Assembly: GCA_964019335.1 (NCBI GenBank)
Contig: OZ025657.1
Coordinates: forward strand, 248,001 to 312,000
Length of the DNA stretch: 64,000 bases
Reading direction: 5' to 3'
Origin: Diplonema japonicum
Lineage: Eukaryota; Protista; Euglenozoa: Diplonemea
Shown here: positions 1 to 64,000 of the stretch, in pieces
How the letters are laid out: every line of letters begins with the position of its first letter
Position numbering within the stretch: position 1 is the first letter of the stretch
Position numbers and translations under genes: made by a program
The notes under the pieces: model-generated
Database searches by the model: none
The model's input: only the letters and a program-made list of their open reading frames with translations
Told to the model about the DNA's origin: nothing

Positions 1-212
1 GTTGTCTGCAAGAGATGCGACGGTGTGACTAGTATTACCCTCTCGGACGTTTTCTTGAACTTCCTCTCTGCATTCGCCTTATCCACGCTGTGCAGCCCGT
101 AGATGATGCCCTCCGAGAACATCTTCCCCCATCCCGGGTGCGGCTTCACCCTTCGCAGGAGCTCCTTCCGCCTCGCTGACCTTGGCGACATCGGGCTCTC
201 AGGCGCCGGCAT
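1..212 (-). CDS. 5' part of a hypothetical protein with a PH/TH1-like motif; runs off the window
   Basis: ATG at 212, 8 nt after a CAG acceptor. Open frame MPAPESPMSPRSARRKELLRRVKPHPGWGKMFSEGIIYGLHSVDKANAERKFKKTSERVILVTPSHLLQT. The 'K...R-V-I-L-V-T' pattern resembles the repeated modules of the 29037-32381 protein. Confidence 0.6.
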   Translation of the reverse strand, partial: MPAPESPMSPRSARRKELLRRVKPHPGWGKMFSEGIIYGLHSVDKANAERKFKKTSERVILVTPSHLLQT

Positions 213-505
213 CCTCTCACCTGTAGGGCTACATGATTACTGCAGAAAAGAGAAAAGGAATAAGGAATAAGGAATAAGAACTGTATTTCTTTTCCAGAGG
301 GGGGGGAAGGGTTTCTCTGCTATCATCCGTTCTTTTATTTGCGTTTTTTTTTTCCCCCTCTCTCACTCCCCTCCCGTTCTCCCCCGGGGGAAAAAAAAAA
401 ATAGGAAAGTAAAACAAAACAAAAAAAAAAAAGAAATTGGGTCCTCCCTCAGAAGCGACCGGTGAAACAAAGATTGGCACTTGTTTCTTTTCTGTCTGTG
501 TGACT

Positions 506-1936
506 CTATGCTGTTTTGAAAAAGTCAGTCGCTTCAAGAGACTGGACAGCACGGAGACCGGACAGCAAGCAGTCGTTGACACCAATACCAATGGTGCACA
601 TGCCTGCAAGGGAGATGTTGTGGGGGAGAAGGGCTGTGGTGATTTTGTCCATGCGCGCGCGATGGCCTGAGTTGAACTGAGGAATGGCGTGCTTGGTGCA
701 GGTGGTCGTCACTAGGGACTCCTTGAGATCAACGATGATGCCTGCGTACTTCTCCAGCGCAGCAGCGGCGACAACAGGCGCGTCAATGCCCTTTAGCCAT
801 GCTTTTGTCTTCAGCTCACCGCCTATCATCACAGTGATGGCCACTGCTTGCTTTCCCTTGTACTCTACACCCTCATACTGCTGCGGGAAAGTGTAGGAGT
901 CCATAGTCGCACCTAATATCTCACCGTTTGGCACCAGGAACCCGAAGCTCCTCAGCTTCTTCGAGACGGAGACACAATCCTCGTTCCCCATGATGTTCAC
1001 AAGCGTGAGGTCTGCGTGGGGGATCGACCCAAGCAACCCCGGCAGCTCTGCCAACACCGGCTTCTCGGTGCACAGCTTTGACACCAACGGCGACAAGAAA
1101 TAAGGTGCAATGGTGCAGATGATGTGGTCACACTCGATCACCTCGCCGGTCACAAGCCTCACACTGGTCGGGTTCGACCCGAGGCCGACAACAAGCGAGT
1201 TTCTTTTCACTGTCACCTTGTCGCCAAGCCCTTTGAGGAGGGCTGCAGGGAGCGTCTGCATCCCCCTCTTGAAGTTGTACATAGATTTTGTTTGCAGAGC
1301 AGCGATCTCGTCGGTGATGGGTACAGGCGAGGGGGGCTTGTAAAAACCGAAGAAGGACTTCAGGCCGCACCACAACAGGCTTCCACAGTTTTCTTCCATG
1401 GCAGCAATGGCGGGGAAGGCGTCAGCGACAGAGAGACGCGATGCGTCACCCGCAAACACGCCGCCCACCACACACTGGGACACGACCTGCATCGACTCGC
1501 CGAACTTTCTTTTGAAGAATTCAGAAATGGTCTCCGTAGACCTGTCAGCAGCGGCAGGCGTCCAGTTCATGAACTCCAAGAACAGCTGCCGGAGCCCGAT
1601 CCTGCGGAGTACCCACCACAAGGTCACTTGCTGCAGAGAGTCGTCAATGTAGATAAACCGTTTCGCAGCTGACCGCTCAGCGGGGATGAGCTCGTTCTTT
1701 ATCCCCAGCTCGCATGCTAGCTGCAGGGTGTACCCTCCTGGCCCTGAGCTCTTAAACGCCCTTGGCCCCTGCTCCGACAGCATCACCCCTTCGGTCGTTT
1801 TCAGCCACCCCCCGATTCTGTTCTCCTTTTCCAGCAACACTACCTGCACATCCCCATCCCCATGCCGCTTCACAAGCTCGTAAGAGGCAGCTAATCCGCA
1901 AGGGCCCCCGCCAATCACAACAACCTTCTTTACCAT
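506..1936 (-). CDS. PPOX: Protoporphyrinogen oxidase (HemY/PPOX-type FAD enzyme)
   Basis: True start MVKKVVVIGGGPCGL at 1936. Motifs GxGxxG, LLEKENRIGGW, EQGPRAF, GVFAGDASRLS, FGFLVP, AIPQF..GH, and GIGVNDC. Confidence 0.9.
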   Translation of the reverse strand: MVKKVVVIGGGPCGLAASYELVKRHGDGDVQVVLLEKENRIGGWLKTTEGVMLSEQGPRAFKSSGPGGYTLQLACELGIKNELIPAERSAAKRFIYIDDSLQQVTLWWVLRRIGLRQLFLEFMNWTPAAADRSTETISEFFKRKFGESMQVVSQCVVGGVFAGDASRLSVADAFPAIAAMEENCGSLLWCGLKSFFGFYKPPSPVPITDEIAALQTKSMYNFKRGMQTLPAALLKGLGDKVTVKRNSLVVGLGSNPTSVRLVTGEVIECDHIICTIAPYFLSPLVSKLCTEKPVLAELPGLLGSIPHADLTLVNIMGNEDCVSVSKKLRSFGFLVPNGEILGATMDSYTFPQQYEGVEYKGKQAVAITVMIGGELKTKAWLKGIDAPVVAAAALEKYAGIIVDLKESLVTTTCTKHAIPQFNSGHRARMDKITTALLPHNISLAGMCTIGIGVNDCLLSGLRAVQSLEATDFFKTA

Positions 1937-2078
1937 TTCTTTCTTTTTTTTTTTTATACCACGCTTTTTTTTTTTTTTTTGCACCCCGGAGGTTCCTATT
2001 CTCGACAAAAAAATAAAAATAAAAAAATGGAAGATGGGCCGAAAGGTGCCATCGGTGTGACAACAGTAGTTAGTGCGC

Positions 2079-2873
2079 TTAATACGCAAAACTTGCGGCG
2101 GGTGTGAAATGGTTAGTAGCATTGTAGATAGAAGGTGAAGGGCGGGCGCTTTGGGGTTGCTGTTTGGGTGCAACGCCAGGAGGCGTCCCGGGGCGAGGCA
2201 CGAAGGGCTGGGGGGTGTTCGGTGGCGAAGAAGCGTTCCATGGCTTTGGCTTGTTGGGGGTAGTGGTGGTGGTAGTCGCAGGTATTGGTGTGGCTGCCTG
2301 TTGTCTGCAGTCCCGAAGCGACTCGTTAAGCGTTTCAACACCCTTGTCCAACACAGCAAGCCTAGTGAGCAACGACCCATACTGCTGCTGTGTCTCCCAC
2401 TGGTATCTGAGAAGATTGCTCTGAACCTGCAACATATTCTGCTGGTTTGCAACGGTGCCCTTGAGTCCTTCATCTTCTTTCACCTTGAAGGCTTCTTTGA
2501 TGTCAATAATGCTTGCACGACTTTCAAGAGCAACTGTTTCAAGGGATCTGATGGAATCCTCGAGACACTTGATAGATGCAGCGTTTGAGGGTTCAGCAAC
2601 TTCAGGAAAAGGATCGATGCCACGCTCCACACTCTGAATGGTAGCTTCTTGCAATGTCTGTGTCCCTGTGTTCACCACAGGGGGTGGTGGTGGTGGTGGT
2701 GGTATAGATACTGATGCATCACATGGGGGACATGCGGCTGCTTCGTTGACACCTTCACCGCAGTCCACCTCCATTGCCTCTGAATCTTCACATTTCTTCT
2801 TTGCGTTCTTCTCGTCCTTCTTCTTCTCTTCCCTGGCCCTTTTGCACGCCTCTTTTTTGCCAGCTTTCGGCAT
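2079..2873 (-). CDS. Hypothetical protein, 264 aa, coiled-coil and Pro-rich
   Basis: Clean ORF with ATG directly after an A25 run. Coding-like composition, no recognisable domain. Confidence 0.7.
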   Translation of the reverse strand: MPKAGKKEACKRAREEKKKDEKNAKKKCEDSEAMEVDCGEGVNEAAACPPCDASVSIPPPPPPPPVVNTGTQTLQEATIQSVERGIDPFPEVAEPSNAASIKCLEDSIRSLETVALESRASIIDIKEAFKVKEDEGLKGTVANQQNMLQVQSNLLRYQWETQQQYGSLLTRLAVLDKGVETLNESLRDCRQQAATPIPATTTTTTPNKPKPWNASSPPNTPQPFVPRPGTPPGVAPKQQPQSARPSPSIYNATNHFTPAASFAY

Positions 2874-3112
2874 TTTTTTTTTTTTTTTTTTTTTTTTTCC
2901 AAATGCGGATGTGTAAATAAAAAACCTTTTTTATTTATTTTTTGTGTTTTCAAACTTGCTTCAAAATGAAACAAAAAAAAGGAACAAAGAAAAAAAGAAG
3001 AAAAAAACTCGATAAGCTTTTCAGTGTGCATGGGGTGGGGGGTGCTCCTGCTGTAAAAAAAAAAAAAAAAAGAAAACAAAAAAAATCTCGAGGAAACTGC
3101 TCCCTTTCTAAG

Positions 3113-5012
3113 TTAAACTTTCTCGTTTTTTCTAAATCTTTCGTTCGAATTTTGCCTCGGGGTTTCGGAGCAGAAATACATGCAGGTTGGTGAGCTCAAG
3201 AACGCCTCCTTTCGCAAGCTGTGTTGTTCTAACCTTCTACTTTCTTGGCATACCAAAACACCACTAGTTCCTCCGTCTGTGTGGATAAGCTTGTCGAGAG
3301 GGAATATCCGTTCCGGCGAAAAGAAGGGATGCTTGAGCGCCTGTGGGTGAAAAAATAAAATCTTTTTTAATTCCTTTATCTCACACACTTCTTCAGCCGT
3401 GATCCGTGCATCAGGGTCCCAGTAGAGGAGCCTTTCGATGAGGCTGTGGCCGAGCGCGTCGCTTTTAAACCGCTGCGACATCATTTTAGGTAGCGCCCGA
3501 TCCTCAAATGAGACCTTCCGCAATTCGCAGCGTTCGAAGGCCGACTTCGTATTAGGGTCCTCGTACAGGGACTTCCACAAGATCTGAGGTTCAGGGGAGT
3601 CGATGGAGGGCGAGCCCAACACCTGTGCCATGCTGCGCAAGATCTCTCTATCGCTGATACCCTTGAAGAGGGACTGCCCGCCCATCAGCTTCCACAAGAG
3701 CACACCGTAGCCCCACATGTCAAGCGACCCGCGGTGCTTCACTGTTCCAAAGATAACCTCAGGTGGCCTGTACGACGGTGTGCATATGGTGGGTGTCCTT
3801 GCGCTGTCGTTCTGTGCGTTGATGAAACCGAAATCGCAGAGCTTCACCACACCATCGCTGCCGAGCAGGATGTTCGACGGTTTCAGGTCCCGGTGCACTA
3901 GCCCTATGCTGTGCAGATACGCAATCCCCGTCAGTGCTTGCCATGCAAGCGATCTTGCGGTCTTTGCCTCCAAACCACCTTTCGTCACCGCTGCCGAGAT
4001 CACTCCCGACAGGTCGTTCGCCACCCACTCAAACGTTGCGTACACATGCCCATTGATACCCGCCACAGTGTGCATCAGTCTCACAATATGTGGACTCTCC
4101 TGCGCCAGGCACGCCAGCGTTGAGAGCTCCCTCAATGTCGTGGTTTGCAAACCCCTCCGCCTCTCTGCTTCTTTGTCGGAGTCTTTCTCATCTCGTATCC
4201 TTTTCACAGCGTAGTACGTCCCTGTGGTGAGGTTCTCCCCGCGGTGCACTTCTCCGTAGGTGCCTTCACCCGCCTTGTGGATGAGACGCAGCACAACACC
4301 AGGGTTCACAAGCAGGCCTGCCGCTTTGAGCTCAATGCGACGTCGCTTTGCAGTTCGGGAGACAAATACCTCTCTTGTGGCGGAGTTGGTAGGCCCTCCG
4401 CATGTTAGGTTGGAGAGTAGAGAAGAGTAGCTGGCAGAAGGTGTAATGGGGTGAAGGGGTTCGTGAGAACTAGGGAGAACCCAGTCCGGTGAAGGAGTAA
4501 CAACACGCACCGCAGCGGAAGAAACCCAGAAAGACTTTCCCTGCGGAGTCTGCACCTGCACCGACTCGATGGCATAGAGGCCCGGCTTCGCTGCATCCAC
4601 GATCCGCTGGGATGCGAACTGAAAAACAAACTTCGGGGCGTACCGCCCCCGCCTCTCCTCCCTTCTCTCCTCGTCCTGCAGCACGTGCTTGTCCCATACC
4701 CGTTTCCTATTCAAGTTTAGAGCCCATGAAGGTATCATAGCTTTCTCTCCAGATTCCAAATACACCCTGACCAGATCACTCTCCTTATGTCGGATAAGAT
4801 TCACAACCTTCCCCACCTTACCAACCGCTTCAATAGACTCCTCCCACCACCACGGCTCAGAGCCGATATCGACCACCGTCACCAGCATTCCTACTTCTAA
4901 GCTTTTCGCGTCTTCACCCACCATGTTCTGTGATAATGCTCCCCATGCACGACTGCCTGTGGTGGGGTGGCGGGTGTAGTACATCATGACACAGCTGTTT
5001 GTGTACACTTTG
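3113..5012 (-). CDS. Cyclin-dependent kinase (CDK9/11/12-like); possibly the 3' exons of a larger gene starting at 7211
   Basis: [22 protein letters not shown] (PITxxRE-like helix), [19 protein letters not shown]. An in-frame 48-nt intron at 3341-3388 (GTGTGT...CACAG) restores RITAEE|ALKHPFF. Confidence 0.88.
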
Positions 5013-5052
5013 CTATTAAAAGTCGCTGACTTTACTTGATACCAATCACATG

Positions 5053-7211
5053 TTACCTCTTACGATCGCGGGATCGGCTCCTGTACGTGCTGTTGCTTCA
5101 GTGAGGTGCATACCTGTCGGAGGATGATGATGATGAGGAAGAGGAGTAGGAAGAGGAAGAAGATGAGGAAGAAGAAGAGGAGGGTGTGCGCCTTCTACGC
5201 GCAGGACGCCTTTCTCTGTAGTTCTCTCTTCTATCTCTTCGGTCACGGTAATCCCTTCTGTCCCGGTCTCTCCGGTCCCTGTTGTCTCTTCTATCTCTGT
5301 CTCTGTAGTCCCTTCTGTCCCTGTCTCTTCTGTCTCTGTCTCTGTCCCTGTCCCTATCCCTTCTGTCCCTGTCTATGTCTCTGTCTCTGCCCCTGCCACT
5401 ATCTCTTCTGTCCCTGTCCCTGTCCCTTCTGTCACGATCACGGTAGTCTCTCCTATCTCTGCTGTCTCTCCTGTCCTTGTCCAATCTCTTCTCTCCAACA
5501 TCTTTTTCTTTCTTCTCCTTTTCGTCGACCACGCCTGCGATCAGCTTGTCGGCTTCTTCCTTATTCTTCTTATCCTCCTCGTCTTCACTCTCCGACTCTG
5601 CTGCGGCGAAGCCAGGCTGTGAAGATGACGTGTTTGTACCAAGAAAACAAAACATACATTGCAGGCCATACGCCTGTTCGCGGTTGCGTTCAACGAGAAC
5701 GCAATAATAGCAGGCTTGTCGTCCGGCTGAGGTGGGAAGAAGTTATTGATTACCAGATAGCATACCATTGGAATCGGCTGTGTGGGAGTGTTGTCGATGA
5801 CGAGGCGCTTCAGCGTAGGGCCCTGCGGTGCTTCTTGCGGCTGAGCAACCGCAGCAGGTGTGGAGGCAGGTGTGGGTGCTGGGTTTTCAGCAACTGGTGC
5901 TTGAACAGGGGGGATGAACCCTGCGGGCGGCATCCCGTACATCCCTTGTTGCCCCATCGGGTGCATGTAAGGATAAGGGTACGCTGCATCGGGGTACGGT
6001 TGTTGCAGTGGTGGGGGCGGGGGCGGGGGTGGTGATTCCTCCTCAGGTTCAGGTGTCTTCGTGGCCTCTTCTATGATCTTGTCTACAGCATCATCATCAC
6101 TGTCCTCTTCGTCACCAAGTAGCACATCGACTTCGCCAGCTTGTCTCGAGGGGTACCCTGTTAGGATGGGCGCTGCAGCACGCGACTCAGGCTTTGGTTT
6201 GTATACATGCTTGATGATGATGATGGGGCTGCCAGATGCATCGTACCCATCCTCTTTTTTAACCCATACGCACCCGTTGTTGGATAGCTTAGCACCCCAT
6301 TCGGGTGTTGGGAATTCCGGAGGGGGGGGAGGGCCGTCCCCGGCAGGTACGAGCTCTCCTTCAATGAGTTTTGAACGGCGTTCTGTCCATGTGAGGACGT
6401 GGCTGCCAGCCTCGTCTTTGGCAAGCTTGATGGTGTAGGCGCCCGTCTTGCCGTAGTACCATCTGCCGGCGAGCTCTTTAAGGTCTTCTTCTATATCATC
6501 GGTGATGTCTATCTTGGGCATCGGCCTTCCGAACTTCAGGAAGTACCTTGCTTCGTCACAGAGATCGTCGTCGACGTCGCCGTTCCGGAATTTTCTCAGG
6601 AAGGAGTTGAGTTTCGATGACCCGTATTTTTTCCAGATTTCTCGTTGCTCCTCGACCTTGCTCCAGATGCGCTGCACGGTTTCGGCGGTGAGACCACCAA
6701 GTTGCTCCATCGTGGGGATCGACTTCTTCAGCTCTTCGTAGTCTTCCTTCGCTTTTCTTTTAGCTGCTTCTCGTTGCTTTTTGAGATGTTCCCGGTCTTT
6801 TTTCGATTGAAGTGAAGGGCGTTTCGGGTTGTGTTGTTCTGAGTTGGAATCTTCGCGCGAAGCGTGTCGCCGCCGTCTCCTGTCGGAGTCGTCGTCCGAA
6901 CGGCTTCTCCGCCTTCTCCTTTCCCTCCTCCCTTTCTTTTTGATATCCTCGATGTCGAGAGTTCCCACAATAACTGTCACGACTGCCCTTGTCGATCCTG
7001 TCAGGTGGTCCTTTAAATAGTCCGCCAGCTCATCTGCGAGTCCTGTGCTGTCAACTACACCTGCTTCTCCTACATGCTTGCTTTTCATTAAGACCTTCGC
7101 AATGTACCCAAACAGCCATTCTGGGTTTTTGTGACGCATGACACCATCATCATCGCGAAGTGTCCTTGCCACCCACCTTTCAAGCTTCTCCTGTGGTACA
7201 GGAAGCGACAT
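5053..7211 (-). CDS. PWI-like domain protein with Pro-rich and RD/RS-repeat regions (splicing-factor-like)
   Basis: N-terminal helical segment LERWVARTL...[12 protein letters not shown]...[24 protein letters not shown] resembles PWI. Introns 5617-5657 and 5081-5113 join the ORFs in frame to ...[11 protein letters not shown] (TAA 5053-5055). Confidence 0.7.
5200..5480 (-). repeat. Coding RD/RRD low-complexity repeat ((AGAGAC/AGGGAC)n)
   Basis: Tandem TCTCTG/TCCCTG units on the + strand encode RDRDRR repeats. Confidence 0.85.
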
Positions 7212-7280
7212 GCTCCCTGTGGTACTGTGGGTGGTATTGACGAAAGGGGTGGGGGGGGGGTGGTTTTTTTTTAATTCTTT

Positions 7281-7692
7281 TTAACCCTTAAAGGACGGGA
7301 ACTGATAATTCAGCTGAACAACTTTGTGGATTTTCTACATTCAAAAGCGTTTCTTCAGACGGGAAGAAAAACTCGTGCACCACGAAGGTGCCACAGGACC
7401 ACAGGAGAAGGACGAGTTTTGGGATTTTCGGGGCATCCTTCTCAGCCATCAAGACGAAAAAGATTCTACTCTTTCTGTAGTTTGCAACATGCTGAAGATT
7501 ACTTTTGAAACGGTTTTCATCTTTTTATGGACATCGTCAAAAAAAGGCGAAGCCTCAAAGATTACCGGCCCATTGATCCTGGCTTTGCCACTCTTTTCTC
7601 CTTATCTCATGACGCTCGGCTGGTTTAAATTTTTGAAAAACTTGATTTTTTCCGGTTTTCTAGGTGGTTTCACCCGTCCTTTTAAAGGTTGA
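7281..7692. mobile_element. Non-autonomous piggyBac-like element (MITE), ~404 bp
   Basis: Left end TTAA|CCCTTAAAGGACGGG (7281-7299) and right end CCCGTCCTTTTAAAGG|TTGA (7673-7692). This is an imperfect 15-16 bp TIR with a TTAA target site (right copy decayed). Confidence 0.65.
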
Positions 7693-8106
7693 AAAAAAAA
7701 GAAAGAAAAAGAGAGGAGGAAATGGACAAGTTACCTAAATAAAGAGATTCTTTTTTTTTTTTTTCTTAAAAGTACATTTCTTTCTTTTTTTTTTGAAAAG
7801 AAAAGGATAAACAAAAAAAGGGAAGACATTGAGGGAAAAAAAAAGGGGGGGAAGGAGAGAATTTTTTTTTCCTTTTTAAATACAACAGGCTGTAATGAAC
7901 GGGAGGAAGAAAGAAAGGTACAAAACATGAATTTAAATAATTTAAAGACTACGTGTGGGGGGGGGGGGGGGGGATAAGAATAGACAAGTTAATTCTTCTT
8001 TGTTTTGTGTCGCAATACGGGTTACAAACTTTAATAAGAGCTAATTTGTAACGCATAATTCTTTTTTTTTTTTTTTTTTTTTCATTTTTTCATCGTAAAT
8101 AACATT

Positions 8107-9069
8107 CTAAAGGAAGTGCTCTGGGATCGGAGGTGGTGACTCGTACCGAGGATACTGTTCATGTTGGGGAGGCGCACATGGGTTATTTTTCATCAACGCT
8201 TCTTGAAAGAGAATCTTTGCAAGCTGCTCCACCTTCTCAGTCTCATTCTTCGCTTTAGGCGGCGTGCAACCAAGAACGGTGGCGAGCTTATGAAGCGCAG
8301 TTTGCACATCCGAAGGAGGTGGTATAGTAGCAGACATCGTCCGCACATCTTCATCAGTCATGTCAACTACGACAGAAGGCTCCTGCGGTGTGAGCCGTGG
8401 GAAAGATGTCAAACTCGTCCTGACATCCATCTCAGAAGGGTACGTTATTGGGTCGGGCAAAGACTCAGAGACGGCCATGGTCTCAGGTTGTTCCATGGTT
8501 GAGCCTAAAAAAGATTTAACTGCTGCGGAGTCGGCAGCTGCAGCAGCAGCCATTGCCACCTCTGATCCAACCCCAGTATAAGCTGACGACAATGGACACA
8601 TAAAAGGAAACTCATCGATTCCATAATCTGGCTCCGGAAGTATCACCTCTGTCACGACAGGAAGATCAGGCACCATAGGTTCCAGTACTACATCGGCTGT
8701 CTCGTACATGACAGGGAGAAGAGGAGCGGTGGGTGCTACTGAGGGGAGAACAACTTGTTGAACAGGCGGTGGGGGGGACGGAAGAATAGGCTGATTCACC
8801 GGACGTGCCCGCGGGGGGGATATCGACCTCAAACCTGTAAGAGGGCTGTTCCACACCGCGTCGCCTACATGGACACTGCTTCCCATCGCACTGTTGAAAA
8901 CAGGGTTTTGCGGATAGCTCCCCAACACAGGGCTCACAGGCGCTTGCGAGGTGAACTGTACAAATTCTCTTGCCTCTTCTGCCGCTGCAACTGCGCGCTG
9001 TTCAGCCAGCAATGCCGCAGCTAGCTGTGCCTCTGCTTCTTCTACCGATGGTATTATTGGTATTTCCAT
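8107..9069 (-). CDS. Hypothetical Pro/Val-rich protein, 320 aa
   Basis: Intact ORF after an A-rich leader; no known domain. Confidence 0.7.
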   Translation of the reverse strand: MEIPIIPSVEEAEAQLAAALLAEQRAVAAAEEAREFVQFTSQAPVSPVLGSYPQNPVFNSAMGSSVHVGDAVWNSPLTGLRSISPPRARPVNQPILPSPPPPVQQVVLPSVAPTAPLLPVMYETADVVLEPMVPDLPVVTEVILPEPDYGIDEFPFMCPLSSAYTGVGSEVAMAAAAAADSAAVKSFLGSTMEQPETMAVSESLPDPITYPSEMDVRTSLTSFPRLTPQEPSVVVDMTDEDVRTMSATIPPPSDVQTALHKLATVLGCTPPKAKNETEKVEQLAKILFQEALMKNNPCAPPQHEQYPRYESPPPIPEHFL

Positions 9070-10035
9070 ATTTCTTTTTTTTTTTTTTTTTTCCTTTTGA
9101 AATATATTTTCTTTTTTCTTTTTATTCTGGATTTACCCCAACCCCTCTTTCAAGGGTTTCTTTTTGTTGTTGTGGATAAGAGGGGGGGGGGGGGGGGGGG
9201 GGATAAGAAAACCAAAAGGAAAAGGAGAAGTACAGAAGAAAAAAAAAAAGGTAAATAAATAAAACGAGAAAAAAAAAAGAAACTAGTCTGTAACCCAAAT
9301 GTCTGACTTCAGCCTCGGCGAGCAGAGCTCCAAAACAGCACTGCCTTCAAACTAGACTCACGGGAGAAGTGTATTTTCTTTTTCACTAGTAATAAATATA
9401 GTTTTGGTTTTTTCGCCAGTAAACGCCGATTGGAGGATCTCAATTGTTCAAAAAAAAGGGGAGCGGGGGGAAGAATTAAAAGAAATCAAAAAAAAAGCAA
9501 GATATAAAATTTACCAGTCTCACATCCCCCATTATTAACATCCTCACCCCATTCTTTTAAAACTGTTGAGAAATACAGGGAGGGGGGGGAGAAAAAATGA
9601 AAAGGAAACTTTAAAGTACCTTATCCTTATTACCTCTGTGCTAGCACTAAAGAGAGAAACAAAGGGGGGAAAGTAGGCGTGCATGAAGTGCAGTGCAGCT
9701 TGAGAACCTTTCAACCCCTCCATTGAAGCTTCTCTACTATATTCTCAGTGTCTTCACCCCAAAAAGAACCGCAAAAAAAGGCAAATACTAGAAAGAGAGG
9801 GAGAAAAAAAAAGAGGGTGGGCCGCTGTTTAATACGTGCTGGGTAGAAACCATGCCCCCCCCCCCCCCCCCCCAACTCTTTTTCTGTTTAGACTTGCAAA
9901 AGAATAAAGGGAGCTGGGCCATTTCTTTTTCTCTTTCTCTTCAATGTCCACAATACGGAAGTATAGAATTACAGATCCCCCACCCTTAATTTCATTTTAT
10001 TCTTCTCCCCCCCCCCCCCCCCTTTCCCCCCATAG

Positions 10036-10084
10036 TTACCGCTTAGGAGCTGAAGAAGCCCTCAACGCAGAGATACGCCTGTTT

Positions 10085-10117
<33 letters not shown>

Positions 10118-12528
10118 CAAATACGCATTTTCTTGCATACGTTTTTTTCTCCAAATTCCGCACCCCGGGGCTCACGATGCGTGACCCGACTGGCTGAGAG
10201 ACCCCCCCGACAGGCTGCCTTACTATAGGACCACTTGGAGCGGGAGGCAGCCTGCTGGAACTGCTCGAATCGTTTGAACACCTCTTACCCTTTTTGCCTT
10301 CCTGGCTGTTTTTTTCGTGCCTGTCGTTCTGAAGCATTTCCCGGATCTTCTGCCTTCTCTCGAGCTTGTCCTGAACAGATGGAGTGTTTATATAGTAAAA
10401 GAAAGTGCAAACATACCTGCTCCATTGCTGCCTCCTTCAACACCTGCTCTTCGATCTCCTTTTCCGCATCTGTTGTGTCCTTTTCAAACTCGGTTGTGCG
10501 AATCTCCTTTTCAATGTCGTCGACCTGCTTGGAGGCTGTTCGTATAGCTTCGAGCACGTCGGGATTCGTGTCCGTTTGCAACTTAGAAACCGCCTTTTTT
10601 TTATTTTTTTTTGTTTTCTTTTAATGCTCCCACCCCCTTTCACTGTACCTGTATCAAGTTCGCCATCAACTCAACTTCTGCCGGTGGTTTCAAAGACCGC
10701 TTCAGTTCAGGGAGGAACATGCACAGCCGCCGCCTCACAGCACTGACAGGATCCTTCGACAGCTCCAACGCATGCTCGAAAAACCGTTCTCGAAAGTACC
10801 GTCGGGAATAGTGCCGCAGTGTGGCCCGGCAGATTTCGATAAAGCTGAGCCGGTTCCAGTAGGATCTGTTTTTTTTTGTTTTTCTTTTCTGTTGTTCTCA
10901 TACTTGCTTTTTCCAAAATCCATGATGAGCTTGCTGAACACGTCCCCCTCCAGTGCAGTGTTGCACAGCTTTCTACAAAACAACACAATGATGCCAGCAC
11001 ACTGCGGCACCAACGCTCTCGGCCCGTTCTTAAGATGTTTCAAAAGAACAGGGAGGAACGTCCCATGCAAGTATGCAGACGAAAAGTAGTTCGGGAAGTG
11101 TACAAGATGGGTGTAGAGGGGCTGAAGCTTCGCTATGCTTGTCGCAGCCGTCGTTTCTAGATACTGCAGAAGGGGCGGGACGAGCTGCGAGAAATACCGT
11201 TCCTTCTCCTCGCCGACACCAACCTGAGAAGAGAAGGCGTCAAGCACCACGTTCATGTTTTGTATGAGGACCTTCTGCACAACAGGGTCCTTGTCTTGCA
11301 GCAGCAAGATGAAGGTGCCCTTCAGCACAGTGTAGGACTTGTTTCCAAGCAGCTTCGTGATTTCGTGCAGACCCGCGGCAATGCAAACCCGGCTTTCAAC
11401 ATGGCTGTCGGACGCTAGATGCTTCAGAACAGGGTGTAAATGCATGTTAAAATAATAGACAGGAAGCGACGCGCAAACAGCAGGCAAGTTGTAAGCGCAT
11501 GCTCGTCGTGTAGCGGGCGGCCCGTCTTCAGACGCAGCAGTATAGTACTGTGTGAAGAGCTCAACGTCAGAATCGCCAGCAGATGCGACCTCCGACTTCA
11601 CAGCCCATAGGTATTTCCCGAAGTTTTCGGTGAGGAGCGTGTCCATTGCAGGGGGTGGTTTTTTGATGTACTCTTTGAAGACGGGGTACGCCCTTTCCTT
11701 GCGGAATGGCGGTTCGAAGACGTCAGCGAGGTCCATCAGTGACACAAATGCTGCTTTTGTAACCTCCGGCTCCTCATCAAGTAACAAATCAAACAGCTCT
11801 CGGATTATCATCTCACGGTACACCACCGAGCCTCCCATCAACGATGCTAAAACATAAAACTGTCTGCACATAGCTGCGCGGACGGATCTGTCGGTGTCTT
11901 GGCATAACGCGGGTACTTTTTCGAGGAATCTTTCCATGTGGACTTCGCTGGCTGCTCGGTCGCAGAACCCGCCGATCAACCTGCAGCACAGTACACGGGA
12001 GTAGACCGGTTCAGACAACTCGCCCTTTTTCAACGTCACATCTATCATGCGATTGTACACAACGTCTTCAGGGAGATGCTTCAACAGAAGGACGTATACG
12101 TCAGACCAGACTTCATACAAACGGTCTTCTTTCAACTGCAGCATGGTGTCGGTGAGGTCAATTAAGAGGTTGAGGTGCTGAGCGGGGAGGGCGGGGATGG
12201 CGACTTTGATGGCGGCTGCCCCAGTAATCTGGACATCAACCTCCAGCTGCCACATGCTTTCGTTGAGCTCCTGAAGAATGGGCAACGTTTCATTTGCAGC
12301 ACCATCCGCCACGGTCACCCCAAGATGCTCTAAAACCGTTCTACGTTGGTTATCGCTGCCTTTCTGCAAGATGTACACCACCCTTTCGCAAGGGGCCATG
12401 CCTTGTTCTTCCATGTACGCGCAGACATTCTCCTCATACTTGCATGTTGCAGATGCTGCATTTAAACCGTCCAATCCAGGTAGCTCGTGTGCGTAAAACG
12501 GATCATCTGAAGGCTTGCCCCTCGGCAT
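10036..12528 (-). CDS. PPP4R4: Ser/Thr phosphatase 4 regulatory subunit 4-like HEAT-repeat protein (5 exons)
   Basis: HEAT repeats (LCQDTDRSVR, CAYNLPAV, IAAGLHEI). Splicing introns 10866-10903, 10594-10648, 10371-10416 and 10079-10140 gives KSYWNRLSFIEIC...ALELSKDPVSAVRRRLC, typical of PP4R4, ending ...SSAPKR*. Confidence 0.8.
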
Positions 12529-12728
12529 CCCCCTGCCTTCACCTTACCCAACAAACCTGCTGTTGTGGTTACGTTGAGTCATGTAAGAGGAAAGGAAGAA
12601 AAAAAAATATGATGGATATCTGATCAAAGGAAAAAAAAAAGGGGGGGTGGGGAAAAGAGAAGGGGAGTGGGGGAAAAAGAGGCAAGACATTCCCAATATA
12701 TATTTTTTTTCTCTTTTTTTTTTTTTTT

Positions 12729-13198
12729 TTACGCCGCCCTGACCTCTGCTCGGTATTCTTTCCCTTCTATTTTTCTTTTCAGCCTTTTCGCCATCGCCTC
12801 TCTCATTTCCTTTGTCAACCTTTGGGAGTATGATATCCCTCGTGCAATTTTGAATGTCTGGGTAGGGTTAAAAAAAAAAATTCTTTTTCGTTGTTTCACG
12901 TCCATACTTTTTTATCGATCTGTTTCCTGGTAAGAGGGGCGGACCTCTTTTTTTCCACTTTTGATAATCTCAGCCCACCATTTGTGGTGATGGTGCCGAT
13001 GTCACTCCAATCATCGTCCTCTCGCTTTTGCTCGTCGTCTTTGATATCAAGGTTGTCCATCATTTTCACCGGCCCGTCCTTCAGGACTAATCGTTCTTCT
13101 CTGCGGGACTTGATCTTCTTCTTTTTCGTGTCCAACCTCGCGAGACGTGCCTTTTTCCTCCCGTTGGCCTTCGCGAAACCCTTCTTCGATTTTCCCAT
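12729..13198 (-). CDS. Small basic protein (2 exons), possibly an Ecm1/Alb1-like pre-60S factor
   Basis: MGKSKKGFAK... start at 13198. Intron 12858-12907 joins LTRKQIDKK|TFKIARGISYSQRL...RAA*. The family call is only a resemblance. Confidence 0.6.
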
Positions 13199-13442
13199 TT
13201 TTTTTTCTTCCACAGCTGAGAAAAACTTATGCGCCCGTTTCATACCTTAAGGGGAATGGAGGGTGCGGGAGAGTGCAAAATAAAAAAAAAAAAAAAAGAG
13301 AGAGGAAAAGACTCGAATGGGGGAGGAGGGAAAAAGCCTTTACAACAACAAAAAGGCAAACAAGAGAACTTGGTCATCTCTCTCTTTCTCTTTTATTTTT
13401 CTTTTTTCTTTCTCATTATTATTATTTTTTTTTTTTTAACTA

Positions 13443-14696
13443 TCACATTTTACCCAAAACGGTGTACAACACAACCGCGACCACCTCTTTAGAAGTCTCC
13501 TTGGTCAGCTCGTACGACCACGTAGCATAAGGAAGGACAAGATGCGCGTAGTGCCAAGGACGAAAAGGTGGTGGCGCGGAAGGTCTGTAATCGAAGGTTT
13601 TAGGATGTCGCGACATGGCAGGGCCATCGCAAGAAGTGAGGTACTTTAAATCTGTGACAGGGAACTCCCTGAGCCCCATCCCCCCCCTCACCACCAAGGA
13701 TAAATTAAGCTCTGCAGCCACCAGTATCGGTGAAGGCAACGTCTTGAAAGAAGACGACAACGGCGAAGGGAAAACATGAGAAAACGAGCCAACTATCTCG
13801 CCGTTCGCCAGTATATCCCATTCGTGGAACCCGTGCTCCTCGGAGGTAATCAAAATCCCGCAGATTTCTTTGTTTTTAAAAGTGTCGTGAGCATGCAGTG
13901 TCAGCCAGTCCCCGTCCACACCCCTCCACGCCGTTGAACTGGCGGAATCGAAGGCACGAACAGGCGATCTTTTCAAGCTTTTCGGAATCGTTTTCAAATT
14001 GGCCCCAACCTCGCCTTGAAGGAATCCACCATGTGGACACACACCCATGTTGGGTGCTACAAGGCCTCCTGAGGTGGATCGATACAACGATGGGGCAATA
14101 ACAGCAGCTTCGATCAGCGAGAAGTGGTTGTTGTGAAACGTTTGCGACACCTTTCGGAACATCCCCACCGCCCTGTACTGGTGGAACTTGTTTGTCACCA
14201 CGATGATCGATTTGATCTCCGGGAGCTTTCGTTTGATCGACTCTAAGGTGTTAACAGCGTTGTCCCACGTGCAGTTGCTGTTCTCCTCCAGCAACAGTTT
14301 GTCATGCGGAATGGAGGGGAAGCACGATGAAAATCTGTTTCTAATGGACCCTGCTTCAGTCAGTTCGGAACCAGAACCCCTTGGTGCCCCTCCTGTGAAC
14401 ACTACCACATCGCCCATACCGGTTACCATTAGCTCGCCGCCCTTCATGATACGCTGGTCCAGCAGTGGCCAAGGGGTCCCGTCGCTGTTCAGCTTGTACC
14501 CAAGTACGACGATGGCCGTCTCTTCTTTTTTAAAACCCATCTTTTTGAGCGGTTCGTTCTCAATGCCCACACCTAGAAGCTCTTCCATGAAGGCCACCGC
14601 GTGGTAGGACAGCCCCTCCACGGCCTCCCACTGCAGAAGTATCGCAAGCAGCACCACGATGCTCGATATTGCTATTCTCTTTATGGTCATTTTCAT
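13443..14696 (-). CDS. Membrane-anchored DUF218 (YdcF/ElyC-like) protein with a C-terminal jelly-roll-like domain
   Basis: N-terminal TM; AIVVLG, FTGG, TEA, LLEENSNCTWDNA and VVTNKFHQYRA motifs. Confidence 0.8.
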   Translation of the reverse strand: MKMTIKRIAISSIVVLLAILLQWEAVEGLSYHAVAFMEELLGVGIENEPLKKMGFKKEETAIVVLGYKLNSDGTPWPLLDQRIMKGGELMVTGMGDVVVFTGGAPRGSGSELTEAGSIRNRFSSCFPSIPHDKLLLEENSNCTWDNAVNTLESIKRKLPEIKSIIVVTNKFHQYRAVGMFRKVSQTFHNNHFSLIEAAVIAPSLYRSTSGGLVAPNMGVCPHGGFLQGEVGANLKTIPKSLKRSPVRAFDSASSTAWRGVDGDWLTLHAHDTFKNKEICGILITSEEHGFHEWDILANGEIVGSFSHVFPSPLSSSFKTLPSPILVAAELNLSLVVRGGMGLREFPVTDLKYLTSCDGPAMSRHPKTFDYRPSAPPPFRPWHYAHLVLPYATWSYELTKETSKEVVAVVLYTVLGKM

Positions 14697-15275
14697 TTTT
14701 TTCTTTCAGGGTTAATTTCTCCCCCTATTTCTTTTTTTAAGTTTTGAGGAAAATTAAATTATATGCAGAGGGGGGAAAACCAAAACAAAAAGAATACAAA
14801 GGGGGGGGGGGGGGGGCATGAAGCAACATCACAGACATGTGATTTCACATAATTTCCCGCACAAGGTCAAGGGGGGGGGGGGGGGGGTCAATACCCCCTA
14901 TGCTGACATGGAGGCTTTATATAACGCACTTCATGCTATCAACTTCTTTTGTTTCTTCTTTTTCTTTTTTGCAAGAACGAGTCTTTGACGTCTGAACAAA
15001 TGGGAACGTTGGCAACGTGCTTATGGGTTATACACCTCTCCAGGTTTATAGATCCACCATCCACCCTCGGCACGCGTGTACATGACGGCCCACATATAGA
15101 TAACAATGTCTCGCAAAGAAAAGATTCTTTTCCTTGTTTTTCTTGTTTTTTTTTTAGATTCCGGAAAATTCTCCGGAAGGGGGGGACAGTGGTATTCGAA
15201 ATAGAAATACCAAAAAAAAAAAAAAAAGATTTTTGTTTCCATCTTTTTTTTTCCCTTTCTTTCCTCCTTCTATCA

Positions 15276-15602
15276 TCACTCATCCTTCATAGCTTTTCGT
15301 TGTGTGAGCCCCTGCTGGGACAGAGCTTCTTGGCCCTTTTCATTGCATGCAACCTCCTCTTTGATCTCTTTTTTCTTTTCCGGTTTCGCTACGGTTTGCT
15401 TGTTCGTTTTCAAATTCGATCGGCCCAAATATTTGAATTTCTGTATAAAGGGTGGCAAATTTAAAGAAAAGGAAAGGGGTCATACCGCATTTGCTTTGTC
15501 CAGCTTAACATCCTCTTTCAACTCTGCTTGTTTAATCCTCTCTTCTTTTGTTTTCGGTTCCTTGCTGAACTTTGCCTTGACACTTCGGAGCACCTTCTTC
15601 AT
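15276..15602 (-). CDS. Small Lys/Glu-rich hypothetical protein (2 exons, ~93 aa)
   Basis: ATG at 15602 after an A-run. Intron 15441-15485 (GTATGA...TACAG) joins ...DKANA|KFKYLGRS...KDE*. Confidence 0.6.
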
Positions 15603-15774
15603 TTTTTTTTCTCTCTTTTTTTTTTTTTTTTTTCCTTTCGTTTTGATTACCCACCATGGTCTCGTGGGCCTGTTCCATTTTTACTCTCACAAGGACGACA
15701 ACAGGTTGCGCAGACTTTTACACCTCCACGAAAGATCAGAGGAGGCAAGGGGGGACCCAATAAAAGCATACAAT

Positions 15775-15892
15775 AAAAAAAAAACTCAAAGTACAGGACA
15801 AGCCCCGCTAGAGGGCCGCCCTATGGGAGGGGTGCTAAAAGAGTGTCGTGAGGCAACATCACAGACGTGCTCTTTGACGAGCCCTCCCTTCC
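15775..15892 (-). mobile_element. Short SINE-like element sharing its 3' ~45 nt and T-tail with the LINE copy at 40645
   Basis: 15785-15834 (ctcaaagtacaggacaagccccgctagagggccgccctatgggagggg) is near-identical to 40645-40693. The 5' part is unrelated to the LINE ORF. Confidence 0.65.
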
Positions 15893-16071
15893 AAAACAAA
15901 AAAAAAGGGGGGAGAAGGGGGAGCAGAGAAGAAGGAGGAGGACAACGCTCTAAAGTAAACAAGAGGGGGTTTTTGATTTTTCTTTCTTTTTTTTTTTTTC
16001 TTCTCTTTTTTCTCCTCTGCTCTATTCCCTTCTTCATAACTGTACAAAACAAAAAAACAAAAAAAAAAAAC

Positions 16072-17550
16072 TTACAAGATACGACTTTTCGGACTCGCGG
16101 TTTGTCGATATCGCGAAAGAATGTTTTGAACGGACGGAGAGTGGATGGTGTGCCTAGTGGGAGAGACGGAACGGAGGGGCACATTGTGAGGGACCGGAGA
16201 CGGTGGAACAGGGCTCCACCGGGATCTTTTACCAGCATTGGGAAGGGGAACAGGGACTCGAGCAGGGGAATGGACAGGCACAGCACGCTGCGGGGGTGGC
16301 GTCATGACAGAGGCCGCCATGACAGACCCGCTTGCCCTACCCGCCGCAGCCACATATTGATCAGCAAGGCTTTTAACATACATCCAATCTACTGGTGTCT
16401 GTTGTGGTGCCGACGATGGAGGCGTTGGCGTTGCTGCATATCGCTGCGCCCCACCACTGTACGGTGGTGACGGCGCGTACAGCTCCGACGGCTTCATGGG
16501 CTCCGCATCATGCGGGTCATGGTAAGGCAGCACATCCGTAACCACAGTCTCGTTGTCGTCTTCAACATACTGCGGTGTCAGCATGTTAGGAGCCCCTGGG
16601 TGCGTCAGCTCATACATCGCCCCGCGTTCAATAGGAACGGGCATCGGTACCACATTGCACTGCCGGGCAGGTGTGAGATTGACAAGCGGCGAGGCGGCCA
16701 TGCTTGGTGGGACTACTACACTTGCCTTTCGAGGCGGGGGCTGTTGGTCCACAACATGCTTCTTCCCAGTCATGCTGCAGTAGGGAGCACTCGCAAACCC
16801 CATCCCACACACATTGCATATCGTATACTCCGCCGAGTTGTATGTGTACGACAGTGCTGTCGCCTCGCTCTTTCTGTCATAGTCTTGATCCTGAACGTTG
16901 CCGACGAGCTCTCTCGGCACGCCAGGTTGATGCTTTCCGTACGCCACCATCGGGTCAACTTCTTTCTTGTTTCTTTCGTCTGCCTTCCTCTGCTGTTCGG
17001 CGATCTGCATCTTCACGTACTCCGGGACCTCCACATTGCCCTGCATGCGCTGCAACGCATCGCACCCACTCGGCCCCTTCGTGTTGGGTTGGTACGGTGT
17101 CCCACCCCCACCCCCACCGCTTGTCTTTGCTTTCTTCCGTGGTGTCTTTGCTCTTACTTTTTTAGGAGCTTCCTTTTGTGCAGGCTCGCGTGGGATCTCC
17201 GGTTCCGGTTCAGGCTCTGCAACAACTGCGATTGCAGCAGGCTCGGCAGCCGGAGCCTCTCCCACTTGTGACGCTGATGGACCTATAGACCCCGCAACAG
17301 ACGCTGGGGCCTTTACAGACCCTACCACCGACACTGCCTTAACTGACCCTGCTACTGATGCTGGTTTGACAGATCCCACAGCAGAACCTGCCTTGACGGG
17401 CCCGACAGCAGAGGCAGAGGTTGCTTTCGCAGACCCGGCAGCAGAGGTTGCCTTCACAGATTCTACTGCAGACTCCTTAGCAGTTTGGGGGCCATCAGAG
17501 ACCGGCTTTTCTGATCCGACTGCGGACATGGCCAGCCCCTGTGTTGGCAT
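16072..17550 (-). CDS. Hypothetical protein, 492 aa; N-terminal ~9-aa SAVGSVKA repeats and a CxxC..C....H zinc finger
   Basis: Intact ORF; CNVCGMGFASAPYCSMTGKKH; Pro-rich tail. Confidence 0.75.
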   Translation of the reverse strand: MPTQGLAMSAVGSEKPVSDGPQTAKESAVESVKATSAAGSAKATSASAVGPVKAGSAVGSVKPASVAGSVKAVSVVGSVKAPASVAGSIGPSASQVGEAPAAEPAAIAVVAEPEPEPEIPREPAQKEAPKKVRAKTPRKKAKTSGGGGGGTPYQPNTKGPSGCDALQRMQGNVEVPEYVKMQIAEQQRKADERNKKEVDPMVAYGKHQPGVPRELVGNVQDQDYDRKSEATALSYTYNSAEYTICNVCGMGFASAPYCSMTGKKHVVDQQPPPRKASVVVPPSMAASPLVNLTPARQCNVVPMPVPIERGAMYELTHPGAPNMLTPQYVEDDNETVVTDVLPYHDPHDAEPMKPSELYAPSPPYSGGAQRYAATPTPPSSAPQQTPVDWMYVKSLADQYVAAAGRASGSVMAASVMTPPPQRAVPVHSPARVPVPLPNAGKRSRWSPVPPSPVPHNVPLRSVSPTRHTIHSPSVQNILSRYRQTASPKSRIL

Positions 17551-17693
17551 TATGACGACATGGATAAAAAGAAGGGAAACATCAATAAGTAGCTAGTTAA
17601 ACTCTTTCTTCTTTTTTTTTTCCCCTCGTAGCTTTCCAGCTAGCTACTACAAAATCGACCGAAACAGAGAGATCTGTAAAGACCTCATACATA

Positions 17694-20189
17694 TTAGGTG
17701 TAGTACTCGATGCATGCAAGACGGGAAGCAGCTCTGGCCCATTCAAGGAGAGGGTTGTCGGGAGGTGGCGACACGGTAAGTTGGTAGAGGAGGGAAGCAC
17801 AGTGCTCACGTGTAGTGGAGAGGTAGGAGAAGGAACGGGCGGAGGCAAGGATGAGGTGAGGGTTGTGGTGAAGGTACGCGGAGAGGAGTGCCCAATCTTG
17901 ATGGGGAGCAGCATAGGTGATACCGAGGAAACGGGAAAGAAGAGAAGCAATAGGTTCAGCGAGGTAGGTTTCAGCACCAACCTGACATAGAGCCTCTATT
18001 GTGAGAGAAGAGGCAGCGAGCGAGAGACAGTTACGTGCGTCCTCAATCATCCCAACGTCAACATAGGGTCGTGACGACGGCACACCACGCTCTGCCTCCA
18101 CTCCCCCCACAAAGGACACAAAGTCTACCCCCCTCACGTAGGTATTCCACGCCTGCCGACGGGACACAGATGAAGATACGTAGTTCTCAAGCTTCAAGAC
18201 GGCCCTGCACACGCCTATAACGGTGCACGTCACTCGCTCGGGGTCGCTGATGCAGGCAGACAACACCTCCGCAGGATCCGTCATTGCTTGCTCCCCTTTC
18301 GATACTGCCTTCCAAGTTACCTTCACATCTTCGAAGCCTTTCCCCGACACGGACTCGACCCCCGCACCCACCACCACAACGTCTAAAGGAAACAGAACAT
18401 CTGTGAAACCGTCAGCAATCCTGTTGAACTGCTTCCGGATGTATTCCAATTTCGATTGTTGCCGTGCGCAGTGGATCACAGGCAGGGAGGAAGGGACAGG
18501 GGGCTTGAATGGGACAAGGGCCTTGAAGTAATCCCATGCTGCCTCACTGCGTGCCTCCGCAAGGCGTATGTGCTGCTGCATCGTGTGAAGCATGTCAAGG
18601 CTGTCGGTGATGGTTCGAATCGCAACGATTTCCTCGTCAGCAATGTTCCCTCTTTGAGACGATTCGTCTACAACCATCAACAGGAGAGGATCCGTTTTTG
18701 TCAGACGACACTCAGGCCCAGGGGGGTGGGGTGGAGGGGTCGGGTGAAATGCAGACAAGGCTTCATAAACCCCACCAATACTGTACCTTGTGACCCGCTC
18801 CTCTCTTGCGAGCAACTGCCGTTGAGTGTAGAATTTATTCAAAACAACAAGCGTACACACAGCAGTAGAAAGGCTCAGAAGCGATACCTGTTCATCGTTC
18901 AAAACCGACTCACGACCGCAGTTCTCATTAAGCAAGACTGAAAGTATATCATGCTCACAACCAACAGTCAACCGCCATTGCTGTTCGACTGTGTTCCGCC
19001 CCACTGCCTCTTCTTTCATCACAACGCTCTTCGGGATGAAGAAGAGATGTTGCAAGCCCTGTTCCCATTCACCTTCGCGGACACTTCTCAAGCCAGCTTC
19101 TTCCATAATGATGAACGAGGACAGAACTCGCCGTTCTTTAGTCAGAGTGTTCCTTCGATGTGCTGATTCTTTTTTACACATGTAGACACAGACGCCATTG
19201 GTGTACCATGGTGGGAGGTAAGGGGCCGGAGAGACATGAAATGAATCGCACAGCAGCATGGCAGCAACACATGCGTCGGACTCGAGTTGTGTTCTCGACA
19301 AAATCTCATCTTCGAGAATGGTAAAATCTACCTGTAGACGACCCCAGTGTGCTGTCTCAAGGGATTCAATTTGATATCGACCCATTTCCTCCACTGCAGG
19401 AGCTTGGGTTGTGACGACTGTGCTGCACTGAGTGATCCATGAGTACGCTCGTTCGTTCTTTACCTTGGAAATCTTTTTCAGGGTGCCAGAGGTGAATTCT
19501 TCGTAGTTCATGAAAGGAGGCAGACGTGCCTCGGCCTCCCTCCAGCACCACCACTCTTCTTCAGACAAGCGGGATCGAAAGCGGTGTTCATTGTTTTCAA
19601 TTGTTTTTCTGTCGAAAGCTTCGGTTGTCTCCAGTTCATGTCGTTCTTCATTAATGTCTATCAGTTGTTGAAGATAAGCCTGCATAGAAACAGGTGGGGG
19701 CACCCACCATTGTGGTTCAATGTAAACATCATCCTCTTCGGGGACCCACGTAGGTGGAGGGGGTGGCGGGGTTTCATGGTTAACGTCGTGTTTCAAAACA
19801 GCTAAGTCGAACAAAACTGAAGCGGCAGCAGCTTGACGATGTGCAATGTTGCTCCTCTCGGTGGCTTCCTCGTTGCAAAGCCGCGGCATTGTTCTGAATA
19901 CGTCCCTTAGCGCATCGTACCAACCCCGCCACATGTAGACCAGGTCGTCTACCGCACACCTTTGCTGGTATGCAATATCATCCCGCAGCGAGGCCTCTTT
20001 GTTGAACAGCAAGACCCTTTCTCCATCGTTTTTGTCATCGAATTGTCGTTCTACTTCATCGGCTTGATGGGCTTCGAGCTGCCCCATGGCTTCGATTACA
20101 TATTCACACAGCTCGATTTTCAGGACCTCTTCGTCCCGTACAGGCCCACAGTCATACCCCTTCAGGAGGTCGGCTATCGTCTCGTTCAT
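17694..20189 (-). CDS. Hypothetical protein, 831 aa, with E-x3-R-x2-(I/L)-x3-E helical repeats
   Basis: Long intact ORF with recurring motifs such as EEATERSNIA, EEAVGRNTVE and DESSQRGNIADEE. Confidence 0.75.
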   Translation of the reverse strand: MNETIADLLKGYDCGPVRDEEVLKIELCEYVIEAMGQLEAHQADEVERQFDDKNDGERVLLFNKEASLRDDIAYQQRCAVDDLVYMWRGWYDALRDVFRTMPRLCNEEATERSNIAHRQAAAASVLFDLAVLKHDVNHETPPPPPPTWVPEEDDVYIEPQWWVPPPVSMQAYLQQLIDINEERHELETTEAFDRKTIENNEHRFRSRLSEEEWWCWREAEARLPPFMNYEEFTSGTLKKISKVKNERAYSWITQCSTVVTTQAPAVEEMGRYQIESLETAHWGRLQVDFTILEDEILSRTQLESDACVAAMLLCDSFHVSPAPYLPPWYTNGVCVYMCKKESAHRRNTLTKERRVLSSFIIMEEAGLRSVREGEWEQGLQHLFFIPKSVVMKEEAVGRNTVEQQWRLTVGCEHDILSVLLNENCGRESVLNDEQVSLLSLSTAVCTLVVLNKFYTQRQLLAREERVTRYSIGGVYEALSAFHPTPPPHPPGPECRLTKTDPLLLMVVDESSQRGNIADEEIVAIRTITDSLDMLHTMQQHIRLAEARSEAAWDYFKALVPFKPPVPSSLPVIHCARQQSKLEYIRKQFNRIADGFTDVLFPLDVVVVGAGVESVSGKGFEDVKVTWKAVSKGEQAMTDPAEVLSACISDPERVTCTVIGVCRAVLKLENYVSSSVSRRQAWNTYVRGVDFVSFVGGVEAERGVPSSRPYVDVGMIEDARNCLSLAASSLTIEALCQVGAETYLAEPIASLLSRFLGITYAAPHQDWALLSAYLHHNPHLILASARSFSYLSTTREHCASLLYQLTVSPPPDNPLLEWARAASRLACIEYYT

Positions 20190-20384
20190 TTCCCTTTTAT
20201 CATTCCCTTTTTTTCTTTTTTTTTCTTTTTTTTTTTTTTGTTCTTTTTTTTTGGGTTGATGAAGAATCGTTCGCCCATAGGAGGGAGAAAGAAAAAATGG
20301 GGGTTAGAGAATGAGAAAACAAAGCTTTTTCGTGTACTTTCTTTTTCATTTTTTTTTTTTTTTTGTTTCCCCCTTATCCATTTT

Positions 20385-21578
20385 TCATCCGACCGCCAGA
20401 ACAATTTCCCCAAACCGGGTCATGAGCTCCTTGGCCTTCAGGCGGGCTGAGCCATGAAGGACGTAGTAAGAGTTGACGATCCCTATGACTATAATGAACC
20501 TCGCGTATTTTAGCGAGCTGAACAGCATGGCGAAAGTGAACGCACTGTGAGTATAATTTCTCCAGGATACAATAATATGAAAAAAGAAAAACACATACAA
20601 TCCCTGCCAATTCGTCACAATTTGGTTCCTCCTGAGGTACAAACCACAGAGCCCCACAACGACCATCCCGTTCGTCAGAATCTTGCAAAACTGTTCCTGC
20701 AAAGGGGTAGTGACCATAGAACACCCTTGGATGAGACAGCCTGCTGCGTTGCAGTCGTCCATCCAGGACCAGAAGTTATACCCGTTGCACGCTTCAGTAC
20801 AATGTTGAGAGTAGCAGGTTTTCGTAGAGAGGTAGTGCAAAGGGTTAAAGGTGAGGAGCTGCCAAGTCTTTGCGTGGACGGGGTATGGCACCTGCGCGAC
20901 AGAAACCCCTGACACCAACGTCCCAAGGATCAGGAACAGAACTGCTACGGTTTTGTAAAGCCGGGCATCGAGTAGGAACTCGGCCCATTTAGCCTTTTGA
21001 AGATTATACTTGAAACGGCATTGATCACATTGGTAGTACGACGTCTCCTTCTGGGACCTGGTCCGCCACCTGTTGAGGCATGTTACGTGGATATACCGCA
21101 TGCTGCCTGTGCATAAACACGGTGAAAAGAGCTTTCCAGTCTCAGTTGTCTCTTCGTCATCAAAGCACAGCCTACAAACAGCTGGTTCTCCTCTCCCGGT
21201 ATCGTCTCGTTGTTGTGGGGGCTGCGGTTCGGGTACGGGTTGAGCTTGTCTAGGAGGGGCTGCCCTTCTCCTGCGTAGGCCTTCGCTTGGCTTTTCTTCT
21301 CCCGGTGTCGCTGTTTCGACAACCCCCCCAGCTTCATCACATAAATGCACATGGGGTATCATCCTGTCCTTCGTTGGGAGAAGATCCACTTCCCGCAGGC
21401 AGGCACCGTCATCTTCTATCACGCTGCCTTTGTACACCATTCTCGTCCCCATTCCTAACTGCTGCTTGAACGATTCCTTTAGTTCTCCCACCGTGCTCTC
21501 CTCTGGCACCAACGCCTGCACCACCTTTGACGGCTCTCCTGTTTTTACATATGTGCCTCTTATCAGTACTGGTGGCAT
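20385..21578 (-). CDS. Ubiquitin-like domain + RING-CH (MARCH-type) membrane E3 ligase
   Basis: Start MPPVLIRG. UBL (STVGELKESF..RMVYKGSVIED), RINGv CRLC...SPCLCTGSMRYIHVTCLNRW...CDQC, several TMs. In-frame 54-nt intron at 20545-20598. Confidence 0.85.
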   Translation of the reverse strand: MPPVLIRGTYVKTGEPSKVVQALVPEESTVGELKESFKQQLGMGTRMVYKGSVIEDDGACLREVDLLPTKDRMIPHVHLCDEAGGVVETATPGEEKPSEGLRRRRAAPPRQAQPVPEPQPPQQRDDTGRGEPAVCRLCFDDEETTETGKLFSPCLCTGSMRYIHVTCLNRWRTRSQKETSYYQCDQCRFKYNLQKAKWAEFLLDARLYKTVAVLFLILGTLVSGVSVAQVPYPVHAKTWQLLTFNPLHYLSTKTCYSQHCTEACNGYNFWSWMDDCNAAGCLIQGCSMVTTPLQEQFCKILTNGMVVVGLCGLYLRRNQIVTNWQGLYVFFFFHIIVSWRNYTHSAFTFAMLFSSLKYARFIIVIGIVNSYYVLHGSARLKAKELMTRFGEIVLAVG

Positions 21579-22021
21579 TTTTCTTTTTTGTTGTGACTCT
21601 TTCCCCCCGTGCTGTGTAAATATATGGTCTAAAAAAGGCAGGAAAGCAGGGGGGGAAGGGAATAGAGTGGACGGAAGAAACAAAGGAAAAAAGAAAAAGA
21701 AACACGCAACCTTGTGTCGCAGATCTCATCTTCTTCTTTGTTTTTTGTTTCAAAAAAGGGATGGAAGAGGTTTGGAATGTGAAGAGAGGAGTAAAAAAAC
21801 TAATGTGTTGAACATCAACAAAAATAAAAGGAAGCGCGCAAATGTCGCACGCTTCAAAGTAAAAGGTGGAAGAGATGAATTTAGCTATTTCGGATATCTG
21901 CTGTTTTCTTTCATAACATAACATGTAAAGCACGCGACACACTTTTTTTTTCTCCCTCCATTCAGACAAAGGGATGCAAGCATGTGTATGTTGTATAAGG
22001 ATACCCCTAAGGCCCGTGGCC

Positions 22022-24042
22022 TCATTGGGAGTCAGAGTAGGAGAAGGAACCTGTGTTCCTGCGGCCCTGCACCACGGGGAGCACGGGGGACGAGGTGATC
22101 CCGCACTGGTTGGTGCCCCTCTCCAGTCTGATGTAGCCGTCCTCGCCCCACGACGGGCCCCACGAGTTCTTGATGAGCCAGTACTTGGTCCCCTGGTCCT
22201 CGCCGTAGCCCACGATGAGGACTGCGTGGTCAGGCTGGTGGTTGCAGCACCCTGTCATGACACCGCCAGTGTACGGCCACCACAGCTGCGTCATCGCGTC
22301 CAGAGCGATCGACACGGGGCCGTACTTCGCAACCGCAGCCGCCATCGCCTCCTCCGTCTGGTTCACGTTCATGTAGCCGGTCACCTTGATGTCCGCCATC
22401 GAGTGGCCACCGCTGCACGCAGGTGCGTTCCCGTTCCCAGACACGTACGGGTACGAGGCCTCCGTCGCGTCCCCGTTCTGCTTCACGTACTCCATCGCGA
22501 GGTACGGCCACCCGCCGCCGCAGCCCTCGTTCCCGTCGCGGTTGTCACAGCTCACGAGCTCCTGCTCCGACAGCGAGGTCAGCGACCTCCCTGCGATGGC
22601 CCACGCGCTCTCCATCGCACCCGTCGCGCTGAAGCTCCAGCATGACCCGCACTGGCCTTGGCTCTTCACAGGGGTCACTACTCCCTTCGTCCTCCAGTCC
22701 ACCGACACAGGCGCCTCCCTCACGTCCTGCTCTGTGATCACGTACCCAGCAGGCGTCTCCGCCCCAGCCTTGTCCGCCACCCCCGTCTTCGAGCAGTCCC
22801 TCAGGTGGGTTTCGAACTCTGCCTTCGACCAGTCAGCGAGGCTGTTGGGGAAGGTCCTCTCCAAGCTGTTCCCGCGCTTGTGGAAAACACTTAGGTGCCT
22901 CCTGAAGTTCTGGAACCGCTGCTCCTCCTCAGCCTCGGATGCGTAGGCCTTCCCGTGCTGCTTCTTCCACGCGGCGAAGGCGGCCTGCTGCTTCTCCAGC
23001 GACACCGTCGCGTCGACAGGCTCCTCGATGGGGGCCGCCCTCTTCGTCTTCTCCTTCGCCGCGTCAGAAGCGAACAGGGTCCCGTTCGTCGTCATCGCTG
23101 TGCTCACAGAGAAGGCAGCTGCCCCCCACTCCATCTGGCACTGCAGCTCTTGCCCAGCGGGGAGGATGAAGTAGCAGCCGCCACGGTTCCCCTGGTCGTT
23201 CGTGTTCGACCCCCACGCGCACACGTTCGCCCCGCCGAAGTAGCAGTGGTACGAGTTGTAGCTGTTGTCGACGCTGGACGAGGTCACCGTCACCACGAGG
23301 TCCTTGTCCGCGTGGGGGTTCGTGTACGTGCAGTCGCACAGGTTGGGCTTCGAGTAGGTCACGTTCGGGCATGTGAAGTGCGTGTCCGTCTGCGCCGTCG
23401 CCGACAGGTACCTCCGCGTCATCAGGGCCCCCGCAGAAGCGAGCATGCGGAACGACCCCTGGTCCACCTTGCACCTCACTGTCGCCCCTGCGGGGAGGAA
23501 GTAGTTGCATGAGTAGCCGCCCACGGAGGACCCCACCGTGTATGCGCACACCTCCACGTTGTTGTAGCTGCACGACATGCTGTTTGTCCCCGACCCTGCC
23601 GCCTCGAAGGACTGCGCCACCCACATATCCGCCTTCTTGCTGTTTGTGAAGGAGCACGATGCCCCCGTGCACGGAACCTCCGTCACCGTCCTCGACACCG
23701 ACGACCCCACCATCGCCGCAGCGTGCGCCCCGATGAAGTTCATCGTCCCCTCCACAGTGCAGTCGAAGCTTCCCCCAGCAGGCAGAACGAAGTAGCAGTC
23801 CCCCGCACTCCCGCTGTCGCTTGCCGACCACTTCCTGCTGCAGTACACCATCTTCCCGTCACCGCAGCTGAAACCCCCTTCAGACTCACCCGAGGCAAGC
23901 TCCACTTGGAAGAACAGGGACACCGCCTCGTCCACTTCCCGGTTATTCCGGTGGCTGCAACTGCTCCCCTTCCCAGGACAGTCGATCGACTTGAAGTCAG
24001 CACCCCCGCAGCGAGCGCGCTTAGGATTAGAGCGATCTTCAT
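22022..24042 (-). CDS. Papain-family (C1A, cathepsin L/F-like) cysteine protease with three N-terminal Cys-rich repeats; 1-nt frameshift after the signal peptide
   Basis: I29 prodomain (FAAWKKQHGKAY..EEEQRFQNF), VDWR, QGQCGSCWSFS, DHAVLIVGYG, YWLIKNSWG. Signal peptide MKIALILSALAA is out of frame at the G5 run 24003-24007. Confidence 0.88.
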
Positions 24043-24246
24043 GGTATTCTTCTTTTTTTAAAACTTATTTGTGCAAACCTGTGAGATATAGAATTGGGTA
24101 GCAACGACAATACAAGAATTCAAAACAACCCCAGTACACCGCGTCCACCCACAAATAAAAAAAAAAAAGAAAAAGAAAACACGCTGTTACTATTAAAAAA
24201 GAAGAGGGCTACACGTTTCTACGTTTTGTTGATCTTCTGGTTCACA

Positions 24247-26316
24247 TCAAGCATGAAACGCCGTGGAGAAGGTCATGGAGCTGCTCATGACGATGTACCC
24301 GCACCCCGATTTACAGTCGGGCGTTTTCCAGCTTTTAGTGGTGTCGTCGTAGTACTGACTGGAGTAGGTGATGGTGTTGCTGGATCCGGGGGTAGGGTTC
24401 AGGTCATGGGTGACATCTGTGACGATGGGGGGTGTGTTGTGCCCGTTACACCACCCATCACGCCCGAACCACCAGGCGCCAAACCCATTGGGTTCGACAC
24501 CAGTAGACACATGCTTGGTGCATCCCCATTTGTCTTCAGGGTCCATAAATGAAATGGTATGCACAACGCCATTCACAGAGAAATGGTGGCGGGTAGATTG
24601 AAACTCCTCCAAACCATGTCCTGTGATGACTGCAGTGATCCCCACAGTTGTTCCTGCAGCAGGGGACTTCACCACCATTGCAGTTCTGTTGTTGTACGTC
24701 ACATCATAAGTCCCGCCAGTGAACAACGGTGTGAGCGTCTCAGACTTGACCCCCTCTTCCCTTTGCAAATGCAAGGTCACATCCGTGACCCACGGCTCTA
24801 CCATGTCCATCGAAAACCCAGAGAGCTTCAGGGTGCAGTCGCCTCCGTTTTTGAAAAGCGGGTACAAGGTTGAAATATCGGAAAACCAATGCCCGTCTGA
24901 ACGCCTGTAAGGTGTGATCCAACGACCCAATTCGTACTCCGGGACAGAAGCGAGGCTGCAGTCGATGGTCAGTTCTGCGATGCGGTCCCAAACAGGACAT
25001 TCGAAGTCACCGTTTCCTAAGCACCCGAATTTAATCTCAAGCTGTGCGCGGTTGAAGAGGTCCATGGTAGTCTTTGGGGGGAGCGTCGCGGAGCTTGGTG
25101 CACCCTTCCCGGTTGTGGCGTTGTTCCCAACGGAGCGAACGATTAAAGGAATTGAGTAAGCGTTGAGCTTCGTTCTCGAGATTCCGCTGAGGTATTGTAA
25201 AAACTGCATCTCCCAGGAAACAACCGCGAGGTAAGGGTTGATGGGCGATCCGATCTGCCTCAACGTGTTGTCGGCCGTCACTGAGAAGTACTGTCCAGGG
25301 TGGAAGACGTACTCGAAAAGACAGGAAATCGAAACACCTGGGGAAGGAAACAGGTTTGCAAGCTCTTGGTTGAACTTAACAGTCGATCCCACTGTGAAGA
25401 ACCCGCTTTCATCGTCGGACTGAATGTTCTCACCGATCACACTGAGCGACTTCGTTCCCGGTTGTTCCATGAAAACCACAGCCTGAACGTTGCTCCCCGC
25501 GAACCAAAGAATCGCTTTTTCGAAGGAGCAGCTTGGCGAAAGGTGCGCCGCATTGACAAAGGCGAACTTTTTCGACAAATCAGCAGGCTTTGCAGATGTG
25601 CAGATAATCGTCTCGTCGATTCTTACCATGGCACCCTCCATGGGATTCACAGGGCTGTGATTGTGCAGATCCTGTGTGTTTGTAAACTGGAAGAACCCAT
25701 CAAGCCTGTCAATTGTCATCTTCTCCCCTGCTCCCGTCGTCAAGGTGAGTTGCTTCCCGATGGAATGGAACGAAGGAGAGTCCAAGATCCTTTTCAGAAC
25801 ATTCGTCGACGCCTTCGTGGGATTCTTCGTAGAAGGGTCCATCGCGTACATCTCCTCGATGCTCTTTGTTGCGTACAACATGTGGCTTCTCCAGTAGTTT
25901 TGCGTGGCTGCAGGGAGCTTCAAGGCCTGCATCTTCGCATTGATGAGAGATTTCAGGGTTTGCGCGAATGAAGCGTTGTTCCATGCTGCAAAGATGAAGT
26001 CAACATCGGCAGGAAGTGGCTCCACTGTCAGGAATTTCTCCAAGCTTGTTCCTGAGGTCAGCATGTTTGTCGTGAACGGATCGGTCTCTCTGTACCCCAT
26101 AACCACAACACCTCTCCCACGGTTAACAGCAGGGTTCACCTCATACCACCCATTCTCCACTGGGACAGAGAACGCCGGGATTGACATTCCCTTTACAAAC
26201 TCATCTGCATCCGGCATATCGGCGTCACAGGCCATCCCCCCGCACGGGGCTGCGTTCACAACTGAAACCGATGCTGTTGCTGCAATAGCTAGCAGCGTTT
26301 GAACTTTCGTTCTCAT
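24247..26316 (-). CDS. Secreted peptide-N-glycosidase F-like protein with a PA-like domain
   Basis: Signal peptide; CPVWDRI, ELGRWITPYRR, ITGHG..EF and WWFGRDGWCNG motifs of the PNGase F family. Confidence 0.8.
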   Translation of the reverse strand: MRTKVQTLLAIAATASVSVVNAAPCGGMACDADMPDADEFVKGMSIPAFSVPVENGWYEVNPAVNRGRGVVVMGYRETDPFTTNMLTSGTSLEKFLTVEPLPADVDFIFAAWNNASFAQTLKSLINAKMQALKLPAATQNYWRSHMLYATKSIEEMYAMDPSTKNPTKASTNVLKRILDSPSFHSIGKQLTLTTGAGEKMTIDRLDGFFQFTNTQDLHNHSPVNPMEGAMVRIDETIICTSAKPADLSKKFAFVNAAHLSPSCSFEKAILWFAGSNVQAVVFMEQPGTKSLSVIGENIQSDDESGFFTVGSTVKFNQELANLFPSPGVSISCLFEYVFHPGQYFSVTADNTLRQIGSPINPYLAVVSWEMQFLQYLSGISRTKLNAYSIPLIVRSVGNNATTGKGAPSSATLPPKTTMDLFNRAQLEIKFGCLGNGDFECPVWDRIAELTIDCSLASVPEYELGRWITPYRRSDGHWFSDISTLYPLFKNGGDCTLKLSGFSMDMVEPWVTDVTLHLQREEGVKSETLTPLFTGGTYDVTYNNRTAMVVKSPAAGTTVGITAVITGHGLEEFQSTRHHFSVNGVVHTISFMDPEDKWGCTKHVSTGVEPNGFGAWWFGRDGWCNGHNTPPIVTDVTHDLNPTPGSSNTITYSSQYYDDTTKSWKTPDCKSGCGYIVMSSSMTFSTAFHA

Positions 26317-26606
26317 TTTATTATGCTTTCAATTTCCTTTAGGTCTAGTTATGTGGATGGGGGGTGCTGAGTCCAACTTTTGATGCTCTTTTTGGAGCAG
26401 GCCTCCCTTTGTAATCTTATGAGGACGGTTACAGTTTCTTCAGCCTGGTCAGGAAGGAGAACTCCCAGCTGAAAGGAAGTACAACAGATGAGGATTCAGA
26501 TAGGGACGCTGCCTATGCAGATTGGGGGGCCCAGATTGGTTAATCAAACGACAGCTTTTGAAATAGGGAGAGGATCACAAATAACTCCCACCAAACTACA
26601 AATACT

Positions 26607-26649
26607 AGGAACCACCACTGGGAGGTCGGAAACATTGGTCCCTAAAAAA
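26607..26649 (+). repeat. ~44-bp dispersed repeat (inverted copy at 61412-61455)
   Basis: AGGAACCACCACTGGGAGGTCGGAAACA(T/C)GGTCCC(C)TAAAAAA occurs at both sites in opposite orientation. Confidence 0.8.
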
Positions 26650-28053
26650 ATTTAAAAAAAGCGAGCAATCCATCTGATGATAATGATGTACTTCTTTGTT
26701 TAGATAGTATAAAAACATACACCCATATTGTTATCCCCTCCACCTTAAATGAATGTTGAGAATCGCTCCACAGCGGAGAGGGTAAATCAGAAGTGATGTC
26801 CCTCCCTCCAGTCCTTGCGACACTGGATGGGGTGTTAATTCTTAGAGATGGTACGGCCTTGTGTTTCTTATTTTTCAAATCCGGAAGAAAGCTGGGAACA
26901 GACGTGTAGCCTGCCCGCAACATTGACAAATTGGCCTGGCAGCAAGCCACCTTTTGCAGAACGCGGGACCTCGCCTGTGGTGCGCAGATAAATTGTCGTC
27001 CTCATGCATGTCGAAAAGACACGGCATGGAGAGAGCGTTTTTCCCCTTGAGTATTGTCATCAACCTCTCACGGGGTTTCCACCGTAAAAATTGACACTGT
27101 CCTTGCATATTCCGTCGATGAAACTGAACCGCTCACGTGCACCATGGGCTATGAACACATTCCATGCGATGGCATCTTTGTTACGGTTTGTAGGCTAACC
27201 TGTTGGAGTGTTGGCAAACGTCAACAAAAGGCATTCAAGAAAGAAGTCGTTTAGGCTAGTGTGAGCGTAAAAAGAAATGAAATGTTTAAATGTATTGTGA
27301 ATGCGCGCCGACCTTTTTGTAACAAAGTCCCCTCCGGGGCTATATGTTGGTAGGAAAAAAAAAAAAACGAGAATCTTTTTCAAATTTATGTTTCCTTATT
27401 TTCAAAAAAAAAAGCTTGGAAACACATTCCCAACATAGCCCAAGGGGGGGGGGGGGGTGATAAAAACCGCTATTGTGTATCTTCGTTTCCCCCCCCCTTC
27501 TTTTTTTTTCTTTCTTGTGTGTCTTCCTGAACCTCTCCCACTTGGCTTATTATCTCTCGCCGCACGTAAACTGCTTCCTTCCATTTTTTCACACGGGAAG
27601 CAGAAAATGCAAACGGAAGGGAAAAGGGTACAAGAAAGAAGAAAAAAAAAAAACATTACGCAGGTTCACAAAGAAAGGAAAAAGAAAAAGCGAAAAACAA
27701 GCACCGCATGACCCCGGAAAGAAGAAAAGGAAGCTCTTCCTTTTGGCCTTCTCTCCCCAGGGGAGGGACAAGTATCCCAGGTGAGGTGCCCAATCAATAA
27801 AACCGCACTTAAATTAATATACAAGTATCCTGTTAGCGTTGCCTCGTAGCTTCCTTCAGACGCATGTCACGTGGGAAACTGGAAGAAACAGCTAATATGA
27901 TGCAGAAAAACAAGTGAGCAGCCGACAAAGTAACATCGCATCCCGCCTCCAGAGCTCCCGCTGATGGCGAATGGGAAAAAAAAAAAAAAAAAAGAGTTAG
28001 AAGACAAGAAAAAGAATGGTGCAAACTCCGCGAGAGCCGCAGGCCAAAGAATC

Positions 28054-28869
28054 TCAGAATGAGAAGCACTGCATCTTGGAACCCTTGAAGAAGAGGGCAA
28101 CGTCCTCATCTATCTCGACCTTGCCCTGCTGCTTGCAGGAGGAGAGACCAGCTGAGACAAGGAGGGGGACAAAATGATCAGCGCTGCCAGGGTGGGCAGA
28201 TGAAAAATGAGGAGCCTGTCTGTAATTTAGAAGCATCTGCTCCCTGCGGTGGGGGTCGGGAGTCGTCACTGCCTCATTCACCCACGCCCGGAACTCATCC
28301 TGCTGCGTAAGAGTCAGCTTCCCGTGAATGTCAGACCCAGAAGCTATCAGGAGCGCGTTGTGTTGCTCAACAAGAGGTGCCAAGGCTTTTCCTAACCGCA
28401 GATGGAACTCTGCGTCTTGCTTGCCGTTCAAAGAAATCGCCAGCACAGGAATGTCCGCCTTCGGGAACATTAACATCAAAGGTATGAAGACCCCATGGTC
28501 CAGCCCACGTTTGTCGTCATGAAGCACTTTGATGTTGTGCTTGGCAAGCAGCGGGACAGCTTGCTTCGCCACCTCAGGAGCCCCCGGTGCTGGGTACTCG
28601 TACTCATAAGCCTCCTTGGGGAACCCACCGTAGTCGAACAGGAGCTTGTGGGATTTCGCGCTGCTGATGTACACTGTGTCCCGTTCCTTACACTCCCAGT
28701 GAGCCGTCACTACCACCAGAAGCTTCGGAAGGACGTTCTTGCACAGTACAGATAGTTTCTTTGTGTACGGAGAGCTCGGCCCTGCACCGAATCGATCGAA
28801 GGAGGGGAGAAAGAACCCTGGTCCACCACCATGGCCAATGAACACATTATTCATCGCAGAGCAGGTCAT
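28054..28869 (-). CDS. Extradiol ring-cleavage dioxygenase, class III (4,5-DOPA dioxygenase/YgiD/LigB family)
   Basis: HGGGP, TAHWE, DYGGFP..Y...YPAPG, RGLDHGVFIPL, SGS..H and AHP..DHFVPL motifs. Confidence 0.9.
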   Translation of the reverse strand: MTCSAMNNVFIGHGGGPGFFLPSFDRFGAGPSSPYTKKLSVLCKNVLPKLLVVVTAHWECKERDTVYISSAKSHKLLFDYGGFPKEAYEYEYPAPGAPEVAKQAVPLLAKHNIKVLHDDKRGLDHGVFIPLMLMFPKADIPVLAISLNGKQDAEFHLRLGKALAPLVEQHNALLIASGSDIHGKLTLTQQDEFRAWVNEAVTTPDPHRREQMLLNYRQAPHFSSAHPGSADHFVPLLVSAGLSSCKQQGKVEIDEDVALFFKGSKMQCFSF

Positions 28870-29036
28870 CTTGTCGTTTGTGTGTCTGTGATACCATTTG
28901 CAGAAGAAAAATAAAAAACAAACAAAAAGGACAAGAATGTGTTTTTTTTTTTCCTCTCCTTCTCGAAACGTTTTTCAACACCATGTTTTTCAAGAGCGTT
29001 CTCATTTGCTTTCGTTCTCCTTTTTTTAGTTAGGTT

Positions 29037-32000
29037 CTACAGCATGAAGGCTTCTTGCTTCTTCTTGTTTTTGACGGCCCTACGGACCCAGTCGGGTTTC
29101 TTTAGCACCAGCATTCCTTTCAAAGGCCTTCCCGTGATACGGGACTGCTGCAGCGTGCAAGATGTGGCATGAGAAAATAAAGATGACATGACAGCCGTGA
29201 TGGTACTGAGTTCCTCTACCTTGAGGTGCGGGTCTTGAGGGTGGTCAATCTGCAGGAGAAGGTCGTAATCAGAAGGGACGCGGATGGCAAGGTGATAGGA
29301 GTCCGCGAACAGCAGCTCGCGCACGTTGCTGATCCGAATGGTGCGCTTCACGGCACCGTTGGGGTCTGCTAGGTACACTGCTTTTTCCGATAGTACCAGA
29401 ACGCGAGCCTGCACACGTTTTGCCCCGATTTTCTTGACTAATCCAATGTAATACACATTACTTGTTGCCTTCATTAAAGCTAGTGTGAACCTTTCCTGCA
29501 GCGAGTACGGTAGATTCGTCGCTTCTACAATCGGCTTCTGCTTTATGGCAGATGCCTGCTTTGGCTTCGGCTCTGGCAGCCCTTTCGCAACAGCAGGGTC
29601 CAAAGCAGACGGCAGCATCTCCAACGTTTCCACAACAACCGTACTACGCTTCTCCGCTAGCGCTGCTAGCATGACCGCCTTCAGGTCGTCGATAGTGTGG
29701 ACAGCACGTTCGTCCGCCGTTAGGATTGTGGTGTTCTCTCGCATCCCTGCTTTCATCGCGTTGCTGTCTTTGTCTATGCCCACGACTGCCACTGCACGTT
29801 GTGTCTCTTGGTAGTGGATCCCCATCGTCTCTTCCAGTTTTAGAATGTGTTTCTTCGTCGTTCCGGAGTTCACAAATACATACACTGGTACCGCAACCGG
29901 CTCCCTCACCTCCTTAAGCATCGTGTCCTCTAGCTTCTCCCTCCTTTTAGTTGAGACTATGTTTGGTCGGTGGTTCCGAAGTATTTCGAACACCTCGTCC
30001 ACATCCTCCAGCCCAGGCAGCTTCAGAGTCTCGTACTTCTTGGAGAAGAGCACCAAAGACGTCGTCGTGATGAGCACCTCGCTGATGTCGTCGTGCGACA
30101 GCAGTTGGCGCGCAGCAGAGCAGAAAGTATAAACTGCTTCGGGAGTGATGACGCACACCCCTGTGTGTTCGCCCCTCACCGTGCAGCAGTACTCCACATC
30201 CGGCACACCATACTCCAGCAGCCACGTGATATGGCGTCCGTACTCAACGGGGAGCTGCGTCAGTTTGTTAATTGGCTTCCAGGACGACCCAATGAGGTGA
30301 ACGTAGCCGTCTTCCCTTATCCCATCTTGGTCTGCAAGGGCTACTTCCATGGCATGGTCGGTTGTGAGGCACGGCACCGGTGGGATGTTTGGGCGCATCC
30401 CCCAATCGGCCTTCGAGATGGTGAGCTGCCCGGGTACATCTTCATGGTCATAGCAGATGTTAAGCGCTGTGGGGTTGCTGTCAGCTGCCGTCATAGACGA
30501 GTGCGTGGCGCGGAAGATGTTGATGATCTTCTTGACTTGCTCAGGGCCCTCCACCACACGCACGAGGACATCGTTGTGCTCCTTAGACTTGATACCCACC
30601 CAGTCCTCCTTCCCTTTGGGCACATAGAGCGCGTCGATGTCCACCATGTTGACGTACCTGGACACAGTGCCCTGCGGGCGGAAGAGGAAGACACAAGGTT
30701 GGGTGATGAGGAGTATACGTCGCTTGGTGTTGTCAAAGGCGGAACCAGACTGCATGACAACACCTGCGTAGTGCAGGGCAAGGGTGCGGCCTCCGGTGAC
30801 AGAAGACATGGTTTGGAGAAGGTCGCGAGGGAGGCCTGCGAAGCCGACGTATTGTAAACCTGTCTCGGAGGAACGTCCGATCACGCCGCGGCCCTGTGCG
30901 TGCACAGGAGACATAGGCGGCATGTTCATGTCGACTTCCTTTTCGGCGACGACGGTCCTCTCAGGCGGCGGAGTTGCCTCCTTTTGACTTCCGAAGGTTA
31001 TGGTGAGAACACCGCCGACACGCCGTTCAAGCGCAGCGCTCACGTCGTCGAACGGTGAGCCGTTGATGAGAAGGATCTCGCGTCCGACATATGCGGACGC
31101 ACCTGCTGCATCAGAAGGGGAGCCGGGCTGCACGCGGCTGAGCACCAGCTTTTCGGAGTGGATAACGATGCCAAGAGGAGTCCCTGCAGGGCTTGGGATG
31201 CATATCGTGTCCTGTGGGGGTGAAGCGAGGGAACCCGATGAGATGGGGGATGCAACGGAGAAGAGCGTTGGGGACTTGGCCTGGACGTTCGGTTCACCAC
31301 CGAGCTCAGCGTACTCAGGGTGCTCATCCAAGATGGAGGGGCGGCGCTTGATTGACGACTTTGTCCTCGTAGTAGTGCGGGTGGGCAGGGACATGGCGGT
31401 GGACGACGACGCGGAGTTCTCACGGGATATAGTGCGCTCGCCGAAGAAGGGAGGGTCCACTGCAGCAGGGGTCTCCGCCACCAGAGGGCGGAACCGCTCG
31501 TCCTCCAGAACCATGAATACACCTCTGATTTTAGATCTTTTTGTGTCGCGTCTGTCATAGCTCCATTTAACTCCACCCCCTCCTTGCATGATCTCCTGAC
31601 CCTTCTCCATGTCGAAGGGAAAGGTGCCTCGCACTGTGAACTCCTCGATCTCGGACCATTCTGAACCCCGTGCTGTGCGCCTCCGGATTATAAGAAGCTG
31701 CTCGTCCGTGAACTGAAGGTAAGCGATGCCATGCCCGGAGTTGCCCTTCCACGCAACAACAGGTCCCTTCCGTTTTCCTTTGTCAGTGATCACACATGGC
31801 GGGCCATGCTGAACTTCAAGATTTCCACTGGAAATACCGTGCAGGGTAGAGGGGATGTCTTGCGGGGTGGCTGGGTTTGCAGCACCAGAAGTGACAACAG
31901 AAGATCCCGACGAGGCCAAAGACGACGATGGGGAAACAGATGAGCTTGTGAATGCAGGAGTGAACAGAGGCTCGGGGTGGGATGTTGGGAGGGCTTTCAT

Positions 32001-32381
32001 CGCAACAGGGCTCTGCATCTGCTGGGCACCTGTTACGAAAACACCTGAGCGAGGCTCGACGAAACGCGACAGAACACTTCCGAAATAAGCCGATTTTTCA
32101 GTATTTTCGAATACCGTCTCGATTCTTCTTGTTTCCCCTTCGGTGCAGCGGACGGTGTTTCCGGTGACCTCGATTTCCGTGAGATTGCACAGCTTCGCCG
32201 CAACCTTCACTTTGGAACTTGTACTGCACACAAACAGTGTTTTTCCAGTCGCCACCACCACTCGTTCCCTGCCGTCGCATCTTGCCTTTCCTATGAAATA
32301 TGTGTCAGAGTTGCCTATCAACGCCCCAAAGGCCGGCCGTAGGTCCTCTGGGATGTCTTGTGTTCGAAACCTTCCTTGCAT
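29037..32381 (-). CDS. 1114-aa scaffold with about four PH/TH1-like modules and two PDZ-like domains
   Basis: PDZ-like segments PLGIVI..VLSRVQPGSPSDAAG..VGREILLING and MGIHY..VVGIDKDSNAMKAGMRENTTIL. Repeated 'R-vlvlt-..vyl...G.v.R.i' modules. Confidence 0.75.
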   Translation of the reverse strand: MQGRFRTQDIPEDLRPAFGALIGNSDTYFIGKARCDGRERVVVATGKTLFVCSTSSKVKVAAKLCNLTEIEVTGNTVRCTEGETRRIETVFENTEKSAYFGSVLSRFVEPRSGVFVTGAQQMQSPVAMKALPTSHPEPLFTPAFTSSSVSPSSSLASSGSSVVTSGAANPATPQDIPSTLHGISSGNLEVQHGPPCVITDKGKRKGPVVAWKGNSGHGIAYLQFTDEQLLIIRRRTARGSEWSEIEEFTVRGTFPFDMEKGQEIMQGGGGVKWSYDRRDTKRSKIRGVFMVLEDERFRPLVAETPAAVDPPFFGERTISRENSASSSTAMSLPTRTTTRTKSSIKRRPSILDEHPEYAELGGEPNVQAKSPTLFSVASPISSGSLASPPQDTICIPSPAGTPLGIVIHSEKLVLSRVQPGSPSDAAGASAYVGREILLINGSPFDDVSAALERRVGGVLTITFGSQKEATPPPERTVVAEKEVDMNMPPMSPVHAQGRGVIGRSSETGLQYVGFAGLPRDLLQTMSSVTGGRTLALHYAGVVMQSGSAFDNTKRRILLITQPCVFLFRPQGTVSRYVNMVDIDALYVPKGKEDWVGIKSKEHNDVLVRVVEGPEQVKKIINIFRATHSSMTAADSNPTALNICYDHEDVPGQLTISKADWGMRPNIPPVPCLTTDHAMEVALADQDGIREDGYVHLIGSSWKPINKLTQLPVEYGRHITWLLEYGVPDVEYCCTVRGEHTGVCVITPEAVYTFCSAARQLLSHDDISEVLITTTSLVLFSKKYETLKLPGLEDVDEVFEILRNHRPNIVSTKRREKLEDTMLKEVREPVAVPVYVFVNSGTTKKHILKLEETMGIHYQETQRAVAVVGIDKDSNAMKAGMRENTTILTADERAVHTIDDLKAVMLAALAEKRSTVVVETLEMLPSALDPAVAKGLPEPKPKQASAIKQKPIVEATNLPYSLQERFTLALMKATSNVYYIGLVKKIGAKRVQARVLVLSEKAVYLADPNGAVKRTIRISNVRELLFADSYHLAIRVPSDYDLLLQIDHPQDPHLKVEELSTITAVMSSLFSHATSCTLQQSRITGRPLKGMLVLKKPDWVRRAVKNKKKQEAFML

Positions 32382-34266
32382 CTTCGCATTTCAAGAAAAA
32401 AGAAAGGGGAAAAAAAGGGGCTGTCCGTGTGTGTGTGTTTTTCTTTTCTCTTTTTATAAGAAAAAAAAGAAAATATGAACTCGAAAAAGAAAAAAAGAAT
32501 CTTTAAAAAAAATAAAGGGTTTTGTCATATAGGAGGACGGGGGGGACGGGGGGGGTGTGCGTGTTTCCTTTTTTTTTTATTACTCCCTTTTCCTTCCCTT
32601 CCCCCCTTCTTATTTAAAAAAGCCTTCCTTGCCGCCTAATTGCAGTAAAATATTTTGTGGGGGGGGTAATAAAAAAAAATTTAAAGAGGCGTATGGTGCC
32701 ACCCCCCATGTTCATTCTACATCAGTGGTAATAGGAAGGTTTGCACAAAAAAAAAAGGAATGAAAAAAGTGTGCTGAAGGGAAACCTGCAGTATGCATGA
32801 GGATCACTTGTTCATGATTACCTCTGCTTTCGGCTTGGATTGAGAAACAGGGGAGAATGAGAGGGAAATGGGACTATGGGTCTATCATGCGTAGTTGCTT
32901 CTTTTTTTAAAAAAGGGGGGAGTGCGAGAAAGGGCAAATAATGAATATTTCTTCTTACGTGCTACTTTTTTTTTTTTTTTTTTTTTTCAAAGCAATCACC
33001 CAAAGCTACTAATCATATCATAACAATTCTTTTTTTTTTTAATTTTTATTTTCTTCGTTTCTTGGTGAGATGGAACAAAAAAAAAAGGAAAAACAACAAC
33101 GTAGCTTCTGATATAGCGTCTTAAACCGTCCAAAGCCTAGAATTAGGCTCGGCTTTCTTTTATGGGGGGGGGGAATAAATTGCCCGATAATGGCAAAAAA
33201 AAAAAACGGTGGGACATGGTGTGGTCAGAAAAAAAGGAAAAAAAAAAAAGGAAAAAAGAGACAGAATGGAAGGGTTCTTTTCTCCAAAATGAAGTAGCTG
33301 CTAAAATAAGGGGGGGGGGTGGGTGGGTGGGAATGGAGAAAAGGTGAAAGTATGCGATCCTAAGTAGCAGTTGGTTTTCTTTCCCCCCAATAATACTTAT
33401 TATTTTCTATTCTTGCCCCCCCCCCCCCCCCCCGGTAGTGCGGAAAAGGAAGAAACGCCAGTTTCTGCTTTTTTTTTTTCTTTTTTTTTTTTTTAACACT
33501 CATGTTTTTGGACCACGCGAGCACACATTTCTTTTACCCTTATACACTGACTAGATATCGGTTCTTGAGCCCACCCCCCCCGCCCCCCATCCCACTCCCC
33601 ATTTCCTTGCGTCTCATTCATTGTGTAACACCAAACCCTTTGTCTCTCTTCTCCAGCTTTTTTTTTTTTTTTAATGTTTTCTTTTTTTTGTTGTTTAAAA
33701 ATTCTCCCTTCCTTTTTTTCATATTTTCTTTATGTTTTTTCTTTTCCCTCACCCCCCCCCCCCCCAACTTAACACAATTCCTTTTTTTTTGAAAAAAAAA
33801 AGATCTCTTTTCTTTACAAATATATAATTACTCAAAACGGGGAAGTGGGTGAGTCAATCAAAAAGAAATATGTGGAGGAAAAGAAATACGGAGGGGGGAG
33901 GGGTGAAACAAAAAAGGACGTAAGAGAACCAGATTGGTGTTTTTTTTTATTCATGTCCCCCTTTTTTTCTTCTCATTCTTTCTTCTTTTTTTTTTGAGTG
34001 TGTGTGTTTAAAAATATTTCTTTTTCTATTCTTTTTTCTTTTTTTTTTAAAAAATTAGGAAAGACCGTTTTCGAAAAAAAAAAGAGGGACCAAAAAAAAA
34101 AAAAAAAAAAAAGGTGGTGGTAGAGAAGAGAGAAGAAAAAAAATGCAATTGTAAGACACCAGATTTAATTATATTTACCCCCCTTTTTTTTTCAACAGAA
34201 ATTCACGAAGAAAAAAAAAAAAAAAAAAAAAAAAAAAGTGTTTTTTTCCCATCATTCTCCTCATTT

Positions 34267-36056
34267 TCACTTTTGCACCGTGCGTCTAGCAGATTCACGG
34301 TACTGCGCAGCGGGTGTCACTTGAGCAGATTGGGGTGGCTGCTGCGGGCTCACATTGCGGTTATGGTTAATCACAGGAATAGGCGATTGCCTGGATTTTT
34401 TTTGTTGTAAATCAAATGTCTCTCCATACAATCTGGTGACACCCCCGCTTCTGTGAACTTTGAGCAGCGCCCCGACGGCAGCTCGCGACGCACTCCCCCC
34501 AAGGTTATGCAGGTTTATAGATTTCCGAGGCGACGCCTGAGGCTTCTTAACAGTATCCAATGGAGTGTTTGTACTAACAGAAGCCTCATCTATCCAAGTA
34601 CGAATGGCGTCCATTCCATCACGCCTTGAAGATAAGCCTTGCTGGCCAGGCACACGGTCTACTTTTGCTAGCTCACGGAGTTCGTTGTTTAACTCGATTC
34701 CACCATCAAGACCGCCTACGTAAGTTACAACGTCCTGTTCTATAACAGCGGTTTCAAAGTCCATCATCCCCTTGAATCGAAGGATAAGAGGGCTCATTCC
34801 TTCAGGGGTCAGATCGACCATCCCGCAGATTGCGTGCAAGGGTGCTGGGTCGATGTCGATGTCTTCCGTGTCTTTCATGAAATTCGCGAAGTACTCGTGG
34901 CCGACAATCACCGCGGCGGCGAGCAGTCGGTGGACAGTACGCTTGGAGATGATCCTGCCGTGCGCACGGATGCGGTCTGCATAGATCAACGCAGCTAAGA
35001 CAGCAGGACGGCCGTCGAGCCATCCTAACCCAGACGGTTCGTAGAAATATCTAAAATAACTACCGATTTCAAAAGTTTTTGTCTCAGTAGACGAGACGCT
35101 TGACACACCGTGCACCACACTGGACCGTCTTGGCAACCGGTACATGGACCCCACGTTGTCAGCGTAGCCCGCATTGAGGGAGTTGTAGATGTGTTCTTCT
35201 AACTCGGTGACGCCGATTCTCAGCACCTCCTCGAACTCTGCCGTGTCGCCTATCACGGATATGTCGCATTTTTCCTGTTCGAGAACAACTGATGCTTCGC
35301 TTTCTTTATCAATGGTTTTCCATGCTGAGGCGTTGGCGACCTCTGCCCTTTGGTCCACCACCTCTGATTCTATGACAGGAGTCCCGCTGCCCTTTCGTAC
35401 CTCCCATCTCGACGTTTCACTGTTAAACACGATTTCCGACCCTTTCGAGCCTGTCCATTTTGGAAGGGTACTGTCTGTGAAGGAGAGCAGGTACCTCCCC
35501 TCTACGTCTGGTGTTGTTGGTGACGCGACGCACAGACGAAGGTTGACCGGAGCCCGTGGGACCTTGAGAGGCGCTGCAAGAGAGAAACACCGTGATGGGT
35601 TACGCAACGGAGGGGTGGCAGCCCTTTTGGGCATTTCTTCTAAGGATGGCTTGTGGGATGGCTGTTGGGATGCCTCGATTTTCTTTCTTACGACTTCGGA
35701 AGCCGACCCACTTCTCGGGCTACAGGAACTGCTTACAACCTTTGGCCGTTTGTGGCTTGGCGACACTCCAGGTGAGTGGCCAGGGCTGCTGGGTCTGCTG
35801 AGCCCCCAAACCTGACCACCTACACCGCTTTGTGACAGCTTTACATTCACGCTACCTGAGCTCTCTCGATTGTCTGGTGTAGGTGATTCTAACAATTGCC
35901 CATGCCGGCCAGATGACGAGAGATGCCTAGCCTCCTTACCGAATGAGGAATGGGGTAACCGATTCTGTGATTTTGTTTTTTTTGTTTTATATTGTTTTTT
36001 TTTGTGTTGCATACCGCAGGCCGAGGGGACTGTCCTCCGTTTCCGGACCCGTTCAT
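34267..36056 (-). CDS. PHO80/U-type cyclin-like protein (2 exons)
   Basis: Cyclin box PAVLAALIYADRI...TVHRLLAAAVIVG. Exon 1 MNGSGNGGQSPRPA (ATG 36056) is spliced via intron 35965-36014 to NRLPHSS. Confidence 0.72.
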
Positions 36057-36726
36057 GTCCACCCCCTCTCTCTGTCTCTCTCTCCCCCCTTCCCCCCTTT
36101 GTTGTATTTTTTTTTTTTTTTTTTGTTTTTCGTTGGGTGCTTTTTTTTTTTTTTAAAAAAAAGTAATGGAACAAAACAGAGAAATATGGATAGAAGGGGT
36201 AAAAAAAAAAAAAAAAAAAAAAAAAATAGAATAAAGGGGGAAGGTGGTTACTTCCAGAAAAATAAATAAAGAAAGAAAGAAAAAGAACAGAAGAAGAAAA
36301 ACTATATTACTCTGCTACGGTTTACTTTACCCCCTCCCCTTCTTTTTCCTCTTCTTCCCTTTTTCATTGTACCGTTTTCGCGAACAAAAAAAGGGGTCGG
36401 TTGACTACTACTCTTTTTAGCAATAACAATTCACTACTCAATATTTTGTTTTTCTTGTTCAAGCAAAAAAGAAAAAGAAAAAGAAAACGTCGTATAACGC
36501 TAAGAAGAAGAAAAAAAAAAACAAGGGAGCTAGCTGTTTGTTCGTACGTACCCCTGGGGGGGCAGAAACCTGGGGAAAGCTTTTTAACCCGTCGTTGCCA
36601 GTGTTCCCCTTTTAAGAGGAAAAAAAAAACTCGATGATTTAAAGGAAGCCGGTGGGGGCACCCTGCACAAGCACCATTTACTTGATTAGAGGGGGCGCAC
36701 CTCGGCCTAGCTGTAGCTTCTTCTGC

Positions 36727-36772
<46 letters not shown>

Positions 36773-37605
36773 ATTTTTAGCATTTTTGTGCACGCGGTAT
36801 AAATCCTGCTACTTTTTTTTTTTTTGTTGCACAAAATTGTGCTAACTGATACATCTGCCTACGCATGTGTATGTACAGCATCAGAATTGTGTTGCCCAAT
36901 CAGACTTTGCAAAATACATATAATTTAATAATCTACATTTGCAACATGAAACAAGGGGGGGGGGGGGGGTCATTTTCACATTTTCCAACAAAAACAAAAA
37001 AAAAAACGTAATACGTAACCCCCTAGGCCACGCGTCATATCCCAAAAGGGTTTGTGGCAGTACTCTTGTCCTCATAAGGCAAGAGACACCTTTGAAGGCT
37101 CCGTGCCCAGTAGGTTAGAGTGCACTGTGGGCAAGGCTATAACAAAGGGGGGATAACAGAGAGGTGAATAAGAGAATGCAATTTGGTTCTAAAAAAAAAC
37201 TAGTTTGACCTGCCCTATAAAATAGCTCATTACGCTGCCATCAACTAGTTTTCTTTTTTTTTTTTTTTTTTTTGAATCTCGACAATAATACAAAACAAAG
37301 CAAAAGTAAGTCGACGCAAAATCTTCCCCGCTCGAAAAGAAAAGGAAATAAAGAGATGAGATAAAGGAGGTTCCTGTCTTGGAACGTCCCCCTTGTCTCT
37401 ACTTATCTACCCCTTTCTCCCTTCTGGGGAAATAAAATACGATGTCACGCTTTTACCATCAATTATACGTCTGTTTTTTTTTTCTTTTTCTTTTTTTTTT
37501 TTTTTTTTTCCTCCCCTTTTTTTTCTTCTTCTAAATCAGAGCCCCTCCCCTCCCAAAAAAAGAATAGGAGAGTTGTTCTTTGTTTTCCTTCTTGGTGTTT
37601 CTGTT

Positions 37606-37649
<44 letters not shown>

Positions 37650-37732
37650 CTTTTTTGGGATTCACATGAAGTCAGCTCTCACGAGGGAAGCGAGATAAAA
37701 ATGACATAAAAGGGGAGGGAAACCGTAAACCT

Positions 37733-37773
<41 letters not shown>

Positions 37774-37807
37774 CTAACCTGAAAAGATTCGAGAGGTATC
37801 GAAGCGG

Positions 37808-38306
37808 AAAAAAAAAAAAAGAAATTCACTATGATAGGAACGAAGTGGTTAGCAACGGCCCGCCGCGGTGGCGTGCCTACCTTATGATGCTCCCCTTTTG
37901 GGGTCGTTCCCTGCTACCCACCGTAGTGCCTAGCTGTCGTTTATATCTTCCAATCCTTTCTTTCCGGTAATCTTCTCTCAGTCCTTTCAGCTTGGTCGCC
38001 GTCAGCCCCGATGCAAACAGGGCCCTCCTATCAAAGCCAACGACGTGGTCGCGGCCAATGGATCGTAGTGATCTCACCTTCTTGCATGACTGCGCCGGAA
38101 AAGCGCGTCTCCTCTTCTCCCTCATCCATGTCGCTTGCAGCGTATCCAGGATCCGCTTGATCCTCACCGCCTTCTTGTCGATGTCAATCGTCGTGTTGAT
38201 GTTAACCCCCAGCGTCTTCTTCGTGTAGCACTCGAAGTCAATCGCCAGCTCGATCGCCGACACGGACGTTCCCTCCTCCGCCCACCGCAGCGCAGCCAGC
38301 CATCTC

Positions 38307-38335
<29 letters not shown>
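37808..38335 (-). mobile_element. 5'-truncated non-LTR retrotransposon fragment (3' end of ORF plus 3' UTR), flanked by T-tracts
   Basis: RWLAALRW..VSAIELAIDFE..KGSIIR* is homologous to the C-terminus of the 43339 ORF. Sense-strand T29 lies upstream and TTTC-T13 downstream. Confidence 0.85.
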
Positions 38336-38337
<2 letters not shown>

Positions 38338-38669
38338 TCAGCTGATTGTTTCTCAGATAGCTTGTCCGTTTTCCCTACTTTGGGTGAAAACGGCTTTGTT
38401 TGTGTGCAAGCCGTTTGCACCTAAGTTGGGGGGTAGACGGGCTCTTTTTTTTTTTTTTTTTCTTTACAATCAATTCTTTTCAAAGTTGTGTACTTGTTCC
38501 AGCAATAAGAGAGAAAAGAATTCATATTCGACAAAAAAAAAACCCCCCCAGAATAATATCCCCACGCGACTTCAACAGCTTCCGTCGTCTCAAGAGGCAG
38601 CTCCGTTTTCTTTTCGTAAACGGCCTCCACGTGCACCAGCGTCTCGCTCGTTCAAAGAAGTACGGTACC

Positions 38670-39827
38670 TCACGTGTAAAGTGGAAGGTTTGAGGTGATA
38701 GTGACGTAGCAGATCGGGCAGGAAGTCGCCGAGTTGGAACAAGCTAGGCACATAGTGTAGTGCCCGCAAGGGACGGAGGCGACCTGACGGGGTGCTGTGT
38801 TGCAGAGGTTGCAGAACTTGTGCTTCGTAGGGGTTGTGTTGGGTTCCTTAGTTTCTTCCTCTTCGCTCCCTTTATCTTGTTCCGCCTTTTCTTTTTTCTC
38901 TCGGGCCACTTCTTCTTCGACCCGCTTCTGGTGGAGCCGGCACACCTCACGGTGCCCGTTAAAAAACGTAGGGTGCACATGGTTCTCACAAACCGGGCAC
39001 ATACTGATATTAACGTTTGACTTCTCCACATCGATCCTGCCATGGATGTCCCGTCTGCATATAGGACAGGTGTTGATTTTAATTGTACACCCCGAACAGC
39101 ACGCCCAGTGCCCGCATGGTTCGAAGGCGATGTTCTTTCTGAACTCGAAACAGATGACGCAGAGCTCTTCCTCGTCGATGTCCTCGCTTCCGGTCTTCCC
39201 GCGTCCCTCGTTCTGCTCGTTTCCTCTTTTGCACACTTCAACGTGTCCTGCAATGAGCATCGGGTGCAGCATTTCCCCGCAGTACCCACACGACACCGGT
39301 TCGTTCTTCGGCCCCGCCTCCCTTTCTTGTTTTCGTTGGTTCAGTCTGCACATCTCGATGTGTCCATCTGATATCTCAGCGCTTACCGTTTCATTGCAAT
39401 GTGGACAGACGACAATTTCCACACGGGTTGTGGTGACCCTGTGGAACCTTGCCTGTGTCGTTGTTGTTGTAGTTGTAGTTGTTGTGCGGCTGTTGTTGTT
39501 GCTGGTCTGACGGCACCGTGCAGCTTGTTCTGTTGTGCATGGTGTGCACATCTGTTGTGGTGTACAACGGGGCATAAAGGAGGATGGCATACCTTAACCT
39601 GGCCTCTACCCCGTTTTGTGCAGCATGTGGAACAGAATATTTTTCCGCACCTGTTTTTGGGAGATAAGGGGGAAGGGTGGGTCATACGTCCTGCAGTGGT
39701 GCTTCCTCTTCAGGAACGCGAACTTCTTTCCGCACAGTCTGCAGTTGCTCACTGTGGAATCCCGCTCCCACTGGACGCCATCGGGCCGTTGTTGCCGCCT
39801 TGTTCCGCAGTTCTGGCAGTTCCCCAT
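38670..39827 (-). CDS. FYVE domain + small Zn fingers + two C3HC4 RING domains (endosomal E3 ligase-like), 3 exons
   Basis: WERD...CRLC...RKHHCR|TCGKIFCSTC...K|MCTPC via introns 39651-39687 and 39552-39592. RINGs CVIC..PCGH..CPICR and CNLC..PCGH..CPIC. Confidence 0.85.
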
Positions 39828-39939
39828 GGTGGTCCTCCCTCCCCCCCTGTTTTAAAAAATCAAAGAGAATGTAAGAGAAAAAAAAAAAAGTAAGTAGTAA
39901 TATTATAACAAAAATGAAAAAAATCTATAAGTACAAAAA

Positions 39940-40200
39940 TCAATATGTAGACGCTGTCACTGGGGACCACTGTTGGCTGGCTCTGTCGTTTACGTTCTCT
40001 GGCTCCAACATGCGTGACGTGCCGTCTCCCGTCTCGTTTTTCCCATTTTCGACCAGCCCAAAAGGCTGGAACCCACTGCAGTCAGTGACAACATTTTGCA
40101 GTGTGGCTACTACGGCCGCCTCCTCTAAGAGGATCTGGTTGACACCAGGAAGGTCAGATCGGGTCGGGGTGGGGGTGCACACGAAGGATGCATAATTCAT
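39940..40200 (-). CDS. Small hypothetical protein, 86 aa
   Basis: Homopolymer-free ORF with a purine-rich leader before the ATG, as in neighbouring genes; no homology recognised. Confidence 0.4.
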   Translation of the reverse strand: MNYASFVCTPTPTRSDLPGVNQILLEEAAVVATLQNVVTDCSGFQPFGLVENGKNETGDGTSRMLEPENVNDRASQQWSPVTASTY

Positions 40201-40252
40201 TTTCTCTCTCTTCCCCCCTTTTTCCTATACTTTTTGTTGAATAGAAATGCAG

Positions 40253-40289
<37 letters not shown>

Positions 40290-40634
40290 AAAAAAGAAAA
40301 AAAGAAAGAAGCTAATTCACGAAAAAATCTCCGCACACAAAAAAAGTGCTCCGGTTGCTGATATCACGTCATAACACGAATAAATGCAGTCGTTCTTCAG
40401 ACTGGTCTTCTTCAGCTCCTTCAGCTTGTCCGGTGTCTCTTGCCAAAGCCTATCGCAAAACAAAAAAAGTCGATTCTTTTTTAAAGGGGTCTAGGGATCC
40501 TGAGCTGAGCAGTAAAATAACATTTGGTGGGTAGACCTCTAGACCCTAAGAAAACTCAAAGTGCAGGACAACCCCCTCATGGAGGGCCGCCCTAGAAAGA
40601 AAAAAAAAAGGAATTGAGGGAGAAACCTGGGAAG

Positions 40635-41117
40635 AAAAAAAAAACTCAAAGTACAGGACAAGCCCCCGCTAGAGGGCCGCCCTATGGGAGGGGGGGGGGT
40701 CTATCTGTTAATACTCCCCTTCTGGAGCATTGCTTTCATCCCGATCGAGGCCGTGAGCGTCTTGCGATGTCGAGTGATGCGGTCCCGCTTGTAGGCGGCC
40801 TTCAAATCCATCAGCTTGTCGTGCGTGGACTGGGTAGCAAAAATGGGCCTGGAAGCCTACAGCCGCCTTTCCTCCAATGGCGATGAGGTACTTCACCCTT
40901 TTCTGCTCGTCCGCTGGGGTTTCGCTTCTTCCGTGCCCTGCATGCTGCGTTCATCTTTACGATGAGGGCCTTGATTCTGCGTGCCCTATCTTCCAGCAGG
41001 CCTCCTAATGATTTACCGGTCGTCCATTCGAAATCAATGGCCAGCTCCACCGCCGACACCTCCGAGGTGGTATCCTTCTCCACCCAGCGCAGTTGTGACA
41101 ACCATTGAAAAAAAAAA
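40635..41117 (-). mobile_element. 5'-truncated, frameshifted LINE fragment flanked by T10 tracts
   Basis: QWLSQLRW..VSAVELAIDFE.. and ..AMLQKGSINR* match the 43339 ORF. The 3' UTR ends ACTTTGAG-T10. Confidence 0.85.
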
Positions 41118-41262
41118 CTCAAATAAACATGCAAGCTCCCCGAGACGAAATCTGCATGCCCTAAAAAGGGGAAGGGGACTAGGCATCTCTCAGTTTCGGT
41201 CAAATCTCGCGACTCCTCCAAGTGCTGACCTCTTCAGGCGAGAGTACTTTTTCCCGACCAGG
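41118..41262 (-). mobile_element. Short retroelement 3'-end remnant ending TTTGAG-T10
   Basis: Same terminal TTTGAG plus T-tail as the other copies, bracketed by T-runs. The internal sequence differs. Confidence 0.5.
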
Positions 41263-41296
<34 letters not shown>

Positions 41297-41298
<2 letters not shown>

Positions 41299-42901
41299 AC
41301 TGCGCAAAAAAGCCCAGCAGCTGAGAGAAGATCCCTTCAGACGTCAGGAAGAGAGGGTATTTCGGCGAGATGTGCCGCCTGTCGATAAACTCGGCGAGTA
41401 AATTGATCAAGGATCTGGTCAACGAAAACCGCCCTTTCCTTGCATGCTTAGTGCACACAAACAGCACATACAAGGCACAGGTAGGGAATGCATCCATACC
41501 ACATGACGGTACGCTATCAGGGACAGTGACCTTCCCCTCCAGCAAGGTCAGGAAAAGACCCCCTTTTGGGTTATGCGCGACTTCGCGTATACACGAAATA
41601 CAATGCCATCCCACATGCCCCACGGCACCCTGCAGCAAAACCAGGTCCCTCTCGAGAACTTCGCTAAAGGCCTCCCTGTTGCAGGCATGGTTGAACTCCA
41701 GTGTGACGACGGCCTTTTTGTTAATACGTTTATACGTGATCTCAATTCGCTTACTACCGTCCAGAGCGTTCCACCCGATCACTGCCGGCAAGGGGAGGAA
41801 CACCTCATCATACAAACTGCACTCTGGCGACATGTGTACCCCGTCTCTAGTAACGTGCAGCCACATCATCATTGGCTTGAAATCATCATTTCGTGGGATC
41901 AGAAGCGCGGCATCGCGTGCAACGGGGTTTTTCTTCCTCGTCGCCGACGCCAATAACAACGGGCCTATATTTTCAAGAGGAATATTCAGCGGTTTGGATT
42001 CGTTGTGTTTTGTGTAGCAAAGCGCTCTTCCCGAAGAGTAGAAAACTGGTTTTTCTGAATCGTTGAAACAAATCGACTGCACAATAGATGGGCTGGTCGG
42101 CCAGAAGCCGTTCATGCCATTAGTTTGTTTCTCGACACTTTGTGGTGCTGTGTTGTAAACAACTTCGATGTTGTTCTCAATGTCGATAATATTCCGGGCA
42201 ACCCCGCCCACAGCAAGGAATCTTCCGGAAGGGGAAAAACACATCCGATTACCTGTTACGTCTTTAAAGACTCTTCTGCTTCGTTTCACCCCAACATGGT
42301 GCACTTCAGTGTGTGTAACAAATGTTATTGCCACAACAACACCTCTTTCCGTGCTTGTTATCGTGTAGCAAAGCGGAATGCGGTTCTGAATGAAAACCTC
42401 GATTGGGTTTTGAAAATCAAGGTTTCTAAACACCACTACCGATACCCAATTCGGGTTGCTCTCGACAGACGTTGCAACTACCGCTGAAAACTCGTTGTGT
42501 ACTTTGCATGAAAGGACCTTCATGGTGGAAGGCAAGGTTTTGACAGAAGATTTTGAAACGCCGGTTATAAGGCGCATCCCGTTCATAAAGCAGGCCGAGT
42601 ATATTCTAGATTTGGGTTCCCAAAGTACGGGAGATTCTACTAGTTGGACTCTGTTCTCCTCGTAGTTTGCGATGCAAAGAAGCCCCTCGACCGCGAGCAG
42701 CATTTTAGTTTCCCCCGTTATGAAGTCCCCTTCGCACCGTCCCGGCAGCTTTAAAAAGTGCGTTTTTCCCGAGTTTTCGATCACTTTTACCCTCGCGTGG
42801 CCGAACATTGCTATTTTCTCGCCGCTTTTTTCCACGATAATCTTTCTAACCGGCCCGGGCTTTTCGAATGTGTACTCCGCATGCACCATATTGCCGGACA
42901 T
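41297..42901 (-). CDS. Hypothetical beta-propeller (WD40-like) protein, 534 aa
   Basis: Intact beta-rich ORF; MCFSPSGRFLAVGG blade motif. Confidence 0.7.
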
Positions 42902-43276
42902 TATTATTTTTTTTTTTTTTTTTGAAATACCCCCGCACTTTTCCTTCTCTTTGTTTTTATTTAATTTTTTTTTTTTTTTTTTTTTTTTTTTTGATTAGGG
43001 GTTGCTAATCACCGAAGAATAACAAATATGGTCAAGTTTACACGGTATACTTTTGTCGAGGAGAAAGCCGCAATTAACTCTGAGAACTTTTTTAGGTTCT
43101 GTTGGGCACATTTCCTATGGTTTTTTTTTTTTTTTTTTTTTTTTTTTTCCCTTTTTTTTTTTAAAACAAAAGTAAGGTAAAAAACACGAATCCAAAAGCC
43201 CTTTGTTGACAAGTACCGAATAATTGAAGAAAAAAGAGAAGATAATATACACCTCACCCTCCTCTCCCCTCCCAGC

Positions 43277-45526
43277 AAAAAAAAAACTCATAGTAAAAGA
43301 CAATCCCACTCGAGGACAGCCTCTTGTGGTGTGAGTTCCTATCTATTAATGCTCCCCTTCTGGAGCATAGCCTTCGTTCCTATTGTCGCCTTTAAAGCTT
43401 TTCGTAGTCTCGACACGCGTTCTTTCTTGTATGTCCCTTTCAACTCCTGTAGCTTTTGCGCTGTCTGTCTTGATGCGAAGATCGGTCTCCTGTTAAAGCC
43501 TATTGCAGCCTTGCCTCCGATCGCTGTGAGCGACTTGACCCTCTTTGCCCCGTCCGCAGGGAAGGGGCGTCTTATCCGTCTCGTTCTGCACACTGCGTTG
43601 GCTCTCTCCACCAACAGCTTGATTCTGCGTGCCTTCCTCTGCATGTTGTAGACTCCCAGTGACTTACCGGTTGTCTCCTCAAAGTCGAGTGCAAGTTCAG
43701 CTGCCGAAACCTCCGAGTCGGTGTCGCCCTCCACCCATCGCAGCTCTCCCATCCATTCCAGTAGTGGTTCCCCGAATTGCTCCAGCAGTCCCACCACTGT
43801 CCCCAGCTGTGCTGTCGTCGGTACCGGGGTCACTTTGCCTGTCACTTCCCGCTCCCATGGTAGCTTCTTGTTGCCGCCTTCTGCCTGCATCAGCCCTTCG
43901 TCCCGCTTTTCCACCACCATTGCCAGGTATCGCTGCAGCTTCTCCAGGTGTTCGAACCCGTTCCCCCTTGGTAGGATGGCATGCAGCTCGAGGCAGAGCG
44001 GCCATCCCGTCCTGTCGCGCAGTGGTTCCATCTCCTCCCGTATCAGCTCCTCTCGTGCTGGCGGGCACTCGTACAGCTGGTGGCGTAGCAGTGTTACTGT
44101 GTCCGCATGCTTGGTCGGGCAGAGGTCACATTCAAATCCCGACTCGTCTTGTCCTTCATGCGCCGCTGGCTCGTCTTGATCTTCCTCTTCTTCGCTCCGT
44201 CCCTCGGACTCGTCGTCCTCATTCGTGGGGGGTACACACTTTGGTCCTGCTCTGGCATACGGACTTAGGTAGGGGATCCCTCCCGCAATTACCCTCTTGA
44301 TACAGAAAGCTAGATGGCGATCTTTAGCTGCCCTCCAGAGGTCATTCGTTTTGGGATCTGCTCCTTCCCCGAGTCCGCTGACCGTCTTCCGTTCCGTTGC
44401 TAGTGTCGCACTCCTGGCTGCCCTTACAGCCGCCCTGAAGGCGCTTCCTCGCTTGGGCCACTCAAGTTCTGTGGCTATTTCCATCTTCTCCCAGTCCCAT
44501 CCGATTCTCGGCATCCACCTGCATATCAGATTCCCCACCGGTCCCAAGGGGGTCCTCTGTGAGCCGTACCTCTGCACTATTTGTCGCACTCTCTGTCCAA
44601 GACCTGTCCTTTCCAGCGCGCTCGATATCACTTTTAGCGAGTGACAGATGACGTAGGACAACGGGTCATTGATGTGTCCTTTCAGCAAAACCGTATTCAC
44701 CGCTGCAGGCGATCGTCCTCGGAAGTGAGGCCCCCATAGGTTGCAGGTCACTCTCGTTGTTAGCTTCTTCAGCGCCTCATCACTCGGAGGAGAACGGGCT
44801 GCTGTAGAGGCACGACGGCAAGACCGATGTTCCAATCAGGTATCCTTTTGTTTCGAAGGACAGGCTTGTCCCTCCCAGCCGGTCTAGCTTGTTGGCCGCT
44901 TCCGTCGCTGGCTCGTTCCACGTCGTTCCTGTCCTGTTCGTGAACACCATCACGCCCAGTGCCTTGAACGACGTCACTGTTCTATAGGGGACTGCGACCT
45001 CTCTCCCTTTCTGTGTTACTGTCCTATCACCCAGCACTTTTGACCGGAAGCCCTTCTTCGTGCCAAACGCTACCGTTTTCTCCGGGTTAAGCTTCATCCC
45101 AGTGAGTCCGCAGAACTCCAAAGTTCCGTTTACCGCAGCCTGCAAGGTCTTCTCCAACTCTGCCAGAAGGTACGTGTCATCTGCATAGGACAGAACCTCC
45201 GTTCCAGGTGCTTCCTTCTCGATTGTCCTGATCATCACCGCCAGTAAGGCGTTTATAATGATCACCGACAGCGGGCACCCCTGGAGTATCCCATTCGTTG
45301 CTTTAAAGGTGGCCCCTATTCCTATGGGGAACTTGAATCTCCTCGAGATTTGCCCGTACATTCCTTGGAGTGCTCGTGCGATTGCTGGGTCTAGTCCCAG
45401 GGCCAGCATCAGTTCGTGCGACAATTGTTGCGGGACCAGGTCGAAGCACTTCCTGAAGTCCAATGCAAGTCCTTCTAGCGGCTCGTCCTCCACCAGTGCC
45501 AGTTCTAGCTTCGTGCATAAAAAAAA
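43277..45526 (-). mobile_element. 5'-truncated non-LTR retrotransposon (reverse transcriptase plus C-terminal domain), one frameshift
   Basis: RT motifs LDFRKCFDLVP, GILQGCPLS, SYADD, GMKLNPEKT, FKALG. A frameshift near 44790 joins to the ORF with CDLC..HQLYEC and W..LRW..SAAELALDFE. 3' UTR ends ACTATGAG-T10; T8 at the 5' junction. Confidence 0.92.
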
Positions 45527-45656
45527 TCTAAAGAAAGTTGCACTAAACTCCCATATCTAAACAAAAAGGGGGGGGGGGGGGAAGAAGGAAATTTAAAAAA
45601 CTAACATTTCTAAAAAAAAAAAAAAACCCCTCCCACCCCAACTTCTCGCCTCCCTT

Positions 45657-45904
45657 TCAACTCGTATACAAAAACAATTCATGACCGCATCCAACAGCGA
45701 GGACGTCCTCCCGGGGGTGCGCAGCAAGATGCAGGGTCTTACTTTGGAAATCCATGTCCTTATTGTTTTTTTTTCCCCCCCTTTCTTTTTTTTTTCTTTC
45801 TTTTAAACACACCTCATAAGCTTGGGGTCGAACAGCGGCACCCCGACCTCCATGGTCGACAACTGGCCCCATGCTAGGAGCTTGCATGTTTGTTGTATAC
45901 AGCT

Positions 45905-45959
<55 letters not shown>

Positions 45960-47327
45960 ACACACCTTCGACGACCCGTCCTGACCGAACTGCACAAACT
46001 CCGACCTGTAGGACCCTGTATAAATGTCCTCGCCGCTGCCATTGGTGACAACCTCAAATCTATCAAAAACGTAGTCGTGCTCATACAGCTCCGTGAGCCT
46101 GGGCTGGATCCCATCATGAACAGGCAAGGTCCTTACTGGCGCGGCCTCCTTCCTCGCATCCCAGATATTCACATTCATGTAATCCCTCGCTATGATATAA
46201 GTCCCACATGGAGAGTACTTTACGTCAGATATGCCTGCCAGGATGGTGGAAAGGTACACGTTGGGTCCGGAGATGGGACGTGATGGAAGTGTCAGAGCAG
46301 GGCTTGTGCATGTTAGGTTTGTTCTGAGATCGTAAAGGGAAACAACGCCTTTTGAATTCGCGACGCAGAACTCCTGGGGTTGTATTGTGTGGTAAGCTGT
46401 TGCTGTGATTGTCTCGGACAACTCCTCCATCTGGTCCGGCCGTTGGTCCAAGACCCGAAGGCTTTTTTCATGGTGTCCAAGATGCCACAGCTGAACGGTC
46501 AGGTCATCGCTGGTTAGAAAGTTTTCCCTATTCGCCGAGCACGAGATGGAATTAACGTGGTACTCATGGTCGGCAGCAAAGACCTTCATTTCCTTGTGCC
46601 ATATTGTCGGGGAGCCACGTTGGATTCCCGGGAATTTCAATGAATTCCAGTCTTCTAATATTGCCGCCACAGGCTCGTATTCCTCAACAACAGCATGTGC
46701 CCTCTCCCAGATTTTCCACATTTTAATGGTTTTGTCGTTCGCCGTTAGGAAGAACAGGGAGCCGTTCCCGAGGTCGATGAACTTCAACACGTTCACCTTC
46801 GCCTCGATTTCCGTGGAGTTGAGCGTGTCAAGCTGGGGTTGGTACGCATCAACAACGTCGACTAGCGTGTAGCCCAAGGCAGAAGGAGAAGCGTCATGGT
46901 TAGGAGTGAGGGATGCAAGGCGTTTGTTTGACCTACAGAAGATGTAACACCTGCCTGCACGGTCCCCGTAGGCCATGTGATCGCCCGTTGAGTCGAATGC
47001 CACGCATGAGATGGAAGGTGGAAGCTCCTCTGACCCGGTGTCGTATTGCTCCTTCGTTGCTGCGTTTGTGATCATTTGTTGTATTTTGAGCTCCACATCC
47101 GTTCGAGACGAGCGCCGCAGGTTATCTCTCAACGCAGTGGGGTCTCTGTATCGGTTCGTTCCAACCGGTTTCGTCACCACCCCACCCACTGCCCCCGCTT
47201 CCCTGCTCTTCCCCACACTTTGCTGCGGATCGCTTGCCCCCCTCTGCCTCGGAGCCGGAGGCGACGTCGTCCTCCCCGTTGGGGTGTTTTTTTTCACAGG
47301 TTTGACGGCCTTTGGTTTCGCCGACAT
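45657..47327 (-). CDS. PPP2R2: Protein phosphatase 2A regulatory subunit B55 (PR55, WD40)
   Basis: GDRAGR, LNSTEIEAKVN, TANDKTIKMWK, HEYHVNSIS, SDDLTVQLW, ARDYM, LYEHDYVFDRF. In-frame introns 45903-45965 and 45759-45812; start MSAKPK at 47327. Confidence 0.92.
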
Positions 47328-47597
47328 TTTCTTTTTTTTCTTCTTCTTTCTGTTCTCTGCCCTCCCTTCCCCTCCTCCTTTTGTTTTATTTCTTTTTTTT
47401 CTCCTTTTAAAGAAAAAGCTACGAGAAGGGGGGGGGGGGGGGGGGAACAATGAGCCGAGCTAAGGCGGTTTCTATTTCTATCTGTATCACAGTGTCACGT
47501 TATGTTAAGAGAAATAAAAACATAAAAAAGAGAGACAGAAGTAAAAAATGGAATACAAGTATATGGGCGAACGATAAGAGTATAAGAGAGGGGGTCG

Positions 47598-50500
47598 CTA
47601 ATTGCTCGTCCCACTGCGCGTGGATGCCTGGCTGAGACGTTGCGTTGAGCGACGAGACAGTCTGTCGCTCATGCCGACGGCGCTGGTGCTGATGAGGGAC
47701 GAGGCTGCGAGCTCTTTGCCTGCTTCGAGCTGGTGGCGCTCGAGGTCATCTGCAAGGGGGTCGAGGAGGAGGTCTTGTCCACCGGGACAGTACTGTTGGC
47801 GCTCAGGGAGGATGTCGGGCATTTCAGTTGTGTTGTGAGTCTGACGGAGAGGACGCTCTGCACGCTCTTCCCACTTTTTCCACGAAAGGTGGTCCCACGC
47901 CCATTGACACATCAACACCCTATCATATGACAGAACAAGGTGCTCTAGCTCTATACGTACTGCATTGTACTCAGGAAGTTTGTCGACTTCGTGCTCTGTA
48001 AGGCACCGGTCCATTTCGCTCAGCGTCCATTCCACGGAATCATTCCAGTCGTATTCGTCCTCGTCCCAGTTTCCCCAGTTTGTAATCTCGGACCGCCCAT
48101 CGGTTCTGTCCTTCACATCCAGGGCCGCTGCGATGGAGAACACCTTCGCCAATGTCGTCCCATGGGCTTGTGTTGCTGACTTGTAAAAGATCAGATACTC
48201 CAAGTGGTCCTTCATCAAGGCGTAGTTCTTTACCTTCCCCTGCTCGTACAGCTTGTACGTCCTTAGAACCAATGACAGCTTGTCGCATGGTTCACATGGC
48301 AGTCTCAGACACGTGCGTTTCTCCTCCAATTCCGTCACGACCTTGATTTGATATCGGATGCGTTCCATCTGAGCTGCGTGCTCCATGCCCTTGCGGTCAA
48401 CTTCTCGTCCCGAGAACTTCCCTCCTCCGACATATGTTGAGCTGTTCATCGCGTCGAGTAGTGCGGTGAATTGTTGCTTCGTCCGTTGGCTGGCATAGTT
48501 CACAATGAGCGTCCTCACAGGCAGATCAAGAGAGTCATACATCTTGTGCCAGTAGTGCAACTGTACACCTGCATCCTCGACTGCTGGAAGGCCGCAGCAG
48601 GGATCTTCTCCTGGTTTCCACACTCCAAGGAGATGCAGGGATACTCCGTGGCACACATTCACCGGGGAGGAAGGACTCCTGTCCACAAGGATGAGCTTCC
48701 ACTTGTTTTCTTCCTTCGTTATGATCGCCGGTTCCGTCGTGTGGTCATAGAACGGTTGCCCGTCGCCGTGCACCGACGGCCGTCTTGTGTATGAACCATT
48801 TAGCTTAATAGCACCCCGCGCCAACCCGGACACGACGACCTCCTCGACAATAATGTCCTCCTTCCGTATGTACTGGGCACGTGTGTCGGGGTCCATAGAG
48901 GTTTCTTCGGAAGTTTGGGAGATTGAGTCTTCGTCTTCATTTAGAATATCCCCTCGTGCTTTGCGCAAGCACAGCTTGTGAAGGTACACCGATGCAAGAC
49001 AGTGAGGGGAAGATTCGGTGTCTAGTTGTACTGAACGCTTACGCTTCTTCATGGATAGCGGCGTGACGATACGTGAGTCCGCCACCACCCAACACGGGCC
49101 CTCAAGCCCAGAGATAGACTTACCACACCCAGCACACCTGAAGCAACAGCTATGGAACTTATAGTCCTTGTACGTCATTTTCGCAACATCATCGATGTCG
49201 TTCAGGATTGGAGACGGACGGGTGCACATGCTGTGCGCGCAGAAGCCCCTCTGGTACGGCTTGAATATAGCGAGCACTGGGTTGTACATCACGGAGTTCC
49301 GGAGGTACTCTAACGAGAGCCGCCACTTCCCTTGTTGCATTTTTTTCATTCGCTGGAACATCATATCCTTGTCGACGCCGCTGAAGCGCACGCTCTCACC
49401 CATGGACGCAGTGAGCACACCGATGATGCCGATGCCGCTGACCATCAGGAACACGGCGAGCACACGGGAAATGGGATTTGTGGGGACCATGTCGCCGTAC
49501 CCGATCGTGGTCACCGTCACGATGCAGAACCACAGCACGTTTTCGTACTTCCCAAAGACCTCTTGCTCTTCCTGCTCCACAAGCTTGATGATGATGCCAA
49601 GGGTCACAATAAGACCACAGATGAAAATCGCCTGCCAGACATTGTCGTAGCGCAAGATGAGCCCGAGCACGGCCTGCTGCTGCGTAACTCTGTGGTAGAG
49701 CCTGACAACACGGAACATCTAGGGAAAACATTCGAATGAAGAGGAAAAAAAGTAATACCTTTAAAATCCTCAAAACCCTAACTAGCCTCGCCACGACAAG
49801 GATGCTCAGGGCACCTGCGGTGGTCACTCCAGGGATGTCGGAAATCAAGGAAGGAAAGTCGTACCTGTTAATGACGTGATGGTCGGACGTGCAAGGAAAG
49901 CACACACCAGTTTTGAAAGCAATAGTCGCTGAAGTCTTTGTACTCGCCCTCATCACGGAAGATCCACCTGTACAATAGATCGACGAAGAAGACTGTAGAT
50001 GTGAAGAAATCAATCCATGCCATTGTGTTCTCGACACTGATGGATAGCCCGCCCTTTTCCCACATAGACGCTACCCACAGTCCCACCGACAACAGCGTTA
50101 GCAAAAACAAAAACGACTGCACTATCATCTCGCCCTGTTTTTTTTTTTTTTAATCTTCTTTTTAAATAAGTAAAAGGGGAACATACCCGCAATCCGCTGG
50201 CCCGTTGTATCTTATCGTCCAGCTCCGCCATGGCAGCGAAGAGTTCCTCTTCGCTGCAGTTTTCGCGTGTTGTTTCCCTCCATTGCCGATTGACCCATTC
50301 ATCGTAGTAAGACTGCGTGAGGTACGGTCAAAAGAAAAAAACCCCCAAATACCTTCTTTTCATGGTAGAGAGACTCTCTGTGTCGCTTTCGGTAGACGCC
50401 GACAAGGAGGCAAGAGATGATGAGGAAGAAGGAGAAAACACCCCAAGCGGCGTACAGGATGATCAAGTCGTTGACGCAGGAGCCGGGAGAGTAGCGCTGG

Positions 50501-51972
50501 TGGTTTGAACAAGATGCTCTGTCGGTGATGATGTCGCCTTCGTCGCCGATCCCGTCGTTGTCGCTGTCGTTTGTGAAGCGGTGCGACAGAGGGATGCCGT
50601 CGACAAGGTCCCACACACGGTCGTTGTCCTTGTCGAGGTCCATAAACCACAGCGAGACACGGCCGTCGTCAGGAATTAACCGTTTGTACATGACAACATC
50701 GTCCCTGGTCGCAATCTCCCCAACCTCGTCGAGAAGGGTCCCGTCGAATGTTTTACACGTCAGTATCTTCCTTCCCGAGCCTGTCTTTCCGTATATCTTG
50801 AAGGTCCAGTACTCGATCCCTTCGGAACCAATGTTCGCGACGACGCCGTCCTTCGTACCTTCGATCAACTTCACCGTTCTGGTCGTTCTCGACTCGGGGA
50901 TGACAAACACTTCTTCGTGGCACCCGAACACCGCCACTACGGCAAACCCACCAATGTCGTTGGAAACGGACAGGAAGAGCCACAACCCACCGCCCATCAC
51001 ACCACGGAGGAACCTGTACCCATCTAACTGCCACACAGACGGCGGTATGACGCATCGTTCGAGGCCTGGAAGAGTGAACGTGTAAACCACAGTACGGTCC
51101 GTTGAGCCGACGGTGGCAGGGAGCACATCCACAGTTTCATTAGACTGATACAGCATGAGGTCCGCAAAAGAGGGTGCCACAAGAACAGATGCCATGGCTT
51201 CAACGCCTTCGTTCCCGGTGGCGTTCCATAGCCTTCCAGCGTAGGCGGGGATTGATGAGTGGGCAAGGGGTTCGCTGTCGCCAGTGTCTAGGTAGTGAAT
51301 CAACACTTGAGACGTCTTGGTGTCCACATTCCACACTCCGTGGACCACCCACCACCCAACTACATATGCTTTCACAGCAAATGCGTTTGAAGGTGTATCT
51401 AGGCTGATCTTTGCCTTCCTCCAAATATCGAAAAGGTAGATCTCAGTGGTGTTGGATGCGTAGGGTGTTGTGAAAACAAGATATCTATCGTCGGCTTGAA
51501 GATCGGTAGGCTCTGTGATGCCCCGTAGGAAGACGAAGGTAGCCTCTTCCCAATTCGACTTGTAGAGTGACCACGGATCGAAGTTTGTGAACTTATACCA
51601 AGGTTCCCCTTGCGCTTTCGTGAGGTACCACCCGTTCTGAAACATGTCTGGAAAACCATCCAAAATCGTGACCCAAATATCACGGGAGCCCCCGTGTTCA
51701 AGCCCTAGCCAGACGGACCCGAACTCGGTGGCTACAAGGCTGCGGGGGCTGCTCATGAGCTCAACATTGTCATCTATATCACCTAGTACCCTACTCCAAT
51801 CCATCCCCGAAGCACCCTTTATCCTTACGTCCTGCAACTGGCTCACATCCACATTCAAGTATCCCCATGGCCGGTATGACAGTGAATTACATCGAAAATC
51901 CCATAAATGGGACGAAGTACTTTCGTCTGCTACCAGACCGTATGCCAACGCTGCCACAGCCACCGCATACAT
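47598..51972 (-). CDS. Voltage-gated K+ channel fused to a large N-terminal ectodomain (5 exons, ~1399 aa)
   Basis: Introns 50313-50352, 50135-50186, 49865-49907 and 49719-49758 join four ORFs in frame. S4 ARLVRVLRILKMFRVVR; pore WFCIVTVTTIGYGDMVP; LIM-like CxxxxC..H..CFRCAGC downstream. Confidence 0.8.
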
Positions 51973-52275
51973 AAAAAAAAAAGGCGGCCCTGTTATACGT
52001 TACTTCTCTTTTTACTTTCTGCAAATAGTCAGAGCGAAGGGGTGGGTGGGGGCAATGGGAAAGGGTATAATAAACATTATTTTCTTTTTTCATTTGTTCT
52101 TTTCCGGTGTGCACGGCGTTGGGGGGGGGGGGGGGGGGGTGAAGATGGGACGGTTCGCTCTCCTTGTTCTTTTTTATCAACATCTTTCTTTTTTTTTTTT
52201 TCCTTGTCAGCAGGGCGTTCACTACACTGATAAAACAAAATAGTATAAAAAGTGATGGGGGAAGACACCTTCTTG

Positions 52276-55146
52276 CTACGGGTCCAATTGCTGAAGGCGG
52301 CATCTTAACAACTCTTGACGCATTCGCACCTGTTTTATACTCTTTTCTCTCCCCCCATTTTTTCTTTTCCAACACACCTCTTTCCTTGCTCTTTTTACAT
52401 CCTTGAGCCTTCTCATGTGGAACTGAATGAAGGCAGCTGCCTCATCGCGCTCAGTGTCCATGACGATGGCACGGTGCCGCAGCATCTTAACAGTTTCCCT
52501 TGCGGCCTTAAGCCTCCATGCCCGTTGTATAGTGCAGGCTTTCTCATAAATGTCGAGCTCAGCGAGATTCAAGAGGATTCCTAAAGCAGGAAGCTCTGCA
52601 GCAGGTGTCTCCCCAAGAATATCCACCAAGTTAGGCCTTAGGTCTATCCGAGGAGATACAACTAAGGGGGATGTCAAGTCTGGGTATTCGATCGTCGGAG
52701 CAGGGGCTAAGACAGAAGATTCCGGAAGCATATCTGTGACGGCAAGCATTCCCTCCAACCAGCTCTCGTTGCACAACGAGCCGCACACGTGTTGCAGGGC
52801 AGTGAGGGAACCCTTCTCTCGTAACACCCCATCTTGCACTTCTCTCGATTCACGGTGATTTTCAGCACCTGAAAACTGCTCCTCGGAGACAGGGACAGAG
52901 GTAAGGACACATTTTGCTTCGCACTTGGTGCCCACTCCGTTCACGTTATCGCTGCCGTCGGACCTGGGAGCGCAGTTAGGGTTTTGGCTGAGTATATCCA
53001 ACATGCTTGCCAGCCACGGCGTCTCTTCACCGCCCAACTCTTGCACTGCGGACAGTGTAGGGAAGCCTTCCGTCGCAGTGGTCGACGACAGGCCACGGGG
53101 AACGACAGTCACAGGGGGCTGGACATCTTGCGCAAGACCTACTTCGATGATGCCTGTCACCCATAGCATCTCGCCGTCACAGTTCAGGTGTGTCAGCGCG
53201 GGGAAAGGTTCTGTCTCAACTTCAAGTTCTGTGTCCTGCCTGGACGGCAACCCTTCGTCAAGTAAGTCAAGCACGCCACTAAGCCATGCCAAGTCGCCAA
53301 TAGCATTAACGAATTTCAAGGCGGGACACAACTCAGTGCTGGGTAGCGGTGTCATGTATGCCACATCATTCAACCACATAGTCTCGTCGTTCCCGACGAA
53401 GGCCAGCGCAGGGTGGGGAGGCTGTTCCCCGTCACTCACGATGAGTGATTCACGAGGGCTTTGCTCTGGAGACACAGAAGCAACCTCTGGGGTTGCGAGA
53501 ACGGGGGGTGCAACGGGGCTTGGGATGACGGGGCGCTTCTCGGGTTTTTGCAGTTTCTGTTCTTCTTCTTCGACCTGCTGCTTCAGGAACTGGATGTAAG
53601 ATCTTATGTTACTGGACTCGAGGTTCTCCCATTCCTCGCCTGGGTCATACGGGTTGTTGATGATCTTCACACCTTCCTCGTCTAGCTGGGTCAGTGCGTC
53701 TGTTTCGAGGAGGCTGATCTCCACAGGAGGGGTGGCTGCCTTCGTAGGGGGCGATGCGGGTCGTATGATGCACCTGAAGTGCGACTTCCCTAAGACAAGC
53801 CTGTCCCCGACCTCGATGCGCTCCGCCCCCATGTCGATACGGAGGCCGTTCTTGCGGATCTGTGCTGTTTTCATAGCGGCCGCGACCCATATTGCCCCTG
53901 CTGCATCGACAGCCAGAAGGCAGTGAACGGGTTTCAAGTCCTTCATACCCTCCCATAGGCCGTGGTCTGTGCTGTTCCCATTGTACGCGTGCATCATCTG
54001 AGCTGACCCGATGGTGGAAACCCCGAGTCGCAGCTCAAACGCTTGGTACAAGTCACGTGTGTTGACCAGTTTCGCCACTATCTCCCCCGGCCGGACCTTT
54101 CCGTCCGCACAAAAGTCTAACTCCGCAAACGGTGTGTGTCGTTTAGGCTTCTTGACCTTCTCCTTCTCCTTCGGCTTCGTTTGGTGCTTCGTCTCGGGCC
54201 CCCCGTGCAAGTCGGGGAGCTTAGGAAGGTGTTCCTTTCGGCTGAAGCTGCTGCGGCGTCCCGCACCCATAGTTTTGGACATGCCTTCCTGTGAGTCGGG
54301 GGGCTTGGGGCGGAGTGTAGGCGGGAAGGTTCCTATGGGGTCGAAAGTATCGGCTTCATAGGACTTGGGCCTGGGGAGGATACCTCGGTGATAGAACGCA
54401 GGTTCTTCATTATGCGTCGAGGGGGGCATAGGGCAGGCCATGTCGTTGTAGGCCATGGTGGAACGCACCTTCTTTGCGATGTCAGAGTCGTCACCCACCT
54501 CAGAGGCGTAGAGCAGGGCTTTTTGAAGGTTCCGGGCTGCTTCACAACGCCGTTCAGGGATGACAGAGCCGCTTTGCGCGAGGGACAGGATGTGGCACGC
54601 ACAGGCGAGGACGTTCAGATCTTTTTGAGAAATGCTGCCAGCGGTTCGTTGTCCTTGAAGCGCGGTGACTGCGTGCTGTGCACTCGAAATGGCGGAGTCG
54701 TACCTACCCATGTCAAGAAGAAGAAGTGCTAGGCTTACATTGGTGGCAGGTCGTGGCTCACCCTCAAGCATGGCCGCTTCTAAGAGGAACATCACCGCAT
54801 CGTCATCGCAGTCGTTAATCTTGGCGAGATAGGCTAGGTTGCTGTAAACCGCTGCACGGTGTTCTTCTCGTTCCTTGTCCTTGCCGTAGAAGTACCCTTC
54901 TTCTTCTCTTGTTATGAACTCGGCTTCGTTTAGCATTCTTCCTGCTAGGTCGGTGTCGGTCTTTTCTTCTAGTAGTTTACCAGCTACGGTGTTGAGTTCT
55001 CTTACATAGTCTTCGGCTGCTGTAGATAAGAAGGTAGTTGTTCCACCATCCTTTCTTGCAAGCAACACCGCTTTCAACTCTTTAACCCGATCAAACTCAG
55101 ATGTTAAACTGTTAGTTCCGGACACGTGCTGTGTCCCATGTTCCAT
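52276..55146 (-). CDS. TPR-like and IQ-motif protein with internal PAL...WL repeats
   Basis: N-terminal TPR-like helices (AVYSNLAYLA, ATNVSLALLLLDMGRYDSA); IQ motifs ACTIQRAWR and AAAFIQFHMR. In-frame 48-nt intron at 52330-52377. Confidence 0.75.
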   Translation of the reverse strand: MEHGTQHVSGTNSLTSEFDRVKELKAVLLARKDGGTTTFLSTAAEDYVRELNTVAGKLLEEKTDTDLAGRMLNEAEFITREEEGYFYGKDKEREEHRAAVYSNLAYLAKINDCDDDAVMFLLEAAMLEGEPRPATNVSLALLLLDMGRYDSAISSAQHAVTALQGQRTAGSISQKDLNVLACACHILSLAQSGSVIPERRCEAARNLQKALLYASEVGDDSDIAKKVRSTMAYNDMACPMPPSTHNEEPAFYHRGILPRPKSYEADTFDPIGTFPPTLRPKPPDSQEGMSKTMGAGRRSSFSRKEHLPKLPDLHGGPETKHQTKPKEKEKVKKPKRHTPFAELDFCADGKVRPGEIVAKLVNTRDLYQAFELRLGVSTIGSAQMMHAYNGNSTDHGLWEGMKDLKPVHCLLAVDAAGAIWVAAAMKTAQIRKNGLRIDMGAERIEVGDRLVLGKSHFRCIIRPASPPTKAATPPVEISLLETDALTQLDEEGVKIINNPYDPGEEWENLESSNIRSYIQFLKQQVEEEEQKLQKPEKRPVIPSPVAPPVLATPEVASVSPEQSPRESLIVSDGEQPPHPALAFVGNDETMWLNDVAYMTPLPSTELCPALKFVNAIGDLAWLSGVLDLLDEGLPSRQDTELEVETEPFPALTHLNCDGEMLWVTGIIEVGLAQDVQPPVTVVPRGLSSTTATEGFPTLSAVQELGGEETPWLASMLDILSQNPNCAPRSDGSDNVNGVGTKCEAKCVLTSVPVSEEQFSGAENHRESREVQDGVLREKGSLTALQHVCGSLCNESWLEGMLAVTDMLPESSVLAPAPTIEYPDLTSPLVVSPRIDLRPNLVDILGETPAAELPALGILLNLAELDIYEKACTIQRAWRLKAARETVKMLRHRAIVMDTERDEAAAFIQFHMRRLKDVKRARKEVCWKRKNGGREKSIKQVRMRQELLRCRLQQLDP

Positions 55147-55682
55147 TTGTGTTTCGTGTGGGCTGCTTTATTATCATTGAATTGTGAAGATGTGGGGGGG
55201 GGGGGGAGAAATAAAACAAAAAGAAATCGGTGGGGATTGTATTTAAAAAAAGGTGGGGGGGGAGAGAAAAAAAATGAGAGTCAGAGAGAGTCCCCTTCTT
55301 TTTTTTTCTTTTTTTAAAAGAAATCCGGTGAGAGAAGATGGGGCACCGCCTCTCCTCTTCGTAGAATTTTTTTTCATATCCCCCCCACTTTTTTCTTTTA
55401 ATCCCCTCCCTTTTTTTTCTTTAAAGAAAGAAACGATGAGAAGAAATAAGTATCCTTTTTTTTCACGAAGTAAAAAATGAGGGAAGGGGAAAAAGAAAAA
55501 ATGAAGGGACAAAGGGACAAGGGATAAAGGAAAAGTGAGAGAGAAAAAAAAAAAAAAAAAAACTGAAGAGGAAAAAAAAAATGAATGAAAAAAAAAAAAA
55601 AAAGAAAACACACTATTTTGAGGATGATCCTCTTCTTTTTCCTTTGCACGGATTGAAAAAAAAAGAAAAAAAAAAAGCTAAT

Positions 55683-57337
55683 TCAGTTTCTTTTCGGCTT
55701 CTTTGACTTCTTCTCTGCCTTTCTCATCTGCTCGTACTCCTGTTTCCACCGTCTTTGGTTAGATTTGCATCGGATTTTCACCTTTTTTTTTTTTTTTTTT
55801 TTCTTTTGAAATAATAATACCTCGCTGATTATTTCGTTGATGGCCTTGTCGCAGCTTTGCTGCTGCTCAATCGCCCTGTTAATCTCCTGGCGGTAGAATT
55901 TCGATATAACCCCGTCCTTGGCCTCATCGGCTTGCTTGCGTAGGGTAGTTAGGGTCGCGAGTCTGGTGGTGTAGATGTTCTTAAGGCCCATCACGGAGTC
56001 CTTCCTCTGCCCCTCCTGCGGCGGCAGCAAATTCAGCATCTTGTTCAGAATGGCGTTCAGGAGGTCTGCAAGGAAGTACATCGCAACAGCACGCTTCTCC
56101 TCTGTCACAGGAGTGTAGTCGCGGTCGTCCTTCACCTTCCCTGACAGCCTTGCCTTGTGCTCTTCAAGCCTCTTGACGTCATCCTCAGACGGCACTGGGA
56201 CCATGGACCTCAGCACACTCATGCTGTCCTTCCTGATGTACATGTTCAAATCGTTCTTCAGCTTCATCTCTGAAGCAGAGGCCTGTAAGAAAAAATCGTT
56301 TTTTTTTTTTTTTTTTTTAAATCTAACATACCAACCTCCCACCCTCAATGACGTCCAGAAGAAGCTGTTGAACTTCAGCACAACTGCTGATTTCCGGATG
56401 GAAATTCTCGGCAATCTCGCTCGAGGCGAGCGGGATCTTGAAAAAAAATATTAAAAAAAAAATAAAATAAAAAACACACCTCCTCCTCCGGTCTGTCGAA
56501 GCACTCCGCGGATTCCAGCTTCTTCAAGAAAGAGACGAGCGCGGGTTTTTCCTTGACCTCGAAATCCCTGACGGGGTTCTGCGGTTGGCCCAGGAGGACG
56601 AAGAACGGTTCCGCCATCTCCGCGTGCTTGGCAACGTCGATCATGACGGGGATGATGTTGAAGCTCTGCTTGTTCTTAAGCGAGAAAAGCATGTAGAGGG
56701 GCGCAGCGAAGAGAAGGATCATCAGGAACGTCATTGAGTACAAAGCGTACTCGGGCTTGGTGAGGAACGAAGGGATGGCAACGCCTGGGCGCTGGTCGCC
56801 ATCCTCGCTCATGATCTCTCTTTCGTCGTCAGGGTTCGACAGAACTTTGACCGCCTTCTTCACACGGTCATACCGAACAGCAGCCTCCATGGTATCATTA
56901 ACGTCAGGGTGGAGGGACATGGAGAGCTGGCGGTAGGCTTTTTTGATAGCACGAGCATCGGAGCCAGGGGGAAGCCCAAGAATCTCATAAGGATCAAATG
57001 TGAGCTTTTGGTAAGCAACAACGGAGAATAAAAAGAATGTGGTGATCCACACTGCCCACCTCCATTTTCCGATGATGTTCTTCGCCAAGGGGAAGATGAA
57101 GGCCTTGGTGTACGCCATGTTGCTCACTAGCATGTCGATCGCCATTTTCAGCCTCTTCGGTTGTTTCACAGCAAGCATGACGCCCCCCTTCCACCAGGTT
57201 AATGTGGACCACACCTCTGCCACGTACGCCCTTTGCCTGATCATGGGCTCTATCAACAGCAAACAACACATAAACGCGAAAAACCCGAACATCAGCATCG
57301 CGAAGGTGTCGTCATTACCCTCGACGAAACGGGTCAT
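55683..57337 (-). CDS. SEC63: SEC63-like ER membrane J-domain protein (4 exons)
   Basis: N-terminal TMs, FDPYEILGL..IKKAYRQLS..HPD J-domain, GVAIPSFL plus third TM. Introns 56437-56479, 56283-56331 and 55782-55820. Confidence 0.75.
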
Positions 57338-57470
57338 TTTTTTTTTTTTTTTTTTTTTTTTTTGTGGTTCTTCTCCCCCCCCTCCTCCTTCCTTTTCTTT
57401 TTTGTCATGCGAGAAAAGATGGAAAAAAAAAAGGGGAGTATAAGTATAAGAAGAAAACACATGAGGGGAT

Positions 57471-57513
<43 letters not shown>

Positions 57514-58541
57514 GAAGAGGGTGGAGGTGGGGGGAGGGCTTTCAAAAAAGAAAAAAAAATAAACAACAAAAAAAAAGTTTTTCGGTTTTTTTTTTTTTTT
57601 TTTTTTCCGTGACGGGAAAAGAACACGGCACTGGGGGAGCGGGGGGGAGGGGGGCACGAAAAGCTTATGAGTAAAGGTTACTCCGACATAGGAAAAAAAA
57701 AAAAGAGAAAAAGGAAAAAGAAAAAGAAAAGCCTGTACGGTCAACGAGGGAACCTGCCCCACAAGCCAGCAATGTTGAGCAAGAAAAAAAAAAAAAAAAA
57801 GAGAGAAAGAAAATGCCGACTTCCTAGACAGCTTCCCAAGGGAAGGGTGACAAATGAACGGGCAGAGGGCGATAACCGGGATAGTTTAAGAGATTGAAGG
57901 GGAAGGTTTTTTCCTTCTTTCTCTCTTTTATTGTTTTTCTTTTTTTTTTTTTCTTTCCTCCTGTTACCCTCTCGTCCCTCTATTTTATTTTTCACCCCTC
58001 CTTCCTCTATCCAGGACAACTTTATGTTTTTCTTCTTTTTTCTTTCTTTCTTTTTCTATTTGCTGTTCCAAGAGTTTAGAAAGCGTTCACACACATGCAA
58101 AAGAAAAAAAAAGGGGGGGGGAAGCAACAATACGGAGGACTAAACAAAGAAGAAAAAGAGAAATTTGATATTTTTCGGTGCACAGGTGTTCAAAGAGAAA
58201 TTCACACTATCTGTCTGGTGCGGTGGGCGCCGATTTCCTGCCAGCCTACCATCTTAGGGCGTAGAGCACCAGGACCTTTCCTGACTCTCCATCCGATTTC
58301 AACAGCTTGCCACTGTATGGCACTACAGCCTATACTGTGCCTACTGTATCCTGGTGCTCCGCTCAGCCGCTCTAAAGAAAAAAAGAGAAGAAAAAAAAAA
58401 AGAGAGAGAAAAAAAACAAAAAAAAAAGAAGAAGCAGGTTCAAGGGAGAGATTCAGAATCTTTTTTTTTTATATTTTCTCTTCTTTTTTTTTTTCTCTCT
58501 CCTTTTTCTTTTTTTTTTTTCTTTTTTCCCCCTTCCCTCCT

Positions 58542-58605
58542 TCACTTTATATTAGCATAGTCACTGATAGAATTCGCCACCATCAGCCGTATATCGGTGT
58601 AGCTG

Positions 58606-58639
<34 letters not shown>

Positions 58640-59913
58640 TTTCCCCCCATTTCTCCCTAAATACCTCTGTACACTGGGCAGCTCATGCTTGACCCGCTGT
58701 CTCCCTACTGATGTTAAATCTGAATGATGTTGTCTATCTACCAAGAATGTCCCAGGACCCCCCGCGACGGCAAAGTTGTCATCAGGACTGTCGTCGGGGT
58801 GCTGCCGAGAGAAACTAATAGACCCGAGACGGTACAAGTGAATGCCACCCTGTAATATGTAATTAATTTACCATTTCACACACACACCAATAAAAACCCA
58901 AGCCATATCACAGCTGTTACGTTCCATATTGTGTCAGCGACGTACTCCCTTTCGCAGTAACCCCAGTATTTTATTTCTTTGTTATGAGCAGGGCCCATGA
59001 GCCTCTGGTCTATCAGGAAGAAATTGTAAAAATCAGCGCATTCTTTGCCAAGCTGCTCGACTCCTAACCCGGCCCTGTTGGGGTACCCCGCGCCCCATAT
59101 GGAGTACACAAGCACGAAGGTGGCCACAGTTGCGAAAAATAGCCATTTTTGGGCACGCTCCGTGTGGTCGTGCTGGTCATAGTCCGTTACAGTACCGGAC
59201 AAGGACGCCGAAACAGAGTGGCTTATGAGTGCTATGACTGCGATGAAAACACCGACAACACCACATGTGAAATACGGGGAAAAAAATGTGAGAAATGAAA
59301 ACACAATAAGCGTCACGGAGCACAGCATAATGGGAAGCTTGCTTGCCTGTGGCGGGCATTGGCACAACCCGTTTGCAAACGCATGATGAAGCGCTGCTAG
59401 AACCGACAACAGAGAAACACAGCACAAAAACACAGGAATCGTAATTATCAATGTTACACTTGCCGGGCTCATGTAAGCATAGGTGGAGCATATTTCATGA
59501 GGGCCTAGGCGGTAGGCCTCGTGATACAATGCTTCAGATGCGGTGCACACCTCGGTGTAGCTGTTGCACACTTCTGGGTAAAGGGGGCCGTTACAGCCCA
59601 ACATCCATTTTCTGAGGCAGACCTTCATGTTGTTCAGCGTTTTGTTCTTGTAACGACCGTCGGATCGCCACAGCCGCCATTCAGTGTCCTGTTGTCGTCG
59701 CCCTCTGCTTGCGATGTCGCCGCAATCTTTTGAGCCGTTGCACGTGTTGCAGAGAAATTTTCCCGATTCTATCCCGCCCTCTGTCACTTCCATCAGACCG
59801 CCAGGCGATGGTGACGGGGGCAACAAACCCAATGCCATGTCCTTTGTGCCTGCTCTTGTATTCGGCAGGATCATTAATATTATTACCATTGATGTGACTC
59901 TTGCTGAAGGCAT
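58542..59913 (-). CDS. Hypothetical multi-pass membrane protein with a Cys-rich ectodomain (3 exons)
   Basis: Signal peptide, Cys-rich loop, ~5 TMs, C..FYNFF...YWGYC motif. Introns 58850-58887 and 58603-58664 extend it to ...DYANIK*. Confidence 0.7.
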
Positions 59914-60054
59914 TTTTTTTTTTTTTTTTTTTTTTTTTATTATTGCATATTTTCTTTTGTTTTTCTTTTTCTTTTTTCCTCTTCTTTTGTATTCTAAATG
60001 CTGGAAAAGATATTATTGTGGGTTTGTAAAAAAAAAAAAAAAGAAGAAGAAGAA

Positions 60055-60423
60055 AAACGTTTTAAAAGTAAAAGTAAAAGAGAGAGGAAGATATAGAAGA
60101 AGAATGACTTTGGTTGCTTATAAGCCGCCTGGCGTACAAGCAACTGCAGGCACAGTCTACTTGATTACAGGGGGCGAATAGAACAAACAGCCCGCTTATT
60201 TTTAAGAAAAGAAAAACGGGGGAAACGTTGTGGGGGAGAAAAACGGGAAAAAAAAAAAGAAGAAGAAGAAGAAGAAGAAGAACAAAAAAGAAATCACTTT
60301 GGAAACGAAGTGGTAAGCAACGGTGGCGTGCCTACCTTGTGATGCTCTTAACCTGCTACCCACCGGAGTGCCTAGCTGATGCTTGCATCTTTCAATCCTT
60401 TTCAGTAATCCTTTCTGTTCTTT
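60055..60423. repeat. Direct repeat copy 1 (~370 bp), containing a decayed LINE 3' end
   Basis: Near-identical to 63612-64000. Segment 60290-60420 resembles 37821-37990. Confidence 0.9.
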
Positions 60424-60479
60424 AAAAAAAAAAAAGAAAAAGTTAGGTTATGCGCGAGTGTTAATTCACCTACAACAGT

Positions 60480-60526
60480 AAAAAAATTCACTGTGATAGG
60501 AATGAAGTGGTTAGCAACGGCTCGCT
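60480..60526 (-). mobile_element. Isolated LINE 3'-terminal remnant
   Basis: aaattcactgtgataggaatgaagtggttagcaacggc matches 37822-37859 with two mismatches; flanked by A-runs. Confidence 0.7.
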
Positions 60527-60695
60527 AAAAAAAGTTCTTTAACTATATGTCTTTGCTGTTCGCACGAGCAAAAAAAAAAAGGTTCTTAAAATTGCAACAC
60601 AATTTGGCGTTAAGTTCTGTCTTGTGTTGTTACTTTGAACTGTTATCGGCAGATTAAAAAGCTGCGAAAGTATTTTGCTCGGTACAAGTTGCCTA

Positions 60696-60816
60696 TACTG
60701 TAAGGTGAAAAAATTCCTGGACGGGCAAACGTCCGGGTCATTTTCGAGTCCGGGGTTTGTTCTCGAAGAATTTCCTTCCGGATATTTGCCCGTCCGACAT
60801 TTTTCACTTTACAGTA
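60696..60816. mobile_element. Tc1/mariner/pogo-like MITE, 117 bp, with TA target duplication
   Basis: TA|CTGTAAGGTGAAAAAATTCCTGGACGGGCAAACGTCCGG ... CCGGATATTTGCCCGTCCGACATTTTTCACTTTACAG|TA forms a ~39-bp imperfect TIR. Confidence 0.7.
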
Positions 60817-61697
60817 GTTACAAAATATATCACATAGCCTGCACGTTATACCGATACCAATCGGGTATTTTAATCGGTTCGGGATAGTGCAAAATTGGCC
60901 TGGGCACGCCGAGGTCCTCTATACCCCCGCAGATGTCGAGATGGGGTCCAGAAACACAAAATATGATTTGGAGACCATGAACATGGGTAACTTAACATCC
61001 GAAGCCCACCCCAATTTTGGCGAATTTTGGGTGCGTTATTTTATGTTATTTTAATCGGTGAAAATTTGGAGAATGAGAAGACGCTGTTTCAAGAGTGCAA
61101 CAGGGAGGGATAGAGACTAAGAGGAAGTTAGAGAGGTACTTGTGGGTGTTTGGAAGGCATGGCTACCCCCAGAAAGTACTTAGAAGAGATTCCCGAGTCA
61201 GTAGGACCCCAGACGATGCATGAGATGCATGAGGAACAGCGCTTTGTTCGCTGCATCGTAAGCAGAGGGTAAAAGCCTGTTCTTACAACACGAGCAGTCC
61301 GTGGTGGCAGGAACGTCTGGAGACAAGGACTCTCTTTAGTGCTGGTGCGGATATTCCAGAGAAAACTAACGAATGCACGAGGATTATTTTCCAGAAAAGT
61401 TAGTTTCCCCCTTTTTTAGGGGACCGATGTTTCCGACCTCCCAGTGGTGGTTCCTGGGTCATTTCTGAAGCCGTACACGTGGGGAAACCTTGACGGGGGT
61501 GGAGGCCCACCCTACGCGTGGCGCCGGTTAGCATCGCCCTCAATGGAGAGTCCCTTATCCCAATAAATAGAACAAGTTATGCTTGCGTAAAAACGTGCAG
61601 GCTATGATATCATTTTTTTTTTTTTTTTCAGAAGATAAATCAACAAAAGTAAAAAAGAGAGGGGAAAAAAAAAGTGCCGTCATTACACCACACAACC

Positions 61698-62729
61698 TCA
61701 CGCCTCATACGCCCTAGTCGCACGATCATGAGCAGTTTCCAAGCTCGTGCCACAAGGAGGGATAATAGCGTAATGGTTAAGGGTAGGGTGCGATGTGAAG
61801 TAATGCCTTTGGATGTGGTCGAGGTTCGTGTTCTTGCGGATCAGCGGGACCTGATACAGATCACGGAGGTAGCCGTACACATTGGGGTACTCTCTGATCA
61901 TCTTCAGCGAGGTCTTGAAGTACACCACATAAACAGGGTCAAACCTGACCAGCGTGACATACAATCGAATATCGCTCATGGACATGGTGTCGCCAAGCAG
62001 GAATCGAGACTTGTCAAGCTTCGCCTCAAGCCATTCCAGAGTGTCGAAGACAGCCTTGTGGCCATCGAGATACGCTTCCTGCGACTGCGCGAACCCCGCT
62101 CTGTACACACCATTGTTGAAGTTGTTGTAAATGCGATCGTCGATTTCTTTGACAAGCTCGTCCTTCCCAGCAGGGTACAGGTCCATGTCCTTGTATGCTG
62201 CAGAGGCGTCCGAGAACTCGTCGAACTCCTTGGCGAACATCTCAATGATTTCCGAGCTTTCATTGTTGACGATGACGTTCTTCTCTGTGTCGAACAGAAC
62301 CGGAACGGAGTACTTCCCAAGTGTGTCGTTGCTGGCTTCGTAGATCTCGCGAATTGTGGATTTTCCGTGAACGTGGTCTACTGTTGAATCGTCAGACGGG
62401 ATGGAGCCGTGCCCCAGAGTGTTCTTTAGGGGTCCTTTGGATTCGTCGTGGAACACCCATCCGCAGTGTTCCTCGTCCTGTCGTGTTCTTTGCCATGTTG
62501 GGTGCACGATGCTTACTGAAACGACGGCTTCTAGGCCCAAGAGGCTTCTCACGGTCAGGCATCTTGCGGCCCATGGGCAGGCGTAGGAGGCGTACAGGTG
62601 GTACCTCCCCTTCGCCGGGGGGAACTCCTCGCTACCCTTCCTCACGAAGTTTCTGAACGCGGAAGCCGTGCGTTTGAAAGCACCGACCTTCATCTCATCG
62701 AGAGCGCTCTGGGCCGCAATCTTGGACAT
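61698..62729 (-). CDS. Glutathionyl-hydroquinone reductase (GST Xi/Omega-like, YqjG/ECM4 family)
   Basis: GRYHLYASYACPWA, YSVPVLFD..VIVNNESSEII, NNGVYRAGFA, LVRFDPVY, YLRDLYQ and HYFTSH motifs; intronless. Confidence 0.92.
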   Translation of the reverse strand: MSKIAAQSALDEMKVGAFKRTASAFRNFVRKGSEEFPPAKGRYHLYASYACPWAARCLTVRSLLGLEAVVSVSIVHPTWQRTRQDEEHCGWVFHDESKGPLKNTLGHGSIPSDDSTVDHVHGKSTIREIYEASNDTLGKYSVPVLFDTEKNVIVNNESSEIIEMFAKEFDEFSDASAAYKDMDLYPAGKDELVKEIDDRIYNNFNNGVYRAGFAQSQEAYLDGHKAVFDTLEWLEAKLDKSRFLLGDTMSMSDIRLYVTLVRFDPVYVVYFKTSLKMIREYPNVYGYLRDLYQVPLIRKNTNLDHIQRHYFTSHPTLNHYAIIPPCGTSLETAHDRATRAYEA

Positions 62730-63180
62730 TTTTTTGTTTTTGTTGTTGTTAAGAGAATAGCTTTTTTTTTATTTTATTTTTTTATTAACTCCAGCAAAAT
62801 TTTCGTGTGTGGGAGGGAAAATCAGAATTCACTTTATTTCACTCCGGCAGAAGGTCAGGACGCAGAGGCAGTAGAAGCAAGTCTCGATCGGGGCTAAGAG
62901 AGCAACTGGAACGAGCAATGGACGAGGCATGAGCACGACCACTCTGAACACCATAAGGAATGTGAACAGAGAAGCAGCAGCGGCAGCAGTCCCGACGGAA
63001 TCAATACCGCAGGACACCTAAAGAAAATTAGGCCTAGGGGCGAAAAAATTCTGATAGCGTTAAAAATAAGAAATATTATTTCACCCCTGGGCCCAATTTA
63101 AGCAAAACCCTCCTAAAATACCTACCAAGGTTCTTTTGGGATAGGCAAGAACCCGACCGCACAAGAGGCGGACGACGCCC

Positions 63181-63572
63181 CCTTCCAAGAGCCACACGAA
63201 AAGGAGTGGACACGCTTTTGTGTGTTTCATAATTATAGGAAGAAAGAAGGACCTGTCCGAAAGAAGAGGATTCTGTTCTCTATTTCAATGACATGAACAA
63301 GCAAGGCTTGCTGCCAGTTCAGTCCGGACGGCTTATTCAAGGCTAAACTCGGTTGTGAAGAGGAATTTCAACAAGCAGTTGCAAGACCACCCCCGACTAA
63401 AGGTCCCTCAAGAGGTACCAAGAAGGCGAGTCAACAAAAAAGGCGAACATCTTTACCAAGAGCAAATGATGGAATTCTTTAGCACCGAGGTATGGCATCG
63501 TCCGCCACGCCTATGCAGCGTTGATGTTCGCAGGAAACATGCACACTGCCGAGGCACAAGTCTTATCCCTTG
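63181..63572 (+). pseudogene. Decayed Crypton-type tyrosine recombinase fragment
   Basis: Across several frameshifts: PSKS..EKEWTRFCVF..PKEEDSVLYFNDMNKQGL.ASSVRTAYSRLNSVVKRNFNKQLQDHPRLK.LKRYQEGESTKKANIFT.EQMMEFF..IVRHAYAALMFAGNM(H)TAEA, where GxRxxE box I carries R>H. Confidence 0.65.
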
Positions 63573-63611
63573 TGCTAGAAAAGATATTATAGTGGGATTG
63601 TAGAGAATAAA

Positions 63612-64000
63612 AAAACCTTTTAAAAGTAAAAGTAAAAGAAAGAGGCCGAAAAAAAATAAGAATAAGAAGATAAAGAAGAAGAATGACTTTGCTTATAAAC
63701 CACGCCTGGCGTACAAGCAACTGCAGGCACAGTCTACTTGATTACAGGGGGCGAATAGAACAAACAGCCCGCTTATTTTTAAGAAAAGAAAAACGGGGGA
63801 AACGTTGTGGGGGAGAAAAACGGGAAAAAAAAAAAGAAGAAGAAGAAGAAGAAGAAGAACAAAAAAGAAATCACTTTGGAAACGAAGTGGTAAGCAACGG
63901 TGGCGTGCCTACCTTGTGATGCTCTTAACCTGCTACCCACCGGAGTGCCTAGCTGATGCTTGCATCTTTCAATCCTTTTCAGTAATCCTTTCTGTTCTTT
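63612..64000. repeat. Direct repeat copy 2 (continues beyond the window)
   Basis: Near-identical to 60055-60423. Confidence 0.9.

Follow-up and report, generated by a model that had tools for sequence, protein, structure and literature searches.

In the marine diplonemid Diplonema japonicum, a single five-exon gene on the minus strand of contig OZ025657.1 (positions 51972-47598 of the window, the whole 64-kb stretch of DNA that was analyzed) encodes a membrane protein of 1399 residues. The best overall explanation, which we hold with good confidence, is that this protein is a Kv-type channel to which a β-propeller ectodomain resembling an auxiliary subunit has been fused in cis. Sequence comparison shows the channel to be a member of a family that is conserved among protists and in which all proteins have an identical order of parts. 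That one gene encodes a seven-transmembrane (7-TM), Kv-like channel with an N-terminal ectodomain of ~500 residues had been the core claim of a first-pass annotation, and it is supported by spliced contigs, an intron-free paralog, collinear orthologs, and a layout kept in distant protists.

Gene Structure and Splicing

Five exons and four GT-AG introns (40, 52, 43, and 40 nt) combine into one frame of 1399 codons; all coordinates given here refer to the minus strand. Exon 1 (51972-50353; 540 codons), which carries the ectodomain and an additional transmembrane helix, TM0, is linked to the channel exons by intron 1 (50352-50313; 40 nt, AAG/GTATTT...GCAG/TCT). Exon 2 (50312-50187; 42 codons) encodes the cytosolic linker between TM0 and S1 and is followed by intron 2 (50186-50135; 52 nt), the 3′ part of which is A-rich. 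S1, S2 (FFVDLLYRW), and the beginning of S3 lie on exon 3 (50134-49908), intron 3 (49907-49865; 43 nt) interrupts a Trp codon, and exon 4 (49864-49759) contributes S3 (YDFPSLISDIPG) and the first half of S4 (ARLVRVLRILK). Beyond intron 4 (49758-49719; 40 nt), exon 5 (49718-47598; 706 codons plus stop) encodes the second half of S4 (MFRVVRLYHR), S5, the pore helix, the filter, S6, and a cytosolic tail of ~590 residues. Published D. japonicum introns have a median length of 41 nt, are 98% GT-AG, and carry the 5′ splice site G/GTATG (PMC12621601); intron sizes and 5′ splice sites of the channel gene agree with these values.

Intron removal is documented in two contig sets from close relatives, X1 and X2, which are presumed to represent RNA and of which X1 is ~98% identical to the window. 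One X1 contig omits exactly positions 50313-50352—its shorter flank measuring 115 nt—and thereby confirms that the 50299-51972 reading frame is joined in frame to the channel reading frames by a 40-nt GT-AG intron, as the first-pass annotation had proposed. The three further micro-introns put forward there all fit the frame and the collinearity with P0010, the ortholog from Paradiplonema papillatum, and two of them were found in spliced contigs: for intron 2, record 13 of X2 has 7 letters against 59 in the genome, which corresponds to removal of 52 nt, while another X1 contig omits positions 49865-49907, that is, intron 3 (joint 49862 to 49906, the cut being shifted by +2). For intron 4, no spliced contig was seen among the relatives' contigs, one X2 contig terminating inside it at 49736; its assignment draws on the gap-free ortholog alignment at 752/753 and the uninterrupted periodicity of S4. 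A comparison of exons 1, 2, 3, and 5 with the contigs of the relatives yields 38 differences from the genome, of which, in the frame proposed here, 28 are synonymous and 29 fall on codon position 3; both differences in exon 2 are third-position and synonymous. A further joint, 49448 to 50621 (X4), was rejected as a splice: GYGD and DLDKDND are conserved stretches, at which a contig of the contig-13 paralog (see below) cross-matches.

In Euglenozoa, transcription is polycistronic, and a spliced leader is added at AG sites. This processing mode lends some plausibility to a reading in which the 50299-51972 reading frame encodes a type-I propeller membrane protein and a 6-TM channel follows downstream, the two being released as separate mRNAs by trans-splicing and polyadenylation with a merely coincidental in-frame junction; moreover, reading on unspliced from the start of intron 1 leads to a stop after 17 codons. 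We nevertheless reject this reading as extremely improbable. The relative's contig joins 50312 to 50353 exactly, and the existence of this cis-spliced form contradicts the production of two separate mRNAs; the intron-free paralog holds both halves in one transcript-confirmed reading frame; orthologs and distant homologs are all fused; and a channel starting at exon 2 would have neither a start codon context nor a homolog-like N-terminus.

The 1399-residue protein itself is missing from both large protein collections and from the D. japonicum transcriptome set, and expression of the gene may therefore be low. Rfam and tRNA scans of the 64-kb window returned no matches.

Ectodomain and TM0

Pfam, fold, and homology analyses were carried out exon by exon, each exon separately. 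The protein starts with a short hydrophobic N-terminus (MYAVAVAALAYGLVA; start codon included, 51928-51972), a probable signal peptide that is short and has no basic n-region. Clear hydrophobic N-termini occur at the equivalent position in the paralog and the orthologs, and in the family alignments A1 and A2 this region directly precedes a conserved SH..RC motif. The adjoining ectodomain (residues ~25-458; 50599-51900) is predicted to form a seven-bladed β-propeller, a fold in which seven antiparallel sheets of four strands each make up a ring. Its AF2 model (pLDDT 75, pTM 0.77), with 29 strands between residues 49 and 445, aligns with many seven-bladed propellers over 270-320 residues at VIA-align Z scores of 16.5-19.4, and Foldseek retrieves S9-peptidase, sortilin, and WD40 propellers; an earlier guess that the ectodomain is propeller-like is thus in accord with the predicted fold (Z 19 against seven-bladed propellers). 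The ectodomain contains three N-x-S/T sequons, and Cys28 and Cys406 are invariant in the family alignment. Neither the ectodomain nor the TM0-S1 linker has a match in the exon-wise Pfam search, and in the ESM Atlas the ectodomain yields weak leads only (0.80), namely archaeal WD40/PD40 plus TSP_3 proteins.

Toward the membrane, two Asp-rich TSP3-like motifs (DLDKDNDRVWDLVD ... NDSDNDGIGDEGD; 50533-50640) constitute the best-conserved stretch of the ectodomain in close and distant groups alike. Their invariant columns comprise N450, D451, D455, D458, P461, D469, D471, N472, and D473, and in the distant homolog group, too, these motifs do not vary. Positions 464-500 of the family profile A1 match multi-repeat TSP_3 proteins, the family profile scoring 1e-21 to 1e-37 against TSP_3-rich proteins; on the window sequence itself, Pfam TSP_3 (PF02412) reaches a non-significant 8.7 bits (E 1.8) vs a cutoff of 25. 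A juxtamembrane Cys pair, C488 and C499 (50476-50511), occupies near-invariant columns in alignment A2 and is followed by TM0 (LIILYAAWGVFSFFLIISCLLVGVY; 50392-50466) and a basic stretch, RKRHRESLYHEKK. TM0 has a hydropathy of 2.33 in a 19-residue window, lies within an AF2-predicted helix spanning residues 502-539, and is flanked by seven K/R residues after the helix vs one before it. From hydropathy and these flanks, along with the invariant Cys residues and the sequons of the ectodomain, we infer that the basic C-terminal side of TM0 is cytosolic and that the propeller is located outside the cell or in a lumen; with the basic flank in the cytosol, S1-S6 would adopt the standard Kv orientation.

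Channel Core and Cytosolic Tail

S4 extends across the junction of exons 4 and 5 (ARLVRVLRILK/MFRVVRLYHR) with a basic residue at every third position—R, R, R, K, R, R, hence six charges, followed by H and R—and the voltage-sensor motifs FFVDLLYRW, with the S2 Phe and Asp, and NWYDFP, with the S3 Asp, are present. The K+ selectivity filter TTIGYGD (49491-49511) can be read directly from the sequence, its residues G73, Y74, G75, and D76 being invariant in alignment A4, and S6 bears a GIGIIG hinge. Exon 5 matches Pfam Ion_trans_2 (PF07885) at 1.2e-15 (57.5 bits vs a cutoff of 22.5). Since the gene is split into exons, the score of exon 5 alone for Ion_trans (PF00520) stays under the cutoff (4.3e-5; 23.3 bits vs 25); the homolog P0100 attains 1.5e-15 for this family, with coverage of profile positions 3-231 (of 241). 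Sequence matches of the paralog in the PDB are KvAP (E 6e-12), KCNQ, and Kv4, across both the voltage-sensor domain (VSD) and the pore; its VSD alone gives an E of only 0.04 against NaChBac/Nav chimeras. The AF2 model of the exon 5 pore (pLDDT about 90) aligns with the pores of SK4, Kv4.2, and KvLm at Z 12-13. No T1/BTB match (PF02214) was obtained with Pfam on any exon, nor do family members show one among their precomputed domains, whereas the animal Kv2/Kv4 matches compared with them do carry PF02214; no Pfam match to RCK or BK_channel_a was found in the cytosolic tail.

The tail contains a LIM-like half zinc-finger motif (C-x4-C ... H-x2-C-x2-C-x2-C; 49104-49241) scoring 20.8 bits vs a cutoff of 22.9 with Pfam LIM (PF00412) over 25 residues, profile positions 13-37 of 58. 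LIM zinc fingers consist of two modules (C-x2-C-x16-23-H-x2-C-x2-C-x2-C-x16-21-C-x2-C/H/D), of which the second is missing here; the motif is conserved in the ortholog P0010 only, is absent from the paralogs, and has an AF2 pLDDT <50. The order of parts originally read from the sequence—signal peptide, ectodomain, TSP3-like repeats, Cys pair, TM0, S1-S6, tail—is therefore complete, but its LIM-like finger shrinks to a sub-threshold half-motif. Further downstream, a helical C-terminal domain (exon 5 residues ~477-610; 47889-48290; AF2 pLDDT 86-93) is conserved and can be aligned to all family members, distant ones included; this domain has no Pfam or ESM Atlas match, and the Atlas yields nothing for the tail either. 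The AF2 prediction for exon 5 is confident solely for the pore and this helical domain, pLDDT staying <50 in the LIM-like region and over most of the tail, so that the fold search was confined to the pore.

The topology read from the sequence would be the same at the cell surface and in a lumen. The fused protein might accordingly reside in an internal membrane, be it that of a lysosome or digestive vacuole, of a contractile vacuole, of the flagellar pocket, or of the ER, with the propeller lumenal and the pore mediating organelle K+ flux. The long conserved cytosolic tail could hold sorting signals, and in the paper on the subcellular proteomics of P. papillatum (main text and four supplementary files) the terms “potassium channel,” “voltage-gated,” and “Shal” do not occur. 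We judge such a location unlikely, as a full six-charge sensor is more typical of plasma-membrane channels and the known channel modules composed of an ectodomain and a single TM (CatSper, DPP6, LRRC26) are found at the cell surface.

A Conserved Family in Protists

All five exons align without a gap to the 1486-residue P0010, with contiguous numbering at the junctions (599/600, 641/642, 716-718, 752/753). Identity amounts to 33% in the ectodomain, 76% in exon 2 (residues 603-640), 65% in exon 3 (642-716), 80% in exon 4 (718-752), and 58% in exon 5 (753-1467). The D. japonicum paralog on contig 13 is an uninterrupted reading frame of 1066 codons, extending from the signal peptide to past S6 with the same order of parts, and is 100% identical to D. 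japonicum transcript reading frames; a second P. papillatum protein (P0225, KAJ9451282.1) groups in its clade. In every complete homolog of the ectodomain, Ion_trans and Ion_trans_2 follow downstream in the same protein, which contradicts the proposition that the two halves are always separate genes. A homolog search with exon 1 alone as the query found nothing in the length range of 297-945 residues. Proteins with the whole layout are encoded in diplonemids, in early-branching kinetoplastids, in Cyanophora, in a pedinophyte alga, and on metagenome contigs, and hhalign aligns the close and the distant group over 1045 columns, including the entire ectodomain. The suggested search for the same fusion elsewhere has thus been successful in a transcript-matched D. 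japonicum paralog, the P. papillatum ortholog, and distant protists, so that conservation extends over diplonemids and early kinetoplastids as well as a glaucophyte and a green alga.

Comparison with Known Channels

Kv channels are 6-TM proteins with cytosolic N-termini and, to our knowledge, large ectodomains reach them solely via separate subunits (DPP6 and LRRC26, and the CatSper canopy in the case of a related Ca2+ channel). The protist channel shares with KvAP, KCNQ, and Kv2/Kv4 an S1-S4 region with Arg/Lys at every third position, the T-x-G-Y-G-D filter, and Ion_trans/Ion_trans_2, but has GIGIIG in place of the S6 PVP and, in place of the cytosolic N-terminal T1/BTB domain typical of Shaker-type Kv1-Kv4, an N-terminus predicted to be extracellular. 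None of the animal K+ channel subfamilies is close, the best E outside the protist family being only 1e-10 to 1e-12.

BK/Slo1 is described as a 7-TM channel in which an extra helix before S1 places the N-terminus outside (PMC4193333). The protist channel resembles it in having seven TM helices, an S0-like helix, TM0, ahead of S1, and a predicted outside N-terminus. However, the BK N-terminus is short whereas that of the protist channel comprises ~500 residues with a predicted folded propeller; the RCK gating ring/BK_channel_a that together with S0 characterizes the BK/Slo family is not found in the protist tail, and sequence similarity is at the general K-channel level only.

The CatSper canopy subunits CATSPER β, γ, δ, and ε each combine a β-propeller-containing ectodomain with a single TM, which contacts S2 in the pore subunit paired with it; the four form a canopy above the channel, and modulation of channel activity by their ectodomains has been demonstrated (PMC12851028). 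The likeness—a large propeller-bearing ectodomain tethered to one TM helix—is an analogy only: the CatSper subunits are separate polypeptides of a Ca2+ channel with Ig-like and stem domains, whereas the protist module and a K+ channel share one chain, with TSP3-like motifs serving as the stem. Comparable single-pass subunits with big ectodomains place their TM helix on the voltage sensor in the Kv4-DPP6/DPP10 and Slo1-LRRC26 complexes, DPP6 contacting S1/S2 of Kv4 and LRRC26 the Slo1 VSD, and both shift gating (PMC10950684). The top fold matches of the protist ectodomain include propellers of S9-family peptidases, to whose clan DPP-IV-type enzymes belong, a result that is generic for seven-bladed propellers. 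DPP6, however, is a separate subunit of opposite (type II) orientation with a hydrolase-like domain, and LRRC26, likewise separate, has an LRR ectodomain rather than a propeller. Since DPP6 can modulate gating without its ectodomain (PMC10950684), an ectodomain need not influence gating. TSP3 repeats (Pfam TSP_3) share the DxDxDGxxDxxD spacing with the protist channel, which differs in having two motifs only and in that the repeat cysteines are not in register.

Proposed Mechanism

For a Kv-type channel with a cis-fused, auxiliary-subunit-like ectodomain, the following scheme can be envisaged. The signal peptide would carry the N-terminus across the membrane and the seven-bladed propeller would be positioned outside the cell or in a lumen, connected to TM0 by two DxDxDxD motifs of the Ca2+-binding type and by a disulfide pair. 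TM0 may be packed against the voltage sensor, by analogy with BK S0, DPP6, LRRC26, and the CatSper canopy subunits. With a sensor that appears complete—six S4 charges, the S2 Phe/Asp, and the S3 Asp—four subunits would assemble into a voltage-dependent pore, which should be K+-selective given the canonical filter, and their four propellers would form a crown above the channel. As a cis auxiliary subunit, the module would govern assembly of the channel, its placement at the surface, and its voltage dependence, and it could bind an external partner. By analogy, the Asp motifs are probably always loaded with Ca2+ in sea water, which would indicate a structural role.

Alternatively, the propeller/TSP3-like module might respond to binding of an extracellular ligand, to a partner on a surface or on prey, or to altered external Ca2+, and act via TM0 on the voltage sensor, directly opening the channel or shifting its gating. 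Among the organisms that have this family is the glaucophyte Cyanophora, which lives in fresh water, where external Ca2+ varies; the Asp motifs adjoining TM0 are the most strongly conserved part of the ectodomain, the propeller has been kept across very long evolutionary distances, and CatSper ectodomains provide a precedent for modulation (PMC12851028). Yet there is no signature of a ligand-binding family, the propeller matching generic seven-bladed folds with a flat list of Z scores, and Ca2+ sites of this type would be saturated in sea water; we therefore see the receptor-channel as a possibility worth entertaining, though hardly the probable one. It is doubtful, too, whether the protein is the first-recognized member of a family, distributed over several protist lineages, of 7-TM voltage-gated K+ channels in which a cis propeller/Ca2+-motif module is a true sensor of ligands, prey or surface contact, or Ca2+ that gates or retunes the voltage sensor via TM0. 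If it were, it would constitute a receptor-Kv hybrid on one polypeptide with no counterpart among described channels. The cis-fused family would offer a natural experiment on how an outer domain and an extra helix communicate with a voltage sensor, and it supplies a candidate, amenable to testing, for the way in which marine heterotrophs, themselves abundant, might link surface cues to membrane potential.

Naming and Previous Descriptions

The combination of propeller, TM0, and Kv core seems to be undescribed in the literature searched, which covered diplonemid and Diplonema K+ and voltage-gated channels, TSP3 together with K+ channels, and protist Kv channels with large extracellular parts; two surveys of eukaryotic Kv diversity gave no match for terms that included Euglenozoa, Diplonema, Discoba, and “extracellular” or “extracellular domain.” The initial impression that the architecture was new holds for these publications, but protein models of orthologs have already been deposited in NCBI and EukProt under generic channel names. 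These names—“putative potassium channel protein 2” for P0010, “Potassium voltage-gated channel protein Shal” for P0225—are automatic and leave the ectodomain and TM0 unmentioned. The present analysis defines this ectodomain, for which Pfam has no match, and corrects the database naming: “Shal” does not fit and is misleading, since the protein has no T1/BTB domain.

One gene for ectodomain and channel

The potassium channel gene at 51972-47598 (minus strand) is a single gene, and its product is one multi-domain protein that is conserved and under purifying selection. Read on the minus strand, it consists of exon 1 (51972-50353, 540 codons), exon 2 (50312-50187, 42 codons), exon 3 (50134-49908), exon 4 (49864-49759), and exon 5 (49718-47598, 706 codons and the stop). 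Exon-by-exon reading returns the 1399 codons originally predicted. The exons are separated by intron 1 (50352-50313, 40 nt, GT-AG), intron 2 (50186-50135, 52 nt), intron 3 (49907-49865, 43 nt), which interrupts a Trp codon, and intron 4 (49758-49719, 40 nt). All four agree with the published D. japonicum intron type (98% GT-AG; median 41 nt; 5′ site G/GTATG; 3′ tract rich in A; PMC12621601). Retention of intron 1 would lead to a stop after 17 codons (50299-50352, minus strand), and a 557-aa type-I membrane protein with the propeller and the extra transmembrane helix (TM0) but without the channel could be an alternative product.

Splicing was followed in contigs from X1 and X2, two sequencing runs guessed to be RNA. 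Their sources are close relatives that share about 98% identity with the window, and their contigs cover the gene in fragments. Intron 1 is exactly skipped in one X1 contig, where 50312 is joined to 50353 and the shorter flank of the joint measures 115 nt, and intron 3 (49865-49907) is skipped in a second. In X2 record 13, only 7 letters stand in place of 59 genomic ones, so the 52-nt intron 2 has been removed. Among the X1 and X2 contigs over the gene, none skips intron 4; the match of one X2 contig ends at 49736 inside this intron and is followed by unrelated letters, which may represent an unspliced or diverged copy in the relative. Should X1 and X2 be DNA instead, the introns would just be absent from the relatives, and the reading frame would be continuous in either case. 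The 38 listed differences between the genome and these contigs are spread over exons 1, 2, 3, and 5; 28 are synonymous and 29 are third-position changes in the proposed frame, a pattern that shows purifying selection on exactly this frame.

Exons were analysed singly, with an intron-free paralog and database orthologs as stand-ins for the full-length protein. This paralog, the only one in the D. japonicum genome, lies on contig 13 (4059-7259, minus strand, of the locus examined) as a single uninterrupted 1066-codon ORF that starts with the signal peptide and runs past S6 without an intron. The ORF encodes, in order, signal peptide, ectodomain, Asp motifs, Cys pair, TM0, and S1-S6 with a TTVGYGD filter; it is 100% identical to EukProt D. 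japonicum transcript ORFs and matches the transcript-derived proteins P0001 and P0004. Over this span the window gene, in contrast, carries four introns within about 640 nt around S1-S4, so introns have been gained or lost in one of the two copies. All five exons of the window gene align in order to the Paradiplonema papillatum ortholog P0010 (1486 aa, 'putative potassium channel protein 2'), with residue numbering unbroken across every exon junction.

The fusion extends to more distant relatives. A search of 1.84 billion representative proteins with an ectodomain profile recovered full-length matches, and every complete protein among them has Ion_trans and Ion_trans_2 downstream. In a distant group, matched by HMMER over the Asp-motif/TM0 region only, channel domains are present in six of the seven proteins scanned with Pfam, the exception being P0122. 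When the groups were compared by hhalign, 1045 columns aligned; they start at an N-terminal SH..C motif, take in the propeller, and end past the pore. Sources of family members include Diplonemidae, Hemistasiidae (Namystynia, Artemidia), early-branching kinetoplastids (Papus, Apiculatamorpha), Cyanophora paradoxa, a pedinophyte green alga, and metagenome contigs. In the Cyanophora protein P0101 (1955 aa), which may be a merged gene model, the Asp-motif/TM0/channel part is preceded by an N-terminal Peptidase_M13 fragment.

Intron-skipping contigs, the single ORF of the paralog, the collinear P0010, and the fused homologs together establish that ectodomain and channel belong to one gene. The first-pass annotation had named two outcomes that would speak against this, two separate mRNAs or halves that are always separate genes in orthologs; both are contradicted by the transcript-type contigs and by the fusion in paralog, ortholog, and homologs.

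Ectodomain and topology

The N-terminus of the window protein is short and hydrophobic; in homologs, the signal peptide at this position is clearer. A propeller-like fold had been proposed for the ectodomain, for which Pfam gives no match, and structure prediction agrees: the AlphaFold2 model of residues 25-458 is all-beta (29 strands, pLDDT 75, pTM 0.77) and matches many unrelated 7-bladed propellers in VIA-align (Z 16.5-19.4). The list is flat and singles out no family, in agreement with Foldseek. Of the four N-x-S/T sequons in the ectodomain, three lie in the propeller and the fourth in the Asp-rich region. Cys28 and Cys406 are invariant, and the Cys pair noted earlier beside the Asp motifs, Cys488/Cys499, is near-invariant in the family. 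Sequons and conserved cysteines fit an oxidising, non-cytosolic location. The most conserved stretch of the whole ectodomain, DLDKDNDxxxDxxDxxP...DxDNDGxxDxxD, has thrombospondin type 3 spacing. The family profile matches genuine TSP_3 proteins; the Pfam TSP_3 score on the window itself is not significant.

The predicted extra helix before S1 is recovered as TM0 (residues 503-527), which is strongly hydrophobic and followed by seven Lys/Arg, versus one before it, so that its C-terminus is placed in the cytosol and S1-S6 in normal orientation. By topology rules the subunit would be N-out with seven transmembrane helices and the propeller outside the cell or in a lumen; residence of the fused channel in an organellar membrane is considered less likely than at the cell surface.

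Channel core and C-terminal tail

S2 (FFVDLLYRW) and S3 (NWYDFP) are followed by an S4 with R,R,R,K,R,R, one basic residue per three positions, spanning the exon 4/5 junction. These six basic residues and the TTIGYGD filter, both reported initially, are present in the spliced frame; the S6 hinge is GIGIIG, not PVP. The channel region of the paralog aligns to KvAP, KCNQ, and Kv4 structures (about 1e-11), and the predicted pore model matches K-channel pores with Z 12-13. With sensor and filter intact, the channel would be tetrameric, voltage-dependent, and K+-selective. No T1/BTB, RCK, or cyclic-nucleotide domain was found by Pfam on the exons or among the domains of family members. The suggested LIM-like Zn finger is weak: its Pfam score does not reach the threshold, the second half of the motif is missing, no family member other than the ortholog conserves it, and model confidence in this region is low. 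A C-terminal helical domain (exon 5 residues ~477-610; 47889-48290, minus strand; pLDDT 86-93) is common to all family members, distant ones included, and has no relative in Pfam or the ESM Atlas.

A putative auxiliary subunit fused in cis

TM helices of DPP6 and LRRC26 bind the voltage sensor and shift gating (PMC10950684). TM0 might likewise lie on the voltage sensor, which would arrange the propellers as a crown over the channel, comparable to the CatSper canopy, whose subunits are separately encoded and whose TM contacts S2 (PMC12851028); there the genes are separate, whereas here the parts are fused in cis. By these analogies, we infer that the N-terminal module is an auxiliary subunit fused in cis. 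The module would control how the channel assembles, where it is placed, and at what set-point it gates; binding of an external partner is conceivable. The Asp motifs probably form a Ca2+-stiffened stalk. Direct gating by ligand, contact, or Ca2+ through the ectodomain, the stronger idea of the first-pass annotation, has nothing specific in its favour and is considered unlikely.

Although NCBI and EukProt already contain ortholog models, with names that are generic or misleading, we found no description of the ectodomain-fused Kv-type architecture in the literature searched: no paper on Kv-type channels whose extracellular N-terminus is a folded domain was found, and a term search in two surveys on the diversity of eukaryotic Kv channels turned up no mention of Euglenozoa, Diplonema, Discoba, or an extracellular domain. 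Both large protein collections searched lack the window's own protein.

Neighbouring genes

All three ORFs examined (45657-47450, the channel gene, and 52276-55146) are on the minus strand. Directly upstream of the channel gene, 52276-55146 is a 956-codon ORF without Pfam match, and the spacer of about 300 nt between it and the channel gene ATG contains a long C run and several A-runs. The ORF at 45657-47450 is a WD40-repeat gene (Pfam WD40 1.2e-9) in which long A-runs, probably poly(A) micro-introns, are read through as poly-Lys.
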